A stretch of 64,000 nt of DNA, from positions 16,953 to 80,952 of the forward strand of contig JAKANQ010000002.1 of assembly GCA_021812365.1 (NCBI GenBank), given 5' to 3'. Of the stretch, positions 1-64,000 are shown piece after piece. How positions within the stretch are numbered: position 1 is the stretch's first letter; each line of letters starts with the position of its first letter. Source of the stretch: a bacterium. Its GTDB lineage: Bacteria; Patescibacteriota; Minisyncoccia; UBA6257; GWB1-50-10. The position numbers and the translations under genes are program-made. The notes beneath the pieces were generated by a model. The model had not been told where the DNA came from, made no database searches, and was given only the letters and a program-made list of their open reading frames with translations.

Positions 1-130
1 TTCGGTAAAGATAGGGAGTCCTTTTTCCGGAGATCAGAGGAAGGTGTCCATATCCTCCTATGTTCAGGATAAACAAAATATGACCACTATAATAAAAACC
101 GATTCTTCGCTCTATATAAAATAGTTCTTT

Positions 131-1312
131 ATGAAGCCTCTTTATAAAATTATACTTATCTTATTCTTGGTCGTTCTTCTTGGTTTTTTGGGTTATTTCC
201 TCTGGAACAAATTTTTTGCCCCTTCTCCCGCGACCACACAACAAACCAACACCACTGGAGCGGCCGTTGATCTTGGTAATTCAAATACTCCGCAAGAAGG
301 CGGGGCCACAACCACCACAAGCACACTTGGAACCATTGTGTTAAAGAAACTTTCCGACGCGCCTGTTTTTACATTTTGGGTTTCAAAAAGTTCCGGAAAT
401 GTTTTTTATCTCACCACAGATGGAGCAGCTATGCAGGCGACCGAAAATCAAGATACGGAAGTCTCTAAACAGCATGTTTCTGGAATTATAAGTACCGAAC
501 CTTCTCCAAGCGGAGATAAGGCGCTTGTTTCTTTTGGCGACCCTAATGCGCCCCAATGGGCCATTTTCGACTCGATGGATAAGGTGTGGAGGCCGCTCTC
601 GTCCGATTTTATTTCTGTTTCGTGGGCGGGAACCGAGGACAAACTTATCGGCATCATACAAAAGAATGGCACCCCAATACTCGCATCCATCAACCTTTTG
701 AAGACGCCATATGAAGCGACCGTCCTTGTGAACAACTTCACCATGAAGAATGTTTCGTTCTTTGCAAAATCTCCATCAGAGATACTAATCTCGGAAAAAC
801 CGTCTGCGCTCTATAATTCGCGTGTGTGGCAGCTTGATACAAAGACGGGGATACTTACCCTTATGCTTGACCCCTCGTTTGGCACATTCTTACGCTGGAG
901 CAATAACAGAGATATTGCATTTAAATTCACATCTCCAAATAAATTTTCCATTCTTAATCGTTCATTCAGTGATATTTCCCCGCTCGTCTTCCCCACCTTC
1001 CCAGGAAAATGTGATGGGGGGGCGGACGTCGTCTTTTGTTTTGTACCGCAAGATACATCAATCTTTTCGGGATCGTACTCGCTTCCCGATGATTATTTCA
1101 TGAATAAATTCTATACCGTTGATTCATTACATCGCATTGACCTGCGCTCAGGGAGCGACTCTCCGATATTAATAAGCAATACGGGATCCGTACCGGCTAT
1201 TGACGCTACTAGTGTGGTAGAAAATAATTCGTCGATTTATTTTATTAACAAATATGATAATTACCTCTATGTTGTCCAACAACCGCAACAAGAAGCACCT
1301 GTTGATTATTAA
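131..1312 (+). CDS. Hypothetical membrane-anchored protein (N-terminal TM helix, Thr-rich linker, large extracytoplasmic domain)
   Basis: 393-aa ORF. N-terminal hydrophobic segment ILILFLVVLLGFLGYFL followed by a T/Q/N-rich low-complexity region. No recognisable catalytic motif. Confidence 0.5.
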   Translation: MKPLYKIILILFLVVLLGFLGYFLWNKFFAPSPATTQQTNTTGAAVDLGNSNTPQEGGATTTTSTLGTIVLKKLSDAPVFTFWVSKSSGNVFYLTTDGAAMQATENQDTEVSKQHVSGIISTEPSPSGDKALVSFGDPNAPQWAIFDSMDKVWRPLSSDFISVSWAGTEDKLIGIIQKNGTPILASINLLKTPYEATVLVNNFTMKNVSFFAKSPSEILISEKPSALYNSRVWQLDTKTGILTLMLDPSFGTFLRWSNNRDIAFKFTSPNKFSILNRSFSDISPLVFPTFPGKCDGGADVVFCFVPQDTSIFSGSYSLPDDYFMNKFYTVDSLHRIDLRSGSDSPILISNTGSVPAIDATSVVENNSSIYFINKYDNYLYVVQQPQQEAPVDY

Positions 1313-2687
1313 ACGGGCTCTTTTCGCTTCCGCACTTGCACTATTCCTTTTTATTCCATCACTCGCGTCCGCGAGCGATCCTGTGCCTCTTAATTTTGCG
1401 CCGCCCTGTCTTAATGTTCCGGGTATGCCTGACTGCTCTTCGCCCGTGACAACCGCAACGACATTCCAGGATTACTTGATTCGTTTGTATCAGTTTGCGG
1501 TGGGTATCTCCGGTATTGTTGCGGTGGGTATGATCGTGTGGGGTTCAATCTATATCTCCGCGTTCACAGAAAGCATCGACAAGAAAGGCGAGGGGAGGGA
1601 GATGATAACATCGGCCATCGTCGGCATTATGCTTCTTCTTGGTTCATATCTTTTGTTGCGCACCATAAATCCGCGCATTGTTGCGCTTGGTGAATCACTT
1701 ACCCCCCAATCCGTTCCTCAAAATACAACAGCCACCACCACACAACAAATGGGACCGGGGACGTGCGCCGACCCCGCAACAATCACAGGAGCCGCGCATA
1801 CGCCGATTGACTATAACGTCTATCCGACATCAACTCTTAATACATGCGCATATCGAAGGTTATACATATATAAAGACGGTCTTCGAATCTCAAGTGATGA
1901 TAATGATTACTACGATACCACATTGGGTATCAACGTGGATCTGAAACCGAACTCTATCATATGGGTGTATCCATATATGAAATCGGGGGACCCCGCCTCC
2001 GCGCGCTGTATCATCTATGCATATAAGGAGCCAGGGGATAAGGGCTCAACCTTTACCAGTCTTCAAGACACCATTGAACCCTGTATCCTTCCCCCTGACA
2101 AACAGCAGCAACCTGGCTATATGGGGGATGTTGGCGCGGGGGGCGCAGGAAGCGGGGGGGCCGCTCCCGTTGAAACCGTTCAACAAGCGAGACTTCTTGC
2201 GGGCGGAAGTATCAATTTCAGCAACAGCGCGGATTGTCGTCCAGCCGAATCTTCTGCTGCGGGCATAATCTCAACCCTTCAACAGGGTAACCTCCCCATC
2301 GTATGTCACCACAACTGTTCAACCGATGGAATTCCATGCGCCGCAAACGGAGTATATCCTGATGTGTCTATGCTGGGGTTTATGAATTATTTAAATAAGC
2401 AAAAGGTTTCCGCAACCGTCACCAGCATTACGGGAGGAGACCACGCTCAAAATTCCGAACACTATCAAGGAAACGCTATTGATGTGGTAACGGGCGGCGG
2501 TATTGATGCGTACAATGCGATCATCGCCAAAGCAAATACATATGGCGTGTCGGCATATTGCGAATATGCGGACCCCGCATACGGCGGAGTGGTAAAACTC
2601 CATCAAACGTGTGGCGCTAACGCGGCGGGAGTTCCTAATCTTCATCTTCATATACAAACAGCGCCTAATGGCAACGCGGTTCCGTAA
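1254..2687 (+). CDS. Secreted/membrane protein: N-terminal TrbC/VirB2-like (CPR 'T4SS pilin'-type) two-helix domain fused to a C-terminal LAS/M15-type zinc peptidase-like domain
   Basis: Signal-peptide-like N-terminus (possible TTG start at 1302 giving MIIKRALFASALALFLFIPSLASA|SD). Two TM helices (FAVGISGIVAVGMIVWGSIYI and ITSAIVGIMLLLGSYLLLRTINP) typical of the pilin-like family. C-terminal SEHYQGNAIDV matches the SxHxxGxAxD zinc motif of peptidase M15/VanY-like enzymes, with a later LHLH histidine pair. Confidence 0.55.
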   Translation: MIITSMLSNNRNKKHLLIIKRALFASALALFLFIPSLASASDPVPLNFAPPCLNVPGMPDCSSPVTTATTFQDYLIRLYQFAVGISGIVAVGMIVWGSIYISAFTESIDKKGEGREMITSAIVGIMLLLGSYLLLRTINPRIVALGESLTPQSVPQNTTATTTQQMGPGTCADPATITGAAHTPIDYNVYPTSTLNTCAYRRLYIYKDGLRISSDDNDYYDTTLGINVDLKPNSIIWVYPYMKSGDPASARCIIYAYKEPGDKGSTFTSLQDTIEPCILPPDKQQQPGYMGDVGAGGAGSGGAAPVETVQQARLLAGGSINFSNSADCRPAESSAAGIISTLQQGNLPIVCHHNCSTDGIPCAANGVYPDVSMLGFMNYLNKQKVSATVTSITGGDHAQNSEHYQGNAIDVVTGGGIDAYNAIIAKANTYGVSAYCEYADPAYGGVVKLHQTCGANAAGVPNLHLHIQTAPNGNAVP

Positions 2688-2696
2688 ACAAACAAT

Positions 2697-2722
2697 CAAA
2701 AACCCCCGCGATGGGGGTTTTT
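2697..2722. terminator. Bidirectional rho-independent terminator
   Basis: aaaaacccccgcgatgggggttttt hairpin flanked by A- and T-runs, between convergent genes. Confidence 0.6.
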
Positions 2723-2724
2723 GA

Positions 2725-3153
2725 TTATACTACAAGTTTTATCACCACACGCCTCTCTTTTCCCACCCCGGTGCTTTCTGTTCTAAGTTCGGGTCGGGAG
2801 GCAATCTCCATGTGCACCAACCTGCGCTCGTATCCGTTCATCGCGGGTAGTTCAACATCTTCTTTTGTTAGTGTCGCTTTGCGGGCTGCCGCGCGAACAA
2901 GCTCGGTTATCAGTCGCTCTCGCTCTTTCCTATAGTAATTGAGGTCTACTACGTGGGGGATGAGTCCTTCTTTCTTGAGTACTATATTCACCACATGGTC
3001 AATCGCGGGAAGGATGGTCTCTACATTATCTGCCACAAACCGGTCGTCTATGAGCACAATTACTTTCCTGCGCTCCTCATCTATGGCGATTTCCGCCTCG
3101 GGATACCCTAAAAGCGTTATTATTTCCTTTGTTTTCTCAATAATGGGGTTCAT
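2725..3153 (-). CDS. khpB: RNA-binding protein Jag/KhpB (Jag_N + KH + R3H)
   Basis: C-terminal R3H-like ...NGYERRLVHMEI... Located in the conserved position downstream of yidC in the rpmH-rnpA-yidC-jag cluster. Confidence 0.75.
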   Translation of the reverse strand: MNPIIEKTKEIITLLGYPEAEIAIDEERRKVIVLIDDRFVADNVETILPAIDHVVNIVLKKEGLIPHVVDLNYYRKERERLITELVRAAARKATLTKEDVELPAMNGYERRLVHMEIASRPELRTESTGVGKERRVVIKLVV

Positions 3154-3170
3154 GGTCGATTTTTAGTATA

Positions 3171-3848
3171 CTACTCGTCTTCGAATTTTGGCAATCTTTT
3201 GTTGATATACATCTGCTGGAACACCGAGAATATGCCGGAGACGGTCCAATATACACTAAGCGCTGAAGGGAGATTCAAAAGAATGAAGAAGGTGAACGCG
3301 GGCCCCACCACAGTCATTGTTTTCCCCATGGATGCGAGTGGGTTTGTCTCGTTTGTGGCGCTTTTTGGCTGCGAACCTAACATCATTTTTGTTTGGATAT
3401 ATTGCACAACCGCGGCAATGATAGGCAGCACAAATCCTTTTGAGCCGAGGCTAAACCCAAGAAACGTGGTTGTTGCAAACACACCGGTTGAAAGTTCTTT
3501 GGAGAACACTTGGAAAAGAACGATAAATACGGGGAGTTGTAGAAAAAGAAGCAGTATTCCTGAAAAAGGATTTAATTTATATTTTTTATATAAATTAAGC
3601 ATCTCTTTCGCTTGCATCTCTTTGTCGTCTTTGTGATCGAGTTGGATTTTTTTGATATGCGGCTGGATTCGCTGCATAAGCGCTTGATCTTTCGCCCCTT
3701 TATAGAAAACAGGAAAAAGAACGATGCGAACCGCTATGGTTAGAAATACGATTGCGAGCCCAAGGTCATGAAACGCGACAGTGTTGTAGATGAACACGAG
3801 CGATGAGAGGGTTGGTAAATAAAGATAGGTATTAAAAAAGGCTGCCAT
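3171..3848 (-). CDS. yidC: Membrane protein insertase YidC/Oxa1 (short form)
   Basis: Multi-TM protein with KKYKLNPFSGILLLFLQLPVF... typical of the YidC core. Conserved gene order next to rnpA. Confidence 0.85.
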   Translation of the reverse strand: MAAFFNTYLYLPTLSSLVFIYNTVAFHDLGLAIVFLTIAVRIVLFPVFYKGAKDQALMQRIQPHIKKIQLDHKDDKEMQAKEMLNLYKKYKLNPFSGILLLFLQLPVFIVLFQVFSKELSTGVFATTTFLGFSLGSKGFVLPIIAAVVQYIQTKMMLGSQPKSATNETNPLASMGKTMTVVGPAFTFFILLNLPSALSVYWTVSGIFSVFQQMYINKRLPKFEDE

Positions 3849-3897
3849 ATGCGCTTCATTGTACGGGGTTTTTGGAAAATAATCCAGTTTTTTCCTA

Positions 3898-4152
3898 TTA
3901 AAGGTTTTTCTCTATCGCTTTTTTAAGGTCATCGAAAGACCTTCGCGCGGCTTCTTTTTTTGCGATTATGGTTATGTCCGCGGTGTTTTTAGCGGCTATA
4001 CTTCTTATAATCGCTCGTATGCGCCTTTTTGTTGTGTTTCGTTCTACTGCTTTTTTTGAAACATTCTTTCCTACTACAACAAAAAGCGGTTTTTTTTGAA
4101 AACCGCTTGGTGTTTTTTTTATAATTACCAAAGATTCCTTTTTTTCAGCCAC
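3898..4152 (-). CDS. rnpA: RNase P protein component (short; start uncertain)
   Basis: RNR motif region AVERNTTKRRIRAIIR. Lies immediately downstream of rpmH. Real start probably GTG at 4152 or TTG at 4131. The upstream part of the 179-aa ORF overlaps rpmH in another frame. Confidence 0.55.
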   Translation of the reverse strand: MAEKKESLVIIKKTPSGFQKKPLFVVVGKNVSKKAVERNTTKRRIRAIIRSIAAKNTADITIIAKKEAARRSFDDLKKAIEKNL

Positions 4153-4169
4153 TTTGGTTCTTTTTTGCC

Positions 4170-4304
4170 TTAAACCGAGAGTTTTTTGCGGCCTTTCTGC
4201 CTTCGTCGCGCAAGAACAGCCCTTCCACCCGCCGATTTGGTCCTCCTTAAGAATCCGTGGGTGTTTCTCCTTTTTTTCTTTTTGGGTTGATATGTTTGGC
4301 TCAT
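4170..4304 (-). CDS. rpmH: 50S ribosomal protein L34
   Basis: Hand-translated 44-aa [47 protein letters not shown]. It is below the 60-aa cutoff of the ORF track and sits in the canonical position upstream of rnpA. Confidence 0.8.
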
Positions 4305-4532
4305 ATGACTTTATTACAGACCATGATACCACATGCTTTTTAAAAACACAATTTTGTGGTTTTAGGTTTTGCGCCCTTGGAAAATATGTTATCAACAAAT
4401 AATGCACAATTAAAGCACAAACGTCGTGTTGTATCAATATTGAAAGTTTTTTGAATAAGCTTATGATAGATGAGAAGTTTGTGGTTTTTGTTTTTTATCG
4501 GATTTTTTAATTTATTTTTTACAAACATTTTT

Positions 4533-5915
4533 ATGGATCATCACGAACTTTGGAAGACGGTGCTTGGTGAGATCGAACTCCAGATTTCGCGTCCAAATTT
4601 CTTAACATGGTTTAAAAACAGTCAGCTTGTGGAAAAAAACGAGAAAGAGGGAATTGCTCTCGTGGGCGTTCCAAATAATTTTGCGAAGGAGTGGATAAAA
4701 AACAGATATCATAAGATCATTTTAGGCTCTTTGAGGAACATAGACGGTTCAATAAAGTATGTGAATTATGTCGTAGTGAATCACAACACGCCGCTCCAAC
4801 CCACAAAACAATCGAAGAAACAGAAAGAACCCGAGCTCACCGAGGAAAAAAACAATATTCCCATCACAGAGCTCCGCGTGGATCCGAAAACAAATCTTAA
4901 TCCGAAATATACATTCGACACTTTTGTGGTTGGTTCGTCGAACGAGCTTGCGTGTGCCGCCATCAACGCGATTATTGAGAGTGTGGGAAAGAAATATAAT
5001 CCTTTGTTTATTTATGGCGGCGTGGGGCTTGGGAAGACTCACTTGCTGCAGGCGGCGGGAAACGCGGTACAAGAAAAATACAAAGGAAAGGTGAATGTGC
5101 TTTACGTCACTTCGGAAAAATTTGTAAATGATGTTGTTTGGGCTCTCCGCAATAAGCGCGCGGAGGATATGAAGAAAAAATATAGGAACGTTGATATGCT
5201 CATCATTGATGATATTCAATTCATTGGAGGAAAACCCGCCACAGAATTGGAGTTTTTTTATACCTTTAACGCGTTATACGAAAACAACAAACAAATAATA
5301 ATATCTTCTGATAGGCCGCCCGCTGCGATTCCTACCCTTGAGGAACGTCTTCGTTCGCGTTTTGAAGGAGGAATGATAGCTGATGTCGCATATCCTGATT
5401 ACGAAATGCGGCTTGCGATATTGAGGACTAAAGCTCAATCTCACAACGTTGAAATAGACGAGAAAACACTTGAATATATTGCAACTAAAGTTCAAAAAAA
5501 CATTCGCGAGGTTGAGGGGGTTCTTAATAAGGTTATTTTTTATGAACAATACAAGCACGAAAAAATAGATCAAAAGAAACTTGATGATATCATCAATGAA
5601 ACCGCTCAAATCTCTCCGAAGAATATCACCGCAAACGAGATATTGAAGACAGTGGCTGAATTTTATGAGATATCACAATCCGATCTTTCGGACAGAGGAA
5701 GAAAACAAGAGGTGGTGGAGCCGCGCCAAGTCGCAATGTACCTTTTAAGAGAGATATTGAAGCTTTCATATCCTAATATCGGAGAAAAGGTTGGAAAAAG
5801 GGACCACACCACCGTCATTCACGCATATGAAAAGATAGCAAAAGAAATCACCACTAATTCCGCGCTTAATCAAAAAATACTTCTTATAAAAGAACGGTTG
5901 TTTAAAAACAATTAA
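4533..5915 (+). CDS. dnaA: Chromosomal replication initiator DnaA
   Basis: Walker A GGVGLGKTHLL. AAA+ sensor motifs. C-terminal DNA-binding signature ...KRDHTTVIHAYEKI. Start taken at MDHHELWKTVLGE (ORF track starts 63 nt earlier at 4470). Confidence 0.9.
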   Translation: MDHHELWKTVLGEIELQISRPNFLTWFKNSQLVEKNEKEGIALVGVPNNFAKEWIKNRYHKIILGSLRNIDGSIKYVNYVVVNHNTPLQPTKQSKKQKEPELTEEKNNIPITELRVDPKTNLNPKYTFDTFVVGSSNELACAAINAIIESVGKKYNPLFIYGGVGLGKTHLLQAAGNAVQEKYKGKVNVLYVTSEKFVNDVVWALRNKRAEDMKKKYRNVDMLIIDDIQFIGGKPATELEFFYTFNALYENNKQIIISSDRPPAAIPTLEERLRSRFEGGMIADVAYPDYEMRLAILRTKAQSHNVEIDEKTLEYIATKVQKNIREVEGVLNKVIFYEQYKHEKIDQKKLDDIINETAQISPKNITANEILKTVAEFYEISQSDLSDRGRKQEVVEPRQVAMYLLREILKLSYPNIGEKVGKRDHTTVIHAYEKIAKEITTNSALNQKILLIKERLFKNN

Positions 5916-6089
5916 GGTGTGGATAGATGTGGGTATAGGTATGTGCATAACACGGGGAAGAAAATAAAATTATAAAAAAAATCAACAATACCTTCCTTTT
6001 TCTCCACAAGATATTAATTTATTTAATGAGGCCTAGCGCGGAAAAATGACAATATCCACATATTCACAACTCTTACTACTACCACTAAT
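5916..6089. promoter_or_regulatory. Candidate oriC: DnaA-box cluster plus AT-rich unwinding element in the dnaA-dnaN intergenic region
   Basis: Four 8/9-9/9 matches to TTATCCACA/TGTGGATAA: tgtggatag at 5918-5926, tgtgggtat at 5928-5936, ttctccaca at 6000-6008 and atatccaca at 6052-6060. A/T-rich stretch at 5958-5990. Confidence 0.5.
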
Positions 6090-7199
6090 ATGAAATTAAT
6101 AATATTAAAGAATAATATAATAGAAGGATTGAATTCTGTTGAGAGAGCGATAAGTAACATTTCAAATCTTCCTATTTTAAAAAATCTTCTTATTAAAACC
6201 GAAGGGGGGCGAATTTTGTTTACATGCACCAATCTTGAGATCGCAATCACCCACACAGTGCCCGGAAAAATAGTAGAGGAAGGAGAAATCACAATTCCTC
6301 TCTCTGTGTTTGCGCCAGTAGCAAAAAATCTCAATACCGAAAGAATTTCTTTAGAAACAAAAGATTCTCATGTGTTGGTAACCACAGATAATTATGAAGC
6401 GACCATACAAGCGCAGAACGCAAAAGAGTTTCCTATTATTCCCGGAGTAAGCGATAAAGATAAGGTGGTAAAGATGTCGGCGGGAAAGCTTTTGGATGCG
6501 CTGCAAAGCGTGTTTATTGCAACTCAGTATTCGGAGATACGTCCTGAGATAAGCGGCGTGTTCTTTCATGTTTTTGATAATGAAGTAACTCTCGCAGCGA
6601 CGGATAGTTTTCGATTAGCTGAGCGGACAGTGAAGATTGAAGATGTTCAAACACAGCAAAACGATATTTCAATGATTGTGCCATATAGGACCGCGGAAGA
6701 GCTTTTACGATTTCTCACGAACAGTAACGGAGATGTTGAATTGTTCATTGAACAAAACCAAGTTCTTTTCAAAACAACTACCAAACAACTCATCTCAAGG
6801 CTTGTGGATGGTGTATTTCCTGAGTATAGAGCTATCATTCCGAAACAAATTCAAAACGAAGCAGTGTTGAACCGAGATGAGTTTATAAACGCGCTTAAAC
6901 TCACAAGTTCTTTTTCAGGGCGAGGAAATAACGTGACAATTACTATTGGTGAGAACAAGAAGTTTTTAGAACTTTCTTCTGCCGACTCTTCTGTTGGCGA
7001 AAATCATTACAAAATTCCTATAAAACTCAAAGGAGAGCCTTTCTCTGTTGTATTCAACTGGAGGTATCTTCTTGATGGATTGAAGATATATTCCTCGGAA
7101 GATATAACACTTGGAGTGAATGCAGCAGACAGACCCGCGGTCCTAAAAAACCCCACAGAAGCAAAACTTGTGTATGTGGTGATGCCGATTAAAAGCTAG
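6090..7199 (+). CDS. dnaN: DNA polymerase III beta sliding clamp
   Basis: N-terminus MKLIILKNNIIEGLNSVERAI...ILFTCTNLEIAI is typical of DnaN. 369 aa. Immediately downstream of dnaA. Confidence 0.9.
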   Translation: MKLIILKNNIIEGLNSVERAISNISNLPILKNLLIKTEGGRILFTCTNLEIAITHTVPGKIVEEGEITIPLSVFAPVAKNLNTERISLETKDSHVLVTTDNYEATIQAQNAKEFPIIPGVSDKDKVVKMSAGKLLDALQSVFIATQYSEIRPEISGVFFHVFDNEVTLAATDSFRLAERTVKIEDVQTQQNDISMIVPYRTAEELLRFLTNSNGDVELFIEQNQVLFKTTTKQLISRLVDGVFPEYRAIIPKQIQNEAVLNRDEFINALKLTSSFSGRGNNVTITIGENKKFLELSSADSSVGENHYKIPIKLKGEPFSVVFNWRYLLDGLKIYSSEDITLGVNAADRPAVLKNPTEAKLVYVVMPIKS

Positions 7200-7209
7200 T
7201 TTAATCAAA

Positions 7210-7236
7210 AAAAACCCCGTGATTCACGGGGTTTTT
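7210..7236. terminator. Bidirectional rho-independent terminator
   Basis: aaaaccccgtgattcacggggttttt hairpin between convergent dnaN and the PBP gene. Confidence 0.6.
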
Positions 7237-7245
7237 GGTTGTTTA

Positions 7246-9708
7246 CTAGTGATACACCGTTACCGAATTAGACGCCCAAATTCCTCCTTTTGTTTTTGTT
7301 TTTATCTCAATTTGATTTTGAGCCTCTAAAGGAAGATTTAATGAAGCTTGATAATGATATATCGTACCGCTGATATCACTTGCTCCTATAAGGCGGTTAT
7401 TGAAATATAATTCAACCCGCGCCAAGTCATCGTTTGATGATTTTAATGTTGCGTCTACAAGAAATGGAGCAGTCACAAAAACCGCATTTTTCGGTTCATT
7501 GATCGAAACCGATGCCAACACTTGCGAGGAAGGTATGGCGCCTGATTGAAAACCTGTGTTTACATACGAGCCAAGAATTCCAGGATTTTGTTTTACCCAA
7601 TTACTTACTCCAAGTTCCCAATTTGAAAACTCACTATCTCGCGCCGGATCGTCTGGCATCCCTCCAAGTGGATCTGTTTTGTCGACATAATAGAGGATAG
7701 AATGCGCTTGAGGGACACGAACACCGTTTATTATCGGAGCGTATATTGCTTCTCCATTCAACATGGTTTTTAAAGGGAGTGAATATGAATCAGGTGGATT
7801 GAAACGATCCGGTTTGAACGAGGGAAGAACCTCTTTCATAAAAGCGCTCCACATCGGCACCGCAGCTAAAATACTACTCCCTTGGCTTTTCATCGGAGTG
7901 TTATCATTATTTCCAGCCCACACACCAACCACCAGATCAGGAGTATATCCAAACGTCCACGCATCCCTATAATCCTGTGTTGTTCCTGTTTTTAGCGCAA
8001 CATCATATCCGTCAAACACGGTAAGGGGAAGGCTTGCGTGAAATATTGGCGAACGAAGTTCTGAGCTGGAAAGAATCTGATTTATAAGTTTCGGGTATTC
8101 AGGATCCACCACATTACTACTCTTATCCGTATATTCCTCAAGCACATTTCCTTTACTATCCGTTACTTTAAGAACGAGTTGTTGGTCATGTAATATCCCT
8201 TCTTGTGAAAGAACTGAATATGCTTTTACAAGATCAATAAGTTTAATCTCGCCGCCGCCCAAAGTAAGTGAAAGGCCATAACGCCACCGTTCTTTAAGGG
8301 TGGATATTCCAAACGTGTTGAGATTTTTTAACACATCATCCATTCCCGCAAGATATAATGTTTTTACCGCGGGGACATTCAGTGATTGAGCGAGAGCTTC
8401 TTCCATATGCACCGGCCCGCGGAACAACCCATCAAAGTTTCCAGGTCTATAACTTGTTGTTGGATCGTTTCTTGTGTCGAATTCCGTCGGCACATCAAAA
8501 AGAACGGTTTTCGGCGAGTATCCTTTTTGGAACGCGGTGAGATACACAAAAGGCTTAAGCGCGGAACCTGGTTGTCTTAATCCTTGTGTTGCCACGTTGA
8601 AATTGCCCTCAAAAAGACAATTCACCGTTGGAGTACATCCCGCTGGTTCCGGGTCTCCGAAGTAATCCTTAGAGCCCACCATTGCTAAAATTTGCCCTGT
8701 TTTAGGGTCTTCTGCTACCAACGCGCCATTTCGTCCATTGTAAAGTTCTGTGTTGCGTTGAACACCCTCCTTAACCGCCTTTTCCGCAGCAAGCTGAAGA
8801 TTTGTATCCAGTGTGGTAATCACATTCAGTCCGCCATTTTCCACCGCCTGCTCTCCATATTTATTAATAAGATAGTCTTTTACCGCAAGAGAAAAATGAG
8901 GCGCTGAGATGGAGCCGAGAGAGGGTGCTGCAAATTCAACTTTCTGTTTTTTTGCCGCAGCCGCTTCTTTCTCCGAGATGAAGCCAAGGCTTACCATGCG
9001 CCCAAGTACATAATCACTGCGCGCAAAAAGCTCTTTTGTGTGCGAACCCCAAGGAGAAAAATAACTAGGCGCTTGAAGCATGCTCGCAATAATGGACGCT
9101 TCGCGCGTGGTAAGGTCTTTCGCGTGTTTTCCGAAATATGTCTCGCTTGCCGCCTCCACGCCGTATGCATTCGATCCGATAGGAATTTGGTTCAAATAAA
9201 ATGAAAAAATCTCATCTTTTGAATATTTTGATTCAAGCTCTATCGCAAGGATTATCTCCTTCACTTTTCGCGTTATCGTTTTTTCATTTGTAAGTAAGGT
9301 GTTCTTTACAAGTTGTTGGGAGATGGTGGAACCCCCTTGTGATAGTTTTCCGGTTTTAATATCGGTGATGAACGCGCGCACAATCGCCTTCCAATCAAAC
9401 GCAGGCTGATTATAAAAATTATCATCTTCCGCGGCCAACACCGCTTTTTTAAGTACGTCAGGAATCTCACTGAAAGGGAGGACAGTCCTTTTTTCATTGC
9501 CATGAATCTCATAGATGAGTGTCTGGCCGGTTCTGTCATAAAGCTTGGTTGATTGGCTTACTTCGCGATTACCGAACTGATCTGGCGCCGGAAGCTGGCG
9601 CAACGTCACTATCACAAACACCGCCCCCACCACTAACACGCATACGAGGAAGGCGAGTATGGTCATTACGACAAGACCCGCGGCTTTTTTATTTTTTATT
9701 TTTTTCAT
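7246..9708 (-). CDS. Class A penicillin-binding protein (glycosyltransferase GT51 + transpeptidase) with C-terminal extension
   Basis: N-terminal TM. GT51 motif SQGGSTISQQLVKN. Transpeptidase SxxK (PGSALKPFVY). 820 aa. Confidence 0.85.
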   Translation of the reverse strand: MKKIKNKKAAGLVVMTILAFLVCVLVVGAVFVIVTLRQLPAPDQFGNREVSQSTKLYDRTGQTLIYEIHGNEKRTVLPFSEIPDVLKKAVLAAEDDNFYNQPAFDWKAIVRAFITDIKTGKLSQGGSTISQQLVKNTLLTNEKTITRKVKEIILAIELESKYSKDEIFSFYLNQIPIGSNAYGVEAASETYFGKHAKDLTTREASIIASMLQAPSYFSPWGSHTKELFARSDYVLGRMVSLGFISEKEAAAAKKQKVEFAAPSLGSISAPHFSLAVKDYLINKYGEQAVENGGLNVITTLDTNLQLAAEKAVKEGVQRNTELYNGRNGALVAEDPKTGQILAMVGSKDYFGDPEPAGCTPTVNCLFEGNFNVATQGLRQPGSALKPFVYLTAFQKGYSPKTVLFDVPTEFDTRNDPTTSYRPGNFDGLFRGPVHMEEALAQSLNVPAVKTLYLAGMDDVLKNLNTFGISTLKERWRYGLSLTLGGGEIKLIDLVKAYSVLSQEGILHDQQLVLKVTDSKGNVLEEYTDKSSNVVDPEYPKLINQILSSSELRSPIFHASLPLTVFDGYDVALKTGTTQDYRDAWTFGYTPDLVVGVWAGNNDNTPMKSQGSSILAAVPMWSAFMKEVLPSFKPDRFNPPDSYSLPLKTMLNGEAIYAPIINGVRVPQAHSILYYVDKTDPLGGMPDDPARDSEFSNWELGVSNWVKQNPGILGSYVNTGFQSGAIPSSQVLASVSINEPKNAVFVTAPFLVDATLKSSNDDLARVELYFNNRLIGASDISGTIYHYQASLNLPLEAQNQIEIKTKTKGGIWASNSVTVYH

Positions 9709-10033
9709 AAATAGAAGCTCTTCTTTATGGTAGCAAACAAGAAAAGAAAAACCCCTGCAGTAAGGGGGATTTCTTCTTTTTTACACGAGATTTTAAAATT
9801 CTTCTTCTGTTTCTTCTTCGCTTGTTTCCGGCGCGCTAAACTCCTCCTCTTCTCCTTCGAGGGGGAGGGTTGGATCAAAAAGCGCGTCGCCAAGCCCCTT
9901 TTCTAATTCTTCGTCACCGCTCGTGAAAATTCCGTCGTCTTGTAATGATTGCATGCCACTAAAACGTTGTTTTGTTCGACCGTTTTATGTACAGCAGTAT
10001 ACCTTGACCCTCGTTCCTGTCAAGAAGGAAGCA

Positions 10034-10507
10034 CTACCCCAATCTTTTATTCGAGGAGGCAATAGCGATTGCTAAGGCATCCGTGGCGTCGTCGAGGAGG
10101 TGAGACACATCCATATGAAGGAGAAGCGAGACCATTTTTGCAACCTCATTTTTTTTAGAGGCCCCATTTCCAGTGACCGCAAGCTTTACCTCGTTAGGTG
10201 AGAGTTCGAAAAGAGGAATTTTGTTATGAACTACCGTTGCCACCAACACACCCCGTGCTTCCGCGACAGAAAGCGCTGTTTTTTTATTTTTTGAAAAAAA
10301 TAAACGCTCAACCCCCACCTTTTCCGGGTGAATATGCAAGAGAAGGCGTTCAAGCGATGTTCGTATCTCGTCTAAGCGCTCCCCGTCAGTTTCCTTCGGT
10401 GTTAGTTCAAGAATACCGCTTGTGATGTGGCGTAGAGAGCTGCCCGATGACTCAATTGCGCCATATCCTATTCGTGTGGTGCCGGGGTCTATCCCAAGAA
10501 CAATCAT
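10034..10507 (-). CDS. ruvC: Holliday junction resolvase RuvC
   Basis: MIVLGIDPGTTRIGYGAIE... RuvC N-terminal catalytic motif. 157 aa. Confidence 0.85.
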   Translation of the reverse strand: MIVLGIDPGTTRIGYGAIESSGSSLRHITSGILELTPKETDGERLDEIRTSLERLLLHIHPEKVGVERLFFSKNKKTALSVAEARGVLVATVVHNKIPLFELSPNEVKLAVTGNGASKKNEVAKMVSLLLHMDVSHLLDDATDALAIAIASSNKRLG

Positions 10508-10510
10508 GGA

Positions 10511-11848
10511 TTAAAAAAGTTCTGTGGTTATTTCATTCTTCGGGACCAGCGCTTGGTCAAGTGGAATGGTAAACCAAAACGTCGAACCTCTATTCAGCTC
10601 CGACTCGACGCCCATCTCTCCGCCGTGGCGGTGAACGATATTTTTTGCGATATAAAGACCAAGACCGCTTCCGTTCGGTTCCACCTGCGCCGCGTTCGAG
10701 CCGCGGTATAGTTTTTGAAAGAGATTTTTCAAATCATCTTTTGATATTCCTATGCCGGTATCCGCAACAGAGACTCGCGCAAAATGGCCACTCGCGTCCT
10801 TGTTGATTGAGACAGTCACCTTTCCATTTTCCGTGTTGTATCGAATCGCGTTATCGATCAAATTGAAAAGTACCGAACTAAGGCGGTTTTGGTCAATAGA
10901 AACATCAGGAAACTGTTCCCTGGGGGGAACGAATTCAACCGCGATATTGTATTGACTCGCAAGCGTCTTTGTCTCTTTTGTTATATTGTCTACAAAAGAA
11001 ACAAGATTTATTGGTTGGAAGGAATATCCGAATTTTCCCTCTTCGATCTTTGAGACATCAAGAAGGTCGTTCGTTATCTTAAGGGAGCGTTCAGAGACCA
11101 CAAGCGCGTCCTCAGCAATCGGTTTTATTTCCGGGCTGTTTTCTGAAAATTTAAGAATGCTCTCGATTGCCCAGTGCAGCGCGGTGAGCGGTGTTCTTAG
11201 TTGATGAGCGGCAACACTGATAAAATCAGATTTCGATTGAAGTAATCCTTTTTCTCGCGTGGTGTTATGAATAAGTTTGATGAAGCCGGTCACTTTTCCC
11301 GCCTCGTCCTTGATTTGATGCAATGTGATATGTAATTCCAACTTCGGACCATCGAAGGAAAGATCAAAAACTTGCGGCCACGCATCAAACTCCGAAAGCT
11401 GCGTCATTGAAGGCGCGAGAGAGGGGAAGAGGGTTTGCACAAAAACCCTATATCGCGGAGTTTTTACGAGCCCTGGATCAAATTGTTTTTCAACCACTTC
11501 TTCTGAGGAGATGCCGAAGATGCGCTCCGCGCCAGCATTGAATGTCAGCACTCTGAAGTTGGGGTCGTAAATAACAACTCCATCTTCAAGAAACTTGATG
11601 ATGACATCTCGTTCTTTCGTCTTAAAATCTTCCTCGGAACCGAGACGAGCTAAACGGATAAAGGAGTTAAGAAGTTCGAACACGATAACAAAAAATAGTA
11701 TAAAAAGAAGCATTCCGAGATAAAAAGGGTATTGCAACGCCACAAAAAGAAAAACCGCCGCCACGATGATGAGTGTGGTATATAAAGGAATTAATTCCCT
11801 GTTTTTCCAAAAACGAAGTATCTTTTTGATATACGGTTCTTCCGCCAT
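10511..11848 (-). CDS. Sensor histidine kinase (2 TM + PAS + HisKA + HATPase_c)
   Basis: H-box VAAHQLRTPLT. G-box GSGLGLYIAKNIVHRHGG. N-terminal TM helices. Confidence 0.8.
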   Translation of the reverse strand: MAEEPYIKKILRFWKNRELIPLYTTLIIVAAVFLFVALQYPFYLGMLLFILFFVIVFELLNSFIRLARLGSEEDFKTKERDVIIKFLEDGVVIYDPNFRVLTFNAGAERIFGISSEEVVEKQFDPGLVKTPRYRVFVQTLFPSLAPSMTQLSEFDAWPQVFDLSFDGPKLELHITLHQIKDEAGKVTGFIKLIHNTTREKGLLQSKSDFISVAAHQLRTPLTALHWAIESILKFSENSPEIKPIAEDALVVSERSLKITNDLLDVSKIEEGKFGYSFQPINLVSFVDNITKETKTLASQYNIAVEFVPPREQFPDVSIDQNRLSSVLFNLIDNAIRYNTENGKVTVSINKDASGHFARVSVADTGIGISKDDLKNLFQKLYRGSNAAQVEPNGSGLGLYIAKNIVHRHGGEMGVESELNRGSTFWFTIPLDQALVPKNEITTELF

Positions 11849-11849
11849 A

Positions 11850-14294
11850 CTACTTCATTGTACCCCATTTTTTCCCGATTTTCATTTCTGCGGTCAATGG
11901 AACAGAAAGTGGGTAAGCACCCTCCATGATTGTTTTGAGGCGGGGAGTGAGCGCCGAAACAAACTCATCGCGTATTTCAAACAGCAACTCATCGTGAATA
12001 GAGAGAAGAAGATACGCTGAATCTTTATCAGAAAGAGTGCGGAGTTCTTTTGCCGCGTGAATCATCGCGAGCTTCAAAATATCGGCGCCAAGTCCCTGCA
12101 AGGGCATATTGATTCCCGCCCGTTCAAATTCTCCTGGGGCGGCATCTTTCGGGAACCATCGTTTTCTCCCATTTTCATTTTCAACAAAACCAGTTTTTTT
12201 CATCCCTTCTTTTACGCGTTCCTGCCACGCACGAACTCCAGGAAACGCTTTAAAATATTCGGAAATGAATTTTTTGGCCTCCTCCATTGAGACGCCGCTT
12301 GTTTTACTAAAAAGACGGGGGCCCATTCCGTACACAATTCCAAAATTAAGCGTTTTTCCTATTCGGCGCTGTTTCTGGGTAACGTCGGAAAGCGGCACCT
12401 CGAACACCTTCGAGGCGGTAAGCGCGTGAATATCCTCTCCTCCCATAAACGCCGAAACAAGTGTTGGATCGTGTGACACGTGCGCAAGAAGTCGAAGCTC
12501 AAGCTGAGAATAATCAAAGGAGACCAACGTAAATCCGTTTGTGGACACAAACGCGTCTCTTAGCGGTTTTGCCCATTTTGAACCTTGAGGAATGTTTTGG
12601 AGATTTGGTTTTTCAGAAGAGAGCCTTCCTGTGCCTGTACCAGTTTGGAGATAGGTTGTGTGGATTCTTCCGTCCGAGAGCCCCGCTTCACGGAGGGGTT
12701 CTAAGAAACTCGAGTATACCTTGAACGTTTCGCGATATTGGAGAATAAGGGGAACGATAGGGTGTGCATCAAGAAGTTCATATAACACATCTTTTCCTGT
12801 TTTTCGCTGACCCGTCGCGGTCTTCTTTTTTGTTTCGGTGGCGAGTTTCAATTTTTCAAAAAGCACCTCGCTTATCTGTTGTGGAGAATTTATGTTGAAT
12901 GGGCCTCCCGCGGCGGCGTATATCTTGCGCTCTAATCCGTCCACCTCTTCTCGCATCTCCTTGCCAAGATCTTCTAATATCTTTGAATCCGTCCTAATGC
13001 CTCGCTCCTCCATTGTTACAAGAACGCGAATAAGCGGCATTTCAATGTTCATAAACACCTTCTGAAGAGAGTTCTTCTCCATTTTTTCATTGAAAATATT
13101 CGCAAGCATCTCAAGCGCTTCAGATTTTTTATTCGGATACTCTCCTATGTCAATCCCCGCGATTTGTTTTGCGAGTTCCGCAAACCCAACATCCTTCTCA
13201 TCTGGGTTTGTGAGCCATGAGGCAATATGCACATCAAAAAGAGGGTCGGAAGCCTCAATCCCCACACCCCTCCAAACCTTAAGAGTGTGTTTCCAGTCAA
13301 ACGCGACTTTTGTTTTTTCTCCCAACAACTCCTTTTTAATCGAAGAGATGTTTGTTTCATCCTCAACAACAACAAAATCATTTTTTTTGAAATGAAGGTC
13401 CAGCGCTGCGGGTTTTTCAGAATGCGGCCTTTCCGCTTCAGATTTTTTATTGGTAAGACTTTCAAACCCAAGTTCCAAAAAATAGCGCGAAAGCGCGGAA
13501 GCATCCGGTTTTTTATATGCGAGGTCATCAAGCGAAACAACAAGCGGCACCTCCAAGGAAATTGTCGCAAGTTTTTTCGAGAATAACGCGTCTTTTTCAT
13601 AAGGAAGAAATTTTTTTGCGAGCTTATGATCCTCTTTCATCGATGAATATAAGTTCTCAATCGTACCGAACTCTTTAAGCGCTTGCAATGCTGTTTTTGG
13701 ACCGACGCCGGGGACGCCCGGTATGTTGTCTGAGGGGTCGCCCACCAAACCCTTATAGTCGGTCATTTGGTCCGGATTCAGTTCGTATCGCGCGCGAACA
13801 GCATTCGCGTCGTATGTTATCGTCTCACTGATGCCTTTTTTGGGCGCACATACCACAATCTGCTTTCCTTTTACCAGTTGGAGTGTGTCCATATCGCCCG
13901 TGAGAATCGTTATATGGAGGTTCTCATCAGTACCAAATTTTGCTGCAAGTGTTCCGATGATATCATCACCTTCAAAACCGGGGAGTTCGAAGATCGGAAT
14001 ATTAAGTTTGGTAAAGAGCTCTCGAGCTTTTATAAGTTGTGATACAAGTTCGTCGGGCGCCTTCGGTCGTTGCGCCTTATATGCTTCGAACATCTCCTTT
14101 CGAAACGTGGGTTCGGGTCTATCGAAGGCCGCCGCAACATAATCGGGTTCATGCTCCTTCATGGTCTTAAGGAGTGCTCGCGTCAATCCATAGATTGCGC
14201 CGATCGGTTCTCCCTTCGGGGTGGTGAGAGGGGGAATTGCGTGGTATGAACGATGGATCAGCGCGTGCGCGTCGATTAAAAGAAGTGTCTTCAT
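11850..14294 (-). CDS. polA: DNA polymerase I
   Basis: 5'-3' exonuclease N-terminus LLLIDAHALIHRSYHA. Polymerase motifs RRIGKTLNFGIVYGMG and LLSIHDELLFE. Start set at the internal MKTLLLID, which removes the overlap with tsaE. Confidence 0.9.
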   Translation of the reverse strand: MKTLLLIDAHALIHRSYHAIPPLTTPKGEPIGAIYGLTRALLKTMKEHEPDYVAAAFDRPEPTFRKEMFEAYKAQRPKAPDELVSQLIKARELFTKLNIPIFELPGFEGDDIIGTLAAKFGTDENLHITILTGDMDTLQLVKGKQIVVCAPKKGISETITYDANAVRARYELNPDQMTDYKGLVGDPSDNIPGVPGVGPKTALQALKEFGTIENLYSSMKEDHKLAKKFLPYEKDALFSKKLATISLEVPLVVSLDDLAYKKPDASALSRYFLELGFESLTNKKSEAERPHSEKPAALDLHFKKNDFVVVEDETNISSIKKELLGEKTKVAFDWKHTLKVWRGVGIEASDPLFDVHIASWLTNPDEKDVGFAELAKQIAGIDIGEYPNKKSEALEMLANIFNEKMEKNSLQKVFMNIEMPLIRVLVTMEERGIRTDSKILEDLGKEMREEVDGLERKIYAAAGGPFNINSPQQISEVLFEKLKLATETKKKTATGQRKTGKDVLYELLDAHPIVPLILQYRETFKVYSSFLEPLREAGLSDGRIHTTYLQTGTGTGRLSSEKPNLQNIPQGSKWAKPLRDAFVSTNGFTLVSFDYSQLELRLLAHVSHDPTLVSAFMGGEDIHALTASKVFEVPLSDVTQKQRRIGKTLNFGIVYGMGPRLFSKTSGVSMEEAKKFISEYFKAFPGVRAWQERVKEGMKKTGFVENENGRKRWFPKDAAPGEFERAGINMPLQGLGADILKLAMIHAAKELRTLSDKDSAYLLLSIHDELLFEIRDEFVSALTPRLKTIMEGAYPLSVPLTAEMKIGKKWGTMK

Positions 14295-14307
14295 AATACT
14301 CTTATTA

Positions 14308-14763
14308 TTATAACCCTCGCGTGATGATTGTGCGTTCTGTTTCGTGTTTCCCGTGAGCGAGGGAGATTGCGCGCGCGCCGCGCAACATGTTTCCCTGTAT
14401 ATTCTCCGCCCACTCAATGAGGACGATGTTCGATGGTTCTTTCAGTACATTCTCAAACCCAAGCGGAGCTATATCAGTAATGTTTTTCATTCGATACGCG
14501 TCTATGTGGAATAGATTCGAGTAGGCGCCTTTTTTAACGATGTGGCGCTTCATGATGACGAAGGTTGGGCTTGTGATGTTGCGAGAAATACCCAACTCCT
14601 TCGCAAATCCCTGTGTGAACGTCGTCTTTCCCGCGCCAAGATCCCCATTCAATGTAATGATGAGCGCCCCCGTTTTCTTGGGGTGAGTGTTTGCGACTTT
14701 GGCGGCTATTGCCGCGGCAATTTGTTTTGTTTCGCTCGGAGAGTGGCTTTTGAATACGGCCAT
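14308..14763 (-). CDS. tsaE: tRNA t6A37 biosynthesis ATPase TsaE (YjeE)
   Basis: P-loop LNGDLGAGKTTFTQGFAKELGI, characteristic of TsaE. 151 aa. Confidence 0.8.
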   Translation of the reverse strand: MAVFKSHSPSETKQIAAAIAAKVANTHPKKTGALIITLNGDLGAGKTTFTQGFAKELGISRNITSPTFVIMKRHIVKKGAYSNLFHIDAYRMKNITDIAPLGFENVLKEPSNIVLIEWAENIQGNMLRGARAISLAHGKHETERTIITRGL

Positions 14764-14765
14764 AG

Positions 14766-15770
14766 TTACACAAGACCACCTTTCTTTTTCAGTCCGAGAT
14801 GCTCGTACGCAAGATCTGTTGCGGTGCGTCCCGCCGATGTGCGGTTCAAAAGCCCCAACTTCATAAGAAAGGGCTCATAGACATCCTCTATGGTGCCAGG
14901 CTCTTCATTAAGAGCCGCGCCAAGCGCTTTAAGACCGACAGGACCTCCGTTGAACGTATCAATGATCGCGAATAGAAGCTGGCGATCCGTGTTATCCAAC
15001 CCAAGAGAATCTATTTCTAAAAGTTCAAGCGTCTTGTTGACCGCTTCCGCGTTGATGACATTGTTCAAATAAACTTGCGCGTAATCGCGGGCACGTTTTA
15101 AGATGCGATTCGCAGAGCGGGGCGTGAATCTCGATGCTTCGGCGATGAGGGGGAGCGCTTCGGGGAGTATTTCCACATCAAGAAGCTTCGCTGAACGTTT
15201 TATTATCTGTTCAAGATCCTTCGGTGTGTAATAATCGAGACGAAACGTAGCGCCGAAACGCGAACGGAGCGGCGCCGAGATAAGATTCGCTTTCGTGGTT
15301 GCCGCAATGATGGTGAATGGCGGGAGGTCGAGCGAGAATGTTCGCGCGGAGGGGCCCTTACCCACGATCAAGTGCAATTTTCTGCTTTCCATCGCAGGAT
15401 AAAGAATTTCTTCAACCATTGTGTTCACCCGATGCGCCTCATCGATGAAAAGTATCTCGTTCGGCTCGAGGTTAGTGAGGAGCGCCGCGATATCTCCTGT
15501 TTTTTCAAGCGCGGGACCCGATGTTGATTTGATGTTCGCGCCCATTTCCTTTCCTACAAGATATGCAAGCGTGGTCTTTCCGAGCCCCGGCTGACCGTAA
15601 AAAAGAATATGATCACAACTTTCATTGCGGCCTTTCGCGGCATCCACAATAAGGCGAAGATTTTTCTTCACATTATCCTGTCCCACATAATCTTCCCAAC
15701 GAGAGGGGCGAAGCGAGAGGTCAAAACTTATTTCTTCCCCTTCTTCTTGTTTTTGTATGTCTGTGCTCAT
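14766..15770 (-). CDS. ruvB: Holliday junction branch-migration helicase RuvB
   Basis: AAA+ Walker A LFYGQPGLGKTTLA. RuvB-type sensor and winged-helix C-terminus. 334 aa. Confidence 0.9.
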   Translation of the reverse strand: MSTDIQKQEEGEEISFDLSLRPSRWEDYVGQDNVKKNLRLIVDAAKGRNESCDHILFYGQPGLGKTTLAYLVGKEMGANIKSTSGPALEKTGDIAALLTNLEPNEILFIDEAHRVNTMVEEILYPAMESRKLHLIVGKGPSARTFSLDLPPFTIIAATTKANLISAPLRSRFGATFRLDYYTPKDLEQIIKRSAKLLDVEILPEALPLIAEASRFTPRSANRILKRARDYAQVYLNNVINAEAVNKTLELLEIDSLGLDNTDRQLLFAIIDTFNGGPVGLKALGAALNEEPGTIEDVYEPFLMKLGLLNRTSAGRTATDLAYEHLGLKKKGGLV

Positions 15771-15865
15771 CGCGATTCTTTTTTCTTATCTCAAAATACC
15801 ACAATCCGAGGCGAACTTCTAATAGAAAATAAAAAATCCGCCCAAACAAAGGCGGAAAAAGAGGG

Positions 15866-16090
15866 TATTGACAAAGTTAGGTTTCCGTGATAGGATAAGC
15901 CCAGAAATCCCAAATTGGGTTCTGTGGGCATTCGGATTCTTTCTTAGATTTTAGGATTGTTTGGCTCCGGCTGGATAACTCCTCGGAAATATCCGTTCCT
16001 TTCTTAAACTACATTTAGGAAAGGTTTTTACAAATGCCTTTATGGGCGCCCTGCCCACAGAACCGAGTTCGGGATTTTTTAGTATCCCGT
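15866..16090 (+). ncRNA. Candidate structured small RNA with its own promoter (function unknown)
   Basis: Near-consensus -35 TTGACA, 17-nt spacer, TAGGAT -10 at about 15868-15896. A 13-bp perfect long-range helix (ggttctgtgggca at 15922-15934 pairing with tgcccacagaacc at 16051-16063) encloses about 115 nt containing several internal hairpins. Ends in a T-run (gggatttttt). Sits in a 325-bp gap between two minus-strand genes. Confidence 0.3.
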
Positions 16091-16095
16091 GCCTC

Positions 16096-17841
16096 TTAGG
16101 CATTGTGGAGCCAGTCAACTATCCCCGTCGTCCTATCCACCTCTTCCAAGCTTGTGACACCCTGAATGACTTTCAATACACCGTCTTCTTGCATTGTAAC
16201 CATTCCTCGCCTTCTTGCCAATGTGAATAACTCAGTTTCGGATGGTGTGTGGTAAATACTCTCTCGAATTTCCTCATCAACCGCAAAAAGTTCAAAAATA
16301 GAGATGCGTCCTCGATAACCGAGTCCGCCGCATTCCGCGCAACCCACATGGTCATACATTTCAAAGTTCTCGTATACTTTTTTATCCACGCGCTCCGGAA
16401 GTCCCGCAATAAATTGTTTTATCGCCTCACGGGTTGCGCCGCTTAATTCCTTTTTCTTTTTACACGCCGGACATAGGACGCGAACCAAGCGTTGTGCAAT
16501 GATAAGGTTCAATGAGGGGGCGAGTGTATTTGGTTTTGCGCCAAGATCGATGAAGCGAGGAATCGCGCCGATGGCGTCATTGGTGTGCAGTGTTGAAAAG
16601 ACGAGGTGGCCCGTGAGCGCCGCATTCACGGAAATCTCCGCGGTTTCCTTATCGCGAATTTCTCCGATGAGAATGACATTCGGGTCCTGGCGAAGGATGG
16701 AGCGAAGGCCGCTTGCGAACGTGTAATTTACATCAGGATTCACCTGCGTTTGAGAAATGCCCGCGATATGATATTCAATCGGGTCTTCAACGGTGATTAT
16801 TTTGATTTCCGGCGAGTACACTCTTTTTAAGAATGCGTAGAGAGTTGTGGTCTTACCGGAACCCGTGGGGCCAGTGGTGAGAATTAGTCCGTTCGGTTTG
16901 GCAATCTCCTTTTTTATGATAACGAGGTCGTCCGGGCGCCAACCAAGATCCTCAAGATTCACTTTGAGGGCCAGTGGATCCAAGAGACGCATCACCACCG
17001 TTTCACCGAACTCAGAAGGAATGATCGAGGTGCGAATCTCGATGTCGCGGTTATTGAGGCCGATGGTAAAACGGCCATCCTGGGGTTCGTCCATTACATT
17101 AAGTTTCAGATTGGAAAGAAGTTTGATGCGCATCACAATGGAGCGATATGCGTGCGGGGTAAATTTGGAATATACGGTATGCAGCATTCCATCAATCCGG
17201 TATCGCAATGTACCAAAATCCTCACCCGGCTCCATGTGGATATCAGAAGCTTTGAGCGCCATTGAACCACCAAGAATGATTTCCAGAATTTGTGAGACGA
17301 GCGGGCTGCTAAAATTAGCAAGCTCTTTTTCCAATATCTCAATCGTTTTTATCTTTTCGAGAAGTTCGTTGAGGCGCTCTTCGTCGATATTGACTTGTCC
17401 GCTTATTTCCTTCGTTTCATCAGGTGCGTAGCGGTAGTATCCCCATGCATGTTCAAGGCTCGCCATCGAAGAGATGACGATCTGCACATCGAATTTCTTT
17501 TTCAACTCATTAAGAAGCGCGACAGAGGCGGGAAGGTTTGGGTCGAATGCCGCCACCAGAAGCTTATTCCTTAAAAGCTGAAAAGGAACGAGTTTTGCCG
17601 CGCGCGCTTCTTCGGGTTTTATCACCGTCATCGCCTTTATTTCCGTAGGAACGGTAACAGAGATAAGGTTGAGGTAGGGGATTTTAAGTGAGGCGGCGCG
17701 GCGTTTCGCATCGCCCTCCTCCGCTTCAAGGTGTGCTTTCTTAAGCCGCTCATCAAGGTCTTTCGAATTCAGCATCAGTATAAGTTTACTCTGCGGCGGT
17801 TCATTTGAGTAGTGGAAAACGAGGTACTTGACTAATATCAA
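16096..17841 (-). CDS. pilB: Type IV pilus / type II secretion assembly ATPase (PilB/GspE family)
   Basis: Walker A LILTTGPTGSGKTTTLYAFL. Asp box and His box (LRQDPNVILIGEIRD). C-terminal tetracysteine CPACKKKK...CAECGGLGYRGR. N-terminal GSPII_E_N-like domain. Confidence 0.85.
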   Translation of the reverse strand: MILVKYLVFHYSNEPPQSKLILMLNSKDLDERLKKAHLEAEEGDAKRRAASLKIPYLNLISVTVPTEIKAMTVIKPEEARAAKLVPFQLLRNKLLVAAFDPNLPASVALLNELKKKFDVQIVISSMASLEHAWGYYRYAPDETKEISGQVNIDEERLNELLEKIKTIEILEKELANFSSPLVSQILEIILGGSMALKASDIHMEPGEDFGTLRYRIDGMLHTVYSKFTPHAYRSIVMRIKLLSNLKLNVMDEPQDGRFTIGLNNRDIEIRTSIIPSEFGETVVMRLLDPLALKVNLEDLGWRPDDLVIIKKEIAKPNGLILTTGPTGSGKTTTLYAFLKRVYSPEIKIITVEDPIEYHIAGISQTQVNPDVNYTFASGLRSILRQDPNVILIGEIRDKETAEISVNAALTGHLVFSTLHTNDAIGAIPRFIDLGAKPNTLAPSLNLIIAQRLVRVLCPACKKKKELSGATREAIKQFIAGLPERVDKKVYENFEMYDHVGCAECGGLGYRGRISIFELFAVDEEIRESIYHTPSETELFTLARRRGMVTMQEDGVLKVIQGVTSLEEVDRTTGIVDWLHNA

Positions 17842-17916
17842 TAACTGTGCTATATTTCAATTAGTAACTAAACATGCTTGTCGGATGCTCCGACAACCAA
17901 TCATATGAGGTGTGCC

Positions 17917-18348
17917 ATGAAAAGGAACCTTACCCTCGTAGTCGCTCTCGGATTCCTGCTCATGTCGTTTGGGTGTCTCGCAGTTCCAATCGATATGCCC
18001 ACCGTGAGCGTCAATACCACCGGGTTCCCCGTGATCTTCTCGCGGAATCAGGTGGTCGTCACATGCCCCACGAATCTGTCTCTTCTGAAGGTCGAGAAGC
18101 TCGACCAGTTCGGAACGACTTCGTGGGCTCTGAAGCCCGGTGAGAGTGTCGGGGTTCGCCCGAGCGGCATGTATGCCGATCAGACGATGGTCATCGTCGT
18201 CTACGGGTATAACAAAGGCTGCAAGAACGCGAAGGGAGAGGACACATTTCTCCTCGTCGGAAGGACGTCGCGGAACTACAGCTTCTACGACAACGGCAAC
18301 TCGGGGCAGATGTACACGTGGGACGTTCAGATGAGCGAACTGCGGTAG
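17917..18348 (+). CDS. Small secreted protein with signal peptide; locally GC-rich, possibly horizontally acquired
   Basis: MKRNLTLVVALGFLLMSFGCLAV signal peptide. The ORF is visibly more G+C-rich than flanking pilB and holA. Followed by a strong terminator. Confidence 0.5.
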   Translation: MKRNLTLVVALGFLLMSFGCLAVPIDMPTVSVNTTGFPVIFSRNQVVVTCPTNLSLLKVEKLDQFGTTSWALKPGESVGVRPSGMYADQTMVIVVYGYNKGCKNAKGEDTFLLVGRTSRNYSFYDNGNSGQMYTWDVQMSELR

Positions 18349-18361
18349 TCCGCACCCAATC

Positions 18362-18391
18362 CCGCGTATCCTATGGATACGCGGTTTTTTT
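18362..18391 (+). terminator. Rho-independent terminator
   Basis: ccgcgtatcc-tat-ggatacgcgg hairpin followed by a T-run. Confidence 0.7.
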
Positions 18392-18404
18392 ATATATAAT
18401 TGAA

Positions 18405-19232
18405 ATGATGGTTATCTATCTTTACGGTGCCGACTCATACAGGAGGTCTAAAAAACTCAAGGAGCTTTTGGAACAGAACAAGAAGAAGCAGCCGAACACC
18501 GACGTGTTGTTTGTTGATTTTTTGGAGGATCCGGATGCGTGGAAAAAAGCGAAAGATTTTTTGAATCAACCATCCATGTTTTCGGAATCCAAAACACTCG
18601 TGGTCTATGAGAGCGGGGAGGTGAGTGAGAGGGGCGAGAAAGAGTGGCTTAAGACGGTGAAGGAATATCTCGAAGAGAAAAAAGTATTCATCATCATTTC
18701 CGATTCATGGGATAAACCGCGGAAGGCGTTCATGTTTCTTATTGAGTTGCCCGTAAAAGCGCAGGAGTTTGCGGGATTGGAAGGGAGAACACTTGATGCC
18801 TTTTTAAGAAAGGAAGCGAGTGTGCTTGGGTTGCGCTTCGAGAGCGACGCATGGACTCATTTCGTAAAACATATCGAGTCAGCAACCGGGAAAAGTTGGG
18901 CTGGAGTCCACGAGCTCCAAAAAATAGCGCTTGCGAGATATAACGCACCGATTTCAAAAAACGATGTCGAATCGATCATTGAACACATGGCGCAAATTGA
19001 CGTATTCAATTCAGCTCGCGAGCTTATGGGGCCGGGGAAGATAGGAAAAAGAATTGCGACACTTGAACGATTATTGGCTCAAGGTGAGGATTCGGCGCGG
19101 CTTTTCAATCTTTTAGCATATAACGCGCGCGGAGCGCACGCGGTACGTCTCGCCGACCTCGATATCGCGATAAAAAGCGGACAAGCGGATTACGAGGAAG
19201 CGCTTCTTGAATTCGTTCTCGGTGGTCAATAG
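18405..19232 (+). CDS. holA: DNA polymerase III delta subunit (HolA-like)
   Basis: N-terminus MMVIYLYGADSYRRSKKLKELLEQ resembles delta-subunit starts. Overall length and C-terminal helical region are consistent. No Walker motifs, as expected for delta. Confidence 0.55.
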   Translation: MMVIYLYGADSYRRSKKLKELLEQNKKKQPNTDVLFVDFLEDPDAWKKAKDFLNQPSMFSESKTLVVYESGEVSERGEKEWLKTVKEYLEEKKVFIIISDSWDKPRKAFMFLIELPVKAQEFAGLEGRTLDAFLRKEASVLGLRFESDAWTHFVKHIESATGKSWAGVHELQKIALARYNAPISKNDVESIIEHMAQIDVFNSARELMGPGKIGKRIATLERLLAQGEDSARLFNLLAYNARGAHAVRLADLDIAIKSGQADYEEALLEFVLGGQ

Positions 19233-19237
19233 AAACA

Positions 19238-19262
19238 AAAAATCCCCAGTGGGGATTTTTTT
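19238..19262. terminator. Bidirectional rho-independent terminator
   Basis: aaaaaatccccagtggggattttttt between convergent holA and rpsT. Confidence 0.6.
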
Positions 19263-19263
19263 G

Positions 19264-19518
19264 TTACTTCGCGAGCTTCTTTGCGAGGCGTGATTTCATT
19301 CTGTCCGCCTTTCCTTTTTTGATGAATTTTACCTTCGCCATCTTGTCGATCGCCTTATAAGCGTCTTTTAAGAATGCTTGCGCTTCGGTTTTTTCCGATA
19401 TGGTAAGTTTTTTGAATTTTTTTACAGTATCCTTAAGTGTTTTTTCGCGAGAAAGATTGAGCGCCCTTCTGCGGACGTTCTGGCGCAATGCTTTTTTCGC
19501 TCCTTTCGTTTTTGGCAT
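19264..19518 (-). CDS. rpsT: 30S ribosomal protein S20
   Basis: MPKTKGAKKALRQNVRRRALNLSREKTLKDTVKKF... 84 aa, basic. Typical S20 N-terminus. Confidence 0.85.
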   Translation of the reverse strand: MPKTKGAKKALRQNVRRRALNLSREKTLKDTVKKFKKLTISEKTEAQAFLKDAYKAIDKMAKVKFIKKGKADRMKSRLAKKLAK

Positions 19519-19657
19519 ATTGGGTCTATTTAACCGCAGACCACCTCGAAAGTCAAGAAAGGCGAGGAGTTATTTCAGAGGAAAATGAGCCACCCCACTT
19601 TGTTTCAAAGCGAGGGTTCAAGCTGAAAAATGACAAAATAGTGTTTTTTGCTATCAT

Positions 19658-20062
19658 ATGAACTTTATGAAGCTAAAGGAAAATATGCGATATGTAGTGA
19701 AGCGTTCAGCTGCCGGACTCGGGCTTTTTGCGCGCACCGGCATCAAAAAAGGGGAATTCATCATCGAATATACCGGTGAACATATAAGCGAAGAAGAGGC
19801 TGACCGCCGCGGAGGGATGTACCTTTTTTCGCTTGGCAAGGGTGGGGTAATTGATGGCAGGGGGCGTGAAAATCTCGCGCGCTACGTGAACCACGCATGC
19901 AAGCCGAATTGCGAAGCGGAATATAACGAGGAAGATGGGCGGGTTCGTATCTACGCGATACGTTCTATCAAGGCTGGCGAAGAACTCACCTATGATTATG
20001 GTAAGGAATTCTTTGACGAATATATCAAACCAAAAGGGTGCCGCTGCGCTGTGTGCGCGTAG
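19658..20062 (+). CDS. SET-domain protein (putative protein-lysine methyltransferase) with post-SET Cys cluster
   Basis: GLFA...GEFIIEYTGE; NHACKPNCEA (the NHSCxPN motif); ELTYDYG; C-terminal CRCAVCA post-SET-like cysteines. Confidence 0.75.
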   Translation: MNFMKLKENMRYVVKRSAAGLGLFARTGIKKGEFIIEYTGEHISEEEADRRGGMYLFSLGKGGVIDGRGRENLARYVNHACKPNCEAEYNEEDGRVRIYAIRSIKAGEELTYDYGKEFFDEYIKPKGCRCAVCA

Positions 20063-20110
20063 ATCGGCATTGCGTGGTCACGGTTCTCCGAGTGCGGTAT
20101 GATATGGTAT

Positions 20111-20689
20111 ATGCTCCACACGTTGAGGGGAAGTATCGCGGCAAAATACAATGATTCGTTTGTTATTGAGCTGAATGGAATGGGACTTAAAGCCTTTGCC
20201 AACACGCAGACACTTTCCGCGCTTCCTCCCGTTGGAGGTGAGGCGATGGTGTATTGCCATCTTATCGTGCGGGAGGAGAAGTTTGAATTATTCGCATTCC
20301 ATAGCGAGGAGGAGTTGAAGTTCTTTGAGATATTGAATTCTGTCGCGGGCGTAGGGCCAAAGACCGCACTCGGCATTCTTAATATGGATAAGGTGCCCAA
20401 TATAATGTCGGCTATCTTGGAGAAAAGAGTTGATGTTCTGACGCGCGCGTCGGGCATCGGAAAGAAGACCGCGGAGCGCATCATTTTGGAATTACAGAGC
20501 AAGATAACACTTCCCCAAGGCGCTCATAGCGGGAAGGAGATGGATATCAATCGCGACGTTGAGGATGTACTCGTGGGGCTTGGATATGCGCGAAACGATG
20601 TGCGTAGCGTACTTCAAACGATAACCGGAAAGGAAACAATAGAAGAACGATTAAGGCACGCATTAAGAGAACTCGGATCAACAAAATAA
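20111..20689 (+). CDS. ruvA: Holliday junction DNA helicase RuvA
   Basis: MLHTLRGSI... N-terminal OB domain. HhH motif ILNSVAGVGPKTALGIL. C-terminal domain III. Confidence 0.85.
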   Translation: MLHTLRGSIAAKYNDSFVIELNGMGLKAFANTQTLSALPPVGGEAMVYCHLIVREEKFELFAFHSEEELKFFEILNSVAGVGPKTALGILNMDKVPNIMSAILEKRVDVLTRASGIGKKTAERIILELQSKITLPQGAHSGKEMDINRDVEDVLVGLGYARNDVRSVLQTITGKETIEERLRHALRELGSTK

Positions 20690-20691
20690 CA

Positions 20692-21945
20692 ATGAAAAAA
20701 CTCTATTCACTCTATCATTGGCTTTGGGCGTTCGCGAGCGCGCTCGCATTCGGATTTCCAAGTAGGAAACTGTACGTAGTCGGAGTTACCGGAACAAAAG
20801 GTAAGTCTACCACTGTTGAAGTGATGAGTGCGATGTTCGAAGCCGCGGGAGAAAATACTGCTATACTTTCCTCTGTCACTCGGAAAGTGGGAAAACAGCA
20901 CGGAAGGAATATGACTGGTAACACCATGCCGGGGAGATTCGCGATACAAAAGTTTCTCGCTGATGCGGTGCGAGCGAAATGCGCGTACGCGTTTGTCGAG
21001 GTGACCTCGCAGGGGGTGGTACAGCACAGACACAGATTCATCGATTGGAATGCCGCGGTATTTTTGAATCTCGCGCCCGAACACATCGAGTCGCACGGTT
21101 CATTTGAAAAGTATCGCGACGCAAAAGTCTCATTTTTTAAATATGTGGCTCGTTCGCCCAAAAAAGGAAGGCTTTTTTTTATCAATAAGAACGATGAGTC
21201 TCAATCATATTTTGAGGAGGCGGTGAAGCACAATTATGGAAATTCCATCTATCTGTTCAGCGGAGAAGATTTTTTGCGTAATGTGCTCGCCGAACATTAT
21301 GATCTGCGAAGCGAGAGGGCGAGGAAAACGCTTGGGGAGTGGGTGCTCGCTGATTTTAATTTGGAGGATGAGGCGGCGGCATATGCACTCGCGAAAGTGC
21401 GCAAGGTCTCGTGGGAAGCGGTCGCGCGCGCACTCACGCATTTTAAAGGCGTTCCGGGGAGGCTTGAGGTGGTACAGGAAAAACCGTTTGTGGCGGTAAT
21501 TGATTATGCGCATACCCCAGATTCATTAAGGAAGCTCTATACCACGCTTCGAAAGGATTATCTCATGGACAGCGGAAGGCTCATTTGCGTATTGGGTTCC
21601 GCGGGAGGCGGACGCGATAAATGGAAGCGGCCAGAAATGGGAAAAATCGCGGCTGAATTCTGCTCGTTCATTGTGCTTACGAATGAGGACCCCTATAACG
21701 AAGAACCTGAGGATATTATGAATGAAATAAAAGCAGGTATATTAGAAACAAGTTTTTCACCCGCAAAGGTGTTCATGGTCGTTGATAGGCGCGAGGCGAT
21801 TCAAAAAGCGATTGCGTTGGCCGAGAAGGGGGATGTGGTTGTCGCGACCGGCAAAGGGAGTGAGATGTCCATCAATGGAAAGAGTGGAAGCAAGATTCCA
21901 TGGAATGAGCGAGAGGTGTTTGATGAAGAATTGCAAAGAAAATAA
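20692..21945 (+). CDS. Mur ligase family protein (MurE-like; lacks the usual N-terminal domain)
   Basis: P-loop VVGVTGTKGKSTT at residue about 30. DYAHTPDSL motif as in MurE. Mur ligase C-terminal domain. 417 aa. Confidence 0.6.
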   Translation: MKKLYSLYHWLWAFASALAFGFPSRKLYVVGVTGTKGKSTTVEVMSAMFEAAGENTAILSSVTRKVGKQHGRNMTGNTMPGRFAIQKFLADAVRAKCAYAFVEVTSQGVVQHRHRFIDWNAAVFLNLAPEHIESHGSFEKYRDAKVSFFKYVARSPKKGRLFFINKNDESQSYFEEAVKHNYGNSIYLFSGEDFLRNVLAEHYDLRSERARKTLGEWVLADFNLEDEAAAYALAKVRKVSWEAVARALTHFKGVPGRLEVVQEKPFVAVIDYAHTPDSLRKLYTTLRKDYLMDSGRLICVLGSAGGGRDKWKRPEMGKIAAEFCSFIVLTNEDPYNEEPEDIMNEIKAGILETSFSPAKVFMVVDRREAIQKAIALAEKGDVVVATGKGSEMSINGKSGSKIPWNEREVFDEELQRK

Positions 21946-21968
21946 AACAGCCCTAAGGCTGTTTTTTA
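21945..21968 (+). terminator. Rho-independent terminator
   Basis: aaacagccctaaggctgttttttatt. Confidence 0.6.
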
Positions 21969-22000
21969 TTATTTATTGAAACGAAGTATAATAAGCATAT

Positions 22001-23356
22001 ATGAAACTGACATTTTACGGAGGCGCGGAAGAGGTGACTGGCTCAAATTATCTTTTGGAGTCTGATGGCACTAAGATTCTTATTGATTGCGGTCTTTTTC
22101 AAGGCTCAAGGTATGCCGAAGAAGGAAATCAAATTCCTTTTCAATATGATCCGAAGTCGATTGATGCGTTATTTGTGACGCATGGACACATTGACCACAT
22201 CGGAAGAATTCCTAAGCTTTTCAAAGATGGATTTCGCGGGAAGATATATTCCACCGAACCCACAAAAGATTTTGCAGAGCCACTTCTTTTGGATGCAATG
22301 CATATGATGAGCGATGAAGGGGTGCGCCACGGCACAAAAGACCTATATGACGAGGATGATATCGACGGAGCGCTCAAATTGTGGGATGCCTACTCATATC
22401 ATGAGCCGATAACTATCGGTCCTTTTGAGATAGAGTTCTATGATGCGGGGCACATTTTAGGGTCATCATCTATTTTGGTTTCTGCAGAGGGGAAGCGCGT
22501 GTTGTTCTCGGGTGATCTGGGAAACACCCCCTCTCTTTTCATAAAGCCGACGGAATATTTTGAAAACGTCGATTATGCGCTCATCGAGTCAGCATACGGC
22601 AATCGCATTCATGAGGGTGCGGAGGACCGGTCTGATATATTGGAGGACGTAATCGAAGAAACCACGAAAAACGGCGGTGTAGTCATGATTCCTTCATTTG
22701 CGCTTGAGCGTACGCAGGAGATGATCTACGAGATAAATGAACTTGCCGAAGGGGGGAAGATTCCAGAGGTTCCCGTGTTCGTTGATAGTCCGCTCGCGAT
22801 AAAACTGACCGCCATTTATCAGAAGTACTCGAGGAATCCAAAATACATCAATGACGAGTTTCTCGCACACGAACACTCTGGACAATCGACGTTCACTCTT
22901 CCTGGGGTGACAATGACGCTCACTACTGAACAATCAAAGGAGATCAATGATGTTCCTGCGCCGAAGATTATCATCGCCGGTTCCGGAATGTCGCAGGGTG
23001 GACGCATTCTCCATCACGAGATGAGATATCTGCCCGATCCTAAAAGCCTCATTCTTTTTGTTGGGTATCAGTCAAAAGGCTCGCTTGGCCGCGCGATTTT
23101 GGAGGGTGCTGCGCGCGTTAGGATAATGGGTGAGGATGTAGATGTGCGTTGTAAGAAAAGTGTCATTAGTGGATATTCAGCGCACGCAGACCAAAACCAG
23201 CTTATGAAGTGGCTCGCCCCAATGCGAGAACGCGTAAAAACCGTATTTGTGGTGCAGGGTGAAAAAGACAGCGCGGAAGCGCTTGCGCAGCGTGCGCGGG
23301 ACGAGCTTGCAATACGCGCGGTAGTTCCCGCGGCAAATACTTCCGTGGTGTTATAA
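22001..23356 (+). CDS. Metallo-beta-lactamase/beta-CASP family ribonuclease (TTHA0252/RNase J-like, about 450 aa)
   Basis: HGHIDHIG (HxHxDH) motif. Beta-CASP region. C-terminal GYSAHAD motif. Confidence 0.7.
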   Translation: MKLTFYGGAEEVTGSNYLLESDGTKILIDCGLFQGSRYAEEGNQIPFQYDPKSIDALFVTHGHIDHIGRIPKLFKDGFRGKIYSTEPTKDFAEPLLLDAMHMMSDEGVRHGTKDLYDEDDIDGALKLWDAYSYHEPITIGPFEIEFYDAGHILGSSSILVSAEGKRVLFSGDLGNTPSLFIKPTEYFENVDYALIESAYGNRIHEGAEDRSDILEDVIEETTKNGGVVMIPSFALERTQEMIYEINELAEGGKIPEVPVFVDSPLAIKLTAIYQKYSRNPKYINDEFLAHEHSGQSTFTLPGVTMTLTTEQSKEINDVPAPKIIIAGSGMSQGGRILHHEMRYLPDPKSLILFVGYQSKGSLGRAILEGAARVRIMGEDVDVRCKKSVISGYSAHADQNQLMKWLAPMRERVKTVFVVQGEKDSAEALAQRARDELAIRAVVPAANTSVVL

Positions 23357-23380
23357 TTGAAGAATACAAAAACATAATCT

Positions 23381-24016
23381 ATGGTCAAAAAAACAATCAC
23401 AACCGATAAAGATTTTTCATCGCACATTCATCAATTGAAATATAAGATATGTGTTTCCGGTGCGGCGGAGACGGGGCATTGTTCAAAGAATGCATTTGAG
23501 ATGGCGGAGGCGATAGGTCGCGAAGTGGCAAGGCGCGACCTAGTGTTGGTAACCGGCGCAACAACCGGAATTCCCTACTGGTCGGCGAAGGGTGCGAAGA
23601 TGGCTGGTGGTCTGGTCATTGGTCTCTCTCCCGCGGCTTCAAAGACGGCACACGTGAAATCATACAAGCTACCCACCGACTATCACGATATGATAATTTA
23701 CACGGGGTTTGATTATGCAGGAAGAAACCTTCTTCTTACCCGTTCATCCGATGCAATCATCACCATTTGTGGCCGCGTGGGAACGCTGAACGAGTTTACT
23801 ATTGGATTTGAGGACAATAAACCTATGGGTGTCTTGGAGGGGTCTGGTGGAACCGCGGATTATATCCGCGAACTTTTAGAAAAATCACATAGAGGTACGG
23901 GAAAGGTCTCGTTTTCAAACGACCCCGCAGAGCTTGTGGAAAAAGTTCTCGCAACCATCAAAGAAGATGAGGCGAAGAATGGAAGTGGAAAGGTTGGTTC
24001 GGCGCGAGGAGGATAA
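23381..24016 (+). CDS. TIGR00725/LOG-like (SLOG) Rossmann-fold protein
   Basis: ICVSGAAE...LVLVTGATTGIPYWSAKGAKMAGGLVIGLSP...ITICGRVGTLNEF...GVLEGSGG matches the LOG/DprA-like Rossmann family pattern. Confidence 0.5.
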   Translation: MVKKTITTDKDFSSHIHQLKYKICVSGAAETGHCSKNAFEMAEAIGREVARRDLVLVTGATTGIPYWSAKGAKMAGGLVIGLSPAASKTAHVKSYKLPTDYHDMIIYTGFDYAGRNLLLTRSSDAIITICGRVGTLNEFTIGFEDNKPMGVLEGSGGTADYIRELLEKSHRGTGKVSFSNDPAELVEKVLATIKEDEAKNGSGKVGSARGG

Positions 24017-24032
24017 CTACGCACTTAATACA

Positions 24033-24434
24033 ATGAAGAAGAAAATAAAAACAAAACCGAAAAAGACAATAAATAGGAGTAAGTTGAAAACGACGCCGAA
24101 GAAAAAAACGAAACTAAAGATAAAAACACAATCAAGGGCAAGGAAGGTAATAAAAAAGGAAACAATAACCGCAAAACTATCAGTAAAGGCAGAAAAACCC
24201 ATTGGCAGAGTGACCCATTTCTTTAATCACATCAATGTTGTTATCGTGAAGTTCAGGGTGCCGGTGAGGATTGGAGCCGACGTTCGCCTGAAGGGCGCGA
24301 CCACCGATTTTCCAACGGTGATAAAATCGATGCAGTATGATCACAAACCCATCAATGTTGCCAAAAAAGGGCAGGAGGTTGGAATCAAGATAAAAAAGAA
24401 AGCGAGAGAAGGGGATTTGGTATATCTCGTATGA
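24033..24434 (+). CDS. Lysine-rich basic protein with C-terminal beta-barrel-like domain (hypothetical nucleic-acid binding)
   Basis: KKKIKTKPKKTINRSKLKTTPKKKTKLKIK low-complexity N-terminus. Start moved to the internal MKKKIKT to avoid a frame overlap with the preceding gene. Confidence 0.4.
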   Translation: MKKKIKTKPKKTINRSKLKTTPKKKTKLKIKTQSRARKVIKKETITAKLSVKAEKPIGRVTHFFNHINVVIVKFRVPVRIGADVRLKGATTDFPTVIKSMQYDHKPINVAKKGQEVGIKIKKKAREGDLVYLV

Positions 24435-24450
24435 CGCACGACCACGAAAG

Positions 24451-24475
24451 ACACCTCCAAGCGAGGTGTTTTTAT
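24451..24475 (+). terminator. Rho-independent terminator
   Basis: acacctccaagcgaggtgt hairpin plus T-run. Confidence 0.55.
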
Positions 24476-24489
24476 TTATTTGGATTATA

Positions 24490-25611
24490 ATGAACCAAAT
24501 GAATAAGGATTTTATATTTGCATCAAGTTTACTTGCAAACACCATCATTGGAGCTGGTATTTTTTCACTTCCTTTCGTATTTCACGCGGTGGGGATGGGA
24601 TACGGGATACTGTGTCTCCTTTCCTTTGCCACACTATATTCAGCGCTTCACCTTATGTATGCGCATATTCTTCAAACCGGAGAAAAAAATCATAGATTTG
24701 CCTATTTTGCCGAAAAATATTTAGGGCGTGGACTTGGGAGGGTTGTTGCGGGGTTTATACTCGTTGAGTTGTTGCTTGTTCTCACGGTGTATCTCATTTT
24801 AGCTCCTTCATTTTTCTCAATCCTGCTTGGGATTTCGGGTAGCGCGGCTATTTTGCTTTTTTGGACACTAGGCTCCATCTTTATTTTTTTAAATCTCGAA
24901 GAGTTGGGGTGGGTGGCAACAGTGAGCTTGTTTTCAATTTTTGCCATTGTCGCAATTGTTTTTCAATACAGCACTCTCCACGAGCTCACAACCCCTCTTT
25001 TCAAGCAAATGAATATAGTTACCATCATGCTTCCGTTCGGTCCATTACTATTCGCTCTTAATGGGCGGCCAGGAATCTCGAAGGTGGTGGATATTTGGAG
25101 AAAGGCGAAAAATCACGCAACGCCATTTTTATTGGGCAATGCAATCATCGCGGGAACCTTGATTTCTGCGCTTATTTACTTTCTTTTTGTGGTGAGCGTG
25201 CTTAAGTTAAGCCCAGTTCCCAGCGAGGATGCGATTTTCGGACTTTTTGGCGTTATGCCAATGTGGACAATCATCTGCCTTGGTATGCTCGGTCTCCTCG
25301 CAATTTGGACGTCTTATTTTATGATTGGTGCGAATATACGCGATATATTGCGCGGAGATCTTCATTTCTCGAGTATTACCAGCGCATTTTTTGTTCTTTT
25401 TGTGCCACCCGCGCTATATTTCTTAGGGGTAAGCCAATTTATAAAAGCGATAAGTTTTATTGGTGGCACGCTTCTATCCCTTGAGGGAATCTTCATTGTG
25501 ATGATGTGGCGACGCGCATTTCCAAAAAGCAGGCTGTATCACGTTTCACTTGTTTTGTATTTAGTATTTTTGTGTGCAATCATCTATCAAGTCGCACAAT
25601 TTTTCACATAA
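24490..25611 (+). CDS. Polytopic membrane permease (amino-acid/aromatic-amino-acid permease-like)
   Basis: About 10 TM segments. N-terminal FIFASSLLANTIIGAGIFSLPFVF resembles the Aa_trans/Trp-Tyr permease signature. Confidence 0.45.
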   Translation: MNQMNKDFIFASSLLANTIIGAGIFSLPFVFHAVGMGYGILCLLSFATLYSALHLMYAHILQTGEKNHRFAYFAEKYLGRGLGRVVAGFILVELLLVLTVYLILAPSFFSILLGISGSAAILLFWTLGSIFIFLNLEELGWVATVSLFSIFAIVAIVFQYSTLHELTTPLFKQMNIVTIMLPFGPLLFALNGRPGISKVVDIWRKAKNHATPFLLGNAIIAGTLISALIYFLFVVSVLKLSPVPSEDAIFGLFGVMPMWTIICLGMLGLLAIWTSYFMIGANIRDILRGDLHFSSITSAFFVLFVPPALYFLGVSQFIKAISFIGGTLLSLEGIFIVMMWRRAFPKSRLYHVSLVLYLVFLCAIIYQVAQFFT

Positions 25612-26897
25612 TGAAAACGCTCTTACGTTGGTTCACTTTATTGTTCATATTCGCGCTTCCGATTGGCGCAAAAAAATTCGTTGTAGTGCTTCTCCCTCAA
25701 TTTTTTGAGAACGCGCGGGAATTCTCATCGCTTTTCATATATGGGACGGATATTATTGCTGTGCTGATTATCGTGTTTGCTGTTATTCATTTTCGCCGCA
25801 CATTGTTTGAGGAATTTGCGGGCTCGAAGATACTTCCTATATTCGTTGGATTGGCGGCGGTTTCCATAGTGGGCGCCGCGAATTATAGTTACGCGGCATA
25901 CGTGTTCGGGGGGCTCTTGATGGGGGTGCTTATCGCACTTGCCGTTGGAGCCATGTTGAGAACTGACACTATTCGTTTTCGGGATGTGGCAATAGCCATC
26001 GGATTTTCCGCTTTTTTTCAGGCGGTTGTCGCGCTTCTCCAGTTCTATTATCAAAAAAGCATCGGTCTTTGGTTTCTTGGTGAGTCAGTGATTACTGCGA
26101 CGACGCCGGGTGTGGCAAGGGTTCTTATAGGAGGAGAGCGGTACCTACGGAGTTATGGAACGTTGCCACACGCAAATATTTTGGCAGGATTCCTTGTCTT
26201 GGGAATTATTGCCATCGCGTATCTGTTTTTTACTTCAGCGCCTGAGAAAAAGTTTGCACGAATGGTTTCCGCGGCGGGTTTTTTCATCATATTGTTCGCG
26301 CTTATTCTCACGTTTTCCCGTTCGGGTTGGATTGTCGGAGGTGGGAGTGTCGCTGCCATTCTCGCGTATGGAATCATACGAAAAGAGCTGAGGGCCCGCG
26401 CATTCAGATTTTTAGGAGTTGCTCTCATCTCGCTCCTCATCCTTGCATACTCGTTGGGGTGGGCAATCGTGCCGCGCGCAGGATTTGTGAAAGGCGAGGC
26501 ATCGGTGGATCACCGTATTTTTTACAATGAAATAGGTCTCTCGCTTCTTGAAAGGCACCCCTTGGGGGTGGGTGAGGGAAATCAGGTGCTCCAAGCTGTG
26601 CGTGAAGGGTTGTATCTGTCGAAGGGACTTAATGAGGTATGGCTTTGGCAGCCTGTGCATAATATTTACATTCTTATCGCATCCGAGCTCGGCATACCCG
26701 GTCTTTTGCTATTTCTGCTGTTTCTCTTCGTCCTTTTTAAGGAAATGGAATTCAAGCGCACGCAGGCGGTATTTGCGAGTCTTTTAGTTATATCGCTCTT
26801 GGCGTTCGGCCTCGTCGATCATTTCCCGTGGGACTTGCATGCGGGGCGTTTGATGTTTTGGGTTGCATTGGGAATAATGATGGGTGAGCAGGTGTAG
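25611..26897 (+). CDS. O-antigen ligase/Wzy-like polymerase family membrane protein
   Basis: Polytopic. ...LTFSRSGWIVGGGSVAAIL... matches the Wzy_C signature loop. The TAATG start overlaps the upstream stop by 1 nt. Confidence 0.6.
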   Translation: MKTLLRWFTLLFIFALPIGAKKFVVVLLPQFFENAREFSSLFIYGTDIIAVLIIVFAVIHFRRTLFEEFAGSKILPIFVGLAAVSIVGAANYSYAAYVFGGLLMGVLIALAVGAMLRTDTIRFRDVAIAIGFSAFFQAVVALLQFYYQKSIGLWFLGESVITATTPGVARVLIGGERYLRSYGTLPHANILAGFLVLGIIAIAYLFFTSAPEKKFARMVSAAGFFIILFALILTFSRSGWIVGGGSVAAILAYGIIRKELRARAFRFLGVALISLLILAYSLGWAIVPRAGFVKGEASVDHRIFYNEIGLSLLERHPLGVGEGNQVLQAVREGLYLSKGLNEVWLWQPVHNIYILIASELGIPGLLLFLLFLFVLFKEMEFKRTQAVFASLLVISLLAFGLVDHFPWDLHAGRLMFWVALGIMMGEQV

Positions 26898-26908
26898 TGC
26901 GTTGCCAC

Positions 26909-26980
26909 GCCCTCGTAGTTGAATGGATACAATATCTCCCTCCGAAGGAGGAGGTGCAAGTTCGATTCTTGCCGAGGGCA
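26909..26980 (+). tRNA. tRNA-Arg (anticodon CCG)
   Basis: Hand-folded cloverleaf: acceptor GCCCTCG/CGAGGGC, D-arm GTTG-AATGGATA-CAAT, anticodon arm TCTCC-CTCCGAA-GGAGG (U33, CCG, A37), T-arm GCAAG-TTCGATT-CTTGC, discriminator A. No encoded CCA. Confidence 0.7.
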
Positions 26981-26984
26981 CAGG

Positions 26985-27896
26985 ATGAAAATTTTGAAGA
27001 ACAAAAAAATCAGCACGTTCTCTACGTTTGGCATTGGCGGCCGCGCTGAATATTTTTGCGAAGCGCATACTAAAAAAGAATTGTTTTTAGCATTTGAGTT
27101 CGCGAAAGCAAAGAAGACAGCGTATAAGCTTTTCGCGGGGGGAAGCAATGTGGTGTTCCCTGATGGAGTGATGCGTGGACTTTTGATACGCATCAAGGGC
27201 GGAACGATACAAAGGCTTGCGTCGCGGCGCCTATATGTAGGTGCGGGCGTACCCCTTTCACGGCTTATCACGCATACAATTGCGAGCGGATTGGCGGGGC
27301 TTGAGGCGCTTTCGGGAATTCCCGGTACGGTTGGAGGCGCGCTTGTGGGAAACGCGGGCGCGTATGGCCACTCGATTGAGGAGGTGGTTCTGCGAGTGCG
27401 TGTGTGGAACGGGAAAAAAGAGATGTGGATTGGAAAAAACGAATGTAAATTTGCATATCGAGAAAGCATTTTCAAGTACGATGGATTGGTGGTACTTGGG
27501 GCAGAACTCCTCTTTAAAAAAGAAAGCATTAAAAAACTCCGCGAGACATCGAGACGGATTATCGCGGAACGGCTCGCAAAATATCCAAATGGACTGATGT
27601 GCCCCGGAAGTTATTTTAAGAACGTCCTTGTTGGTGATATTTCACCGCGTGCATTTGAGAAGATAGACATGCGTAAGATAACCGGGGGCAAGGTTGCCGC
27701 GGGGTATCTTCTTGAGGCTGCGGGCGCGAAGGGAATGAGGTATGGTGGTGTGGGGGTCGCGGAATATCATGGAAATCTTATTTTGAATTATGGAAAGGGT
27801 ACCGCAAAAGACGCTAAAGCTCTTGCCGCAACACTCAAACGACGAGTAAGGATGAAATTCGGAATTGAGCTTCAGGAAGAGGTAAAGTATCTTTGA
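26985..27896 (+). CDS. murB: UDP-N-acetylenolpyruvoylglucosamine reductase MurB
   Basis: MKILKNKKISTFSTFGIGGRAEYF...AGGSNVVFPD, typical FAD-binding MurB N-terminus. C-terminal MurB domain. Confidence 0.85.
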   Translation: MKILKNKKISTFSTFGIGGRAEYFCEAHTKKELFLAFEFAKAKKTAYKLFAGGSNVVFPDGVMRGLLIRIKGGTIQRLASRRLYVGAGVPLSRLITHTIASGLAGLEALSGIPGTVGGALVGNAGAYGHSIEEVVLRVRVWNGKKEMWIGKNECKFAYRESIFKYDGLVVLGAELLFKKESIKKLRETSRRIIAERLAKYPNGLMCPGSYFKNVLVGDISPRAFEKIDMRKITGGKVAAGYLLEAAGAKGMRYGGVGVAEYHGNLILNYGKGTAKDAKALAATLKRRVRMKFGIELQEEVKYL

Positions 27897-27899
27897 TAT

Positions 27900-28484
27900 A
27901 TGGAAAAGCGAGACGCATTACAAAAACTTGAACGAGAACTCATAAATGATATGTCACTCCCGCTTCGCGAGGCGAATCTCGTGTTTGGCGAGGGGAACAC
28001 CAACTGCAAGATACTTTTTATCGGAGAAGCGCCAGGACAGAAAGAAGATGAGTTGCGGCGGCCATTTGTCGGTCGTTCGGGGCAGCTTTTGAATAAGATG
28101 TTGGAAGAGATAGGTTTGAAGCGCGAGGATGTGTACATTACAAACATCGTGAAGCGCCGCCCTCCGGGAAACAGAGATCCGCTACCTCACGAAATTGAGG
28201 CATATAAGCCGTATCTTACGCGGCAGATTGAGATAATAAAACCGACGATCGTTGTGACACTCGGCAGATTTTCGATGAACTACTTTTTACCTGAGGCGAA
28301 GATATCAAGGGATCAGGGCAGGTTATTTCGCGCAAACGGTTTTTTTATCTATCCCATCTATCATCCCGCCGCCGCAATGAGAGGAAATTCAATGATGGCG
28401 GAGTTTAGAGAGAGTTTTGAAAAACTTCCAAAAGCGATTGCAAGGTGCGAAGGACTGCTTCATAAGCCAGCAACTAACGACTGA
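27900..28484 (+). CDS. Uracil-DNA glycosylase, family 4
   Basis: GEGNTNCKILFIGEAPGQKEDELRRPFVGRSGQLL...VYITNIVKRRPPGNRDP matches family-4 UDG motifs A and B. Confidence 0.8.
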   Translation: MEKRDALQKLERELINDMSLPLREANLVFGEGNTNCKILFIGEAPGQKEDELRRPFVGRSGQLLNKMLEEIGLKREDVYITNIVKRRPPGNRDPLPHEIEAYKPYLTRQIEIIKPTIVVTLGRFSMNYFLPEAKISRDQGRLFRANGFFIYPIYHPAAAMRGNSMMAEFRESFEKLPKAIARCEGLLHKPATND

Positions 28485-28512
28485 CAGCCGCTGACCAACC
28501 GCAGCGGATAGA

Positions 28513-28549
28513 ATACAGTGCTGTGCTATAGCACAGCACTGTATTTTTA
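28513..28549 (+). terminator. Rho-independent terminator
   Basis: atacagtgctgtgc-tata-gcacagcactgtat perfect 14-bp stem followed by TTTTT. A second small hairpin lies at 28485-28507. Confidence 0.75.
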
Positions 28550-28628
28550 ATAATGCCAATCTTGTTTAATGTCTTGAGGCGCGGAGGAATCTACTCAGGG
28601 AGCCCGAAAACGGGTATAATGGGGATAT

Positions 28629-28970
28629 ATGGATTTTGCGTTTTCATATATCATCTCTCGTTTTTTCTATCGAATCGCCGAGTTTTTGCGCCATTGGTAT
28701 GTGGTGGGTACTTATACATACGCCAATTTTGTGATGGGGGTTTTAAGGCGAATGGACAGAACTCTTGCGTGGCGTATTACGTTTAAGTACCTCTTTAAAC
28801 CGCTCTATGGAGACTATTCCGCGCTTGGGTATGTGATGGGATTCATATTTCGCCTATTCCGACTTTTTGTGGGTAGTATCATCTATTTTGCGGTATTTGT
28901 TGTCGCGCTTCTCTCATATCTTCTATGGCTCTCGCTTCCGCTGTATCTTATCGCGAAATTATTTTTTTAA
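28629..28970 (+). CDS. Small hypothetical membrane protein (3 hydrophobic segments)
   Basis: 113-aa ORF ending 12 nt before the ClpB-like gene; possible operon partner. Confidence 0.4.
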   Translation: MDFAFSYIISRFFYRIAEFLRHWYVVGTYTYANFVMGVLRRMDRTLAWRITFKYLFKPLYGDYSALGYVMGFIFRLFRLFVGSIIYFAVFVVALLSYLLWLSLPLYLIAKLFF

Positions 28971-28982
28971 TTTTTTATTCTT

Positions 28983-31496
28983 ATGCTTTACTTCCGCGAA
29001 CCACGCCTCCTTTTCACCTCTTTCGGTGAATTTATAGTGCGCCTTGTTTCATACTCGATGTATGCAATCCTCTCGCTAGGGGCGATATTTCTTGTTATTT
29101 CAAATACACCAGTCATGAGGCGCGTGGGGATTCTCGTGGCGCTCTTTCTTATTGATAGAGCCTTTCATGTGGGGAGGGGTGAGCGTTCAATCGCAGAACT
29201 CACTGGCGAAAAGAAGAATGTCGCATTGACGCTTACGGTGCCAGCATATCGAGTCATTAATCGGGCATATCGAAAAGCGCGAACCGTAGGTAAGAATTTT
29301 TACCTTATTCTTCTTCAAGAGTTGCTTGAACATAAGGATATAAAAGAGTCGTTAAAACGGCTCTCTGTCGACGTTCATGAGTTTGAGAAAAAAGTAGAGA
29401 GCGCTATTCAGATGGCGCCGGTGAATTCCCTTAAACGAGAAGATCTTTTACAGGTAATCGAATCATTGGTGGTTATTGCGTACGGGAATGCGCTTCATAC
29501 GGGTGAGCAGTATGTGCACACAAGAAATCTTTTCGTCGCGCTTTCCCTCGCGGCCGATCCCGCGGTCTCCCGTCTTTTCGAACTTTCCGAACTCTCATCT
29601 ACGAACCTGCAGGAGGCGGTTATTTTCGGACGGTGGAGAAAGACATTTTTCAGAACATTCGGCCTTCCTTCTGTCCTTGGAGGGTTCGTCCACCCCCCCA
29701 TCAGCTCAACTAAAAAGCGAATGAATCGTTCATGGACGTCTCGTCCTACGCCGATTCTTGATAGGTTTAGCACGGACCTCACCGATCTTGCGCGGGCAAA
29801 TCGAGTGGGATTTTTGATAGGGCACGAGAAGGAGTTCGAGACGCTTTTACAAGTTGTCGCCCGAGTTGGCAAACCAAATGCGTTGTTGGTGGGAGAGCCT
29901 GGAGCTGGCAAGAACTCGGTCATAGCGCATCTTGCATATCGGATGATAAACGATGACGTTCCTCCCGTGTTATTTGATAAGCGTCTCGTATCGATTGATG
30001 TGGGCGGACTTGTTTCTGATGTAACACCAGACGCGCTTGCGGGACGATTGAATGGTATTGTTGATGAGGTGTTGGCTGCGGGTAACATCGTGCTACACAT
30101 CCCTAACATGCACGACCTTTTTCGTACGGGGCAGGCGAAGGCGATGAACGCGATTGATATTCTTCTGCCGCTTATCGTAAGCCAAGGTATTCCGGTCATT
30201 GGGGAATCGTTTCCCCGTGAATTCAAGCAGTATATCGAGCCGCGCACCGATTTTTTGGATCAGTTTCAGGTCGTTCCCATAGAAGAGATATCAGAAGACG
30301 ATGCGGTAAAGTATCTCATTTATAGCTCGCTCATTCTTGAGAAACAATATGGCGTCTTCATCACGTTTCGCGCGATTGAAAAAGCGGTCAATCTCGCGCA
30401 TCGATATTTTCACGATAAGCTGCTGCCCGGAAGTGCCGAGGATCTTTTGAAACAAGCGATTACCGCGGCAACCACGAATAAAAAGAAGCTTGTTGAAGCG
30501 GATATGGTGGTGGCTATTGCGGAGCGGCAAAGCAAGGTCCCCATCGGACAGGCACGAGAGGTGGAGGCGGAAAAACTGTTGAATCTTGAAAGCATCATCC
30601 ATGAGCGGTTGGTGAATCAGGATGCGGCGGTGAGTTCTGTGTCGCGCGCGCTCCGCGAATATCGCAGCGGACTTGCTCGCAAAGGCGGACCTATTGCAAC
30701 CTTCCTTTTCGTGGGTCCGACCGGGGTTGGAAAAACTGAACTTGCGAAGATATTGACCGACATTCAGTTCGGTTCAAAAGATTTTATGCTTCGCTTCGAT
30801 ATGTCGGAGTATCAAGATAAACAGAGCATCTTTCAGCTTATCGGTACGCCTTCGGGTGAGAAATCAGGAACGCTTACTGATGGGGTGCTGAAGAATCCCT
30901 ATAGTCTTGTGTTGCTTGATGAGTTCGAAAAAGCGCATCCTGATATTCTCAACCTTTTTTTGCAGGTATTCGATGATGGGCGTCTCACTGATAGTATGGG
31001 GCACGTCGTTGATTTTCAGAATACAATCATCATCGCCACCTCAAACGCCAATTCAACCTTTATAAAGGAGGAGATAGAAAAAGGTTCGAAGGTTGAAGAT
31101 ATCGCCGTTGAATTGAAAAAGAAATTAACGGACTATTTCAAGCCTGAACTTATAAATCGTTTTTCTGATATCATTGTATTTCGCGATCTGAAGCCCGAGG
31201 AAATATACGCCGTTGCAAAGATTCTTGTGAAGGATGTGGTGGGCACTCTTCGAACGGCGCAGGGTATTGATCTTAGGGTTGACGACTCCGCCCTTAAGAA
31301 GATAGCCGAGCTTGGATTCAGTCCTGTGTTTGGCGCAAGGCCTTTGCGCCAAGTCATTTCCGAGAAGGTGAGGAGCACGCTTGCGGAAAAGATATTGCGC
31401 CGTGAGATTACGCGAGGTGTAGTGCTATCGCTTGTATACGCAAATGATCAGTTTGTGTGGTCAAATGTCGAAGATGAGGTAAATAAGGTACAATAG
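28983..31496 (+). CDS. ClpB/ClpC-family AAA+ ATPase with N-terminal membrane anchor and degenerate first nucleotide-binding domain
   Basis: NBD2 intact (FLFVGPTGVGKTELAKIL; Walker B LVLLDEFEKAH; ARPLRQVI C-terminal motif). NBD1 degenerate: GEPGAGKNSV instead of GKT, and IVLHIPNMHDL where the DE Walker B should be. Clp_N-like region present. Two hydrophobic helices in the first 60 aa. Confidence 0.7.
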   Translation: MLYFREPRLLFTSFGEFIVRLVSYSMYAILSLGAIFLVISNTPVMRRVGILVALFLIDRAFHVGRGERSIAELTGEKKNVALTLTVPAYRVINRAYRKARTVGKNFYLILLQELLEHKDIKESLKRLSVDVHEFEKKVESAIQMAPVNSLKREDLLQVIESLVVIAYGNALHTGEQYVHTRNLFVALSLAADPAVSRLFELSELSSTNLQEAVIFGRWRKTFFRTFGLPSVLGGFVHPPISSTKKRMNRSWTSRPTPILDRFSTDLTDLARANRVGFLIGHEKEFETLLQVVARVGKPNALLVGEPGAGKNSVIAHLAYRMINDDVPPVLFDKRLVSIDVGGLVSDVTPDALAGRLNGIVDEVLAAGNIVLHIPNMHDLFRTGQAKAMNAIDILLPLIVSQGIPVIGESFPREFKQYIEPRTDFLDQFQVVPIEEISEDDAVKYLIYSSLILEKQYGVFITFRAIEKAVNLAHRYFHDKLLPGSAEDLLKQAITAATTNKKKLVEADMVVAIAERQSKVPIGQAREVEAEKLLNLESIIHERLVNQDAAVSSVSRALREYRSGLARKGGPIATFLFVGPTGVGKTELAKILTDIQFGSKDFMLRFDMSEYQDKQSIFQLIGTPSGEKSGTLTDGVLKNPYSLVLLDEFEKAHPDILNLFLQVFDDGRLTDSMGHVVDFQNTIIIATSNANSTFIKEEIEKGSKVEDIAVELKKKLTDYFKPELINRFSDIIVFRDLKPEEIYAVAKILVKDVVGTLRTAQGIDLRVDDSALKKIAELGFSPVFGARPLRQVISEKVRSTLAEKILRREITRGVVLSLVYANDQFVWSNVEDEVNKVQ

Positions 31497-31506
31497 ATTA
31501 AGTTAT

Positions 31507-32070
31507 ATGATATCGACACCGCGCCCCCACACTAAAATAGACATTACTAAAAAGGAATTTTCCGCAGGAATCATCATTTTCAGGAGGACTAAAGAAGGTC
31601 CTAAGTTTTTGATACTGTATCACGGCGGGCCATACTGGAACTTCCCCAAGGGGAAGCTTGAGGGGGAGTCAAACTTTAAAGCGGCACTTCGTGAGGTACA
31701 GGAGGAGACCGGTATCGTGCAGGACGACCTCAGGTTCAAAAGCTGGTTCAAGGTACAGGACAAGTTTACCTACGTGCGCAACAAAGAGAAGATTGCCAAG
31801 GTGGTAACCTATTATCTTGCAGAAACCAAACAGAAAGAAGTAAAGATAAAGATAGTCCCTGATACGCACGAAGGTGAGCAGCATGAGGGATATGGATGGT
31901 TCTTATATCGTGACGCGGTCCGACTGCTTATCTCACCAACGCTGAAACAGAATCTCAAGAAGGCTTATCTCGCCATTACGCGAAAGAAGACGCCCCCCGC
32001 TCTTCGTATGAATCCGTCCCCGACAACCAATAACAAGATTCCTCAAGCAATAAAAAATCCGCTCATCTAG
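31507..32070 (+). CDS. NUDIX hydrolase
   Basis: Nudix box GKLEGESNFKAALREVQEETGI. Confidence 0.75.
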   Translation: MISTPRPHTKIDITKKEFSAGIIIFRRTKEGPKFLILYHGGPYWNFPKGKLEGESNFKAALREVQEETGIVQDDLRFKSWFKVQDKFTYVRNKEKIAKVVTYYLAETKQKEVKIKIVPDTHEGEQHEGYGWFLYRDAVRLLISPTLKQNLKKAYLAITRKKTPPALRMNPSPTTNNKIPQAIKNPLI

Positions 32071-32083
32071 AGCGGATTTTTTT
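32053..32083. terminator. Bidirectional rho-independent terminator
   Basis: aaaaatccgctc-atctag-agcggatttttt between convergent NUDIX and rplT. Confidence 0.65.
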
Positions 32084-32086
32084 GTA

Positions 32087-32437
32087 TTATTTTATCTTTG
32101 CCGCCTCCACTATCTTTACGAATACTTTCGGTTCTGTTTTGGCGAGTTCTGCAAGGATCTTTCGGTCAATCTCTATCTTCTGTTTCTTCAGCGCGCCCAT
32201 AAGTACGCTGTAGCTTACTCCCTGCTTTCTTGCTGCCGCATTCACCTGGACCTGCCAAAGGGCTCGGAATTCACGTTTCTTCTCCTTCCTTCCTTTGAAC
32301 ATTCTGCTCTGCGCGTGAAGTAGCGCTTCTTTTGCCGCGCGCTCTTTTGTTTTTCTACCCCACTTATAACCCTTGGTGAGTTTTAAGGTCTTCTCTCTTT
32401 TTTTGTGGGCAATCGTACCTCTTTTTATGCGTGTCAT
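32087..32437 (-). CDS. rplT: 50S ribosomal protein L20
   Basis: MTRIKRGTIAHKKREKTLKLTKGYKWGRK... canonical L20. Confidence 0.9.
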   Translation of the reverse strand: MTRIKRGTIAHKKREKTLKLTKGYKWGRKTKERAAKEALLHAQSRMFKGRKEKKREFRALWQVQVNAAARKQGVSYSVLMGALKKQKIEIDRKILAELAKTEPKVFVKIVEAAKIK

Positions 32438-32440
32438 GTT

Positions 32441-32617
32441 TTAAAAATATTTCTTTATGAGCTCAGTCGAGTTTTCCAATCCGCGGCTGAGTTTCTTTCT
32501 CTTCATTTGCGAGGTCGACTTATTGACTCGCGAGTGTCCAAGCGCCATAGCGCGGCGGACCACCTTTCCCTTTTTGGTGATACGAATTCTTTTTGTGATA
32601 CTCTTTGGTGTTTTCAT
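32441..32617 (-). CDS. rpmI: 50S ribosomal protein L35
   Basis: Hand-translated 58-aa ORF MKTPKSITKRIRITKKGKVVRRAMALGHSR..., below the ORF-track cutoff. Canonical infC-rpmI-rplT order. Confidence 0.8.
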   Translation of the reverse strand: MKTPKSITKRIRITKKGKVVRRAMALGHSRVNKSTSQMKRKKLSRGLENSTELIKKYF

Positions 32618-32619
32618 AA

Positions 32620-33147
32620 TTATTTTTTTGCGATTTGAGTTATAAATCCTCTGCCGCCTTGTTTCGGGGGGAGTGTCACTTGGTGGGGGGTGATTATCAT
32701 TCCCAAAAACTCTTTCAGTTTTTGCAATCCCCAGTCCTTGTTTCCCTTCTCCCTTCCCTTAAGGAACAATCCTATTTCAACTTTGTGGCCTTCAGCAAGG
32801 AATTCCTCAACTTTCTTCACTTTCACAAGAAGGTCGTTTTGTCCGGCGCGGGGGGTGATGCGAACCTGCTTTAGCTCTTTTGTCTTTTGAGTGGAGCGCT
32901 TCTTCTTCTCCTCCTTTTCCTGCTGGTATCTAAACTTATCAAAACCTATGATTTTTGCAACTGGCGGCTTCGCCATTGGCGCGATTTCGATAAGGTCTAA
33001 CCCTCTTTCGTGAGCCGCTTCCAGCGCCTGACTAAGCGACATAACACCAAGATTTTCGCCGGAATCAGTCACTACACGAAGTTCCGATGCCTGTATTTGA
33101 TTGTTTACTCTATATTGTATGGGAGAATAATACCACAAGTTTCGCAT
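32620..33147 (-). CDS. infC: Translation initiation factor IF-3
   Basis: ...INNQIQASELRVVTDSGENLGVMSLSQALEAAHERGLDLIEIAP... both IF-3 domains present. True start may be a non-ATG codon inside the ORF. Confidence 0.85.
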   Translation of the reverse strand: MRNLWYYSPIQYRVNNQIQASELRVVTDSGENLGVMSLSQALEAAHERGLDLIEIAPMAKPPVAKIIGFDKFRYQQEKEEKKKRSTQKTKELKQVRITPRAGQNDLLVKVKKVEEFLAEGHKVEIGLFLKGREKGNKDWGLQKLKEFLGMIITPHQVTLPPKQGGRGFITQIAKK

Positions 33148-33176
33148 TTGTAAAATGAGTTTGTCTTGGGTATCCG

Positions 33177-33201
33177 CAAAAAAGGAGCCCCGTAGGGCTC
33201 C
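33177..33201 (-). terminator. Rho-independent terminator for the upstream minus-strand hypothetical gene
   Basis: Minus-strand reading ggagccctacggggctcc followed by a T-run. Confidence 0.55.
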
Positions 33202-33212
33202 ATGGTCTTAGG

Positions 33213-33794
33213 TTAGCGCGCAGAAATGAGCGCCGCAACCTCTGTGTTTTTGATGAGTCCGCACTGTAGCGCGGCGATCACATCAAGCGGGGAGATGGCT
33301 CCAAGCGTAAGTGCTTCTCGTATCTCGATGAAAATGGGGAAGACGGTGCTGTCATTCACGCGGTCTCCGAGACCGTCGTGAAAGGCCTGCCCTTCTCTCG
33401 CGGTATCCGGAAAGCGGGCGCTGCGGCCCAGTGCGGTGCAGAGGATGTAGAATACCTCTCCTTCCTTGCGCTCGGGGTGTTCGAAACGTCTTCGTACTTG
33501 TTCCGATATCACCGACGGTTTTTCGACGGGCCTTGGCAGCTCTCCGTGAAGCGAGGCGTGCCAGGCCTCAAGCGCCTGACTCATCTCCTTTGTGGCTTTG
33601 GAGAAGTTTGGAATGTATGTATCCGCGATTTGCATCTCTTCCTTATTGCTTTTTGCTTTTTTCAGTAAGGCCGCCATTTCGGCAAAGATGCCTGCGGCAA
33701 TGAACTTTTGGTCCAACGCGCGAACAAAAAGATGCTGATTCATTCTCATGACGAACTCCTCAAAAGGGAAGATTGTAAAAGAACAACTGAACAA
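33213..33794 (-). CDS. Hypothetical protein (G+C-richer than the core genes; leftmost gene of the putative island)
   Basis: 193-aa ORF with no recognised motif. Locally higher G+C. Confidence 0.4.
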   Translation of the reverse strand: MFSCSFTIFPFEEFVMRMNQHLFVRALDQKFIAAGIFAEMAALLKKAKSNKEEMQIADTYIPNFSKATKEMSQALEAWHASLHGELPRPVEKPSVISEQVRRRFEHPERKEGEVFYILCTALGRSARFPDTAREGQAFHDGLGDRVNDSTVFPIFIEIREALTLGAISPLDVIAALQCGLIKNTEVAALISAR

Positions 33795-33862
33795 AAAAAT
33801 TGTAACCTATTTTAGTGAAAAAGTCAACATAAGAAAACCCCGCCTTTCGGCGGGGAAGTGAT

Positions 33863-34174
33863 TTATTTTGAAAGTGCCCATTTTCCAGTGCTTTCGAGTT
33901 TGTACTTCGTTTCGCTTCCGTCTTGGTTGCGAACGACTGTGGTTTCTGGGAATCCCGTGAATTCACTGTGTTCCACACACACAATGTTCACGGCTTCGGG
34001 GTGGTCGGCCTGTATGGCGTGAAGGATTTTTTTACGATCCCTTTTTATCCATATGAGAAGGCATATCACCGCGATGAGTACGAAGACCCAGTCCACTGGG
34101 TTGAAGCCGTGAGGGGACAGCGCGAGGGTCTTTGCGAGGAGCTTGACCCAGTGCGCGAGCAGCATGAACATCAT
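33863..34174 (-). CDS. Small hypothetical membrane protein
   Basis: 103-aa ORF with one TM helix (VFVLIAVICLLIWI). Confidence 0.35.
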   Translation of the reverse strand: MMFMLLAHWVKLLAKTLALSPHGFNPVDWVFVLIAVICLLIWIKRDRKKILHAIQADHPEAVNIVCVEHSEFTGFPETTVVRNQDGSETKYKLESTGKWALSK

Positions 34175-34408
34175 TCATCTCCGGATGGTTGATTGGCGGT
34201 CGCGCCAAAAGGTCTGTCTAAAGCGTACCATATAATACATATTTTGTCAATCAACCATCCTTTTTTCCTTCAAATGAAAACAACCCCGTTGTGGGGTTGT
34301 TTTGTGTGGACATCGTTCAAAAATCTTGGAACCAGCTAGAGTGCTTTGTTTTTGAATGGGGCGAGGCAATCAGAAACTTAATGGGCCAAGAATTTATAAG
34401 CGTTAGTA

Positions 34409-34831
34409 TCACACAGCATTAGTAGAACCATCTACGGGCTCTACGTATTCTCGGGTGCCTCTACAGCGAGGAAAACGACTACAACCATAAAACCTACCCC
34501 GAGTACCATTGCGCAAAATCATAGGCGCGTTGCAATGCGGACACGTCATAGAATTACTCGTATTCCCTTCCTTGTTCGCAAATAGTCCGGCAATACCTTT
34601 AATTATTCCACCGATTAAACCAATTATTAAACTGACACCGAGGGCAATGAGAGGATCCGCCTTCACGGTGGTTCGGTTGTAAAGTCTATTGTATGCGGCG
34701 CGTTTTGGATTAGTGATCCAGCCGTACCCACGGGGTGCTTTAAGTCCCATAGAGTGTCTGACTACGCGCTTCCAGGAAGTTCTCGCCGCAATCCTCTTTT
34801 TTAACGATGGTGTTCTTATGCCGAATTTCAT
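34409..34831 (-). CDS. Membrane-anchored protein with C-terminal topoisomerase-type C4 zinc ribbon
   Basis: Basic N-terminus. TM helix LIALGVSLIIGLIGGIIKGIAGLF. Then CPHCNAPM...YGCSRFPRCRGT (zf-C4_Topoisom-like). Confidence 0.45.
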   Translation of the reverse strand: MKFGIRTPSLKKRIAARTSWKRVVRHSMGLKAPRGYGWITNPKRAAYNRLYNRTTVKADPLIALGVSLIIGLIGGIIKGIAGLFANKEGNTSNSMTCPHCNAPMILRNGTRGRFYGCSRFPRCRGTREYVEPVDGSTNAV

Positions 34832-34940
34832 TTTATTAATAAATCATAATTCTTTGCTTAAAAGAGGGAAAGGGTTTTCTGTCCTTTTTATTCAAAAAAC
34901 CGACCAGCGTGATTGGTCGGTTTTTCAGCCTACTTGCCCC

Positions 34941-35396
34941 CTAAGACTGCCAGGGGGAGTTAACTTCTACGGGATAAACGTTCGGGAACCTATCTCCAAC
35001 CTTTGGGTTCCATTTGTCTCCCAGGTGGCGCTCTACGCCATCCAGATGGATTGCTGGAACGGCTGCCCACGTTGCGAAAAGGCCAAGGCCCTTATACGCA
35101 AGAATTTCTGGGTCCTGGTTGTGGTTGGAGAGCCTGTCTCCTATAACTCCCTGTCCAACCCTTACCACCGCTGGATTTGCTCCGCCGTGCCATATAATAT
35201 AAACGCCGCTTAGATTATCGAAATACGAACTTTCGAAATTTAAAGAAGCTAATTCATACCAATGGTCGGGGTGTTTAGCCCACTGCAGTTTTAACACTAT
35301 CTGCTTGTTAAGAGGGGGGTGTCGTGGTATGCTTAAACTGTTAGATTTGAGCATTTGGCCTGTATCGACCCGGAAAATCACGCTTTCCGAAGCCAT
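34941..35396 (-). CDS. Hypothetical protein with GIY-YIG-like nuclease motif
   Basis: GVYIIWHGGANPAVVRVGQGVIGDRLSNH fits the GIY-(x10)-YIG...R..H spacing. Confidence 0.4.
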   Translation of the reverse strand: MASESVIFRVDTGQMLKSNSLSIPRHPPLNKQIVLKLQWAKHPDHWYELASLNFESSYFDNLSGVYIIWHGGANPAVVRVGQGVIGDRLSNHNQDPEILAYKGLGLFATWAAVPAIHLDGVERHLGDKWNPKVGDRFPNVYPVEVNSPWQS

Positions 35397-35582
35397 TTTC
35401 CACTAAAAACATCCTTTCCCGGGTGTTTTTTAGTAGCACGTTGGTTATTAACACCTCCCTATTGTGCTACGGGGGTCAGAGGTATATAATACTATTAACC
35501 CTTAACGTTAATTATATCACGTTTATGAGTTGAAAACAAGCAATGTGTGGACTATGCTGGTCGAGTAGTCCACAACAAAGAA

Positions 35583-35915
35583 ATGATAGTATCTTTCGAA
35601 AAAAAGAAATTAGCTGACCAGCTTGGCAATCCGCGCACTTGTATTCAAAGCTACGGAGTAGCTATGCAAAAAATGATCCATAGGAGGCTAAACGAACTAT
35701 CTGCCGCCCCCTGCCTGGAAACGATGCGCGGCATAGGAGATTGCCACGAATTGCACGGCGTATCAAAAGGACTTTTGGCGATTGATTTAATCGGTAAGCA
35801 GCGAATGGTATTTAGGCCTGCGGCCCCATCGAGCTCATATACAGAAAATAACTGTATTGCCTGGGCGAAGATAGATGATGTGATTATCGTCGGCGTGGGA
35901 GATTACCATAAATAA
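35583..35915 (+). CDS. higB: HigB-type toxin (plasmid maintenance killer protein, RelE/ParE superfamily)
   Basis: MIVSFEKKKLADQL... N-terminus and C-terminal ...IIVGVGDYHK (the family ends in DYH). 5 nt upstream of the HTH-antitoxin gene. Confidence 0.65.
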   Translation: MIVSFEKKKLADQLGNPRTCIQSYGVAMQKMIHRRLNELSAAPCLETMRGIGDCHELHGVSKGLLAIDLIGKQRMVFRPAAPSSSYTENNCIAWAKIDDVIIVGVGDYHK

Positions 35916-35919
35916 AAAG

Positions 35920-37032
35920 ATGAATAAAAACGATTTAATATTTAAGCCTTCTGTTGCCATCGCGCCAGGAGAAACACTTTTCGAATTGATAAATTCACTA
36001 GGCATTACGCAGGCAGAGCTTTCTCGACGAATGAATAGGCCGTTGAAAGTTGTCAACGAAATAATTAAGGGCAAATCAGCAATTACCCCAGAAACCGCGC
36101 TACAACTTGAGCAGGTTTTGGGTAAGCCCGCTTCGTTTTGGAATAATTTGGAAGCAACCTATCAAGGGCTTCGTGCGCGCGAATATTTGCGAGAGCAGCT
36201 GTCTTCGTTGGTTAATGAAGCAGAAAAATTTCCGTATACAGAAATGGCTGGGCTAAATTGGGTGCCAAGGGCAAGCGACGAAATCGACAGGGTCCACAAT
36301 TTGCTAAGTTTCTTCTCCGTAACTTCGTTCGATAACATTGTAGAAAAAGCTGCTCTAAAAGCTGCTTTTGATGTTTCAACTAAGCACAAAAAAGATAAGC
36401 CGGCCATATACGCCTGGTTGAGGCAGGGCGTTAGACAAATTGAAGGATTTCAGACTAAGGATTTTGATAGAAGCAAACTAATAAGCACACTTCCAGAAAT
36501 TAAAGGCTTAACAAAACTTTCGCCCGAGGAATTTATACCAAAATTGACGAGTATTTTGTCTGATTGTGGGGTTGCCTTTGTTGTTGTTAAGAGCATAACA
36601 AATGCTCCGGTTTTTGGTTCTACCAGATGGCTTGCTTCGAATAGAGCGCTAATACAGCTGAGCATTAGACTGCGCTGGGCAGATCGCTTTTGGTTTTCTT
36701 TGTTCCACGAGCTTGGACATATTCTTTATGGAAACAAGAAGGATTTTAATGTCGATTTTCTTGAAAATAACCCGGATGGAGATATTGAGGAAAAGGCTAA
36801 TTCTTTTGCCAGAGATGCACTTGTTAGCCCTGAAGATTATTTGAAAATAGTTAGCGTAATCGCCCCTAGAATTAGAGCAAAACAACCTGTTTATCCACTA
36901 GTCAATTCATTTGCGCAGACGCTAAATATACATCCAGGAATAATTGTTGGAAGGTTGCAGCACGATGGAATTTTCCCTCCTACTTTTAATAAATTAAGGG
37001 ACCGTCTCGAATGGAAAGGGGGCGAAAATTAA
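35920..37032 (+). CDS. HigA-type XRE-family HTH antitoxin fused to an ImmA/IrrE (DUF955) zinc-metallopeptidase domain
   Basis: HTH GITQAELSRRMNRPLKVVNEIIKGKSAITPETALQLEQVLG. C-terminal FSLFHELGHILYG (HExxH) with a downstream E/D, typical of ImmA/IrrE. Confidence 0.7.
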   Translation: MNKNDLIFKPSVAIAPGETLFELINSLGITQAELSRRMNRPLKVVNEIIKGKSAITPETALQLEQVLGKPASFWNNLEATYQGLRAREYLREQLSSLVNEAEKFPYTEMAGLNWVPRASDEIDRVHNLLSFFSVTSFDNIVEKAALKAAFDVSTKHKKDKPAIYAWLRQGVRQIEGFQTKDFDRSKLISTLPEIKGLTKLSPEEFIPKLTSILSDCGVAFVVVKSITNAPVFGSTRWLASNRALIQLSIRLRWADRFWFSLFHELGHILYGNKKDFNVDFLENNPDGDIEEKANSFARDALVSPEDYLKIVSVIAPRIRAKQPVYPLVNSFAQTLNIHPGIIVGRLQHDGIFPPTFNKLRDRLEWKGGEN

Positions 37033-37033
37033 A

Positions 37034-37180
37034 TTAGGTTATTAGGTTTTTAAACCTAATTCGGTTATCCGGTTAAATAACAGGATTTTTCAGTTGGGTT
37101 ATTGGCTTTTTAAAGCCAAAATGGATTTTTGGATTAAATAATCCAATTTCGGTTATTTTGGTTTTTTTAACCTAATTTTC
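37034..37180. repeat. Iteron-like array: four GGTTAT motifs interleaved with A/T-centred palindromes
   Basis: GGTTAT at about 37037, 37063, 37097 and 37150. Palindromes aggtttttaaacct (37043-37058), ttggctttttaaagccaa (37102-37119), ttggattaaataatccaa (37129-37146) and ggtttttttaacc (37160-37172). Lies between two convergent gene ends. Confidence 0.6.
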
Positions 37181-37516
37181 GTGCTTGTCTTCTTTGCGCT
37201 CCTCCATCCACGAGCCACCCTCCCACATTGATTTCATACCCCTTATCAAAGGGTTCATTCCGGCCGCTGCCATAAGGTAATAAAGCACCCCGAATAAGCC
37301 AGCAACGATCATAGCGACTACGCTGCTGAAGTTAAAATCGGAAACCAGCAAAGAAAATATAACCCAAATCCCAAAACCAATCCCGGCTCTTTTGAAATGC
37401 TTTTTCTCCAGCTTTTTCATAGATTGACCTTTGTTAATGTGCTGGCTGAAAACACAAAGCTCCCAGCCAGCGATGACCTTGCGGCCACCAACCCGAGTTT
37501 CCCCGGATTGCCTCAA
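37172..37516 (-). CDS. Small hypothetical membrane protein
   Basis: Two TM helices (IGFGIWVIFSLLV and VVAMIVAGLFGVLYYLMAAAG). The real start may be the internal MKKLEKK at 37420. Confidence 0.35.
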   Translation of the reverse strand: MRQSGETRVGGRKVIAGWELCVFSQHINKGQSMKKLEKKHFKRAGIGFGIWVIFSLLVSDFNFSSVVAMIVAGLFGVLYYLMAAAGMNPLIRGMKSMWEGGSWMEERKEDKHEN

Positions 37517-37956
37517 CAGCGCTCTGACTAGGAGCTTTCTGCTGTTGAGGTCTTGAGGAACCGTGCCGCCGATTTCTCGGACGGGTTAGGTTCTGCCTTT
37601 CGGCTATTCAGTTGTGGTTTTATATTACCTCAGAAAGTGTATAATGAAAATGTTCTTTAAATCAGAGTGTCATCAAGGGAATTAATTTTCTAGCAGTCTG
37701 ACCCCGACTTAGAGCGGGCGCAATATTTCGCAATTCCTTTAAACGCAAAGACCCCAGCGTTTAAGGGATTAGTCTACCCAAACGCTGAGCAGCGTTTTTT
37801 TGTTGTTTTGCGAAAATGCTCACGCTTGAGGAGTGTAGAAAACTAGACCCAATATTTCAGGAAATGGCCGACGCACAGCTTTTAGAGTTGTTGGCGACTT
37901 TGTGTGCACTGGTCGATAGTGTTTTAGATAATGAATTGGACTAAAATAAAACCACT

Positions 37957-39525
37957 ATGAAGCAGAAGGCTCTAATTTACTGTCGCGTATCTTCCGAGAG
38001 GCAAAAAAATGAAGGCCACGGACTTGATGGTCAAGAGCATCGCTGCCGGGAATATGCGAGAAGCAAAGAATATGAAGTTGAGGAAGTGTTTCGGGATAGT
38101 TTTACTGGAGGGGGCGATTTTATGAAGCGTCCGGCTATGCGAGAGTTGCTTAATTATGTCGACAAGAATAGCCATAAAGAATACGTTGTAATTTTTGACG
38201 ATCTCAAGCGCTTTGCCCGAGACACAATCTTCCATTGGAATTTGCGACGCGAATTTCGTGCGCGCGGACTAAAACCAGAATGCCTCAATTTTAATTTTGA
38301 TGATAGCCCGGAAGGAGCTTTTGTGGAAACGGTTTTTGCCGCACAAGGTCAATTAGAACGAGAGCAAAATAAACGTCAGGTGATACAAAAACAAAAAGCC
38401 AGACTAGAAAGGGGCTATTGGCCGTTTTATCACCCGCCGGGTTATAGAGCCATCAACAATCCGATACACGGCAAACTCCTTGCGCCCGTCCAACCGGAGG
38501 CGAAGATAATCAAACAAGCTTTTGAGGGTTTTGCGTCTAACAGATTTCAGGAGCAGGTTGATGTCCAAAAATTTTTAACCCAGGAAGGTTTTGGTGGTGG
38601 ACGAAAAATATATTTGGGAATGGTGGGCAAATTATTACGGAGGGCAATTTATGCTGGCTACATAGAATATCCCGATTGGGAAGTTGAGAGGAGGGAGGGG
38701 CATCACGAGCCATTGATAAGCAAAGAAGTTTTTGCAAGGGTTCAGGAAAAGCTTTCTGGCAAGTTAAAAACTTTTTCCAGGCGCGATACTCGAGAAGATT
38801 TTGCGCTCAGGGGGTTTGTTTTATGTCCGGAGTGTTCGCAGCCATTTACCGCTTCTTGGACTACGAAAAAGCGAAAAAATTACAGAATTGGCTATTATCG
38901 CTGCAAGACGGCTGGATGCTCTCTAAAAAATAAAAATATAAACAAAACAGTTATCGATAAGCAGTTTGAAGAGCTGCTTTCGGGGATCAAGCCAAAATCG
39001 GCAATATTAAAACTAACTCAGGCAATATTTATAAAAGCTTGGAATGACCGAGTGTCCACGGCTGAAATCCGTAAAAGTGCAACGGCGAAGGAGTTGGAGG
39101 TTGTGGAAGGTGAAATAGCAGCATTGGCGCGCAGGGCAGCCAAAACGGGCAGTGAAGAGGCTCTGGGGGCTTATGAGAGGGAGATTGAGGCTCTCGGAAA
39201 GAAGGCCGCCTCTTTGCGGGAAAAGCTGGGAGGATTAGAAAAGCCAAAAATAAATTTTGAAACCGCCTTAAATATGGTTTTTGAATTTATCAAAAATCCC
39301 CACAATAAGTGGGTTAATGGAGATTTGGCAACAAAACGCCTACTCTTAAAAGTTGTTTTTGAGAGCAAGATTAGATACAGCAAAGAAAATGGATTTGAAA
39401 CCGCCAATTTAGCCCTTCCCTTAAGGGTTTTTGAGCATTTTGCGGTTTCTAAATACGCAGGTGTGGAGATGACCGGAGTTGAACCGGTGTCCAAGATACT
39501 TCCCATAGACCGTCTACAAGCTTAG
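37957..39525 (+). mobile_element. Large serine recombinase (phage-integrase type); 3' end reads through the tmRNA gene
   Basis: Resolvase catalytic N-terminus MKQKALIYCRVSSERQ. Recombinase domain. Zinc ribbon CPECSQPF...YRCKTAGCSL. Coiled-coil region. The last ~20 codons are encoded by the ssrA 3' tRNA-like domain on the opposite strand. Confidence 0.8.
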
Positions 39526-39801
39526 TCCTCTTATAGAGAGCGAATTGATTCTAATTTTAACGATTGCATACGAACCTGCTCTGTAATCGCGATTTTCAAA
39601 TATTACACCAGCGAACCCCTATGAAACCTCGGGGACTGATGCCTCACTCTTAAAGAGTGAGGAACACCATTCATTACGCAAATGCGAATGAAGGCGCTGC
39701 AACACGAGTGTTGTCAGTTACATTTTTTTGATCCTTTAACGAAGTGATCGTTTCGGCCTGCAAATCTATGAGTGGGTATATTGTCAAAGCCCAACATCCC
39801 C
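39464..39801 (-). ncRNA. ssrA: tmRNA (SsrA)
   Basis: 5' GGGGATGTTGGGCTTTGACA... 3' ...GGACACCGGTTCAACTCCGGTCATCTCCA closely parallels E. coli GGGGCUGAUUCUGGAUUCGAC... / ...GGACGCGGGUUCAACUCCCGCCAGCUCCA. 5' and 3' ends pair as an acceptor stem. Multiple internal hairpins. Immediately downstream of smpB. Confidence 0.75.
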
Positions 39802-39810
39802 GTTGTTAAT

Positions 39811-40248
39811 TTACGAGACAGCCCTTCGGATCTCGCGCTCCACCTCCCGTTTCTTTATCGTTTCGCGCTTGTCGGCCTTCTTTTTGCCGCGTCCCAATCC
39901 GAGTTCTATCTTCACAAACCCGCGCTTATTATACGATTTTAGTGGCACAATTGTCAACCCTTCATTCAGTTTTCCAAGGAGATGGTTTATCTCTTTGCGC
40001 GTCAAAAGAAGTCTGCGCGTGCGCATAGGATCGTAATTGTCGGGCGCGTTCTTCACCTGAAAGGGATGAATCGTTGAGCCGACAAGGTATGCTTCGTTGC
40101 CCCGAATGACCGCGTGGCTTCCGGACAGATCAAAACGACCCATTTTCACGGATTTTGCCTCGTGCCCCAGAAGTTCGATTCCCGCGACGAACGTCTCGAG
40201 AATCTCATAATCAAAAGTAGCCTTTTTGTTTACGGAATACGGTTCCAT
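39811..40248 (-). CDS. smpB: SsrA-binding protein SmpB
   Basis: ...KKATFDYEILETFVAGIELLGHEAKSVK...YLVGSTIHPF... canonical SmpB. C-terminal basic tail. Confidence 0.85.
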   Translation of the reverse strand: MEPYSVNKKATFDYEILETFVAGIELLGHEAKSVKMGRFDLSGSHAVIRGNEAYLVGSTIHPFQVKNAPDNYDPMRTRRLLLTRKEINHLLGKLNEGLTIVPLKSYNKRGFVKIELGLGRGKKKADKRETIKKREVEREIRRAVS

Positions 40249-40346
40249 ACGTACTTAAGGTAACACTTTCTTGGTTGGCATAAAAGTCGCATAGTCCTTC
40301 ATCGCCGCGCTTCCGTATTTGCCGCGTGTCTGCTTTAATATGAGAT

Positions 40347-41930
40347 ATGCGAGAAAAGATACTCATCGCCCTCAAGAAGCGCATTCCCGAAGATGTGCGC
40401 GTTGATGTTTCCATTGCGGAAAATAAAGCATTCGGGCATTACAGCAGCAATGTTTCATTTAAACTTGCGAAAATAAGGAATAAAGCGCCTCGCGAGATTG
40501 CGGAAGGACTCTCTCTCTCGCTCTCAAACGAAAAAGAATTTGAGAAGGTTGAGGTTGCGGGCGGCGGATTTTTGAATTTCAGACTTTCACAAAAGGTTCT
40601 TGCACATGAACTCAAGGATATTTTGAAAAAAGCTGATGCATACGGTTCGAAAAAACTGTCGAAAGCAAAACAGAAAAAGATTCAGGTTGAATATATCTCC
40701 GCAAATCCCACGGGACCGCTCACACTCGCGAACGGACGAGGTGGGTTTTTAGGAGATGCGATAGCGAACGTACTCGCAGCGGCGGGGCACAAGGTTGAGC
40801 GAGAATATTATGTGAATGATACCGGAAATCAGGTGCGTACCCTTGGCCTCTCTCTTATCGCCTCGGCGGGATTCATTCCTTTTGAAGAGACCTTCTACAA
40901 GGGGGAGTATGTGAAGGATTGGGCGCTTGCCAACAAGACAACGGTGAAGAAGTTCAAGGATAACCCTGAACATTTAGGCGGTTTGGCGGCAAACCATTTT
41001 TTGAAACTCATTAAAACGGCCATAGAAAAAAAGGCTGGAATTCATTTTGACAGGTATACCTCGGAAAAAAATGATGTGCACGGCAAGAAGTTCATTGAGA
41101 AAGCGCTCGAGCTGTTCAAAGAGCTCGGGGTGTCGTATGAAAAAGATGGCGCGTTGTGGCTTAAGACGACCGATTATGGCGATGATAAAGATAGGGTACT
41201 TGTGACAAGCGAGAAGACGCCGACATATTTCCTTGCCGACGCAGGGCATTATTTCGAGACGAAGGTGAGAGGATTTGATGAGAAGATCCTTATTTTGGGC
41301 CCCGACCACTATGGATATGTCAGTCGTATTCAGGCGGCGGCAACGATAGTCGGGCTTCCAAGTTCAAAGGTCATCATCACGCAGGCCGTCCGTCTTATAC
41401 GGGGAGGAAAGGAGGCGAAGATGTCGAAGCGAAAAGGATTATTCGTCACGTTTCAGGAATTAATTGAGGACGTTTCACCGGATGCCGCACGTTTCTTTTT
41501 CCTTATGATATCGCCCGACACGCATATGGATTTTGATCTTGACCTTGCAAAGGAAAAATCACTCAAAAATCCGGTATTTTATGCGCAGTATGCATACGTG
41601 CGCGCAGTAAGCATCATTAAAAAGACAAAAATTAAAAAAGGAAAGGAAGACCTTTCACTGTTGGGGAGCGGGGAGGACATCCACCTTATGCTAAAACTTT
41701 CCGAATTTCCTGAAATTCTTGAAGACGCGGCTGGGGATTATGCGATACATCGCATAACAAAGTACATACTTGAGCTTTCCAAGGCATTCCATAATTTCTA
41801 TGAGAAGGAACGAGTGGGTGGTGTGGATGATGAGCTTGTCCGCGCGCGCCTCGCATTGGTGGGTGCGACCGCGGTCGTATTGAAAAACGCGCTCGGTGTG
41901 CTCGGAGTGTCAACACCAAAGAAGATGTAA
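40347..41930 (+). CDS. argS: Arginyl-tRNA synthetase
   Basis: VEYISANPTGPLTLANGRGGFLGDAIANVL (ArgRS catalytic core with a degenerate HIGH). C-terminal DALR anticodon-binding domain. Confidence 0.85.
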   Translation: MREKILIALKKRIPEDVRVDVSIAENKAFGHYSSNVSFKLAKIRNKAPREIAEGLSLSLSNEKEFEKVEVAGGGFLNFRLSQKVLAHELKDILKKADAYGSKKLSKAKQKKIQVEYISANPTGPLTLANGRGGFLGDAIANVLAAAGHKVEREYYVNDTGNQVRTLGLSLIASAGFIPFEETFYKGEYVKDWALANKTTVKKFKDNPEHLGGLAANHFLKLIKTAIEKKAGIHFDRYTSEKNDVHGKKFIEKALELFKELGVSYEKDGALWLKTTDYGDDKDRVLVTSEKTPTYFLADAGHYFETKVRGFDEKILILGPDHYGYVSRIQAAATIVGLPSSKVIITQAVRLIRGGKEAKMSKRKGLFVTFQELIEDVSPDAARFFFLMISPDTHMDFDLDLAKEKSLKNPVFYAQYAYVRAVSIIKKTKIKKGKEDLSLLGSGEDIHLMLKLSEFPEILEDAAGDYAIHRITKYILELSKAFHNFYEKERVGGVDDELVRARLALVGATAVVLKNALGVLGVSTPKKM

Positions 41931-41960
41931 AAAAGAATCCCCGGATGGGGATTCTTTTTT
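41930..41960. terminator. Bidirectional rho-independent terminator
   Basis: aaaaagaatccccggatggggattctttttt. Confidence 0.65.
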
Positions 41961-42342
41961 ATTTTTCCAAGACCTCTTTTACCTTGCTTATTACATCTTC
42001 TATCTTCCAATCCGCTTTCACGAGGTAGAACACGGGTTCTGTTTCCACGACTTCCCGCATTATCTTATCATCAGGATTCAAATTGGTAAGGATGATGACG
42101 GGGACCGATTTACCCCAGTCTCCGCTTTTACGGAGTTCATCAAGCATCGTCATACCACTCATTCTAGGCATGATGATATCGAGAAGGATGAGGTCGGGTT
42201 TCTCTTGGAGTGCTATCACAAGCCCCTCTTCACCATCTTTTGCTTCAAGTGCTTTCATGCCCTCATGCCGGAGTTTTTCTACGAGGGCCATTCGTACAGG
42301 AGCATGGTCTTCGATGACGAGGATTGTTTTGGTGGTTTGCAT
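41959..42342 (-). CDS. Stand-alone response-regulator receiver (CheY-like)
   Basis: ILVIEDH...LILLDIIMPRMSGM...VPVIILT. Receiver Asp pocket. No output domain. Confidence 0.8.
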   Translation of the reverse strand: MQTTKTILVIEDHAPVRMALVEKLRHEGMKALEAKDGEEGLVIALQEKPDLILLDIIMPRMSGMTMLDELRKSGDWGKSVPVIILTNLNPDDKIMREVVETEPVFYLVKADWKIEDVISKVKEVLEK

Positions 42343-42386
42343 AGTTTCGCAATTAGCTATTGTGTTTATTATATCATTTTGATCTC

Positions 42387-45338
42387 CTATGTCGAAAGAG
42401 TGAGTGTTTTACTTCCTTCCCTTGCCTCCATTCCAGAGAGTGGAATGGTTACATAGAACGTGGTGCCCTCATTTTCTTTTGAAGTAAATCGAATTGTTCC
42501 GCCGCTGTTATCCATGATGGATTTCACGATATAGAGGCCTAATCCGGTTCCGTCAGTTTTTGTCTCTATCGCGTTATCGGCTCTGAAGAGTTTGCCGAAT
42601 ATTTTTGGTTGCGAGGCCTTTGGAATCCCAATTCCGTTATCGGAAACGGAGAAAAGAAATTCGTTTCCATCTTTTTTCAGTTCTACGTGGACCAGCCCGT
42701 TTTCCTTCGTGTATTCTATCGCGTTTGCAATGAGATTTTGGAATACTATTTTCACAAGATTTTTGTCGGCATTTATGAGGGGAATATCTTTTCCAAATGA
42801 CGTAGTAAGCATTATGCGCCTTTTTATAGTGAGCGGTTCCAGTTCTTTCAGTGTTATTCTACATATCTCAACAAGGTCAGACGGTTCCGGCTCAATGGAG
42901 AAGGTACCTAGTTCGATGCGGGACACGCTGAGGAGCGCGTTCACAAGCGACACGAGGCGTCGGCCTCCATTATGAATCTCCTCAATATATTGTTTTTGTT
43001 TTTCAGTTATTGTCCCCGCGTCTCCTCCAAGAAGCATTTCGGCATACCACGTAATGGTAGTAAGGGGCGTGCGAAGTTGGTGAGAGGCAAGTGACACGAA
43101 TTCCGTTTTCGCGCGGTCTATCGCTTTTTCTTTGGTGATATCTCGCTCAATTGCCACAAAGAATTGTACGTTACTTCTTTCATCAAGAATGGGGGATATA
43201 TCAATGAGGGCCACGTATTCTTCCCCATTCTTCCTCTTGTTGCGAATCTCACCGGTGAATAATTTCTTTTGGTTTTTAATTCTGTCCCACATATTCTTGT
43301 AGAATATCTTTGGCATAAGCCCTCCCCATATCTTCCCTGCTTTTTGTCCAAGCATCTCTTCTATTGAATATCCTGTTATTTTTTCGGCGGCTTTATTCGC
43401 ATACTGCACTACGCCTTCCGGATCGGTGATGATGATGTGGTCTGAGGCTGATTCAACCGCAAGTTTGAATTTTTGCAGTTCGAAATAGTTATTGCGTAAT
43501 GTCTCTTCGCCGCGCTTTTGGATGGTTATGTCTTGGACTAGTGCTTGAAGATATGGGCGGTCGGCAACCTCAAATCTGTTTAGGGAAACCTCCGCATCAA
43601 ATAGCGTGCCGTCCTTTCGAAGGTGTTTCCAGTAAAAACGTTGTGGATGTCCTGCGAGCGCCGCATTGATGAATGCCCTTGCCATTGTTGCGGAGTCTTC
43701 GCCGTTTGGTTGCTTGGTTGGACTGAACTCTTGCGGCGTGTGGCCTATTATGTCCTCCATTTTTTCACTTTTGAACATTGATAGAGCCATTTTGTTGCAT
43801 TCGATGAAGATATTGCCATCCATTATAAATATCGCATCGTTGGCTCCCTCAAAAAGCGTGTGGTATCGATTTTCCGCCTTCTCAAGGTTATTCGCATATT
43901 CTTTCAGTATTGTCTCCGTTTTTTTTCTTTCAGTGATATCACGAAGAATCAATTGAACCCCAACGATCTTATTGTTCTCGTGTATTGCCGCGGCATTCGC
44001 TTCTATGGTGAGCAGATTTCCCGATCTTTGCTTTATTTCCAATTCAAATGCGCTTCCTTTTTGTCCTCCAAGAACATTTGCGAACTCTTCCAGTGCTTTG
44101 TGGTTGAATATGTCGGAAAGCGCTCCGATTTTGGTAAAATGTTTCCCTCTCACTTCCTCAAGGGGGTAGCCGAACAGCGCAATAGCGGCTTCGTTTGCGG
44201 AAATGAATGAACCGTTTGTATCAAGGGTGATAATCGCATCCGGTGCTGTTTCGATGAGGCGCCGCTCGGTCTCACTCAGTTTTTTTGCAAGGTCTTCCGC
44301 GAGCCCCCTTGCGCGCGATTCCGAGTGCTTAAGCGTGTGGTAGATGCCAATGAGGAGAATGCCGGAAAAAATGATCGCAACGGCCGCAAGCGGTGGAATA
44401 TATCTTTGAAACAGCGTTATATTTTTATCTGATGGTTCTGTAATGCGCAGCGTCCAATTGATGCCATTGAATTTGAACGGCGTGATTTCCTCAAAGATGC
44501 TTTTCTGATTTCCATTCGTCTTACCGAAATAGTATATGAGATTTTTATCGGTAAGTTCGGTGTTTTGCGTGGTGTCATAAAAACCAACACTCACGTCTTC
44601 AGATGGTTTGGTATATTTGGTGAGGACAAGATCAAAGAGCTGTTTTATGTTCACTTCCATTGACACCAATCCCGCAATTGCCGCTCTTCGTTCATCTATA
44701 GTGGAGACAAGCATCCCGTTTCTATAGATAGGAAGATAAATAAATAGGTATGGGGCACCCCCTTCATAAAAACCGGGCGCTATGGTGAATTCGCCCGTAT
44801 CTCTTGCTTTTTCTATCGCGGCTCGCATATTTGCATTGGTAAATTCATCAAGACCAAAATATCTGCTGATATTTTCCTGCGGCTCCATGTAATTTACCAC
44901 ATAGTATTCCTCACGATCTCCCGCGGGAGAGATGGTGAAGTTCGGAAATCCTTTTGGATTGGTTGAGGTGTCTTTGCGTACGGAATCAATGAATAATACC
45001 CTCTCTTTCCCCTTAACCCGTTGGATATACATGAAGCCATTGGTGGCGGGAAAAAGGTCCGAAGAGCGTGACCCTTGTATGAAGTTTGACCATTCGTTTC
45101 GTTCCACGGATTTACTTGCGGCAAAGAGGCCGTGAAGCCCCTGAAGGGATTTCAGGTATCCTGAGAGCCCCGCTTCTCCAAGGATATCGTCGTGTACGCC
45201 CCTTGCCTCATTTTTAAAGTAAGCCTCTGCTTCATTGTAGATATATGAACGAGTGGAAAAATAAATAAAAACGCCCATCGCAACGATTGTGAATACGAGC
45301 GCAAAACTCAGGACTATTGTGGTATATTTGCGAATCAT
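42387..45338 (-). CDS. Large sensor histidine kinase (TM, periplasmic sensor, about 3 PAS/PAC, HisKA, HATPase_c)
   Basis: H-box SLASHQLRTPLTTI. N and G boxes ...DNGIGIPKASQPKIFGKLFRADNA...GTGLGLYIVKSIM. Repeated PAS-like segments. N-terminal TM and a second TM after about 300 aa. Confidence 0.8.
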   Translation of the reverse strand: MIRKYTTIVLSFALVFTIVAMGVFIYFSTRSYIYNEAEAYFKNEARGVHDDILGEAGLSGYLKSLQGLHGLFAASKSVERNEWSNFIQGSRSSDLFPATNGFMYIQRVKGKERVLFIDSVRKDTSTNPKGFPNFTISPAGDREEYYVVNYMEPQENISRYFGLDEFTNANMRAAIEKARDTGEFTIAPGFYEGGAPYLFIYLPIYRNGMLVSTIDERRAAIAGLVSMEVNIKQLFDLVLTKYTKPSEDVSVGFYDTTQNTELTDKNLIYYFGKTNGNQKSIFEEITPFKFNGINWTLRITEPSDKNITLFQRYIPPLAAVAIIFSGILLIGIYHTLKHSESRARGLAEDLAKKLSETERRLIETAPDAIITLDTNGSFISANEAAIALFGYPLEEVRGKHFTKIGALSDIFNHKALEEFANVLGGQKGSAFELEIKQRSGNLLTIEANAAAIHENNKIVGVQLILRDITERKKTETILKEYANNLEKAENRYHTLFEGANDAIFIMDGNIFIECNKMALSMFKSEKMEDIIGHTPQEFSPTKQPNGEDSATMARAFINAALAGHPQRFYWKHLRKDGTLFDAEVSLNRFEVADRPYLQALVQDITIQKRGEETLRNNYFELQKFKLAVESASDHIIITDPEGVVQYANKAAEKITGYSIEEMLGQKAGKIWGGLMPKIFYKNMWDRIKNQKKLFTGEIRNKRKNGEEYVALIDISPILDERSNVQFFVAIERDITKEKAIDRAKTEFVSLASHQLRTPLTTITWYAEMLLGGDAGTITEKQKQYIEEIHNGGRRLVSLVNALLSVSRIELGTFSIEPEPSDLVEICRITLKELEPLTIKRRIMLTTSFGKDIPLINADKNLVKIVFQNLIANAIEYTKENGLVHVELKKDGNEFLFSVSDNGIGIPKASQPKIFGKLFRADNAIETKTDGTGLGLYIVKSIMDNSGGTIRFTSKENEGTTFYVTIPLSGMEAREGSKTLTLST

Positions 45339-45375
45339 CGGAAGAGTGTGGGGGGCCTCCGGTTTTTCCGAAGAG

Positions 45376-45741
45376 CTATGAGATGCGGGCAGCCTCTATC
45401 TTCTCTACGATTTCGTTGATGGGGTGCTGTGATTTCACAAAATAATCTTTTGCTCCGAGTGCGAATGCCTTCTTAATGTTCTCGTCCTCCCCAAGATTTG
45501 AGAGAACGATGACGGGGACCATTCCAAGTTCAGGATCCGCTTTTAAATCTTTCAATACGGAAAACCCGTCTTTTTTAGGAAGAATAAGATCCAAGAGAAC
45601 CAATTCCGGTTTATATGCGTGGGCAAGAGCAATCGCCGCTTCGCCGTCTTTTGCCACTTTTGTCTCAAATCCAGACTTATCCAGTTTTTCTTTGAGTACG
45701 AACGCAAGGGATTCCTCATCTTCAACAATTAAAATTTTCAT
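45376..45741 (-). CDS. Stand-alone response-regulator receiver (CheY-like)
   Basis: MKILIVEDEESLAF...LVLLDLILPKKDGFSVL...VPVIVLSNLGEDEN... Confidence 0.8.
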   Translation of the reverse strand: MKILIVEDEESLAFVLKEKLDKSGFETKVAKDGEAAIALAHAYKPELVLLDLILPKKDGFSVLKDLKADPELGMVPVIVLSNLGEDENIKKAFALGAKDYFVKSQHPINEIVEKIEAARIS

Positions 45742-45793
45742 GGCTTATGTATCTTGCCTTTATTGTAGCACAGCTATTTTCGAGCGTCATTGC

Positions 45794-47512
45794 CTATTTA
45801 TCTATCTCCGAGATGTTTGAGGTGATATATTTTTCAGCTCTTTCAATGGAACTCACGGCACGTCTTAGCAGGAATTCGAGGGTTGTCATCTCCTCTGGTG
45901 TGAGTTTCTTGTCCCCGAACGCTTCTATGGCTTTTGCAAGATCTGTCTTTGTGGTTTTGAATGCGTTTACCACGTCGCGCTGGGCGATAAGTACGCGTAA
46001 CGCGCGCCGTTTTTTTAGATTGGCATTAAGGAGATATCCCCCTGAAAAACTAAACACGAGAATTGCGATGAGGAACCAAATAAGCTCCGTTTGTGTTATA
46101 GAGAGTCCGAAAAGTGAGAGAACTGGTCTTTCTTTTACGGATATTGTCGGGGTATCGATTGGTATGCTTTGAGCTCCACGCGTATCGCTCGCGATTACGC
46201 GAACCATGTATGTTCCACTTCCAAGCGCTTTATCGAATGTGGCTGACCACGCGCCACCCGCGTCCACGTCTACAGTTTTATCAGCCAGGATATTTCCCGC
46301 ATTATTTTTGAGTGCGAGAAGTATTTTTGAGTTTGGAATTGCTGTTCCGCTCAGTCCTACCCTTCCTTCATTTGCGTACACATCTCTTGTTACCGTTGAA
46401 ATTGAGGGGGGTGCTATCGGGGTGATGGTGATATCGGCTGTTCCTTCGGTGATGTTACCACCCGCATCTTGAGCATCGATGCGTATGTGATGCGTTCCCG
46501 GGGTTTGGGGAGGAAGCCTGTATGATGTGCTTGTGGCTACCGCTATTTCGTTGCCGTCCACTAAAATATGATATTCGACAGTACTTAATGAATCCCCGCT
46601 CTCATAGGTAAGGATGGGGGAGGGATTATCGGTTGATGTTCCGAAGTCCTCCTTGATGGTGAAGGGGAGTGGCGGAACGGTATCAATCGCGAGACGGTAG
46701 TGGCTTATCGGACCCCAGCCGACATTATTCTTAAATTGAACATGAAGATACCACACGCCATCACTGAGCGCGGGGAATGTCTTGTTATCGAAGAGCCCTT
46801 CCGATCTCTGGGGGATACCCCTCGGATCTTTATTGATGAGCGTTGCAACCTCGCTTACGTCATTTGGAAGCGGCCATTGTGCGGTAAAATCAGAGGAAAG
46901 GTTGTACCATTTTTGTTGGTCCGGATAGAGGGATACTGAGATAATTGGTGCCGCGGGAAGTTTTGCGGCCACGACCGGCGGACGAGTGATTTGAGTCGGT
47001 TGTGGAGCTATTGTGGTTATTTCTCCCGTGGCCGCACTCGTGATATTCACACCCTTCGTCGCCCTCATCACATTAGTTCCACTTCCATCACTTGCGGTTA
47101 TCGCGCCGTCGGTAAAGGTGATGGTTGAACTACCGACTCCTTTCACTTTAAACACAACTCTGAATACCTCAAGAGAGGAACCGGTGAATCCATTGGATGA
47201 GCCACCAAGAAACGTTATTTTTCCCGCGTCATTCGAAAAGGTTGGCGCCTGGAGCCAAAAATTGAATACCGAATTGCTCGTATCCGTTTTTGATATTGAG
47301 AGCACGTTCGGAGAAAAGGAAATCGTGCCTTGTGCCGCATTCACTCCAACGCCTTCGGTATCCATTTTTATGTCCGCGGTAAATTCCTGACCTATTGGAA
47401 AAGCTTGTTTGTCCAGCGAGATGGAAAACGTCGCGGCGTGCGCAAAGATAGGGAGGGCCGCGAAGGCAATGCTCGCGAGAAGTACTCGTATTTTATGCAT
47501 GGAAGAAGTCAT
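45794..47512 (-). CDS. Cell-surface anchoring protein: signal peptide, cohesin-like domain, Ig-like domains, C-terminal TM anchor and cytoplasmic tail
   Basis: Signal peptide MTSSMHKIRVLLASIAFAALPIFAHA. Residues about 27-150 (ATFSISLDKQAFPIGQEFTADIKMDTEGVGVNAAQGTISFSPNVLSI...GKITFLGGSS...SLEVFRVVFKVKGVGSSTITFTDGAI) follow the cohesin beta-sandwich sequence pattern. TM helix LIWFLIAILVFSFSGGYLL near the C-terminus. Confidence 0.6.
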   Translation of the reverse strand: MTSSMHKIRVLLASIAFAALPIFAHAATFSISLDKQAFPIGQEFTADIKMDTEGVGVNAAQGTISFSPNVLSISKTDTSNSVFNFWLQAPTFSNDAGKITFLGGSSNGFTGSSLEVFRVVFKVKGVGSSTITFTDGAITASDGSGTNVMRATKGVNITSAATGEITTIAPQPTQITRPPVVAAKLPAAPIISVSLYPDQQKWYNLSSDFTAQWPLPNDVSEVATLINKDPRGIPQRSEGLFDNKTFPALSDGVWYLHVQFKNNVGWGPISHYRLAIDTVPPLPFTIKEDFGTSTDNPSPILTYESGDSLSTVEYHILVDGNEIAVATSTSYRLPPQTPGTHHIRIDAQDAGGNITEGTADITITPIAPPSISTVTRDVYANEGRVGLSGTAIPNSKILLALKNNAGNILADKTVDVDAGGAWSATFDKALGSGTYMVRVIASDTRGAQSIPIDTPTISVKERPVLSLFGLSITQTELIWFLIAILVFSFSGGYLLNANLKKRRALRVLIAQRDVVNAFKTTKTDLAKAIEAFGDKKLTPEEMTTLEFLLRRAVSSIERAEKYITSNISEIDK

Positions 47513-47528
47513 TGATTTTATTATACAT

Positions 47529-50500
47529 TTATTTATTTAGCGTGCGGGCAAAGATACTGAGGTCCTGAATATCAATCACTCCATCGCCATTAAAATCCAA
47601 ACTTTTTCTTGTTGCGGGGTCTTTTGAAAGCCAGCGCGCGAGGAAGATGCTGAGGTCGCTTGCGTTCACCACCCCATCGCCGTTCAGATCTGTTTTTGGC
47701 ACAAAAAGATTAGTCACGAGAAATGTGCGCTCGACTGAGGAATCGCTTCTTTCTCCACTGCTGTTCGATTGCCATACGCGCACGGTGTGAGTGCCGAGCT
47801 GAAGGTCCAATGTGTTAAAGGCTATCTTGTATTCTCCGGAACTTCCCGCAACTACAATATTTGGAATTGATTTTCCATCGATAGATGCTTCGATGGTATT
47901 TCCAGGCGAGGCAAACCCCGTGATTCCCAAGAACCCTCCTTTAAGAACCGCCTGCTGCGTAAAGCCGAGCGTAGGCGGCAGAAACACATCTCGCACAATG
48001 AGGGTTTGGTTCGCGTTGATGGGATACACTTTTGTTTGCGTGGGGCGTCCGCTTTCATCAGTCGCCGAGAGGAAGTATTGCTGTATGCCAGGCGTGGTGT
48101 CGTTGAAACGAATTGAGAACGCTCCATCCGCTCGTGCGGTAGCGCCTCGGCGTACCGGAATATTTCCATTTGAGACGCCCAATATGGTTAGTTTTGCGCC
48201 TGGAAATGCGGTGCCCGAAAAGATCACCGTTGAACGAATGAGTGCGGGCTCACCTCCTGCACTTACCGTCATTACGGGCGTGCTTGAGAAGGTGACGGTC
48301 TGTGTTGACGATACATCAAGCGTGGTTGAGGCGGTATCAAGGAGGCTGAGCGTCACCGTTTCCGCAACTGTATCGGTGATTGTTTTTGTGCCTATGCCGT
48401 TCGTAACGGTGACAATTCCACCGCCAACTGCCGAGCCTGAGACGACAAGGGTAACGCTATTGTTGTAGGTGGTATCAAGATTTCCACTATTGTCTTCCAC
48501 TCGTATTGTGACTGTGGTATTCGTTCCTACGAGAGTGTCATTGGGTTTTATTATCGTGAATCGAGTTGCAATTATGGGGGTGTTGGAAACAGTCACTGAT
48601 TGTGATGCATCCGCAATTCCCACCGCGCCATCCGGCGTCGATGAATTATCCGACGCGGTTATGGTCCATGTGCCCACCGCCGTGTCATAATACCAGAATG
48701 ATGCGGTTGATGCTCCGTCCGCTATTGTTCTAGATGCGATAGGGCTTCCGCCGCTTGCGCCGCCGTAGAAAGCACTCGAAGTACTATTTGAATACATATA
48801 GAATGTATTACTACCCGCCGTTACCAAATTTCCAAAACTGTCCTTTCTTGTCACCGTGTATCCGAGCCGCGTGCCCGCGGTCATATTGCCGGGGTTATCA
48901 ATAAGGAATTGTGAGGTGGTTGCGGGGGATACCGTCACCGATTGCGATGCGTCCGCGATTCCCGTCGCGCCATCGGGCGCTACCGCGTTGTCGGACGCGG
49001 TGACAACCCACGTTCCCGCTTTTCCTTCCGAGTACCAGAATTGAGTTGCGGAACTGCCATCCGTGATCTGTACCGATGTTATCTGGATGCCCCCACTCAA
49101 TGCGCTATAGAATGCGCCAAGCCCTCCTGTTGCATTTGAATACAAATGAATCGTGTCCGTACCCGCCGTTACCAAATTTCCAAAACTGTCCTTTCTTGTC
49201 ACCGTGTATCCGAGCCGCGTGCCCGCGGTCATATTGCCGGGGTTATTGAGAATGAATTGTGCGGTCGGTCCCGTGGTGAAGGTAACGGTCTGTGTTGACG
49301 ATACATCAAGTGTGGTTGAGGCTGTCGCGGTAAGCGAGAGTGTTACTGTTTCCGCTTTCGTGTCGGTGATGTTGACCGTGCCCACACCATTTACGATGGT
49401 GAGTACTACGCCATTTTGAGGAGTTGCCAATCCCGATGTTTTTAGCGTGATATCGGTGCTGTTGTTATACGTGGTATCAAGATTTCCTGAGTTATCCTGT
49501 GCTTGCACTGTGACCGGTATTGTACTGCCCACCACGCCGTCAGTCGGCTTTAGGATGACTATGCGAGTTGCGATGATTGGCGCGGCATTTACCGTCACCG
49601 ATTGCGATGCGTCCGCGATTCCCGTCGCGCCATCCGGCGCTACGGCATTGTCGGAAGCAGTTATGGTCCATGTGCCAACTTGTTCATCGTAGTACCAAAA
49701 ATTCGCGGAGGATGAGCCATTTGTGATTACCATTGAAGTCACGAGATTGCCGCCCGCACTCGCGTCATAGAATGCCTTTGTCGCTCCCGTTGAGTTCGAG
49801 TAAAGGTGCGCGGTATCGCTGCCTACGGTCACTGTATTTCCGAATATGTCTTGTCTTGTCACCGTGTATCCGAGCCGCGTGCCCGCGGTCATATTGCCGG
49901 GGTTATTGAGAATGAATTTTCCTGTAGATGCCGGTACGATCACGATTGCGTTCGTGCCGTCAATTATCCCCGTCGCGCCATCCGGTGCTACCGCGTTGTC
50001 GGACGCGGTTATGGTCGCGGAGCCTGCAAGTTCGTCGTAGTACCAGAATTGCGCGGATGAGGAGCCTGGGAGTATCGCGACGTTTGTTATCGTGGTGCTT
50101 CCTGTCGCACTATCGAAGAATTTTTTCATCCCCCCCGCGGAACTGCTATAGAGATATGCGGTGCTTGTACCTACGGTAGAAAGATTTCCGAATTGGTCCT
50201 TTCGCGTGACGGAATAGTCCAAGCGTGTTCCTGCGACCATCGATGTCTGATTTGTGAGTGAGAATTGAGCTGCGGCTCCCGGAGTTATCATCACAATGCT
50301 CGTTCCATCTTTTATCCCCGTCGCGCCATCCGGTGCTACCGCGTTGTCGGACGCGGTTATGGTCGCGGAGCCTGCAAGTTCGTCGTAGTACCAGAATTGG
50401 GCGGATGAGGTTCCATTTTGAACTGTTATTGAGGTGATGATGTTTCCTCCGCTCGCCGCATCGTAAAATCGTTTCGCACTCCCCGCGGAATCGCTATAAA

Positions 50501-52661
50501 GATAGAATGTCTCACTTCCCATCGTTTTCAGGTTGTTGTATTGATCTTTTCGTGTGACGGCGAACATTCCTCTTGTCCCCGCAACGGTACTACTTACGCC
50601 CGACAAGAAGAGCTGTGCAGTCGCTCCGGGTGAGAATATCACGTCTTGTGTCGAGCTTACATCAAGGCCCGTTCCTTGCGTATCGGAGAGTGAGAGGTGG
50701 ACCGTTTCCGCGACCATGTCGGAGATAGTGGTAGTACCTACGCCGTTTACGATATTCACGAGGCCGCCACCCGTCGCGGAACCGGATTTCAAAAGGGTCA
50801 CATCTTGCTGATATGTTGTTGCAATGGCCCCCGCATTATTTTGTGCTTCTATGGTGACCATTATCGGCGCGTCGACTGTGCCGTTGGCGGGCGGGAGAAT
50901 GACGAATTTTGTGGGGGTTATTGGTTTCGGCATTCCAAGTTGAAATGCGCCGAATCCAGTTATACCTCCCGCTGCCGTGCTTACGGATGTTCTTGTCCCC
51001 ACCGTTGGATAGGACCATGCCGAACCTGCATATTGTCCGACAATAAGGTCTCCTGTATTTACCCCGGAATCAAGGTCCCCAGGATTAACGAAGGTGAAGA
51101 TCGCGCTGTAATTATCAAATGCTATTGCCGAGCTTGTGGCTGTCCAATACCGATTCACGCTTTTTGTTCCGTCTATATTGGAAGCGGCGATATTCGGATG
51201 GTCTCCTGCTGTTGTGCTGAATGTCAGGTCTCCGCCGCTTGTTACATTACCGAACGCAATGCTTACGGGAGCGTAGTTTGATGAGTCGCCAATTTCGAAT
51301 ATCTTACTCGTTGCTCCCACACCAATATATTTTCTAAGATTGCCGATGATGTGTCCCGATGTGCGTGCTACGTTTCCCGTTCCGCTTATATAGATATCGT
51401 TTGCGCCCGTTACGACATTGCCCGAGGTTAGTGTGAGTGTTCCATCAACGCGCGTACCTGCGCCGGAGAGCGTGGCTGCCCCCGCGCCTTTATTTATCGT
51501 AAGATTTGAATAGGTGAGGGCGGCAACTGTTTGCGCAATGCCCGCAACGTATTCCACCGTCGTGCCCGCAGAGATGTTTCTTGTGGTAAAGGAGGGGAAT
51601 GCGGTGGCTGAACTTGAGCTGCCCAGCACGAATGTTCCCGACGCGAGATTCAGAGTTCCTGTCCCCGTAAGCTGGAAACCGCCATCATTGAATATGCTGT
51701 TTGCAATCGTTGCTCCGATGGTAAACGGTTTTGTGCCAACCGATTTCGCAGCATTCAAGGTAACTCCATTTGCGTTTTCAATCAAAACGCCACCACTGCC
51801 AGGCCACGGCGAGATGAATTCACTGCCGGTCGTTTGCGCCGCGGAACCTTTGTACTCCAATGTTGATGCTGTGCCTGGACTGAGTGTACCCGTAAGAATG
51901 GTCGTTGCCGATCCCTGCATTGAGAGCTTGCCACTTACCGCCGTCGTGCCTGTTATGAATGTCTTTGCACCGCTTCCCGAAAGCGTAAGATTTGCATATG
52001 TTGTCGGTTTAAGCGATTGGTCGGCGCCATCGTAATTCACGATGTTTCCCGCTGCGGTTGCGGTGAGTGTTACATTTGCCGCGGGTGTGAACGTTCCACT
52101 TATGTTCACCACCGCGTTGGTGCCCTGTGTCCATATTGCGGTTCCTCCGGTCCTCATATAATTTCCGTTGAGATATATGGTTCCGTTATTGGTAACCGTT
52201 TTACCGGCTGAATCAATATCATTGTTGATTGTGAGATTGGCGGATGAAAGGAAAGAAAAGTTTTGAGCCGCAAGTATGATGCTATTTATGGTACCGTTCC
52301 CATCTATGGTTTGCCCCTTAGTATTCATTTTTATCGTTGCCGTTCCGCCATTCACATCGCCATTCACCGCGATGTTGCCGTTTTCGGTGATAATTGCCGT
52401 GCTATTTATGTTCAGTGTGGCGCCCGAATTTACCGTGAGGCCTGCATTGGTGATGTTCGTACCGATGGTCACGCTGTTGCCGCCCGTTGTGGCAATGATC
52501 GCGGAGTCGTTATTGGTAGGAGCAATGCCCCCTATCCACGTTCCGCCGGCCGTCCAATTACCCCCCGTTGCGGTGCTTGTTCTTACTGCCGCATCCGCAG
52601 TCGGCACAAGAAGCACCGATGCAAAAAGCATCGCTGTACCGAGTAATAGAGTCTTTTTCAT
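47529..52661 (-). CDS. Giant secreted repeat protein (1710 aa) with beta-helix-like N-region, nested tandem Ig-like repeats and C-terminal type-I dockerin
   Basis: Signal peptide MKKTLLLGTAMLFASVLLVPTADA. G/T/N-rich N-terminal region. Six copies of an about 100-aa repeat (...FWYYDE..GTWTITASDNAVAPDGATGI...), plus three copies of a larger repeat (PIIATR..I.KP.DG.VG...). C-terminal DLNGDGVVNASDLSIFLARWL...DFNGDGVIDIQDLSIFARTL is a textbook duplicated dockerin Ca-binding segment. Confidence 0.7.
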   Translation of the reverse strand: MKKTLLLGTAMLFASVLLVPTADAAVRTSTATGGNWTAGGTWIGGIAPTNNDSAIIATTGGNSVTIGTNITNAGLTVNSGATLNINSTAIITENGNIAVNGDVNGGTATIKMNTKGQTIDGNGTINSIILAAQNFSFLSSANLTINNDIDSAGKTVTNNGTIYLNGNYMRTGGTAIWTQGTNAVVNISGTFTPAANVTLTATAAGNIVNYDGADQSLKPTTYANLTLSGSGAKTFITGTTAVSGKLSMQGSATTILTGTLSPGTASTLEYKGSAAQTTGSEFISPWPGSGGVLIENANGVTLNAAKSVGTKPFTIGATIANSIFNDGGFQLTGTGTLNLASGTFVLGSSSSATAFPSFTTRNISAGTTVEYVAGIAQTVAALTYSNLTINKGAGAATLSGAGTRVDGTLTLTSGNVVTGANDIYISGTGNVARTSGHIIGNLRKYIGVGATSKIFEIGDSSNYAPVSIAFGNVTSGGDLTFSTTAGDHPNIAASNIDGTKSVNRYWTATSSAIAFDNYSAIFTFVNPGDLDSGVNTGDLIVGQYAGSAWSYPTVGTRTSVSTAAGGITGFGAFQLGMPKPITPTKFVILPPANGTVDAPIMVTIEAQNNAGAIATTYQQDVTLLKSGSATGGGLVNIVNGVGTTTISDMVAETVHLSLSDTQGTGLDVSSTQDVIFSPGATAQLFLSGVSSTVAGTRGMFAVTRKDQYNNLKTMGSETFYLYSDSAGSAKRFYDAASGGNIITSITVQNGTSSAQFWYYDELAGSATITASDNAVAPDGATGIKDGTSIVMITPGAAAQFSLTNQTSMVAGTRLDYSVTRKDQFGNLSTVGTSTAYLYSSSAGGMKKFFDSATGSTTITNVAILPGSSSAQFWYYDELAGSATITASDNAVAPDGATGIIDGTNAIVIVPASTGKFILNNPGNMTAGTRLGYTVTRQDIFGNTVTVGSDTAHLYSNSTGATKAFYDASAGGNLVTSMVITNGSSSANFWYYDEQVGTWTITASDNAVAPDGATGIADASQSVTVNAAPIIATRIVILKPTDGVVGSTIPVTVQAQDNSGNLDTTYNNSTDITLKTSGLATPQNGVVLTIVNGVGTVNITDTKAETVTLSLTATASTTLDVSSTQTVTFTTGPTAQFILNNPGNMTAGTRLGYTVTRKDSFGNLVTAGTDTIHLYSNATGGLGAFYSALSGGIQITSVQITDGSSATQFWYSEGKAGTWVVTASDNAVAPDGATGIADASQSVTVSPATTSQFLIDNPGNMTAGTRLGYTVTRKDSFGNLVTAGSNTFYMYSNSTSSAFYGGASGGSPIASRTIADGASTASFWYYDTAVGTWTITASDNSSTPDGAVGIADASQSVTVSNTPIIATRFTIIKPNDTLVGTNTTVTIRVEDNSGNLDTTYNNSVTLVVSGSAVGGGIVTVTNGIGTKTITDTVAETVTLSLLDTASTTLDVSSTQTVTFSSTPVMTVSAGGEPALIRSTVIFSGTAFPGAKLTILGVSNGNIPVRRGATARADGAFSIRFNDTTPGIQQYFLSATDESGRPTQTKVYPINANQTLIVRDVFLPPTLGFTQQAVLKGGFLGITGFASPGNTIEASIDGKSIPNIVVAGSSGEYKIAFNTLDLQLGTHTVRVWQSNSSGERSDSSVERTFLVTNLFVPKTDLNGDGVVNASDLSIFLARWLSKDPATRKSLDFNGDGVIDIQDLSIFARTLNK
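48370..50600. repeat. Coding tandem DNA repeats (about 330-345 bp units, about 6 copies) inside the giant gene
   Basis: cgtgtatccgagccgcgtgcccgcggtcatattgccggggtt recurs at about 48856, 49201 and 49861. Repeated shadow ORFs on the opposite strand. Confidence 0.6.
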
Positions 52662-52734
52662 TACTTTAATTGTACTAAATTAGAAAGTTAGAATGTGCAT
52701 ATTTCTGTCTCTATTCCTCCTGTTCTTCCGAATC

Positions 52735-52760
52735 AAAAAACGGCGCGACGGCCGTTTTTT
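52735..52760 (-). terminator. Rho-independent terminator after the anti-sigma-like gene
   Basis: Minus-strand reading aaaaaacggccgtcgcgccgttttt. Confidence 0.5.
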
Positions 52761-52768
52761 GGCTCTGC

Positions 52769-53464
52769 TTATCTCGCCCTTTCCCACGGTCTTATCTCCC
52801 GTGCTATGAAGACCTGTTCATTTTCATAGGCGCCGATAAGTTTTACTTCTGAACCTACGGCACGGAGCCCATTTTTTCTCCAATCAGCGTCGTCTTCTAT
52901 GATGACCCACTCATTGTGAGAGAAGTCTTCCAGTATGAAGATGTCATCATTTACGATTTCGGTTATGGTGCCTGACAAGAGTCCGAGTCCGGGACTGTTC
53001 CAGACCGCGAGCTCGTTATGGGGGAGATTGGTATACGCCGGAATATAGCGCAGAAGCGCTTCATCAATGCGCTTACCCGCGCCGAACATATAGAATACTG
53101 TTCCAAGTATCACGCTCACCAAAAGTATAATGGCGAAGAATACGAGCGTGGCGTAGCGATAACCGGTTTTGGTTTGTCGCACTATCGCGTAAGTGAGACC
53201 AAGGAAAAGCGCCGCGGCAAAGAGCCAGAGATAGGGGAAGACCGTGGTCACATATGCCCAAAGAGTTTTTCCAAGGTATTCATAAATATCCCAATCATTA
53301 TTATGAACGATGTGGAGGAGGGTGCTGACCGCGAGCGCTCCAATGAGCATGGAAATGACCACAAGTGTCCAGAGCACGATATTGCGTATCACAAACTTCC
53401 AACGCGCCACCGGAGTTATGTTCTTTTCTTCTATTGTTTTCAATACGTTATCGCTTATCGACAT
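52769..53464 (-). CDS. Polytopic membrane protein, putative anti-sigma factor (co-transcribed downstream of ECF sigma, 17-nt overlap)
   Basis: Four TM segments and a C-terminal extracytoplasmic domain. Call is by position only. Confidence 0.35.
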   Translation of the reverse strand: MSISDNVLKTIEEKNITPVARWKFVIRNIVLWTLVVISMLIGALAVSTLLHIVHNNDWDIYEYLGKTLWAYVTTVFPYLWLFAAALFLGLTYAIVRQTKTGYRYATLVFFAIILLVSVILGTVFYMFGAGKRIDEALLRYIPAYTNLPHNELAVWNSPGLGLLSGTITEIVNDDIFILEDFSHNEWVIIEDDADWRKNGLRAVGSEVKLIGAYENEQVFIAREIRPWERAR

Positions 53465-54059
53465 ATGAGTGTGTTCTATTTTGCAGCTCCTCTCGTAATT
53501 TCACCTTTGCTCGATTGATGAGTGTTCCAACAGTGCCGACCGGTTTCTTCAAAATATCCGAGATCTCTTCATAGCTTTTTTCTTCAAGAAATTTGAGAAT
53601 GAGCACCTCGCGGTATTTTTCAGATATATTGGAAAGCGCGGCACGGACACTCTCGCTTTCCATTTTCCTCAACATCTCTTCCTCAAGGTCCGATGAGTCC
53701 GCGATGTTCTCGAGAAAAAAATGTTCTTCTTCGGTGCGGGGAGTGAGCGGTAAGCGGCTTATCTTTCTCAATGCATTTATCGCTTCATTATGGGCGATGC
53801 GGTATATCCAGGATGAGAATTTGAGTGAAGCATCGAAGTTGTTCAAATGCTCGTAGGTCTTGATGAAGGTTTCTTGGACCACGTCTTCCGCGTCTTCCCT
53901 TGAGCATAGGATGATGCGTTGTACGTAGCGAATGAGTCTTTGCTCATATCGCTGCATAAGGTAGAGATAACGCTGCTTATTTTGAATTGTGAGAGCAACC
54001 AACTCCTCATCGGTTTTCTCTGAGTATGGGTTATGTTCGTTCATTCGCGGCGCGCTCAT
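53448..54059 (-). CDS. ECF-type sigma-70 family RNA polymerase sigma factor
   Basis: Region 2 EDAEDVVQETFIKTYEHLNNFD. Region 4 HTH YREVLILKFLEEKSYEEISDILKKPVGTVGTLINRAKVKLRE. Confidence 0.75.
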   Translation of the reverse strand: MSAPRMNEHNPYSEKTDEELVALTIQNKQRYLYLMQRYEQRLIRYVQRIILCSREDAEDVVQETFIKTYEHLNNFDASLKFSSWIYRIAHNEAINALRKISRLPLTPRTEEEHFFLENIADSSDLEEEMLRKMESESVRAALSNISEKYREVLILKFLEEKSYEEISDILKKPVGTVGTLINRAKVKLREELQNRTHSYVDKR

Positions 54060-54159
54060 TAGTTAATACGTAAAAACACAGTACTTTCTTTTGATGGTTC
54101 CGTAAAGTCCCATTGTATCGAATTTTGTAAAAATACCCCATTTTTATTACAATAAATCC

Positions 54160-57100
54160 ATGCTCAAAAATACGGAAAAATTCTCGTTGCCCGAGGTTGA
54201 GGAAAAGGTTCTTGCATTTTGGGACGACAACAAGATTTTTGAGAAATCGCTTTCCAAAAATAAGCCCGCAAAGGGGAGGGGTGGCAAGAAATTCGTGTTC
54301 TATGAGGGGCCGCCGACCGCCAATGGGCGACCCGGCATCCATCACGTTCTCGCGCGCTCCTATAAAGACGTGGTCCTTCGCTATAAGACCATGTCCGGTT
54401 TTTCCGTGCCTCGCAAAGGAGGGTGGGACACCCATGGACTTCCCGTCGAACTTGAGGTTGAGAAGGCGTTGGGATTGAAATCAAAGAAGGAGATTGAGAA
54501 GTATGGCGTCGCCGCATTCAACAAGAAGTGCCGTGAGTCAGTATGGAAGTACAAGGATGAGTGGGAAAAGCTTACGAGGCGAATGGGATTCTGGCTTGAT
54601 ATGGAGAATCCTTATATCACCTATAAGAATGAATACATGGAAACGATCTGGTGGACGTTCTCACAGATCGCGGAAAAGAAACTTCTCTATAAGGGACATA
54701 AGATAGTGCCATGGTGCACGCGCTGCGGCACCGCGCTTTCTTCGCACGAGCTCGCGCTCGGATACAAGGAGGTGGAGGACACCTCCGTCTATGTGAAGTT
54801 CAAAGTGAAGAAGGGGCAGCATATCGGCAAATCACTCGTTGCCGACAATAAGACCTATATTCTTTCGTGGACGACGACGCCGTGGACACTTCCCGGAAAT
54901 GTCGCACTCGCGGTAGGCGAGGGAATTGAGTATGCCGCCATTGAGGCAGGCGAGGGGAGTAAGAAAGAAACACTTATTCTCGCGTCGCCGCGTCTTGGTA
55001 TTTTGGATATGCCGCATACTGTTCTTGGAACGATGAAAGGGAAGGAGTTGGTTGGTGTTGAGTACGAACCTCTTTTTTCCATTGATGTATTTATCCATGG
55101 GTCCGCGAAAGATGTTTCCTATAGGGTATACCCCGCGGATTTTGTGACTACTACCGATGGTACGGGGGTCGTGCATACCGCGGTGATGTATGGTGAGGAT
55201 GATTACAAACTTGGCAAGAAGTTTGGATTGCCCGAGGTGCATACCGTCAACGAGCAAGGAATGTTCGTGGAGGCTGTGCCTGAGTTTGCTGGTATGTATG
55301 TGAAGGCGAAAGATACGGAAGAAAAGATACTTGCCGCACTTTCACACAAGAACCTTTTATTGAAGAAGGAGCTTTATGCGCATGAATATCCCTTTTGCTG
55401 GCGTTGCAGTTCGCCGCTTCTCTATTATGGCCGCCACTCTTGGTTCATTGAGATGAGCAAGTTGAGAACCTCGCTTCAGAAGGAGAATAAGAATATCAAC
55501 TGGATTCCCGAGAATATTCGCGAAGGGCGATTTGGAGAGTGGATTCGTGAGGCGAAGGATTGGGCCATCTCGCGTGAACGGTATTGGGGGACACCGCTTC
55601 CCATATGGGAGTGTGAATCGTGCAAAACAGTCAGGGTCATTGGCGGCGTGAAGGACCTTGAGAGTACGCAAAAGAAGAGCACGAATCGTTATCTATTGAT
55701 TCGTCATGGAGAGGCGGAGAATAATGTGAAGAATGTGGTGAGTTCGTGGCCGGAAAAGGCAAGGTATCATCTGACGCCGAAGGGTAGGGCTGCGGTATTG
55801 AAGCTTGCAAAAAAACTTTCGCGAACGAAGATAGATATTATCTTTGCTTCGGATCTTTTACGCACGAAAGAGACCGCCAACCTTTTGAAGGAGGAGCTCG
55901 AGGTTCCCGTTATCTTTGATGAACGGCTCCGTGAGATAAACGTGGGCGAATTCAATGGGTCGCTGATAAAGGAATATCAGGATTTCTTCGGCACAAAGAT
56001 GGAAAAATTCACCAAGGCGCCTGAAGGTGGTGAGACGCTCACTGAACTGCGTACGCGTATGTTCGGATTTGTGAAGGAGATGGAAAAGAAGTATAGCGGT
56101 AAGACTATCGCAATCGTAAGTCATGAAGATCCGCTCTGGCTATTAACGAGCGCGATGCAGGGCTGGACTGATGAACAGATCATCGCGGAGAAGGAGGGAC
56201 ATCTCGGCGCATTCCTTGGCGCGGGCGAGATGCGCGAAGAGGTATTTCGCGTATTGCCTCGTGATGAGTCGGGAATGTTCGATTTGCATAAGCCGTACAT
56301 CGATTCGGTGGTCTTTCCGTGCAAGAAGTGCGGAAGCGAGATGAAAAGAATTCCCGAAGTGGCGGATGTGTGGTTCGATTCAGGGGCTATGCCGTTCGCG
56401 CAAGCTCACTATCCATTTGAGCATTCGAAGAGTTTGGATTTTCCCGCCGATTACATTTCGGAAGGAATGGATCAGACGCGCGGATGGTTCTATACGCTTC
56501 TTGCGGTCTCCACGCTTCTAGGGCGCGGGACTCCGTATAAGAATGTCATCTCTCTCGGACTTATCTTGGATAAGAATGGACAGAAGATGTCCAAGTCAAA
56601 GGGTAATATCGTGAGTCCGTGGGATATGATACAAAAGTATGGCATTGATGTGACACGATGGTATTTCTATACGGTGAATCCTCCGGGTGAGGCGAAGAAG
56701 TTCGATGAGTTGGAACTTGCGAAGGTCTCTCGCCAGTTCTTCGCGCTCATCTATAACTCGTTTGTGTTCTTCGACCTCTACAGCGATAGGAAATATATTC
56801 CAAAGACGACGCCGAAAGCGACCAATATTTTGGATAAGTGGATAATGGCGCGCCTTCATGAGACGATATCGGAGGCGACGGAACATATGGAGAAGTATGA
56901 GATGGGGGATGCGGCGCGTCTTATCGAGGAATTTGTGGGAGACCTTTCGCGTTGGTACATTCGTCGTTCGCGCCGCCGACTCCAAAAGCCGGAGTCTAAG
57001 AAGGAGTTTGAAGCGGTCTCGACAGTGTTTGGGTATACACTGATACAACTCGCGAAACTTATGGCGCCATTCTCTCCGTTTTTCTCGGAGGCGCTCTACA

Positions 57101-57684
57101 AGTCATTAGCGCAGAATGCAAAGGCATCCGTGCATCTTGAGGATTGGCCGAAGGCGGAGAAGCGGCTGATAGACGAGAGCTTGATTGAGGGGATGGCGGA
57201 GGTGCGTCTTGCGGCAAGCGTTGCGCTCGCGAAACGCGCGGAGAAGGGAATAAAAGTACGCCAGCCGCTCGCAGAACTGAAACTGAAGAGTATAAAACTT
57301 GAGGGAAAGAAGGCGCTTCTCGAGATATTGAAGGATGAGGTGAATGTAAAGAAGGTCTCATTCAACAAAGACCTCGCGGAAGACGTGGAACTTGATACGA
57401 ACATCACGCATGAGCTTGTGGAGGAAGGATTACTTCGTGAATTGGTGCGTATGGTGCAGGACTTGCGCCAGGATGCGGGATTCTCACCAAAAGACGCCAT
57501 TGTGCTGCACGTTGATGTTCCTGAGGAATTGAGTTTTGTCTTGCGCAAGAATGAGGCGTTCGCAAAACGAGAGGTGAATGCCAAGGTCATTGAGTTCAAG
57601 CGCGTTGAACGATTTGATGCGGAGATAGCCTCGAAACTCGGTGATTTCAATGTCTGGCTCGCGGTACGGAAGAATAAGAAATAG
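54160..57684 (+). CDS. ileS: Isoleucyl-tRNA synthetase with an inserted histidine-phosphatase (PGAM-like) domain
   Basis: HIGH-region PPTANGRPGIHHVLARS. KMSKSKGN. Editing (CP1) domain. Type-2-like C-terminus. An extra about 200 aa between CESCKT and CKKCGS carries LLIRHGEAENN and IVSHEDP, the two catalytic His motifs of the histidine phosphatase superfamily. Confidence 0.9.
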   Translation: MLKNTEKFSLPEVEEKVLAFWDDNKIFEKSLSKNKPAKGRGGKKFVFYEGPPTANGRPGIHHVLARSYKDVVLRYKTMSGFSVPRKGGWDTHGLPVELEVEKALGLKSKKEIEKYGVAAFNKKCRESVWKYKDEWEKLTRRMGFWLDMENPYITYKNEYMETIWWTFSQIAEKKLLYKGHKIVPWCTRCGTALSSHELALGYKEVEDTSVYVKFKVKKGQHIGKSLVADNKTYILSWTTTPWTLPGNVALAVGEGIEYAAIEAGEGSKKETLILASPRLGILDMPHTVLGTMKGKELVGVEYEPLFSIDVFIHGSAKDVSYRVYPADFVTTTDGTGVVHTAVMYGEDDYKLGKKFGLPEVHTVNEQGMFVEAVPEFAGMYVKAKDTEEKILAALSHKNLLLKKELYAHEYPFCWRCSSPLLYYGRHSWFIEMSKLRTSLQKENKNINWIPENIREGRFGEWIREAKDWAISRERYWGTPLPIWECESCKTVRVIGGVKDLESTQKKSTNRYLLIRHGEAENNVKNVVSSWPEKARYHLTPKGRAAVLKLAKKLSRTKIDIIFASDLLRTKETANLLKEELEVPVIFDERLREINVGEFNGSLIKEYQDFFGTKMEKFTKAPEGGETLTELRTRMFGFVKEMEKKYSGKTIAIVSHEDPLWLLTSAMQGWTDEQIIAEKEGHLGAFLGAGEMREEVFRVLPRDESGMFDLHKPYIDSVVFPCKKCGSEMKRIPEVADVWFDSGAMPFAQAHYPFEHSKSLDFPADYISEGMDQTRGWFYTLLAVSTLLGRGTPYKNVISLGLILDKNGQKMSKSKGNIVSPWDMIQKYGIDVTRWYFYTVNPPGEAKKFDELELAKVSRQFFALIYNSFVFFDLYSDRKYIPKTTPKATNILDKWIMARLHETISEATEHMEKYEMGDAARLIEEFVGDLSRWYIRRSRRRLQKPESKKEFEAVSTVFGYTLIQLAKLMAPFSPFFSEALYKSLAQNAKASVHLEDWPKAEKRLIDESLIEGMAEVRLAASVALAKRAEKGIKVRQPLAELKLKSIKLEGKKALLEILKDEVNVKKVSFNKDLAEDVELDTNITHELVEEGLLRELVRMVQDLRQDAGFSPKDAIVLHVDVPEELSFVLRKNEAFAKREVNAKVIEFKRVERFDAEIASKLGDFNVWLAVRKNKK

Positions 57685-57695
57685 AGAGCGAACAG

Positions 57696-57720
57696 GAATC
57701 CCGCGAATGCGGGATTTTTT
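57696..57720 (+). terminator. Rho-independent terminator
   Basis: gaatcccgcgaatgcgggatttttt. Confidence 0.65.
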
Positions 57721-57784
57721 GTTGACGCAGTGTGGGTTTGGTAGTAGCGTAATCGAAGCACATAGACTGCCAAGGAGGTGCCCT

Positions 57785-58294
57785 GTGAATGATAGAATCT
57801 TCGGTTTGAACATGACGTCTCTTGAGACCAAGGTGAAGGAGCTCGATGAGCTCATTCGCGCATACACGCGGTCCGAGAGGGAGTTGTGGCAGCTTGTTCC
57901 GTACCTTGCGCTTCAGGCGGATGGACGGAGCGGATATTCTTCGCAATATTCCCTTGCGTATAGTGTGGGGCTTTGGAGAATTGAGCATTCACTGGACAGA
58001 TTTAGTTCGTACACGGTCGCGGTTGACTGCGCGACGGGCGAGCTTGTGTCTATTCCTAATACGCATGAGAAGGCCCACAAGGAAGATGTGCTCCGATGCG
58101 CTTCTCGGCTGCGCGAGTTTGATGCAGCTGCGGTCGTCCTCGAACTTCGAAAGGAGGGGAAGGCTTCTTATTCGAAGTGTTATGACGAGGCGGAGATCAA
58201 GGCGTGGCGTCTCAGGACTCAGGAGGAGTACGATCTGAGAGAGGTCTTCATACGAAAAGGTGAGGTACCGATATTCGGATTTTGTTGGGATTGA
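57785..58294 (+). CDS. Hypothetical protein (GTG start after AAGGAGG RBS)
   Basis: RBS aaggagg at 57772-57778, 6 nt before GTG 57785. About 170 aa. No motif recognised. Confidence 0.4.
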   Translation: MNDRIFGLNMTSLETKVKELDELIRAYTRSERELWQLVPYLALQADGRSGYSSQYSLAYSVGLWRIEHSLDRFSSYTVAVDCATGELVSIPNTHEKAHKEDVLRCASRLREFDAAAVVLELRKEGKASYSKCYDEAEIKAWRLRTQEEYDLREVFIRKGEVPIFGFCWD

Positions 58295-58297
58295 TAC

Positions 58298-58327
58298 AAA
58301 AACCCCCGCGCGTTGCGGGGGATTTTT
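58298..58327. terminator. Bidirectional rho-independent terminator
   Basis: aaaaacccccgcgcgttgcgggggattttt between convergent genes. Confidence 0.65.
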
Positions 58328-58328
58328 A

Positions 58329-59312
58329 TTATGCGAGTCCCAATTTTTTCTTTACCACCTCCATCTTCTTTTCAGAAACCTTGAGTGCTTTCTTATTCCC
58401 TTTTTCCATTATGGCCTTTATACCCTTCGCATCCTTTGCGAGTACCCTCTTTCTTTTCTGGAATGGGGTAAGCGAGGTTATCACCGTTTCCGCCAAATCC
58501 CTCTTGAAGTCCGCGTATCCCTTGCCCCTGTATGCTGCGACAAGCGCATCTATCGATTTGCCGCTCATTGCAGAGTAGAGCGTTAAAAGATTTGCCATCG
58601 CGGGGCGATTCTCCTTATCAAATCCCACTTCGCGCTCCGAATCCGTGACCGCGCTCATTATCTTCTTTCGAATGACCTCCGGCGCATCATCAATGAAGAC
58701 GCATCCCGCGGGGCGCGATTTTGACATCTTCTTTGTGGGGTCATCAAGGCTCATAAGGCGGGTGACCTCGGTCATCTTCGGCGCGGGCTCGAAGAAGGTC
58801 TTGCCGAACTTCGTGTTGAACTTTCGCGCGAGCGTTCGCGTGAGCTCCAAGTGCTGTAGCTGGTCGTGGCCCACGGGCACCACCTTCGCGTCGTAGAGGA
58901 GAATATCGGCCGCCATGAGAACGGGGTAATTGAAAAGACCCACGTTCGTATTCTCAGCGATATCTTCCGACTTATCTTTGAATTGCGTCATGCGGCGCAG
59001 CTCTCCCATCGGGGTGATGGTGTTCAACGCCCACATCAATTCGGTGTGCGCGGGAATCGCGGATTGCTGGAAGATGACCGATTTTTTGGGGTCGAGACCT
59101 GCCGCGAGATAATCAAGCGCGACATTCACTATCTGCTTCTGCTTCTCCTTCGGATTGTATTCCTCCGTCATCGAGTGGAGGTCCGCAATGAAGAAATAGC
59201 ACTCATATTTTCCTGAGTTTTGAAGCTCCACGAAGTTTTTCAAAGCTCCCAGATAGTTGCCAAGATGAAGATTTCCCGTCGGCTGAATGCCGGATACAAG
59301 CACTGGTTTCAT
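58329..59312 (-). CDS. trpS: Tryptophanyl-tRNA synthetase
   Basis: VSGIQPTGNLHLGNYLGAL (class I HIGH variant). KMSKS (KMSKSRPAGCVF). Start set at the internal MKPVLVSG. Confidence 0.85.
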   Translation of the reverse strand: MKPVLVSGIQPTGNLHLGNYLGALKNFVELQNSGKYECYFFIADLHSMTEEYNPKEKQKQIVNVALDYLAAGLDPKKSVIFQQSAIPAHTELMWALNTITPMGELRRMTQFKDKSEDIAENTNVGLFNYPVLMAADILLYDAKVVPVGHDQLQHLELTRTLARKFNTKFGKTFFEPAPKMTEVTRLMSLDDPTKKMSKSRPAGCVFIDDAPEVIRKKIMSAVTDSEREVGFDKENRPAMANLLTLYSAMSGKSIDALVAAYRGKGYADFKRDLAETVITSLTPFQKRKRVLAKDAKGIKAIMEKGNKKALKVSEKKMEVVKKKLGLA

Positions 59313-59483
59313 ATTTTTCAGTATACTATGCGCGGAATGGCTACGCAAAACAGTTGAGTCATGTGGCGCTCCCCATGTTGTTTTAAAGAACATCGCGCAG
59401 ACCACGAAGGTGGTCGAGCGGGAAGAAAATTTTTAGTAAAAAATTATTCTGGTTCTGAAAAATAATCTGGGGAGCGCTAAACA

Positions 59484-59506
59484 AAAACCCCCTTGCGGGG
59501 GATTTT
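59484..59506 (-). terminator. Rho-independent terminator downstream of rnj
   Basis: aaaacccccttgcgggggatttt palindrome. Confidence 0.55.
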
Positions 59507-59507
59507 G

Positions 59508-61382
59508 TTAGATTTCTATTATTACCGGCAGGATCATCGGTCGGCGCTTCGTCTTATTGAAGAGGAAGAGTCCGATCTGATCACGAACCAATCCTTTAAG
59601 ATAGTCGGGATCAAGATTCTCCTTGTTTGGAATGCGTGTGATAAGGTTTCGTATCCTCTTGCGCACCTCCTCCAAGAGCTCCTGATTTTCCTTGAGATAG
59701 ATGAAGCCGCGGGAGATGATGTCGGGATTTTTGAGTATCCTTCCATCCGCCTTGCTTACCGTGACGATGACCACCACCATACCTTCCTGAGAGAGGGTAA
59801 TGCGGTCGCGGAGCACCACCTCGCCGACATCGCCGACGCCGAGTCCGTCAACCATGATGTATTCCGATTCGACGTGCTGGTCGGTCTTTACCACCTTGTC
59901 GGGGTACAATTCCACAACCTGTCCGTTATCGGTCACAATGGTATTTTCGGGTTTCAATCCTATCGCTTCCTGCGCGGTCTTCGCGTTCCTCCAGCGCAAG
60001 AAATAATATCCATGCATCGGGATGAAGTGCTTCGGCTTCACAAATTCTATCACCGCGCGCAATTCACCTTGTGGGGCGTGGCCCGATGAGTGAATGGAAA
60101 GCATTTTGTTGTGATACACGATGGCTCCTTGGCGAGCGAAATTGTCGCGCAACGTCTGTACGCCGCGCTCATTTCCCGGAATGACGCCGGATGAGAGTAC
60201 GACTGAGTCGCCTGGTTTCAATTTGATGTGCTTGTGTTCGCCATTCGCGATGCGCATGAAGCTTCCATTCGGTTCTCCCTGCGAACCGGTGCAGAGAAGC
60301 ATAAGTTTGTTGTCCTTATGTTTGTGAATCTCCTCAAGCGGAATGAACGTGTCCTTTTTGAATTTGAGATAGCCTAGGTTCTGCGCGATCTGAAGATTTG
60401 TCTTCATCGAGAGTCCGCTTATCGCAACCTTCCTGCCGAGCTTTTCCGCAATCTTGATGATCTCACCCAGTCGGTCGAGAAGCGACGCAAATGTTCCCAC
60501 GAGGATGCGTCCTTCCGCGGCGGAGAATATTTTTTCAAGTTCCGCTTCGACGACGCGTTCTGAAACGGAAAGTCCTGGGACTTCGGCATTCGTCGAATCA
60601 AGGAGAAGGGTGTGGATGCCTTCCTCACCGACGCGTTTCCATGTGTCGATGCCGAGCGGTTTTCCATCCGTATCGTAATCGAATTTGAATTCTCCCGGGT
60701 GTACCACATTACCGATAGGGGTGCGGAAGATGATTCCGATACCGTCGGGAATGTTGTGAACCACGTCGAAGAATGTCGCGGAGAAGTATCTTCCGAACTG
60801 GTGCGTCTCTCCGCCCTTCACGAGCTGGAAGCGCAATTTTGGTGCGTTCGGAAAATCTTCCTGACGTTTCAAGATTATCTCCTTTGAGAGTAATGTGGTG
60901 TAGATGGGTGGGTTGCCAATCTTTTCCATGATGTGCGGAATCGCGCCGATGTGGTCATAGTGCGCGTGGGTGATGATTAGTGCCTTTATCTTGTTCCTGT
61001 TGTTCTCAAGATAGGTGATGTTCGGGATGATGTAGTCGACGCCTGGAGTGTTTTCCTCGGGGAAGCCGAGGCCTGCATCGATGATGATTATTTCATCCTT
61101 GTATTCCATCATCATCATGTTGCGGCCGATTTCGCCGAATCCGCCGAGCGCTATGAAGCGGAGCGGTTCTTCACCGGTATGTTTCGGTGCGGTGTGTTGG
61201 ACTATCGGCTGTGTCGCGCGAAATGCGGGACGCGTACGATAACTTTCGCTTCGCCCACGCGGACGAGGGCGATTTCCGGGGTGTCCACCCTGCCTTGTGT
61301 TCGGCCTATCGTTGTGCGGACGAGGACCTTTGTGTTGATTTGTTGACCCGTGTTCTCGGGGTTTTTGTGGTTGTGTAACCAT
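59508..61382 (-). CDS. rnj: Ribonuclease J with N-terminal Arg/Pro-rich disordered extension
   Basis: ...IIDAGLGFPEE...ALIITHAHYDHIGAIPHI... MBL + beta-CASP + RNase J C-terminal domain. First about 90 aa are basic low complexity (PRPRGRSESYRTRP). Confidence 0.8.
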   Translation of the reverse strand: MVTQPQKPREHGSTNQHKGPRPHNDRPNTRQGGHPGNRPRPRGRSESYRTRPAFRATQPIVQHTAPKHTGEEPLRFIALGGFGEIGRNMMMMEYKDEIIIIDAGLGFPEENTPGVDYIIPNITYLENNRNKIKALIITHAHYDHIGAIPHIMEKIGNPPIYTTLLSKEIILKRQEDFPNAPKLRFQLVKGGETHQFGRYFSATFFDVVHNIPDGIGIIFRTPIGNVVHPGEFKFDYDTDGKPLGIDTWKRVGEEGIHTLLLDSTNAEVPGLSVSERVVEAELEKIFSAAEGRILVGTFASLLDRLGEIIKIAEKLGRKVAISGLSMKTNLQIAQNLGYLKFKKDTFIPLEEIHKHKDNKLMLLCTGSQGEPNGSFMRIANGEHKHIKLKPGDSVVLSSGVIPGNERGVQTLRDNFARQGAIVYHNKMLSIHSSGHAPQGELRAVIEFVKPKHFIPMHGYYFLRWRNAKTAQEAIGLKPENTIVTDNGQVVELYPDKVVKTDQHVESEYIMVDGLGVGDVGEVVLRDRITLSQEGMVVVIVTVSKADGRILKNPDIISRGFIYLKENQELLEEVRKRIRNLITRIPNKENLDPDYLKGLVRDQIGLFLFNKTKRRPMILPVIIEI

Positions 61383-61651
61383 ATTTTTTTAAATTTTTGC
61401 CTTTCATTTCCGATTTCCTTTCTCTCGAAAAATCACAGAAACTGATCGAAAAGGGAATGAGCAAAAACTTGTTTAATTATTTTGTTGTTTTTAAATTATT
61501 TGCACACAGAACGACTCAATGTATGAAAAATAAATAGTGTATAAGAGTTGGGGACGGTGTCCTCATCTCTTAGGTAAAGCGTATATATGATGTAGATTAC
61601 TGCCAGTAAGCGTTTTTAAATTGATTCAATCTTTAAATGCCAATGTCAGTG

Positions 61652-61735
61652 TGCCGAGGAGGAGAGTTGAACTCCTATGGCCTTGCGGCCGCTGGCACCT
61701 GAAGCCAGTGCGTCTGCCAATTCCGCCACCTCGGC
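61652..61735 (-). tRNA. tRNA-Leu (anticodon CAG)
   Basis: Hand-folded: acceptor GCCGAGG/CCTCGGC, anticodon arm CTGGC-TTCAGGT-GCCAG, long variable arm CGGCCGCAAGGCCAT, T-arm AGGAG-TTCAACT-CTCCT, discriminator A. 84 nt. Confidence 0.7.
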
Positions 61736-61946
61736 ATCGGTATCTTTCTTATGAGACGTACCAATGTCGTTATCCGTCCCTATGCCAACAATAATACAAG
61801 ACGAATATTTTAGGAAGTCTTGCGGAATAGTATTGTTTTCAAGTGAGTATTCGGAATGCCCTACGGAGGGCCGAATGGAGGAGTAAACGCTTGAATACAT
61901 AGTACACAAACACCTCCATTTTGTCAATTTGTGTCGTTTTTTCTCG

Positions 61947-63596
61947 CTATTTCAGTATACGTACGCTGGAAAGGTTCCAGTTCTCCACGCCTCTGAATCT
62001 ATCTTCCGGCGCGGTCAACGTGCCAGGATTGAAGCCATTCAAGCGCGAAGAATGAGCATAGAAATAGGGCATTGAGAAGAGGAATATCGCGGGATTGTCA
62101 TTCATAAGAATCTGCTCCTCGCGCTCAAGGTTTGCGCGTTGAGTTTCTGGATCGTTCTGTTGCCGCGTTGATTCCATGAGCTTATCCGCTTCGGTATTTT
62201 GGTAGAGTGAAAGATTCAGCCCTGGGTAGAAGCGTTGTGACGAGTGCCAGAAGGGGAAAAGGTCGGCGGGATTCTCATACACATTGCCGAAGAGGAGCAG
62301 GTCGTAGTTTCTTGTTTTGATATAGCTATCAACGAGCGTATCTGTGTCCTCTTGCGTGATAGTGACGTCAGAGATGCCCGCGGTCATCCAATCCGATTTT
62401 ATCTTCTCCGCCACTTTTTCGAGGAAGGGAACCTTTGGTACTAAAAGCGTCAGTTGGATATTCTTATTCTTGAGCCCCGCGATTATGCGCGCCGCGGCGA
62501 CCGGATCATACGACGGCACTGTTCCGGTGTTTGTCCACGCAGGAATCGTCGATGTGCCAAGCGCGCTTTGCGGTTCAAATGAGATGAGATTTTTGAAGAG
62601 CGGAGATTCCATCGGTGTGGCATTACCTTTGAATATGTCACTTGCAATCGCTTCTTTGTTGATGGCCGCATTGAGTGCGTTTCGCAGATTGCCATCTTTC
62701 AACACCGGGTTATTCACTGAATTAATGAAGATGGCATAGTATCGCGGCATTGGCACATTCTCAACGGTGATGCGAGGAAGGCTTTGTGTCTCCGCGCCAA
62801 GCGGAAGTGCGCTTCCGAATCCGTCAATGCGGCGCAAGCGCATATCGTTCGCGAGCTCCTCATTTGACGCGTAAAAACGGAATATGAATTGGCTGATGTA
62901 CGGTTCCTGTCCGCTAAAATTAGTATTTGCCAAGAGGCGATACTCCGTGATGAAGCCATCCTTCTGTTTTGAAAAACTGTCGAATTTGTATGGACCGCTT
63001 CCTACGGGTTCAAGGTTGTATTCCGAAAGTGTCATATTCTCTATCGGTATCGCGCCGAAAATATGTTTTGGAATGACGCGGGTGGTTCTTAGGTTCTTTG
63101 TGAAGAAGACATACGGCGCGGGAAGCGTGAATTTGATTTGTAACTGGCTTATGCGTTCCACGTTTACGCCCTGCCAATCTTTTGCGAGGGGCGAGCGCGA
63201 GTCGGGATTCTGAATCGTTTGAACGGTGAATAATACGTCATCGCTTGTGAGCGGTTGGCCGTCGCTCCACAAAAGTCCTTCTTTGAGTTTTATTGTATAT
63301 TCGCGGCCATCATCGGAAAGTTTCCAATCCGAGATGAGTGATGACAGGTCGGAAAATACGAGCGCTGAGATGTCCTGGTCCGTCTGATTGGAAGAGAATA
63401 CGGGATTTATCATAATGGGTTGTCCTACGATGCCTTCTGTATAGGTCCCTCCGCGTACAGGAATATATGAGCCGCTCTCCTCGATTGTTTTGGTTATAGT
63501 GACCATAAGCGCGAACACAAAGATCGCGAATGCAATCGCAATGGTCACGCGATCCTTTTGAGAGATGGATTTTAATATAAGTTTTAATGTTTGCAT
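61947..63596 (-). CDS. ABC transporter substrate-binding protein, family 5 (peptide/nickel type), N-terminally TM-anchored
   Basis: N-terminal TM VTIAIAFAIFVFALMVTI, then ...RGGTYTEGIVGQPIMINPV..., typical of the SBP_bac_5 N-lobe. 549 aa. Confidence 0.65.
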   Translation of the reverse strand: MQTLKLILKSISQKDRVTIAIAFAIFVFALMVTITKTIEESGSYIPVRGGTYTEGIVGQPIMINPVFSSNQTDQDISALVFSDLSSLISDWKLSDDGREYTIKLKEGLLWSDGQPLTSDDVLFTVQTIQNPDSRSPLAKDWQGVNVERISQLQIKFTLPAPYVFFTKNLRTTRVIPKHIFGAIPIENMTLSEYNLEPVGSGPYKFDSFSKQKDGFITEYRLLANTNFSGQEPYISQFIFRFYASNEELANDMRLRRIDGFGSALPLGAETQSLPRITVENVPMPRYYAIFINSVNNPVLKDGNLRNALNAAINKEAIASDIFKGNATPMESPLFKNLISFEPQSALGTSTIPAWTNTGTVPSYDPVAAARIIAGLKNKNIQLTLLVPKVPFLEKVAEKIKSDWMTAGISDVTITQEDTDTLVDSYIKTRNYDLLLFGNVYENPADLFPFWHSSQRFYPGLNLSLYQNTEADKLMESTRQQNDPETQRANLEREEQILMNDNPAIFLFSMPYFYAHSSRLNGFNPGTLTAPEDRFRGVENWNLSSVRILK

Positions 63597-63615
63597 GTCT
63601 TCGTTTTATAGTACC

Positions 63616-63636
63616 AAAAAACCCCACGAGGGGGAA
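63616..63636 (-). terminator. Rho-independent terminator downstream of secG
   Basis: Minus-strand cccctcgtgggg hairpin plus T-run. Confidence 0.45.
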
Positions 63637-63658
63637 TTGTTTGGTTTTTAACAAAAAG

Positions 63659-63874
63659 TTATTTTACGAGAAGGTTCGCTACCGCAAGCGCGCCAAAAAC
63701 GAATGCTAGCACGAGTGTCGCCCAGTAGATTATTTTTTCGAATCCGCGGCGCGTCTGATATGATGCCCCCGCGCCTCCGCCGAAAAGTCCTCCGGCTCCC
63801 GCAGAGCGCTCCTGAACGAGCACGAGCGCGATAAGCGCGACTGATACCACGATTTCTGCAATGTTTAATCCCAT
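63659..63874 (-). CDS. secG: Preprotein translocase subunit SecG
   Basis: Two TM helices flanking a Gly-rich loop: ...LVLVQERSAGAGGLFGGGAGASYQTRRGFEKIIYWATLVLAFVF. Confidence 0.65.
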   Translation of the reverse strand: MGLNIAEIVVSVALIALVLVQERSAGAGGLFGGGAGASYQTRRGFEKIIYWATLVLAFVFGALAVANLLVK

Positions 63875-63909
63875 AGTATGTGTTAGTCTTCTGATCCCAT
63901 ATGCGTAAA

Positions 63910-64000
63910 TTATTCTTCTGTGTGGAAGCGCCTGCTTATGAACTCGAGAACCATGTTCACTGCGGTCACAATAAGCGTGCCATATAAGAGTGGAAGATAC
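63910..64000 (-). CDS. C-terminal fragment of a gene continuing beyond the window
   Basis: Open frame ...LPLLYGTLIVTAVNMVLEFISRRFHTEE* running off the right edge. Confidence 0.25.
   Translation of the reverse strand, partial: YLPLLYGTLIVTAVNMVLEFISRRFHTEE

Follow-up and report, generated by a model that had tools for sequence, protein, structure and literature searches.

Attachment sites within an integrase coding sequence were described for the myxophage Mx8, in which integration turns intP into intX and gives int a new 3' end, as covered in a review (PMC6070905, citing Tojo 1996 and Magrini 1999). Among serine recombinases, the small enzymes of the phiRSM type from Ralstonia filamentous phages were shown experimentally to integrate into and excise from a tRNA gene, with a 13-bp attP core equal to the 3' end of tRNA-Ser (PMC4471427). 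For the large serine recombinases (LSRs), work on the LI integrase showed that attP has its outer half-site motif 5 bp farther out than attB does (Rutherford et al. 2013, PMC3783163). Papers of 2015 and 2020 regarded the use of tRNA and tmRNA genes by serine integrases as unknown or unproven. According to PMC4383910, no targeting of tDNAs by serine-family integrases was known, and Mageeney et al. wrote of S-Int elements at t(m)RNA genes that "experimental proof will be required". S-Int or LSR elements beside tRNA or tmRNA genes appear in surveys (TIGER; Prochlorococcus tycheposon-like) at 14/297 (PMC7192596) and 27/937 (bioRxiv 10.1101/2020.12.28.424599). The available portions of these survey texts give counts only, and hold no description of an attP inside int, a tail swap, a T-loop motif or the family size.

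The locus described here lies in a window of 64,000 nucleotides, the whole stretch of DNA that was analysed. Positions 34304-39467 very probably constitute a 5.16-kb integrative element of Patescibacteria (Paceibacterota-type), which its own LSR placed right at the 3' terminus of the tmRNA gene. The integrase has Resolvase (1e-22), Recombinase (1.8e-9) and Zn_ribbon_recom (1.1e-7) domains, matches the solved structures of the TP901-1, A118 and SPbeta integrases, and has more than 2,200 homologues in a database search. The original observation that its gene ends in the tRNA-like 3' domain of a minus-strand tmRNA was borne out by ARAGORN and Rfam. The last 63 nt of the int ORF (39463-39525) are antisense to the acceptor and T-arm of the tmRNA, the two genes being convergent, and the int stop codon TAG is antisense to the conserved tmRNA CUAAGC. 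The element-encoded part of int reaches about 39467, and the codons past 'GVE' are tmRNA antisense. Of 80 related genome loci, spread over two phyla, 64 have an int that ends inside a convergent tRNA or tmRNA gene, and the reading frame relative to the T-loop is identical across those 64 (G-[IVLF]-E-P). Because the same overlap recurs there in the same frame, it is neither chance nor assembly error. Tails antisense to a tRNA or tmRNA, the integrated form, were carried by approximately 97 of the best 120 of the >2,200 database homologues (~80%). The overlap had been treated as a curiosity. It is real, and it is instead very probably the signature, conserved across the family, of an attP within the int coding sequence.

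Table. Features of the element, its junctions and the host locus (positions in the window)
Feature	Position	Strand	Remarks
Displaced ssrA intrinsic-terminator hairpin	34277..34303	-	Host DNA, B arm of former attB; outer side of left junction
Left core copy GTGTGGA, 7 bp	34304-34310	+	Crossover region, left hybrid att site; identical to 39461-39467
Detached integrase C-terminal tail, 38-codon fragment (VDIVQKSWNQLE...; VDIVQKSWNQLECFVFEWGEAIRNLMGQEFISVSITQH, stop)	34306..34422	+	Tail HMM E = 6.1e-15
TTGGAACC motif	34326-34333		In P' arm of attP, within detached tail
140-aa protein, predicted membrane segment and C4 zinc ribbon	34409..34831	-	Zn_ribbon_Top1 5.1e-13
151-aa protein, no family	34941..35396	-	Conserved in L091
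HigB-like toxin candidate	35547..35915	+	phrog_3066 'toxin of TA system' 2.9e-5
370-aa HigA-type HTH and ImmA/IrrE (M78) metallopeptidase	35920..37032	+	HTH_3 2.9e-7, Peptidase_M78 2.2e-5
AT-rich palindrome array (e.g. TAGGTTTTTAAACCTA, TTGGCTTTTTAAAGCCAA, TGGATTAAATAATCCA)	37029..37180		Between two convergent genes; repeat families D2, D4, D14
82-aa membrane protein	37172..37420	-	Hydrophobic segments in translation
LOOT RNA (Rfam RF03000)	37472..37592	-	62.2 bits against gathering score 46.4
Conserved 42-aa ORF directly upstream of int	37816..37944	+	Candidate recombination directionality factor or regulator
LSR (integrase), prophage form	37957-39525	+	522 aa
Right core copy GTGTGGA	39461-39467	+	Antisense of tmRNA U70-C71-C72-A73-C74 and 2 nt trailer
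tmRNA gene (ssrA), ARAGORN	39463-39801	-	Tag DNTRVAAPSFAFA
tmRNA gene (ssrA), Rfam	39461-39801	-	RF00023, 120.3 bits, full length; host target
smpB	39811-40248	-	SmpB match 5.5e-46; comes after tmRNA gene
Reconstructed empty site, tmRNA strand (junction at slash)			...CAUCUCCACAC/AAAACAACCCCACAACGGGGUUGUUUUCAUUU
Predicted empty-site sequence			...GGGGTTGTTTTGTGTGGAGATGACC...
Predicted circle-junction sequence			...ACGCAGGTGTGGACATCGTTC...

Both ends of the element carry the 7-bp repeat GTGTGGA, although flanking direct repeats had been said to be absent. Within it, GTGGA does not vary at either junction in 22/22 paired loci, and the crossover dinucleotide can be placed no more finely than within GTGGA. 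The V codon (GTG) of 'VE' is the 3' coordinate that ARAGORN gives for the tRNA or tmRNA in 19 of the 22 paired loci, which are all those with an ARAGORN call. The terminator hairpin outside the left copy has an 11-bp stem (folding energy -15.4 kcal/mol), and terminator-like hairpins with a T-run are found at the left junction in many related loci, but not all. The motif of the left-end fragment is that of the C-terminal end of intact integrases on circular contigs, and int codons 1-503 joined to it give 540 aa, the free forms spanning 526-548 aa. The fragment is very probably the C-terminal tail of the integrase's own free form. This places attP inside the 3' end of int, and with the attachment site there, insertion exchanges the tail of the enzyme. 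Displaced fragments of this kind were detected by the tail HMM in about 22-23 related loci, all with the orientation of int and at a distance of 1.8-9 kb upstream from it, in elements of 3.3-10.3 kb.

At its C-terminus the free-form integrase has a flexible linker and then an amphipathic tail that is conserved, V-D-x-V-x-x-S-W-N-Q-L-E-x-x-I-F-E... In the AlphaFold model of a free-form relative, residues 1-500 are confident and 502-515 form a disordered linker, to which the core maps, followed by a helix of low confidence (pLDDT ~50). The tail is conserved to +66 nt with codons varying synonymously, which suggests protein-level selection. It is possible, though in our view doubtful, that the tail has no function as a peptide; its conservation would then reflect a DNA constraint on the P' arm of attP, and the C-terminal swap would be inconsequential. 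TTGGAACC is conserved as DNA, the third base of the preceding codon being T in 21/22 elements whatever the amino acid; the low-confidence tail model favors the same explanation, and excision must still work in integrated forms with arbitrary tails. However, the amphipathic pattern L-E-S-Y-I-F-E-x-x-E-A-I extends past a 25-bp half-site, the codon changes are synonymous or conservative (L = CTA, ATA, TTA, CTT, TTG; E = GAA, GAG), and an analogous tail, NLNSLFETLQEWERHL, is present in an alphaproteobacterial element.

Recombination very probably takes place within the 5-bp core GTGGA, antisense of the U70-C71-C72-A73-C74 common to tRNA-Ala and tmRNA. Integration leaves the tmRNA intact, carries the ssrA terminator, along with the tail of the integrase, to the left junction at a distance of 5 kb, and leads the int ORF into the tmRNA antisense, with the gain of an arbitrary 17-aa tail. 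The mature tmRNA sequence is the same before and after insertion. GAAY is found at +23 in attP in 22/22 elements and GAA at +18 in attB in 21/22; counted from the core, the GAAC motif of attP stands 5 bp beyond the position of the T-loop GAAC in attB, and a Roseovarius tRNA-Thr element has the same shift. This fits the zinc-ribbon rule for LSRs (PMC3783163). Following the LSR paradigm, the zinc-ribbon domain may read a T-N-GAACC motif, which in attB would be the antisense of the universal T-loop GGTTC and in attP the T-loop-like TTGGAACC; in LSRs, such an extra spacing of 5 bp distinguishes an attP half-site from an attB one. The B' arm of attB is the tmRNA acceptor and T-arm. Information content is ~0 bits in the B arm, and the B' and P' arms are conserved. 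No clear dyad symmetry was found between the P and P' arms, and the LSR model is fitted by one half of each att site only. Conservation of only the tRNA side of attB would let the family hop among tmRNA, tRNA-Ala and other tRNAs, and tandem arrays would arise. More speculatively, integrase activity or expression might differ between free and integrated forms, both through the tail swap and through ssrA transcription that, its terminator having been displaced, runs convergently into int, and the 42-aa upstream ORF might encode the directionality factor.

Several cargo genes were found. The 140-aa zinc-ribbon protein resembles phage families of unknown function in its N-terminal 60 aa (phrog_3374, 7e-16), and its gene is also found in a second copy of the element, L091. 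The 151-aa ORF, previously called GIY-YIG-like, had no match in Pfam, NCBIfam, PHROGs or PADLOC at E <= 0.01. The predicted HigB/HigA-ImmA module was recovered, with further matches of the 370-aa protein to TIGR02607 HigA (5.4e-14) and PADLOC PD-Lambda-2_B (1.9e-31); this protein appears to be an antitoxin, a repressor or defence-like. The HigB-like gene, called at 83 aa (L081) and 110 aa (L091), probably starts downstream of 35547. The palindrome array had earlier been described as iteron-like; L087 shares a 27-bp block of it (37033-37059) at 100% identity, and the DNA around that block in L087 cannot be aligned. L081, L091 and L087 each have a call for the membrane-protein ORF, of 82 aa in the first two and 87 aa in L087. 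LOOT RNA sits 51 nt upstream of it on the same strand; a custom covariance model found it in 19/48 related sources, inside the element wherever limits were mapped. Small ORFs homologous to the 42-aa ORF are found at the corresponding place in L087 (76% identity), L088 (50%), L084 and L086.

Free and integrated relatives can be compared directly. In L087 the integrase is 90% identical (aa) and the DNA 81% identical up to 39486, followed by a different tmRNA with tag ANFNVAAPSRALAYA. The integrated L092 and the circle L089 share 88% identity as far as GTGGAC, past which they are unrelated. Contigs with an intact int tail are circular (L082 and L084 by 30-bp terminal repeats, L085 by 77 bp), L089 and L090 join into a closed circle of 5,456 bp, and the sizes are 4.2-5.5 kb; no tRNA was found on L082, L084, L085 or the L089/L090 circle. 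One 90%-identity cluster mixes the free-tail form P0129 with the tRNA-Ala-tail forms P0040 and P0130. These circular contigs could be replicating episomes instead of excision products. On that account, which we consider unlikely, the element is a plasmid-like episome or phage satellite, a 4-5-kb circle that is replicated or packaged, with integration as an occasional parking state; the proposed integration mechanism is compatible with it, and the dominant state alone differs. The free forms do assemble as separate closed circles from several unrelated samples, the conserved palindrome array could be an origin, and protein-level selection on the tail persists in integrated copies. Against this, no Rep, primase, capsid, relaxase or other replication or transfer gene was recognised in the element, ~80% of the best 120 database homologues are integrated, and phage and plasmid collections hold no member above 28% identity.

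The limits of the integrated element are narrower than at first proposed. An element at the 3' end of ssrA with the LSR as its integrase is upheld by the repeat, the displaced terminator, the detached tail and the L091 copy; its extent had been given as 33200-39801, with everything between infC and ssrA counted as accessory and several of its genes as G+C-richer. L091, an independent copy in another genome (86% identity), is homologous to window 34306-39474 only, and its left flank is another terminator hairpin. The two ORFs beside infC, 33213-33794 (52.6% G+C) and 33863-34174 (50.6%), are the only G+C-richer ones and lie outside, beyond the displaced terminator; the element has 43.3% G+C against 46.5% for the window, with no compositional break at it. 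At the other end, the tmRNA portion 39468-39801 is host DNA. A single ~6.6-kb island that fills the interval from infC (33147) to ssrA, with no flanking repeat as serine recombinases leave only 2 bp, is very improbable. The ORFs at 33213-34174 lack a family assignment, their G+C content suggests that they may also be acquired, and in the syntenic relative L088 the space from infC to that genome's own element is filled by another gene (Bac_transf). However, the detached tail, core and terminator (34277-34422) lie 1.1 kb inside that interval, L091 homology ends at 34306, and no second tail fragment or core was found near 33150-33215. Exact searches of metagenome and viral collections with the reconstructed attB and attP gave no match, and no excised circle of the source strain was found. 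Hardly credible is an overlap of no meaning for mobility, whether from a resident (domesticated) recombinase beside ssrA, an assembly artefact or chance read-through: in its favor, no empty site of the source strain was found and 6/6 contigs with the SmpB of the window are occupied and arranged alike, but intact-tail relatives lie on small circular contigs, the element also adjoins other tmRNAs, targets vary among close relatives, even within one 90% cluster, and the architecture recurs in the 64/80 loci in two phyla.

The integrase of this 5.16-kb element shares with phage LSRs (A118/LI, TP901-1, phiC31, Bxb1, SPbeta SprA) the order of catalytic domain, recombinase domain and zinc ribbon with long coiled coil, a short common core and, as in LI integrase (PMC3783163), the outward shift of the attP motif. 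Unlike them, it has at most ~28% identity to any integrase in phage and plasmid collections, targets a tRNA or tmRNA 3' end instead of a protein-coding gene, has its putative attP within the int ORF, one conserved half of attB, and an additional C-terminal region (~residues 435-500) with a detachable tail. Mx8 likewise has attP within int and gains a new int 3' end on integration. Its attB sites overlap tRNA-Asp genes and the C-terminal segment replaced is much larger; Mx8 Int is a tyrosine recombinase of different chemistry, whereas the swap proposed here would remove only a linker-tethered helix, from an LSR. The phiRSM enzyme is also a serine recombinase acting at a tRNA gene, with experimentally demonstrated activity; it is of resolvase/invertase size without recombinase and zinc-ribbon domains, its attP is intergenic, and its element is an inovirus, an unrelated type. 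Tyrosine-integrase islands (Islander class, PMC4383910) share the integrase abutting the tDNA 3' end, a target that stays functional and the ssrA hotspot. They bring a replacement tDNA fragment, the displaced fragment being tens of nt, whereas here 5-7 bp are shared, the RNA-coding sequence is never replaced and the integrase family differs. The S-Int elements of the surveys have an LSR beside a tRNA or tmRNA, as here, and are set apart by their published descriptions. Our results point to a family of LSRs, in thousands of genomes, that targets tRNA and tmRNA gene ends long ascribed to tyrosine integrases.

The 3' end of ssrA is occupied by an integrative element that carries a large serine recombinase gene (int). 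The catalytic domain of the enzyme (PF00239, 1e-22, residues 5-154) aligns to TP901-1 (3bvp), and a recombinase domain (PF07508, 1.8e-9) and a zinc ribbon (PF13408, 1.1e-7) are also present. By sequence, it is akin to three integrases of known structure (TP901-1, A118 and SPbeta), and it matches the structures of A118 (4kis) and SPbeta (9dxh). Among 40 relatives, R10-V11-S12-S13 are invariant or nearly so, as are the zinc-ribbon cysteines (C290, C316 and C321 invariant, C293 near-invariant). A coiled-coil region with helices at 351-399 and 403-432 is predicted in the AlphaFold model of one relative. By all testable criteria the enzyme of the element is a large serine recombinase. No relative above 28% identity was found in phage or plasmid collections. 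The convergent tmRNA gene scores 120 bits in Rfam (gathering score 47), and ARAGORN reads its tag peptide as DNTRVAAPSFAFA. Over its final 63 nt, int runs antisense to the 3' strand of the tmRNA acceptor, the T-arm and the helix next to it, and its stop codon falls antisense to the conserved CUAAGC. The overlap of the recombinase gene with ssrA, as originally predicted, is thus real.

The left limit was found through the protein only, by way of a detached copy of the int C-terminal segment (the tail), to which a tail-motif HMM gave E = 6e-15 at 34306-34380; a generic repeat search of 31-40.5 kb did not rank the 7-bp core among its families. The left junction reads AAAACAACCCCgttgtGGGGTTGTTTT GTGTGGA CATCGTTCAAAAATCTTGGAACC and the right one, between int and tmRNA, ...TAAATACGCAG GTGTGGA GATGACCGGAGTTGAACC. 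Swapping the arms around this core rebuilds an attP (...TCTAAATACGCAGGTGTGGACATCGTTCAAAAATCTTGGAACC...) and an attB (...CCCCGTTGTGGGGTTGTTTTGTGTGGAGATGACCGGAGTTGAACC...). In the rebuilt empty site the tmRNA 3' end (...CAUCUCCACAC) is directly followed by a hairpin with an 11-bp stem and a U-rich tract (-15.4 kcal/mol), which is an ordinary ssrA terminator. The rebuilt free-form int has 540 aa, and homologues with intact tails have 526-548 aa. Because the shared core and the arm swap give both a terminator site and a free-form int, the element was delimited as in the table. The original prediction of a serine-integrase element at ssrA was right in kind and wrong in its left limit, placed at 33200: the core, the detached tail and the metagenome contig L091 set it at 34304, and two ORFs to the left of it are outside the element. 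Flanking direct repeats, said to be absent, exist as the 7-bp GTGTGGA on both sides. The compositional break expected at 32-41 kb was not borne out by the computed composition, in which the element is not distinct, and composition was dropped as a boundary criterion. No second copy of the 28-nt tmRNA 3' segment occurs in the window at up to three mismatches; with no displaced tmRNA fragment, the Islander-type signature is therefore absent. The proposed comparison with relatives that have an empty site gave none, since all six contigs with exactly the same SmpB protein are occupied, and none showed an alternative site. Exact searches for attB and the left junction in metagenomes and for attP in viral contigs returned no match, the species being absent from these collections, and neither an empty site nor an excised circle was found for the strain of the window.

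Features of the element, of its surroundings and of related loci
Feature	Source	Position or length	Strand	Remarks
Integrative element	window	34304-39467		5.16 kb
Core GTGTGGA	window	34304-34310; 39461-39467		common to both junctions
Detached tail ORF	window	34291-34422	+	reads ...VDIVQKSWNQLECFVFEWGEAIRNLMGQEFISVSITQH*
int ORF	window	37957-39525	+	522 aa; Resolvase, Recombinase, Zn_ribbon_recom domains
tmRNA gene (ssrA)	window	39461/39463-39801	-	Rfam/ARAGORN, both full-length
smpB	window	39811-40248		directly past tmRNA; domain search
ORFs outside the element	window	33213-33794; 33863-34174
AT-rich palindromes	window	37029-37180		about five, xGGnTTTTTAAAnCCx
LOOT RNA (RF03000)	window	37472-37592	-	62.2 bits, gathering score 46.4; model positions 1-121
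Terminator-like hairpin	window	39299-39313	tmRNA strand	about 150 nt past tmRNA 3' end, antisense within int
Element at tRNA-Thr	L051	1390-11512		Roseovarius sp. E0-M6; island of about 10 kb
Second, tandem element	L091	5190-11803		between window-type element and tmRNA
tRNA-Trp-like gene	L091	5944-6032		89 nt, ARAGORN; within stretch of second element
Atypical locus	L041	10001-18937		int tail atypical; tmRNA 7 kb further; two LOOT copies
Two tail fragments	L006	4137; 5110		upstream of single int
Two tail fragments	L012	4952; 5784		upstream of single int
Intact-tail contig	L082	4,468 bp		30-bp terminal repeat; ORF continuous across join
Intact-tail contig	L084	4,300 bp		30-bp terminal repeat
Intact-tail contig	L085	4,299 bp		77-bp terminal repeat
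Further LOOT carriers	L001, L005, L006, L007, L009, L013, L020, L023, L025, L026, L029, L030, L034, L041 (two copies), L047, L084, L087, L088

These limits were corroborated by independent copies. The metagenome contig L091 contains the same element, with the same seven genes in identical order, and the alignment to the window (86% identity) covers 34306-39474 only; on its left, this copy is flanked by another terminator hairpin, which GTGGAC follows. In another related locus (L087), the integrase is 90% identical and the DNA 81% identical up to 39486; past that point lies a tmRNA whose tag peptide differs from that in the window. A third (L088) shares the clpB-nudix-rplT-rpmI-infC synteny of the window and has an element of the family of its own; the tail fragment lies at 7039, and infC is separated from that junction by a sugar-transferase gene (Bac_transf). 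Altogether, the HMM found a displaced tail in 23 related loci, always on the int strand and 1.8-9 kb upstream of int, in elements of 3.3-10.3 kb. GTGGA is invariant at both junctions in the 22 loci with both ends anchored; on the right, the V codon has its G at the ARAGORN 3' coordinate of the tRNA or tmRNA in all 19 of these 22 for which one was called. Left ends of alphaproteobacterial islands were sought within a 10-kb flank, and a convincing junction was found in the Roseovarius locus L051 only; most of these islands probably extend beyond that distance. The core of L051 has 11 bp (ATGGTGCTGCT) and takes in the encoded CCA, and its detached tail is NLNSLFETLQEWERHL. The oddities of loci L041, L006 and L012 (table) are probably tandem or decayed older insertions at the same site.

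Free forms of related elements were also found. Five contigs encoding intact-tail integrases were examined, and none has a tRNA or tmRNA. Three of them have terminal direct repeats, which are typical of circular assemblies (table). One 90%-identity cluster joins the free-tail integrase P0129 with P0040 and P0130, which have tRNA-Ala tails, and the divergence begins right past 'VD'. A contig of another sequencing run (L090) closes that of P0129 (L089) to a circle of 5,456 bp. With this circle, an integrated relative (L092) shares 88% identity up to GTGGAC, where its tRNA-Ala also has its 3' end; past that, the two are unrelated. These sequences place attP within the int ORF and limit the exchange to GTGGA (GTGTGGA in the window). 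As seen from the detached tail (34306-34422) and the contiguous free-form ORFs, integration replaces the int C-terminus; the mature tmRNA sequence is untouched by the insertion, and the trailer and terminator alone are replaced.

The database search returned 2,244 significant relatives of int, mostly at 50-60% identity over 96-100% of the length. Among the best 120 of these, the C-termini are of two kinds. About 97 end in peptides of the VEMGGIEPP..., VDPTGLEPATSSLQMRRSTR or VEMAGVEPAS...LHA type; such ends are the antisense of a tRNA or tmRNA acceptor and T-arm, translated in one given frame. Twelve end in V-[DE]-x-V-x-x-S-W-N-Q-L-E-x-x-I-F-E. A locus scan with one genome per species gave at least 520 family loci. 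In the best 80 of them, ARAGORN placed a convergent tRNA or tmRNA under the int 3' end in 64, Rfam added two tmRNAs that ARAGORN had missed, and the targets are tRNAs for Ala, Tyr, Thr, Leu, Met and Lys besides tmRNA. The hosts in these 80 are Patescibacteria, many Rhodobacteraceae, other Alphaproteobacteria and a few others; all 22 paired-junction targets in Patescibacteria are tmRNA or tRNA-Ala. In cultured Alphaproteobacteria (L035-L080), members are found at tRNA-Ala, Tyr, Thr, Leu, Met and Lys, and the carriers include Roseovarius (R. marisflavi among them), Jannaschia aquimarina GSW-M26, Thioclava marina, Rhodovulum and Salipiger. The family seems to be very large and uncharacterised; it has more than 2,200 database proteins and spans Patescibacteria and Alphaproteobacteria, including cultured strains of the Roseobacter group.

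In antisense, GTGGA reads U70-C71-C72-A73-C74, which tRNA-Ala and tmRNA share since the alanine identity set (G3:U70 / A73) is present in both. In large serine recombinases, both DNA strands are cut at a central 2-bp dinucleotide, and the crossover proceeds by subunit rotation. Since a dyad-symmetry scan of the rebuilt attP and attB gave no convincing centre, this dinucleotide can only be inferred, and the motif spacing weakly suggests GA (+3/+4). The P' arm of attP contains TTGGAACC, and its GAAY lies at +23 from the V codon in all 22 elements; the tRNA-side arm of attB (B') contains the antisense of the T-loop, T-[TC]-GAACC, whose GAA is at +18 in 21 of the 22. This 5-bp shift is seen in one half-site only, the other arms having no matching motif; the offset is equal at tRNA-Thr in L051 (+26 vs +21). 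For the A118-type integrase, the zinc-ribbon motif is at bp 16-24 of the attP half-site and 5 bp nearer the centre in attB (Rutherford et al., PMC3783163). The base preceding TGG is T in 21 of 22 elements whatever amino acid is encoded, which argues for a constraint at the DNA level. The outer (B) arm of attB has essentially zero information, so recognition seems to rest on the tRNA half. We propose that the zinc-ribbon domain would read the universal T-loop (GGTTC) and that attP within int would copy this loop 5 bp out of register. Such recognition of the tRNA half would explain target switching among tRNAs and tandem arrays such as that of L091. There, the second element encodes a 606-aa serine integrase that is 25% identical to int over the catalytic domain alone and ends in the tmRNA 3' end in another frame, with its stop in the T-loop. 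As the two integrases are unrelated, at least two serine-integrase families use the tmRNA site. A tRNA-Trp-like gene is also found in that stretch (table).

Peptide-level conservation of the tail, with synonymous codon changes, extends over about 22 residues. AlphaFold models a free-form relative as a folded enzyme up to about residue 500, then a disordered linker (502-515), to which the core maps, and a tail helix of low confidence that stands apart and is not docked on the enzyme. Speculatively, integration may take off a tethered tail helix and spare the enzyme fold, after which int would face unterminated ssrA transcription. Loss of the tail or convergent transcription could then bias int activity or expression between the free and integrated states. 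Such a state bias has been reported for the Mx8 tyrosine integrase (PMC6070905). A terminator-like hairpin on the tmRNA strand within int might stop ssrA read-through when the site is occupied, or be due to chance; in our scan, terminator-like sites were no commoner than in shuffled sequence. For excision, serine integrases require a recombination directionality factor as a further protein. A speculative candidate is the conserved 42-aa ORF immediately upstream of int, which showed no similarity to known directionality factors in family-library searches. A broader reading, which we consider possible and rather unlikely, is that of a T-loop-specialised family in which each integration swaps a conserved helix for junk and puts int under convergent tRNA/tmRNA transcription, as a built-in switch of directionality or expression between free and integrated states, with LOOT as a regulatory leader RNA of the elements. 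If true, such a state-dependent switch of tail and expression is not described for serine integrases.

The cargo contains a HigB-like ORF followed by a 370-aa protein with HigA-HTH and ImmA-M78 parts, which also matches PD-Lambda-2_B. The antitoxin side matches TIGR02607 (51.8 bits, NCBIfam cut-off 47.7) and is fused to the M78 peptidase domain; the HigB-like toxin side has only a weak PHROG match (2.9e-5) and no Pfam match. A zinc-ribbon membrane protein, a 151-aa protein with no assigned function and an 82-aa membrane protein with the LOOT RNA upstream are also present, and no replication, packaging or transfer gene was recognised in the element. LOOT gave 20 matches in 19 of 48 related sources, the window included (table). 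It lies inside the element wherever limits were mapped, 0.4-2.5 kb upstream of int, and the copy of L084 is on a free circle. The orphan LOOT family is a recurrent part of these serine-integrase elements. Most copies are followed, 4-83 nt on and on the same strand, by an ORF opening with a membrane or signal segment, so that LOOT may be a 5' leader of genes for membrane or secreted proteins. At least in its main text, Weinberg et al. 2017 gives no description of LOOT. Between the stops of two convergent genes there is an array of palindromes (table), which may act as an origin, as a terminator for both directions or as a set of operators; its 27-bp block 37033-37059 is 100% identical in L087, where the neighbouring DNA is unalignable. 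Left of the element, the stretch 33148-34303 has a 193-aa ORF (52.6% G+C) and a 103-aa ORF (50.6%, with a membrane segment), each with its own terminator hairpin. They lie between infC and the displaced ssrA terminator, where L088 has Bac_transf, and family scans gave no matches. The spot seems to be variable, but neither an integrase nor remains of an att site occur in it.

Serine integrases are preferred tools for the insertion of large DNA. As attB would be a near-universal 25-bp tRNA end, with the other half apparently unconstrained, members of this family could serve as 'landing-pad-free' integrases in many bacteria. To our knowledge, genetic manipulation of Patescibacteria is not yet possible, and the family may offer them a natural small integrative vector. 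Its elements explain variation of gene content beside ssrA and tRNA-Ala, and they give the LOOT RNA family a genetic context. Unless annotation pipelines take the detached tail as a signature, they will go on to miscall the hybrid int ORFs and overlook the islands.

tRNA and tmRNA genes are held to be the territory of tyrosine integrases. Here, one serine-integrase family gives hundreds of precisely mapped cases at tRNA or tmRNA ends, with free and integrated forms, which changes the rule that such sites are tyrosine-only. The reason we propose is that the T-loop would serve as a half-site, with the crossover in the invariant UCCAC of tRNA-Ala and tmRNA. Hudson et al. 2015 (Islander) stated that serine integrases were not known at tRNA genes and excluded serine enzymes on that ground (PMC4383910). 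Mageeney et al. 2020 (TIGER) found 14 of 297 S-Int elements at t(m)RNA genes, described as previously unreported, and called for experimental proof (PMC7192596). A large serine recombinase is carried by 27 of 937 tRNA-adjacent elements of Prochlorococcus (Hackl et al., 10.1101/2020.12.28.424599), and the small serine recombinase of phiRSM uses the 3' end of tRNA-Ser (PMC4471427). In the literature that we covered, we found no account of this family, and none of T-loop mimicry, a tail swap or an attP within the gene of a serine integrase; this coverage is incomplete, so that an earlier account is possible. In target choice and in the arrangement of int and attP, the element appears from its sequence to resemble certain tyrosine-integrase elements. 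However, the only recombinase in it is a serine and not a tyrosine integrase, and, in contrast to Islander-type tDNA islands, 7 bp are repeated and there is no displaced tDNA fragment. As in Mx8, attP is in the int ORF and the C-terminus is replaced on integration, but the Mx8 enzyme is a tyrosine recombinase, and the likeness is therefore one of logic and not of ancestry.

Follow-up and report, generated by a model that had tools for sequence, protein, structure and literature searches.

What does a zinc-peptidase domain do when it is fused to a HigA-like helix-turn-helix (HTH) protein and encoded directly behind a HigB-like gene? In such HTH-peptidase "antitoxins" the target of the peptidase, its trigger and even the identity of the true toxin are at stake, and we analyzed one such pair in a window of 64,000 nucleotides (the whole stretch of DNA under analysis; Table 1). 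The reading that we prefer, to which we give about an even chance, is that the pair is a type II toxin-antitoxin-like module, composed of a HigB toxin and a peptidase-switched HigA antitoxin and carried as cargo of a serine-recombinase element. The original prediction had proposed much the same; its protein identities and its mobile island were borne out, whereas the simple polarity that it assumed (HigB as toxin, the fusion as antitoxin) is plausible but contradicted by PD-lambda-2, the closest characterized relative.

Table 1. Features of the locus, in window coordinates.
Feature	Position	Strand	Basis or detail
Mobile element, about 5.2 kb, carrying the pair	34306..39474	.	homology to L081
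Zn-ribbon protein	34409-34831	-	Pfam Zn_ribbon_Top1
151-aa protein	34941-35396	-	
Putative promoter and candidate operator region	35485..35574	+	promoter scan, inverted repeats
TATAAT box	35485-35490	+	sequence inspection
Palindrome ATTAACCCTTAACGTTAAT	35494-35512		inverted-repeat search
Putative promoter TTGAAA-17-TATGCT	35530-35558	+	promoter scan
Perfect inverted repeat TGTGGACTA-N11-TAGTCCACA	35546-35574		overlaps second -10 box
HigB-family (PF05015-type) toxin-like gene	35583..35915	+	110 aa, MIVSF...GDYHK
HTH-peptidase fusion gene	35920..37032	+	370 aa, starts 4 nt after toxin gene
HigA-type helix-turn-helix head, residues 1-95	35920..36204	+	TIGR02607, HTH_3, PDB HigA, Foldseek
Helical middle region, residues 96-215	36205..36564	+	PD-Lambda-2_B coverage, conservation, AF2
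M78 (ImmA/IrrE, COG2856) zinc-peptidase domain, residues 216-370	36565..37032	+	PF06114, active site, Foldseek
HELGH motif	36706-36720	+	residues 263-267 of fusion
Glu290 codon	36787-36789	+	motif IEEKANSFA
82-aa membrane protein	37172-37420	-	
LOOT RNA	37472-37592	-	
Large serine recombinase	37957-39525	+	Pfam Resolvase/Recombinase/Zn_ribbon_recom
tmRNA	39461-39801	-	3' end overlapped by 3' end of recombinase gene

The upstream gene, claimed as a 110-aa ORF with HigB-like ends, is present with the MIVSF start and the GDYHK end. Public gene calls for this ORF differ (83 aa, shortened, or 122 aa, extended), and comparison with homologues supports the 110-aa start over both. Its membership in PF05015 failed to appear in a direct search, as the single protein matched nothing in Pfam, NCBIfam or PADLOC even at E<=1 and nothing in the PDB by phmmer, but it is supported indirectly by family profiles, hhalign, PHROG and the predicted fold. 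The protein itself matched PHROG 3066 ("toxin of TA system") at E 2e-5, and the partner alignment that holds it (56 sequences, the window protein included; 53 are upstream partners at homologous loci) has 39 members with a direct match to PF05015. The profile of this toxin family matched solved HigB/GraT chains (E 1e-7 to 3e-8), hhalign paired the family with P. vulgaris HigB at a probability of 95.9% (E 5e-9), and the top Foldseek matches in the PDB to the AF2 model (pLDDT 93) were P. vulgaris HigB chains (TM 0.76, target-normalized). H55 and R74 were paired by hhalign with H54 and R73 of P. vulgaris HigB, and the C-terminal D107, Y108 and H109, taken straight from the sequence, correspond to its D90, Y91 and H92; catalytic roles of His54, Arg73, Asp90, Tyr91 and His92 are documented for that protein (PMC5027501). 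Across 65 loci, H55 is conserved in 64, and R74 and the C-terminal His motif in all 65. Relative to P. vulgaris HigB, the window toxin has an insertion of 14 residues (about residues 85-98). The alignments and the model indicate that gene 1 encodes a divergent PF05015-type HigB with a predicted RelE fold, in which the putative catalytic His, Arg and Asp-Tyr-His are intact; the PF05015-type assignment is made because of the family profiles and the predicted fold, the protein's own direct Pfam match being absent.

The downstream gene likewise encodes the expected 370-aa protein, an HTH followed by an ImmA/IrrE domain with HELGH at residues 263-267. Its head exceeded the cut-offs of Pfam HTH_3 (30.8 bits against 23) and NCBIfam TIGR02607 antidote_HigA (51.8 bits against 47.7), was matched by HigA sequences of the PDB (E 1.5e-6 to 4e-4), and found its best Foldseek counterparts in HigA/GraA structures (TM 0.8-0.89, target-normalized). 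The middle region belongs to no Pfam family, but it is conserved within the family (P105, W114, F132, W166, R168 and G170 are invariant in 31 diverse homologues) and is covered by the PADLOC model PD-Lambda-2_B. The C-terminal part matched Peptidase_M78 (PF06114; 24.7 bits against a cut-off of 22), which most homologues of the fusion also carry according to precomputed annotation, and its closest solved structure is CapP (7t5t; Foldseek E 3.9e-4, 176 columns). The third metal ligand is present as Glu290 in IEEKANSFA, and all four residues of the site (H263, E264, H267 and E290; for comparison, the active-site and zinc residues of IrrE are H82, E83, H86 and E113) are invariant in the 31 diverse homologues and in 65 of 65 genome loci. 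A GAF-like domain was not found at the C-terminus of the fusion, where residues 304-359 are all helical in the AF2 model and too short for one. From these profiles and alignments, gene 2 consists of a HigA-type HTH head, a conserved helical region and a predicted M78 peptidase with four invariant active-site residues, and the conservation patterns place the catalytic residues of both toxin and fusion under selection.

More than 3,300 relatives of the fusion were found, the nearest of them in Patescibacteria-type genomes. A homologous HigB-like gene lies directly upstream of the fusion in 72 of 80 genome loci (the best 80 of at least 595 confirmed matches); the partner ORFs are about 100-118 aa long, and an overlap of 8 or 11 nt with the fusion gene is common, the two genes of the window being separated by 4 nt. 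The pair is also found on plasmids (88 records) and in phages (three full-length copies). Two plasmid loci that we inspected carry PGAP labels for both genes: the first is a "killer suppression protein" or a "RelE/ParE family toxin", and the fusion is a "HigA family addiction module antitoxin". Related pairs in some other genomes sit between hsdM and hsdS in type I restriction-modification operons; an all-against-all comparison of neighbors at the 80 loci revealed no conserved third gene, hsdS and hsdM being only occasional. In a distance correlation (mirror-tree) with the toxin, the HTH, the middle region and the peptidase behaved equally (r 0.59-0.64, partial r 0.22-0.31). Judged by these gene neighborhoods, the HigB and HigA-peptidase pair is conserved as a tight or overlapping unit across many phyla, and the window genes are, on sequence grounds, a genuine toxin-antitoxin-type pair of the HigB/HigA lineage, type II-like. 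The pair is widespread and already annotated, and the window copy is an ordinary further member on a small mobile element that brings no new principle. The pairing of a PF05015-type HigB with a HigA-M78 fusion is among the most widespread of the HTH-peptidase versions, and we found no report in the literature of an experiment on it.

Two palindromes in front of the toxin gene are candidate operators of the pair. The first, ATTAACCCTTAACGTTAAT, is kept in the sister element (L081) and is perfect in a 62%-identical locus (L082). The second, TGTGGACTA-N11-TAGTCCACA, occurs once in the window (0.04 occurrences expected), and in its L081 copy an A>T change is compensated by T>A. No second copy of either palindrome was found in the window, including the vicinity of the recombinase gene.

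Among known systems, P. vulgaris HigB-HigA (plasmid Rts1) and P. putida GraTA have in common with the pair the toxin-first order, the HigB fold with its catalytic residues, the HigA-type HTH fold and membership in TIGR02607. Classical HigA, however, has about 100 aa and no enzymatic domain, whereas the window HigA continues for a further 275 residues including the zinc peptidase; the window toxin differs from classical HigB in its 14-residue insertion and in falling below the Pfam threshold when searched alone. In systems of the RosmerTA/RmrA type, including RipAB (Spr1630/Spr1629), a protein with an HTH and an ImmA-like peptidase is encoded beside a toxin, as in the window. These are validated toxin-antitoxin and phage-defense systems with highly promiscuous toxin partners, but the Rosmer toxins, unlike that of the window, are unrelated to HigB. 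RmrA models gave only a partial, weak match to the window peptidase core (E about 1e-7 to 2e-7, and down to 1e-17 for other members of the fusion family), and NCBIfam spr1629 scored 26.7 bits on the window fusion against a cut-off of 335. ImmA/ImmR, IrrE/DdrO and CapP/CapH have the M78 fold in common with the fusion, as well as the site made of HExxH and a further Glu, and set the precedent for M78 peptidases that cleave XRE repressors (PMC10440598, PMC2701414), but their peptidase and repressor are separate and have no toxin, whereas in the window the two are fused and accompanied by one. IrrE and CapP sense single-stranded DNA through a GAF-like domain; the window fusion lacks such a domain, so sensing of single-stranded DNA in the manner of IrrE or CapP is probably not what triggers it.

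If the preferred reading holds, HigB would be a ribosome-dependent mRNA endonuclease that is bound and masked by the HigA head, and the same head would repress the operon via the promoter palindromes. The peptidase domain would be catalytically active and act as the release switch; upon a trigger it would, by analogy with ImmA/ImmR, IrrE/DdrO and CapP/CapH, cut the XRE/HigA head or the linker, either in cis or across the dimer. Cleavage would free HigB and derepress the operon, and the resulting growth arrest would stabilize the element and/or abort phage infection. A proteolytically triggered antitoxin is a reasonable idea in view of these analogies, but it is not a new one: Makarova et al. 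(2009, PMC2701414) predicted the "protease-controlled antitoxin" for COG2856-Xre fusions in linkage with RelE and PIN toxins, and Ernits et al. (2023, PMC10440598) proposed it for HTH-ImmA antitoxins in systems that resemble Rosmer. Experiments on the pairing have followed in part, RosmerTA and PD-lambda-2 being the relatives tested.

The polarity of the pair is called into question by PD-lambda-2, which Vassallo et al. (2022, PMC9519451) described as an anti-phage system in E. coli ECOR42. Its layout is that of the window pair: a HigB-like gene comes first, and the next gene encodes an ImmA/IrrE peptidase with a HigA-like HTH at its front. There the HTH-peptidase (B) was toxic alone and the HigB-like protein (A) rescued (PMC9519451), and the PADLOC model PD-Lambda-2_B was the best defense-model match of the window fusion (E 1.9e-31, residues 95-349) and matched 31 of 31 members of the fusion family, leaving the HTH head uncovered. 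Roles could accordingly be reversed or mutual: the fusion may be the growth-inhibiting effector (by host proteolysis or by mis-regulation through its HTH) and the HigB-like protein its inhibitor or sensor, or both may be effectors that are mutually silenced in a complex. The invariant peptidase active site suits this possibility as well; we nevertheless consider it unlikely. The toxic effect in PD-lambda-2 appeared under overexpression and so may not reflect the native role, and the HigB catalytic residues are conserved in the pair family, which is unexpected for a pure inhibitor. PD-lambda-2A, moreover, belongs to the PF09907 HigB family whereas the window toxin is PF05015-type, and none of the 56 sequences of the partner alignment, the window toxin included, matched PD-Lambda-2_A or any other PADLOC model. 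A shared peptidase part, an unmatched head and a different HigB family fit a design in which one common peptidase module is combined with a head specific to the toxin. Defense by PD-lambda-2 also needed a third gene, PF14350 (PMC9519451), for which no Pfam or PADLOC match was obtained among the neighboring ORFs and which is not conserved in the 80 related loci. A further alternative keeps the polarity but removes the switch: the pair may be a conventional HigBA in which the peptidase is a non-catalytic scaffold for dimerization or toxin binding, with release left to host Lon or ClpXP, as happens in classical type II systems. Such a role has parallels in Rir, an M78 protein that inhibits Crh by binding with no detectable cleavage, and in the RipB antitoxin, an HTH-ImmA protein that depends on ClpX. 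It is, however, quite improbable here, as an HExxH plus Glu site invariant throughout 65 loci of many phyla is the pattern that selection on catalysis would give.

The location in a mobile island was confirmed, the island being a serine-recombinase element of 5.2 kb at the 3' end of the tmRNA gene. It aligns with L081:73-5190 at 86% nucleotide identity, the homology stops at the tmRNA 3' end, and its gene order is matched in L081, L088 and L089. Long direct repeats were not found at the island ends; their absence is expected for a serine recombinase. A metagenome scan with the 151-aa protein of the element returned no confirmed relative. The recombinase scan returned 80 relatives, none of which carries the pair, and no link between a variable cargo and defense genes emerged from them. 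The backbone of the element in the window matches that of the sister element at 91-98% identity, but the toxin-antitoxin pair only at 61-70%, which indicates cassette exchange of the pair; by this comparison the pair is autonomous and mobile, moving as a cassette within a near-identical element backbone.

The element also bears on the last two alternatives. The fusion might mainly be an ImmR/ImmA-like fused regulator of the element, governing excision or recombinase expression, with HigB as a passenger; the ICEBs1 integrase is controlled likewise by ImmA/ImmR, a serine recombinase gene lies within 1 kb of the pair, and the related pair of L083 is also near one. We regard this as very unlikely, since the two-gene unit is kept in most of the 80 loci, in many phyla and in unrelated contexts such as type I restriction-modification operons, the 80 related recombinase loci lack it, neither promoter palindrome has a second copy beside the recombinase gene or elsewhere in the window, and exchange of the pair has taken place independently of the backbone. 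The swap could also be read as selection for new specificities in a mutually silencing module of two effectors, in which HigB RNase and M78 peptidase would both be active and a break of the complex would unleash both, a speculation that we rate as improbable; if it were true, the pressures behind the swap could be rival element copies escaping antidotes, or differing phage triggers. The window copy is a compact two-gene example, free of the third gene of PD-lambda-2 and set in a well-defined 5.2-kb element, and its naturally swapped sister allele (L081) is usable for comparisons of cross-neutralization and specificity.

The upstream gene of the pair encodes the 110-aa protein that the original prediction had read as HigB, and the ORF (35583-35915, with its MIVSF start and GDYHK end) was confirmed. 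Queried alone, the protein had no match in Pfam, NCBIfam, PADLOC or among PDB sequences, and a word-indexed search returned only three relatives; it was therefore approached via its fusion partner, through a partner alignment of 56 sequences (the window protein, two close homologues and 53 upstream ORFs). The expected PF05015 (HigB-like_toxin) match was not obtained directly for the window protein, but 39 of the 56 aligned sequences matched the family directly. The alignment profile matched the solved structures of GraT (6f8s_B, E 2.8e-8) and P. vulgaris HigB (4mct_B, E 1.5e-7); hhalign with the latter gave 95.9% probability and placed MIVSF, His55 and Arg74 of the window protein opposite MIKSF, His54 and Arg73, the window protein differing by a 14-residue insertion. 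In PHROGs, the protein directly matches 'toxin of TA system' (E 2e-5), and the structures nearest to its AF2 model (pLDDT 93) are those of P. vulgaris HigB (TM 0.76, normalised to target). Mutagenesis and ribosome-bound structures have identified His54, Asp90, Tyr91 and His92 as critical for HigB activity, with a contribution from Arg73 (PMC5027501). All five residues are found in the window protein (H55, R74 and D107-Y108-H109), and among 65 loci H55 is conserved in 64 and both R74 and the C-terminal His motif in all. With the profile and fold matches and the active residues in place, the protein is thus a HigB that has diverged but seems competent. In public gene calls the ORF is given as 83 aa (beginning at Met28, whereby the first beta-strand MIVSF is lost) or as 122 aa (from a GTG at 35547), and neither call had a Pfam assignment or a name in the records consulted; the homologues support the predicted length of 110 aa.

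The 370-aa product of the second gene was correctly described as an HTH-peptidase fusion with an intact HELGH motif, since it passes the curated cut-offs of Pfam HTH_3 (30.8 bits vs 23), Pfam Peptidase_M78 (24.7 vs 22) and NCBIfam TIGR02607 antidote_HigA (51.8 vs 47.7). The third metal ligand, the absence of which had been named beforehand as grounds for rejection, was found as Glu290 in the motif IEEKANSFA. H263, E264, H267 and E290 do not vary among 31 aligned diverse homologues, nor among 65 genome loci; their counterparts in IrrE are H82, E83, H86 and E113 (PMC12828697). The AF2 model (pLDDT 88, pTM 0.79) has three parts: an HTH head (residues ~16-95), for which all top structural matches are HigA or GraA antitoxins (TM 0.8-0.89, target-normalised) and which PDB HigA sequences match with E down to 1.5e-6; a helical middle region (~96-215) with its own invariant residues and no Pfam family; and a zincin-type peptidase part (~216-370), the nearest solved relative of which is the CBASS-associated peptidase CapP (7t5t, E 3.9e-4). 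IrrE and CapP have a GAF-like domain sensing single-stranded DNA, whereas the C-terminal tail of the fusion protein is short and all-helical, and such a domain is therefore missing.

Features of the window around the pair, with nucleotide identities to the sister element on JGI metagenome contig L081
Feature	Position	Strand	Remark	Identity, window vs L081
infC	32620-33147	-	flank of pair	
Zn-ribbon protein gene, 140 aa	34409-34831	-	C-terminal topoisomerase-type C4 zinc ribbon	96%
151-aa protein gene	34941-35396	-	borne by element	98.5%
Promoter region of pair				80%
TATAAT box	35485-35490		upstream of higB; read from sequence	
Palindrome ATTAACCCTTAACGTTAAT	35494-35512		after TATAAT box; candidate operator	
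TTGAAA-17-TATGCT, promoter-like			upstream of higB; second candidate site, overlapped by inverted repeat	
Perfect 9-bp inverted repeat, 11-nt spacer	35546-35574		overlaps TTGAAA-17-TATGCT; candidate operator	
HigB-like ORF, 110 aa	35583-35915	+	start MIVSF, end GDYHK	67%
Fusion ORF, 370 aa	35920-37032	+	starts 4 nt after higB stop	61-70%, by part
HELGH zinc motif	36706-36720	+	residues 263-267 of fusion protein	
Region downstream of pair				52%
Small membrane protein gene				91%
LOOT RNA (RF03000)	37472-37592	-	Rfam 62.2 bits vs gathering score 46.4, full model length	
Large serine recombinase gene	37957-39525	+	3' end overlaps tmRNA 3' end	97%
tmRNA	39461-39801	-	convergent with recombinase gene	
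tmRNA and smpB	39461-40248	-	other flank of pair	

Relatives of the fusion protein number more than 3,300. We scanned genomes (one per species) and took the best 80 loci of at least 595 confirmed matches; in 72 of these 80 a same-strand ORF of ~100-118 aa homologous to the window protein is present immediately upstream, commonly overlapping the fusion gene by 8 or 11 nt. An HsdS-like neighbour lies within 1.5 kb in 7 of the 80, and no third gene is conserved beside the pair in the 80. A distance-correlation test singled out no domain of the fusion protein as co-evolving with the toxin. The module was also found on 88 plasmid records and, at full length, on three phages; at the two plasmid loci inspected in RefSeq, the upstream gene is named 'killer suppression protein' or 'RelE/ParE family toxin' and the fusion 'HigA family addiction module antitoxin'. 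In one genome (L004), a type I restriction-modification operon harbours homologous pairs between its hsdM and hsdS genes, a setting typical of defence islands, and in another (L015) the pair adjoins an N6/N4 DNA methylase.

Two putative operator sites precede higB. The palindrome at 35494-35512 persists in L081, and a locus whose proteins are only 57-62% identical has it in perfect form (ATTAACCCTTAGGGTTAAT); the inverted repeat at 35546-35574 occurs once in the window vs 0.04 expected, and in L081 it differs by compensating A>T / T>A substitutions.

Among defence models, the top match of the fusion protein is PD-Lambda-2_B (E 1.9e-31, residues 95-349, the HTH head lying outside the match), a model matched by all 31 family members examined; the upstream partners matched none of the PADLOC models. 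PD-lambda-2 consists of a HigB-like protein, a HigA-like HTH-peptidase fusion and a third protein related to P4 antitoxin, which is required for defence (Vassallo et al. 2022, PMC9519451; components A = PF09907, B = PF06114, C = PF14350 in its supplement). The window system differs at two of the three components: its toxin is of the PF05015 type, and no third gene was found among the window neighbours of the pair. As the middle and peptidase parts are shared and the heads differ, a common regulatory/effector module attached to toxin-specific heads is suggested. Operons that combine COG2856-Xre fusions with RelE and PIN toxins were described earlier, with the proposal that the protease cuts the Xre repressor or antitoxin (Makarova et al. 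2009, PMC2701414). RosmerTA was named as the pairing of a Zn-peptidase antitoxin and a toxin whose function is unknown (Millman et al. 2022), an ImmA-type antitoxin was shown to be a promiscuous hub, with HTH cleavage suggested as the mechanism (Ernits et al. 2023, PMC10440598), and RipAB is a recent tested example with a ClpX-dependent antitoxin (PMC12795458). The window pair resembles the tested relatives PD-lambda-2 and RosmerTA and is a full member of neither. The original observation is confirmed, and its interpretation is supported in part, in the identities and the mobile context, but is not new: a protease-controlled antitoxin was proposed in 2009, and the pair belongs to a known, widespread and already annotated kind. 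Useful extras are its well-defined carrier element, the evidence of cassette exchange and a two-gene simplicity suited to probing the role of the peptidase.

The best reading, which we hold at about even confidence, is a single scheme of four steps: HigB would cleave RNA in a ribosome-dependent manner; the fusion protein, through its HigA head, would mask HigB and repress the operon; the invariant M78 site would be an active peptidase that, on a trigger, cuts the head or its linker and so serves as a release switch; and the resulting growth arrest would stabilise the element and/or abort phage infection. Of this scheme, the analysis shows the protein identities and folds, the conservation of the catalytic residues, the close linkage of the genes, their mobility and their context; toxicity, neutralisation, cleavage and trigger are inferred. 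The main rival, which we consider rather unlikely, is a reversed or mutual polarity as seen in PD-lambda-2, where the fusion protein was unexpectedly toxic by itself and was rescued by the HigB-like protein (Vassallo et al. 2022, PMC9519451). It is improbable that the peptidase domain, with its four invariant residues, is a non-catalytic scaffold. That the fusion protein regulates the element we consider quite improbable, since neither promoter palindrome has a further copy near the recombinase gene or elsewhere in the window, which argues against an ImmR/ImmA-type regulator of the element itself.

The pair is flanked by infC on one side and by tmRNA and smpB on the other. Its gene order (Zn-ribbon protein, 151-aa protein, pair, small membrane protein, large serine recombinase) is repeated in L081, there beside tRNA-Trp, with 86% identity over window positions 34306-39474. 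The homology stops at the tmRNA 3' end, the recombinase ORF running on into the tmRNA antisense, and the L081 comparison thereby defines a serine-recombinase element of ~5.2 kb; the pair does lie inside a mobile island, as had been proposed. The pair is absent from all 80 loci with related recombinases, so it is optional cargo. In 17 of these 80 loci the recombinase gene overlaps a tmRNA in the manner seen here, and in 15 a tRNA (mostly Ala); many of the remaining loci are truncated by a contig end. The pattern suggests small elements of one family that target tRNA and tmRNA genes at their 3' ends and have the att junction within the recombinase coding sequence.

Between window and L081, the segment 35397-37171 is 52-80% identical vs 91-98.5% for the element backbones. 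This sharp contrast indicates allelic cassette exchange and not divergence in place: the pair has been swapped for a diverged allele from its own family, with approximate breakpoints at 35430-35580 and 37030-37100. Such an exchange is compatible with an autonomous mobile module selected for diversity. The intergenic region 37033-37171, of which L081 shares only the last ~85 nt, contains several short palindromes rich in A/T (AGGTTTTTAAACCT, TTGGCTTTTTAAAGCCAA, TTGGATTAAATAATCCAA), between which GGTTAT motifs recur; it may act as a bidirectional terminator or mark the joint at which the cassette recombined.

Of the other genes of the element, those for the Zn-ribbon and 151-aa proteins are strongly conserved between window and L081 (96-98.5% at the nucleotide level); the N-terminal 60 residues of the former match several PHROGs of unknown function, and the latter has no family match. 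The LOOT RNA also belongs to the element, where the genes for the small membrane protein and the recombinase flank it, and is 96.5% identical in L081.

What the first reader, a model, noticed from the sequence alone, without database searches (positions are those of the whole stretch)
37034..37180. Iteron-like array of GGTTAT motifs and A/T-centred palindromes between convergent gene ends
About 150 bp with no coding potential contains four GGTTAT motifs and three to four palindromes of the form GG(n)TTTTTAAA(n)CC: aggtttttaaacct, ttggctttttaaagccaa, ttggattaaataatccaa and ggtttttttaacc. Both flanking genes terminate here, so the array is not a promoter.

The architecture (repeated protein-binding half-sites plus easily melted A/T cores) resembles three kinds of site. 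One is a plasmid or phage replication origin. Another is a partition centromere. A third is the attachment or resolution site of the adjacent recombinase-bearing element.
Basis: seen in the sequence. Interest (0 to 1): 0.55.

Follow-up and report, generated by a model that had tools for sequence, protein, structure and literature searches.

The report
Hairpin-repeat array inside a mobile island
The 140-bp stretch is a real, non-random array of five small hairpin repeats at the seam between swappable defence genes and the fixed core of a 5-kb mobile island. It is not that island's attachment site, and nothing supports a replication origin or centromere; most likely it is a fast-evolving transcription stop or insulator.

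Summary
Window 37034-37175 holds four same-strand GGTTAT motifs, a cluster never reached in 300 shuffles, and five short palindromes.

It is better described as five ~27-nt "triads" on the + strand. Each has a GGTTWT-type half-site, a second half-site, and that half-site's inverted copy. The last two form a 7-9-bp AT-rich hairpin. Covariation across 15 triads from six related elements supports the hairpin (0/500 shuffles) and argues against sequence-identical iterons.

The array lies inside a ~5.2-kb element (about 34306-39467) inserted into the 3' end of the tmRNA gene by a large serine recombinase. The att junctions map to the element ends, 2.3-2.7 kb away, so the array is not the attachment site. 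No Rep or Par gene is present.

Triad number ranges from 1 to 5 or 6 among relatives. A sister element has three, differing by a 61-nt indel. Triads are absent where the recombinase is 55% identical or less. There is no other copy in the 64-kb window or in 0.84 Mb of related loci, so it is not REP-like.

The array always marks the boundary between variable defence/toxin-antitoxin cargo and the conserved backbone.

My best guess (confidence 0.4) is a polar, weak terminator/insulator hairpin array that expands by slippage. A recombination-junction role or a protein-binding role remains open.

The parts
37034..37059 (+). Triad 1: TTAGGTTA (37034-41), TTAGGTTT (37042-49), loop TT, AAACCTAA (37052-59). 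It is the most conserved unit and sits at the edge of the variable cargo.
   Evidence: 41.5 bits. It is 27/27 identical in L079, whose backbone is only 81% identical. It is also identical in L003 and L078.
37060..37085 (+). Triad 2: TTCGGTTA, TCCGGTTA, loop AA, TAACAGGA. The hairpin is imperfect, with one G-A mismatch.
   Evidence: 22.7 bits. In L078 an A>C change repairs the mismatch, giving CCGGTT-AAAC-AACCGG.
37094..37119 (+). Triad 3: TTGGGTTA, TTGGCTTT, loop TT, AAAGCCAA.
   Evidence: I17; the only hairpin flagged as terminator-like; 23 bits. In L078 the whole palindrome is the exact reverse complement, loop TT>AA.
37120..37146 (+). Triad 4: AATGGATT, TTGGATTA, loop AA, TAATCCAA.
   Evidence: I18; 35.8 bits. 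There is a compensatory A>G plus T>C change in L078, giving TTGGGTTAA/TTAACCCAA.
37148..37175 (+). Triad 5: TTCGGTTA, TTTTGGTTT, T-run, AACCTAA. The hairpin is weak, and its 3' arm overlaps the TAG stop (37172-37174) of the 82-aa ORF.
   Evidence: 18 bits. The stem is one pair longer in L078.
37069..37129 (.). The ~61-nt segment that is missing in sister element L003. It equals one coarse repeat period, so the difference is a copy-number change.
35664..37032 (+). Variable cargo module next to the array: an HigB-like toxin gene (35664-35915) and a 370-aa HTH/ImmA (HigA-family) gene (35920-37032).
   Evidence: Over about 35450-37030 identity to L003 is only 65-70%, against 96-100% on both sides.
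37172..37420 (-). 82-aa small membrane-protein ORF, convergent with the cargo. It has no family match beyond its own 3-member cluster.
37472..37592 (-). LOOT RNA (RF03000), lying 51 nt upstream of the 82-aa ORF on the same strand.
37957..39525 (+). Large serine recombinase gene. Its 3' end runs across the right junction into the tmRNA gene.
34304..34310 (.). Left junction core GTGTGGA (attL). The displaced tmRNA terminator hairpin lies just outside at 34277-34303.
39461..39467 (.). Right junction core GTGTGGA (attR), inside the 3' end of the tmRNA gene (39461-39801, - strand).

Best explanation
**What it is (shown).** The array is a lineage-specific, expandable set of small hairpin units ("triads"). 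Each unit is a GGTTWT-type motif followed by a 7-9-bp AT-rich stem-loop. The array forms the seam between exchangeable cargo and the conserved backbone of a ~5.2-kb integrative element. That element was inserted into the tmRNA gene by a large serine recombinase. The backbone comprises LOOT RNA with a small membrane ORF, a 42-aa ORF and the recombinase.

**What it does (inferred).** The array works as structure rather than as sequence. On the + strand, each hairpin followed by a U-rich stretch acts as a weak intrinsic terminator and 3'-end protector. Several in tandem would stop transcripts leaving whatever cargo is present. That keeps them from running antisense into the convergent LOOT/small-ORF unit and the recombinase control region.

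**How it evolves (inferred).** The array grew from a single ancestral junction hairpin by slipped-strand duplication and deletion. Its palindromes are kept symmetrical by selection, by intrastrand templated repair, or by both.
For: **Position and orientation**
- It fills the gap between convergent stop codons.
- All units point the same way in all six elements that carry triads.

**Structure is conserved, sequence is not**
- Across 15 triads, 82.8% of stem cells pair, against 72.3% in shuffles.
- 18 cells changed on both sides, against 7.4 in shuffles; the covariation score is 0.331 against 0.138. No shuffle in 500 reached the observed value on any of these three measures.
- 5 of the 9 stem pairs have a change on both sides, but 73/500 shuffles reach that count, so this measure alone is weak.
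- Window versus L078 shows one compensatory pair, one mismatch repair and one stem extension. The only stem loss is the loop-closing pair of triad 2.

**Polarity**
- The 8 nt after each main array hairpin hold 4-5 U on the + strand in the window, apart from triad 3, whose U-run starts 5 nt further on.
- The - strand tails in the window hold only 1-2 U.
- The L080 unit at 5445-5474 is a 7-bp stem followed by TTTTTG.
- One window hairpin passes the terminator scan.

**Dispensable and variable**
- Copy number: 5 in the window, 5 plus an extra hairpin in L078, 3 in L003, 3 in L079, 1 junction unit plus 1 elsewhere in L080, and 1 in L083.
- It is absent from LOOT/recombinase elements with 55% recombinase identity or less.
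- It diverges as fast as the neighbouring ORF: 91% versus 90% identity, while LOOT is 98%.

**Boundary with cargo**
- The cargo upstream differs in every element: two HigBA alleles, a PDC-M68B-like gene, a retron-type RT-protease, an SDH-protease set and an unknown ORF. Conservation resumes exactly at triad 1.
Against: - The stems are weak, -2 to -9 kcal/mol with 2-3 G-C pairs, and the U tracts are interrupted.
- Canonical G+C-rich terminators exist in the same element, at 37780-37805 and at the tmRNA terminator 34277-34303.
- In L083 the single triad sits between two canonical terminators, so termination does not need it there.
- The - strand, which carries the LOOT/ORF transcript, gets no terminator-like signal from the array.
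- The GGTTWT half-site before each hairpin is better conserved than the stems, and a terminator model does not explain that.
- Triad 1 is 27/27 identical in an element whose backbone is 81% identical. This hints at sequence-specific constraint or recent exchange.
- G-U wobble counts show no strand preference, so an RNA-level role is not demonstrated.
- No transcript data are available.
Confidence: 0.4

Rival explanations
1. **Recombination seam.** The triads are DNA-level junction elements where cargo modules are exchanged. This could be as hairpin-forming hot spots for illegitimate or homologous exchange, or as true recombination sites for an unidentified enzyme. In the second case they would be cassette-boundary sites, analogous in logic to integron attI/attC.
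For: - The boundary between variable cargo and conserved backbone is sharp, falling exactly at the left edge of triad 1 in four elements.
- Triad 1 is an island of 27/27 identity in L079, flanked by unrelated sequence on both sides.
- In L080 a replaced LOOT-driven ORF (122 aa instead of 82 aa) is flanked by two direct triads, at 5030-5059 and 5445-5474. They are about 82% alike by my manual alignment.
- A 61-nt indel lies between repeats.
- The triad 3 palindrome is exactly inverted between the window and L078, which is a DNA-hairpin signature.
- GGTTATTA also occurs at the left edge of the variable HigBA segment, at 35443-35450.
Against: - No recombinase other than the large serine recombinase is present, and its att cores (GTGTGGA) are unrelated to the triads.
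- The left boundary of the variable segment decays gradually, as homologous recombination would produce.
- The left-edge GGTTATTA is not conserved in L003.
- Only one case (L080) has triads on both sides of a gene.
- Tandem integration followed by homologous recombination would explain cargo shuffling without any special site.
Confidence: 0.2
2. **No dedicated function.** The array is a mutationally driven minisatellite of quasi-palindromes. An ancestral terminator hairpin was duplicated by slippage, and its palindromes are kept symmetrical by template switching.
For: - Copy number is variable, and units are lost or decayed in relatives. Examples are the degenerate L080 junction unit and the L003 hybrid unit.
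- It diverges as fast as a coding neighbour.
- There is no strand bias in wobble pairs.
- It is absent from most of the wider element family.
Against: - Hairpins are maintained in every expanded copy, with significant covariation.
- The GGTTWT half-site is retained in nearly all 15 aligned triads; window triad 4, which has GGATTT, is the clear exception.
- Triad 1 is perfectly conserved against an 81% background, a chance of about 0.003 if neutral.
- A junction triad persists down to 58% recombinase identity.
Confidence: 0.2
3. **Protein-binding site for maintenance or transfer.** The array would bind a protein on double- or single-stranded DNA. Candidates are an iteron-type or single-strand origin, a partition centromere, a packaging (pac/cos-like) signal or an origin of transfer. 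The hairpin plus the adjacent GGTTWT motif would be the recognition unit.
For: - The architecture is a conserved short motif next to a variable hairpin, repeated and strictly oriented.
- The centres are A/T-rich.
- A 5-kb element with only a recombinase needs some route of transfer (inference).
Against: - The element has no Rep, Par, relaxase or terminase gene.
- Units are not sequence-identical, and spacing is not in helical phase.
- Copy number ranges from 1 to 5-6, and the array is missing from related elements with the same backbone.
- There is no similar DNA in the plasmid or phage collections.
Confidence: 0.12
4. **Miniature transposable element (MITE-like) or REP/BIME-like dispersed repeat** that happened to land between two genes.
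For: - An 11/11 inverted repeat bounds the array in the window: AAATTAGGTTA at 37031-41 and TAACCTAATTT at 37168-78 (I7).
- The modular hairpin units of variable number recall BOX and BIME elements (my own knowledge).
Against: - A covariance model run with filters off finds no other copy in the 64-kb window.
- None is found in 0.84 Mb of related loci outside this element clade.
- Pattern scans find none in viral contigs, and only two single-unit chance matches in JGI metagenomes.
- The terminal inverted repeat is just triad 1 pairing with triad 5, and it is absent in L079.
- There is no target-site duplication.
- The position is fixed at the same junction in six elements.
Confidence: 0.05

Closest known systems
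Tandem or bidirectional intrinsic terminators between convergent genes
   Same: It occupies the gap between convergent stop codons. It consists of hairpins followed by U-rich tracts on one strand. Structure is conserved while sequence drifts, and number and strength vary between relatives.
   Different: The stems are A/T-rich and weak, and the U tracts are interrupted. Only one strand looks terminator-like. Each hairpin is preceded by a conserved GGTTWT half-site that terminators do not have. Canonical terminators co-exist next to the unit in L083.
REP/BIME elements of enterobacteria and BOX elements of pneumococci (my own knowledge)
   Same: These are short imperfect palindromes with a conserved flanking motif. 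They are arranged in modular clusters of variable unit number in intergenic 3' regions, and are thought to stabilise mRNA or pause transcription.
   Different: Those families are dispersed in tens to hundreds of copies per genome. This unit is found only at one junction of one small family of mobile elements. No RAYT-like gene was seen in the element.
Plasmid iterons and partition centromeres
   Same: It has repeated short motifs in one orientation with A/T-rich sequence, located on a mobile element.
   Different: The units are not sequence-identical or evenly phased. There is no Rep or Par gene. Copy number is unconstrained, and the array is missing in related elements.
Integron attC/attI cassette-boundary sites
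   Same: These are hairpin-forming sites found exactly at the borders of exchangeable gene cassettes. They are conserved in structure rather than sequence.
   Different: No tyrosine integron integrase is present. Only one gene (in L080) is flanked on both sides. No R-box/L-box organisation was shown. This is an analogy for the novel reading, not a membership claim.
ssrA (tmRNA gene)-targeting genomic islands, such as the Dehalococcoides islands of PMC3146451, whose abstract describes islands integrated at ssrA. This comparison concerns the host element, not the array.
   Same: A genomic island is inserted at the 3' end of the single-copy tmRNA gene and carries variable cargo, as in the islands described in that abstract. 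I did not confirm from the paper's text which type of integrase those islands use.
   Different: This one is a much smaller (~5 kb) element in Patescibacteria. It carries defence/toxin-antitoxin cargo, a LOOT RNA leader and the hairpin-triad junction. I did not read the paper beyond its abstract.

Membership tests
Iteron-type replication origin | Several near-identical direct repeats (about 17-22 bp) at regular, helically phased spacing | tested here: not met
   Units are about 60-77% alike. GGTTAT spacings are 26, 34 and 54 nt, or 26/34/26/28 nt if the GGATTT at 37123 is counted.
Iteron-type replication origin | A cognate initiator (Rep) gene on the same element | tested here: not met
   Pfam, PHROGs, NCBIfam and PADLOC scans of all element ORFs find a recombinase, HigB/HigA-ImmA, a zinc-ribbon protein and unknowns. 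No Rep is found.
Iteron-type replication origin | Conserved presence and arrangement in related replicons | tested here: not met
   There are 1 to 5-6 units in six relatives, and none in LOOT/recombinase elements with 55% recombinase identity or less.
Partition centromere (parS/parC) | An adjacent ParA/ParB (or ParM/ParR) operon whose adaptor binds the repeats | tested here: not met
   No such gene is present in the 5.2-kb element.
Attachment site of the large serine recombinase (attP/attL/attR) | The site lies at the junction between element and host DNA and contains the crossover core | tested here: not met
   The junctions map to 34304-34310 and 39461-39467 (shared core GTGTGGA) by comparison with L003, L079 and L080. 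The array is internal and shares no sequence with them.
Resolvase res site | Three dimer-binding subsites with a shared half-site, directly upstream of the resolvase gene | tested here: not met
   The array is 780 bp from the recombinase gene, with the LOOT/ORF unit in between. The palindrome half-sites differ from one another. The enzyme is an integrase-type large serine recombinase. Binding itself is not testable here.
REP/BIME-like dispersed repeat | Many dispersed copies in the same genome | tested here: not met
   The covariance model R1, run with filters off, finds only the five array units in 64 kb. The next best hit scores 12.8 bits with E 2.8. The rest of the genome was not available.
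MITE | Terminal inverted repeats, target-site duplication and multiple copies | tested here: not met
   The 11-bp inverted repeat in the window is triad 1 pairing with triad 5 and is absent in L079. There is no duplication of flanking bases and no other copy.
Intrinsic (Rho-independent) terminator | A stable G+C-rich stem-loop immediately followed by a U tract | tested here: inconclusive
   On the + strand the stems are 7-9 bp at -3.6 to -8.7 kcal/mol, with 4-5 U in the next 8 nt for most array hairpins and 2 for triad 3. One of the five passes the scan. On the - strand the window array shows 1-2 U. No transcript data are available.
CRISPR array | Identical repeats separated by unique spacers, usually with cas genes | tested here: not met
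   The units abut one another without spacers and are not identical. Only chance-level Rfam CRISPR-DR hits appear, with E 4-10.
Any Rfam RNA family | A score at or above the family's gathering threshold | tested here: not met
   There is nothing in the array at the gathering threshold. At E<=10 only sub-threshold chance hits appear, scoring 11-18 bits.

The most novel reading that the evidence does not exclude
The triads (a GGTTWT motif plus a hairpin) could be recombination sites of a cassette-exchange system. That system would be carried by small tmRNA-targeting serine-recombinase islands of Patescibacteria. On this reading, defence genes and toxin-antitoxin genes, and even the LOOT-driven small ORF, are swapped at hairpin sites. 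The logic would parallel integron attC/attI but use a different, unidentified enzyme, or the serine recombinase acting on folded DNA. The evidence does not exclude this: cargo boundaries coincide with triad 1, one gene in L080 is flanked by two direct triads, and one palindrome is exactly inverted between relatives.
Probability: 0.1. Interest if true: 0.7.

Novelty: new variant of a known kind. Interest (0 to 1): 0.35.

Why it matters
The array on its own is a modest finding. It is a structured, fast-evolving junction element whose most likely job is to insulate convergent transcription units.

It matters mainly as a marker. It defines the seam between the fixed core and the exchangeable cargo in a previously undescribed family of ~5-kb islands. 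These islands insert into the tmRNA gene of Patescibacteria (CPR bacteria) and carry anti-phage or toxin-antitoxin cargo.

If the triads turn out to be recombination or protein-recognition sites, they would reveal how these minimal islands trade defence genes. The same loci also give a genomic context to LOOT RNA, a structured RNA for which I found no functional description.

Tried and rejected
**Searches that found nothing useful**
- An exact 24-nt scan of viral contigs returned nothing.
- A degenerate 22-nt scan of JGI metagenome contigs returned two single-unit chance matches with no array. That collection apparently lacks the samples that hold this element.
- blastn of the region against plasmid and phage collections gave no match.
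- Rfam at gathering and at E<=10 found nothing real in the array.
- A literature search for LOOT found no usable text: the one hit was an author's name, and no supplements are held.

**Relatives that did not help**
- The 82-aa neighbour has only three near-identical sequences, and the viral scan found none.
- HigA-ImmA homologue contexts L004, L005 and L006 have a different backbone and no array. P0004 had no DNA on file.
- 68 GTDB loci around recombinases of 37-63% identity have no arrays.

**Apparent hits that proved to be chance**
- A generic \"direct-direct-inverted\" finder and an AGGTT..AACCT scan gave scattered hits. These included one inside the coding region of L063 and an ordinary hairpin in L004.

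**Ideas tested and dropped**
- MITE reading: rejected, because the terminal inverted repeat is not conserved and there are no other copies.
- Alternative pairing of the first half-site with the inverted copy: not supported by covariation.
- G-U wobble bias to pick the transcribed strand: uninformative.
- DnaA boxes, dif/Xer-like sites, CsrA GGA motifs and integron core sites: checked by eye only, with no convincing match.
- Complementarity between the LOOT 5' end (AACCUAA) and the triad arms: noted, but LOOT is invariant there, so covariation cannot test it.

Full report
**1. Observation**

The region 37033-37171 is the complete gap between two convergent ORFs. One is a 370-aa HTH_3/Peptidase_M78 (HigA-family) gene ending at 37032. 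The other is an 82-aa membrane-protein ORF on the - strand ending at 37172.

GGTTAT occurs four times, all on the + strand, at 37037, 37063, 37097 and 37151. A same-strand cluster of four within 120 nt was never reached in 300 dinucleotide shuffles of the window. Shuffles of the local 170 nt give a mean of 0.21 copies.

The palindromes are real (I13, I17, I18). The region folds far better than shuffles on both strands, with z = -4.0 and -5.5. The only ORF of 20 aa or more is a 21-aa GTG ORF at the right edge.

**2. Anatomy**

Five triads fill the gap: 37034-59, 37060-85, 37094-119, 37120-46 and 37148-75. The stop codon of the 82-aa ORF lies inside the last arm. TRF sees the 8-9-nt half-site periodicity. 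The repeat finder sees a coarser ~60-nt period.

A covariance model of the triad (R1), run with filters off, finds exactly these five units in the 64-kb window, scoring 41.5 to 18 bits and all on the + strand. Nothing else scores better than 12.8 bits, E 2.8.

**3. What the array sits in**

Rfam finds a tmRNA gene at 39461-39801 (-) and a LOOT RNA at 37472-37592 (-). A 522-aa large serine recombinase gene (37957-39525) runs into the 3' end of the tmRNA gene.

A syntenic metagenomic contig, L003, aligns to window 34306-39474 and nowhere else. Both ends of the aligned block carry GTGTGGA, at 34304-34310 and 39461-39467. Just outside the left end lies a terminator hairpin (34277-34303). Joined to the tmRNA 3' end, this hairpin reconstructs an uninterrupted tmRNA gene with its terminator.

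So the array is internal to a ~5.2-kb integrative element in ssrA, 2.3-2.7 kb from either junction. It is not the attachment site.

The element encodes:
- a zinc-ribbon protein and a 151-aa unknown protein;
- an HigB-like toxin and the HigA/ImmA protein, which also resembles PD-Lambda-2_B;
- the 82-aa ORF and LOOT RNA;
- a 42-aa ORF and the recombinase.

There is no Rep, Par, relaxase or terminase gene.

**4. Comparative evidence**

Five further elements carry triads.

| Locus | Recombinase identity | Triads |
|---|---|---|
| L003 | backbone 96-100% identical | 3 (lacks 61 nt, one coarse period) |
| L078 | recombinase gene not on the 1.1-kb contig; 94% nt identity over the 836 nt aligned | 5, plus an extra hairpin |
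| L079 | 90% | 3 |
| L080 | 63% | 1 degenerate junction unit, plus 1 between the LOOT leader and a different downstream ORF |
| L083 | 58% | 1, lying between two canonical terminators |

All of these units have the same orientation.

In elements with 55% recombinase identity or less that still have LOOT, a downstream membrane ORF and the tmRNA target, there are no triads. The convergent gap there can be as short as 5 nt.

The DNA is absent from viral contigs, plasmids and phages. JGI metagenome contigs gave only two single-unit chance matches. The array is therefore specific to one small clade of mobile elements. It is not a genome-wide REP-like repeat, and it is not essential to the wider element family.

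**5. Structure versus sequence**

I aligned 15 distinct triads (A4) and tested the hairpin formed by the second half-site and the inverted copy.
- 82.8% of cells pair, against 72.3% in shuffles.
- 18 cells changed on both sides, against 7.4 in shuffles.
- The covariation score is 0.331, against 0.138.
- No shuffle in 500 reached the observed value on any of these three measures, and slid registers collapse to 15-53% pairing.

These shuffle counts ignore relatedness, but the triads are mostly paralogues that have diverged to 60-77% identity.

Pairing of the first half-site with the inverted copy rests on invariant columns only.

Between the window and L078 the array is 91% identical. That matches the neighbouring ORF (90%) and is well below LOOT (98%). 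Yet the 13 changes include one compensatory pair (A>G with T>C in triad 4), one mismatch repair (triad 2), one stem extension (triad 5) and an exact inversion of the triad 3 palindrome. The only stem loss is the loop-closing pair of triad 2.

So the hairpins are maintained and the stem sequences are free to change. The GGTTWT half-site upstream is the best-conserved sequence element. This is the opposite of what iterons or dimer-binding palindromes predict.

G-U versus A-C counts give no strand preference. The hairpin could therefore matter in RNA or in DNA.

**6. Position relative to cargo**

Window and L003 are 96-100% identical except over about 35450-37030, the HigB/HigA module, which is only 65-70% identical. 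High identity resumes exactly at TTAGGTTAT.

In L078, L079, L080 and L083 the gene or genes upstream of the triads differ again:
- an unknown 70-aa ORF;
- a PDC-M68B-like protein;
- an SDH-protease set;
- PDC-S42 plus a retron-type RT-protease.

Triad 1 is 27/27 identical in L079, whose backbone is 81% identical and whose flanks on both sides of the triad are unrelated. If that stretch were neutral, 0.81^27 gives a chance of about 0.003.

The array is thus the first conserved feature of the backbone next to a cargo bay. That bay extends from the left junction to triad 1.

**7. Mechanism**

The features I weigh:
- The array lies between convergent units.
- It has fixed polarity.
- It is conserved in structure only.
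- It has U-rich tails on the + strand only: 4-5 of 8 U after four of the five window hairpins, against 1-2 on the - strand of the window array.
- Its copy number is free to vary.
- It can be lost altogether.

On this basis I take it most probably to be a set of weak, additive intrinsic-terminator or 3'-end hairpins. They would stop transcripts leaving the exchangeable cargo before those transcripts run antisense into the LOOT/small-ORF unit. The array grew from a single ancestral junction hairpin by slippage. Confidence is 0.4.

Shown: anatomy, location, polarity, covariation, copy-number change and restriction to the clade. Inferred: any effect on transcription.

Against this reading:
- The stems are weak, at -2 to -9 kcal/mol.
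- Canonical terminators occur elsewhere in the element, and next to the lone triad of L083.
- The conserved GGTTWT motif and the perfect conservation of triad 1 are unexplained.

Rival readings, with my confidence in each:
- a recombination seam or cassette-boundary site (0.2);
- a functionless quasi-palindrome minisatellite (0.2);
- a protein-binding origin, centromere, packaging or transfer site (0.12);
- a MITE or REP-like repeat (0.05).

**8. Comparison with known systems, and verdict**

The array works most like tandem terminator or REP/BOX-type hairpin clusters. It fails the membership tests for iteron origins, centromeres, serine-recombinase att or res sites, dispersed REP/MITE families, CRISPR arrays and every Rfam family.

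The attachment-site idea is refuted, and the origin and centromere ideas have no support.

I rate it a new variant of a known kind (intergenic hairpin-repeat cluster) of moderate-to-low interest. The surrounding element family, and its link to LOOT RNA, is arguably the more interesting result.

Noticed in passing
window 37472-37592 (-); also L003 3188-3308 and 7391-7537, L078, L079, L080, L081, L083, L011, L012, L013, L014, L015, L063: LOOT RNA (RF03000) recurs in small serine-recombinase islands of Patescibacteria, most of which sit beside a tmRNA gene. In the 11 copies I checked it lies 19-83 nt upstream, on the same strand, of an ORF. These ORFs are unrelated in sequence, and most begin with a hydrophobic, membrane-like segment (my reading of the translations; L012's does not). 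It looks like a 5' leader or cis-regulator carried by these elements.
   Followed up: partly
window 37650-37812 (+): There is a conserved leader (98% identical to both L003 and L078) between the LOOT promoter region and the 42-aa ORF/recombinase operon. It ends in a canonical terminator (37780-37805). The 5' arm of that terminator can instead pair with an upstream segment (CAGCGTTT...AAACGCTG). This looks like an attenuator controlling recombinase expression. 5 of the 32 predicted pairs show compensatory changes across 5 elements.
   Followed up: partly
window 39461-39525: The recombinase ORF reads across the right junction, so its last ~18 codons are antisense to the tmRNA 3' end. In L003 the same gene ends in different flanking DNA and is 545 aa long. 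The C-terminus therefore depends on the integration site.
   Followed up: partly
window 35450-37030: The HigB-like/HigA-ImmA module is a swapped allele: 65-70% identity to L003 inside a 96-100% identical element. The 370-aa protein also matches the defence-system component PD-Lambda-2_B at 1.9e-31.
   Followed up: partly
L079 1-1020; L080 3224-5019; L083 271-2945: The cargo bays of sister elements hold candidate anti-phage genes: PDC-M68B-like in L079, and PDC-S42 plus a retron-type RT-protease (type XI) in L083. L080 has an SDH-protease gene set that gave no PADLOC match. These ~5-kb islands therefore look like miniature defence islands at ssrA in CPR bacteria.
   Followed up: partly
window 37102-37119 versus L078 775-796: The triad 3 palindrome in L078 is the exact reverse complement of the window copy (TTGGCTTTTTAAAGCCAA versus TTGGCTTTAAAAAGCCAA). 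This small loop inversion is typical of DNA hairpin or cruciform template switching.
   Followed up: no
window 35443-35450: GGTTATTA, the same 8-mer that starts triad 1, occurs at the left edge of the variable HigBA segment, inside a small quasi-palindrome (GGTTATTAACACC). It is not conserved in L003, where the sequence is TCTTATTA.
   Followed up: partly
L003 5190-6100: The sister element in L003 is not next to a recognisable tmRNA gene. Its right flank is different DNA, with a tRNA gene about 750 nt away (5945-6032) and a second LOOT RNA further on. The same element type may use more than one target site.
   Followed up: no
window 48288-50758: Several families of long direct repeats (51-164 nt units with 348- and 660-nt spacings, 61-83% identity) lie in a G+C-richer stretch. 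This is probably a repetitive-domain surface protein gene.
   Followed up: no
window 15905-15930 and 16052-16077: A 26-nt inverted repeat, 88% complementary, with 121 nt between the arms (I4). Its nature was not examined.
   Followed up: no
window 33213-34174: Two ORFs (193 aa and 103 aa) with no credible family match lie between infC and the left junction of the island; the only hit was a sub-threshold CcmD match. The homologous host position in L080 holds a different gene (Bac_transf). This could be the remnant of an older insertion at the same site.
   Followed up: no
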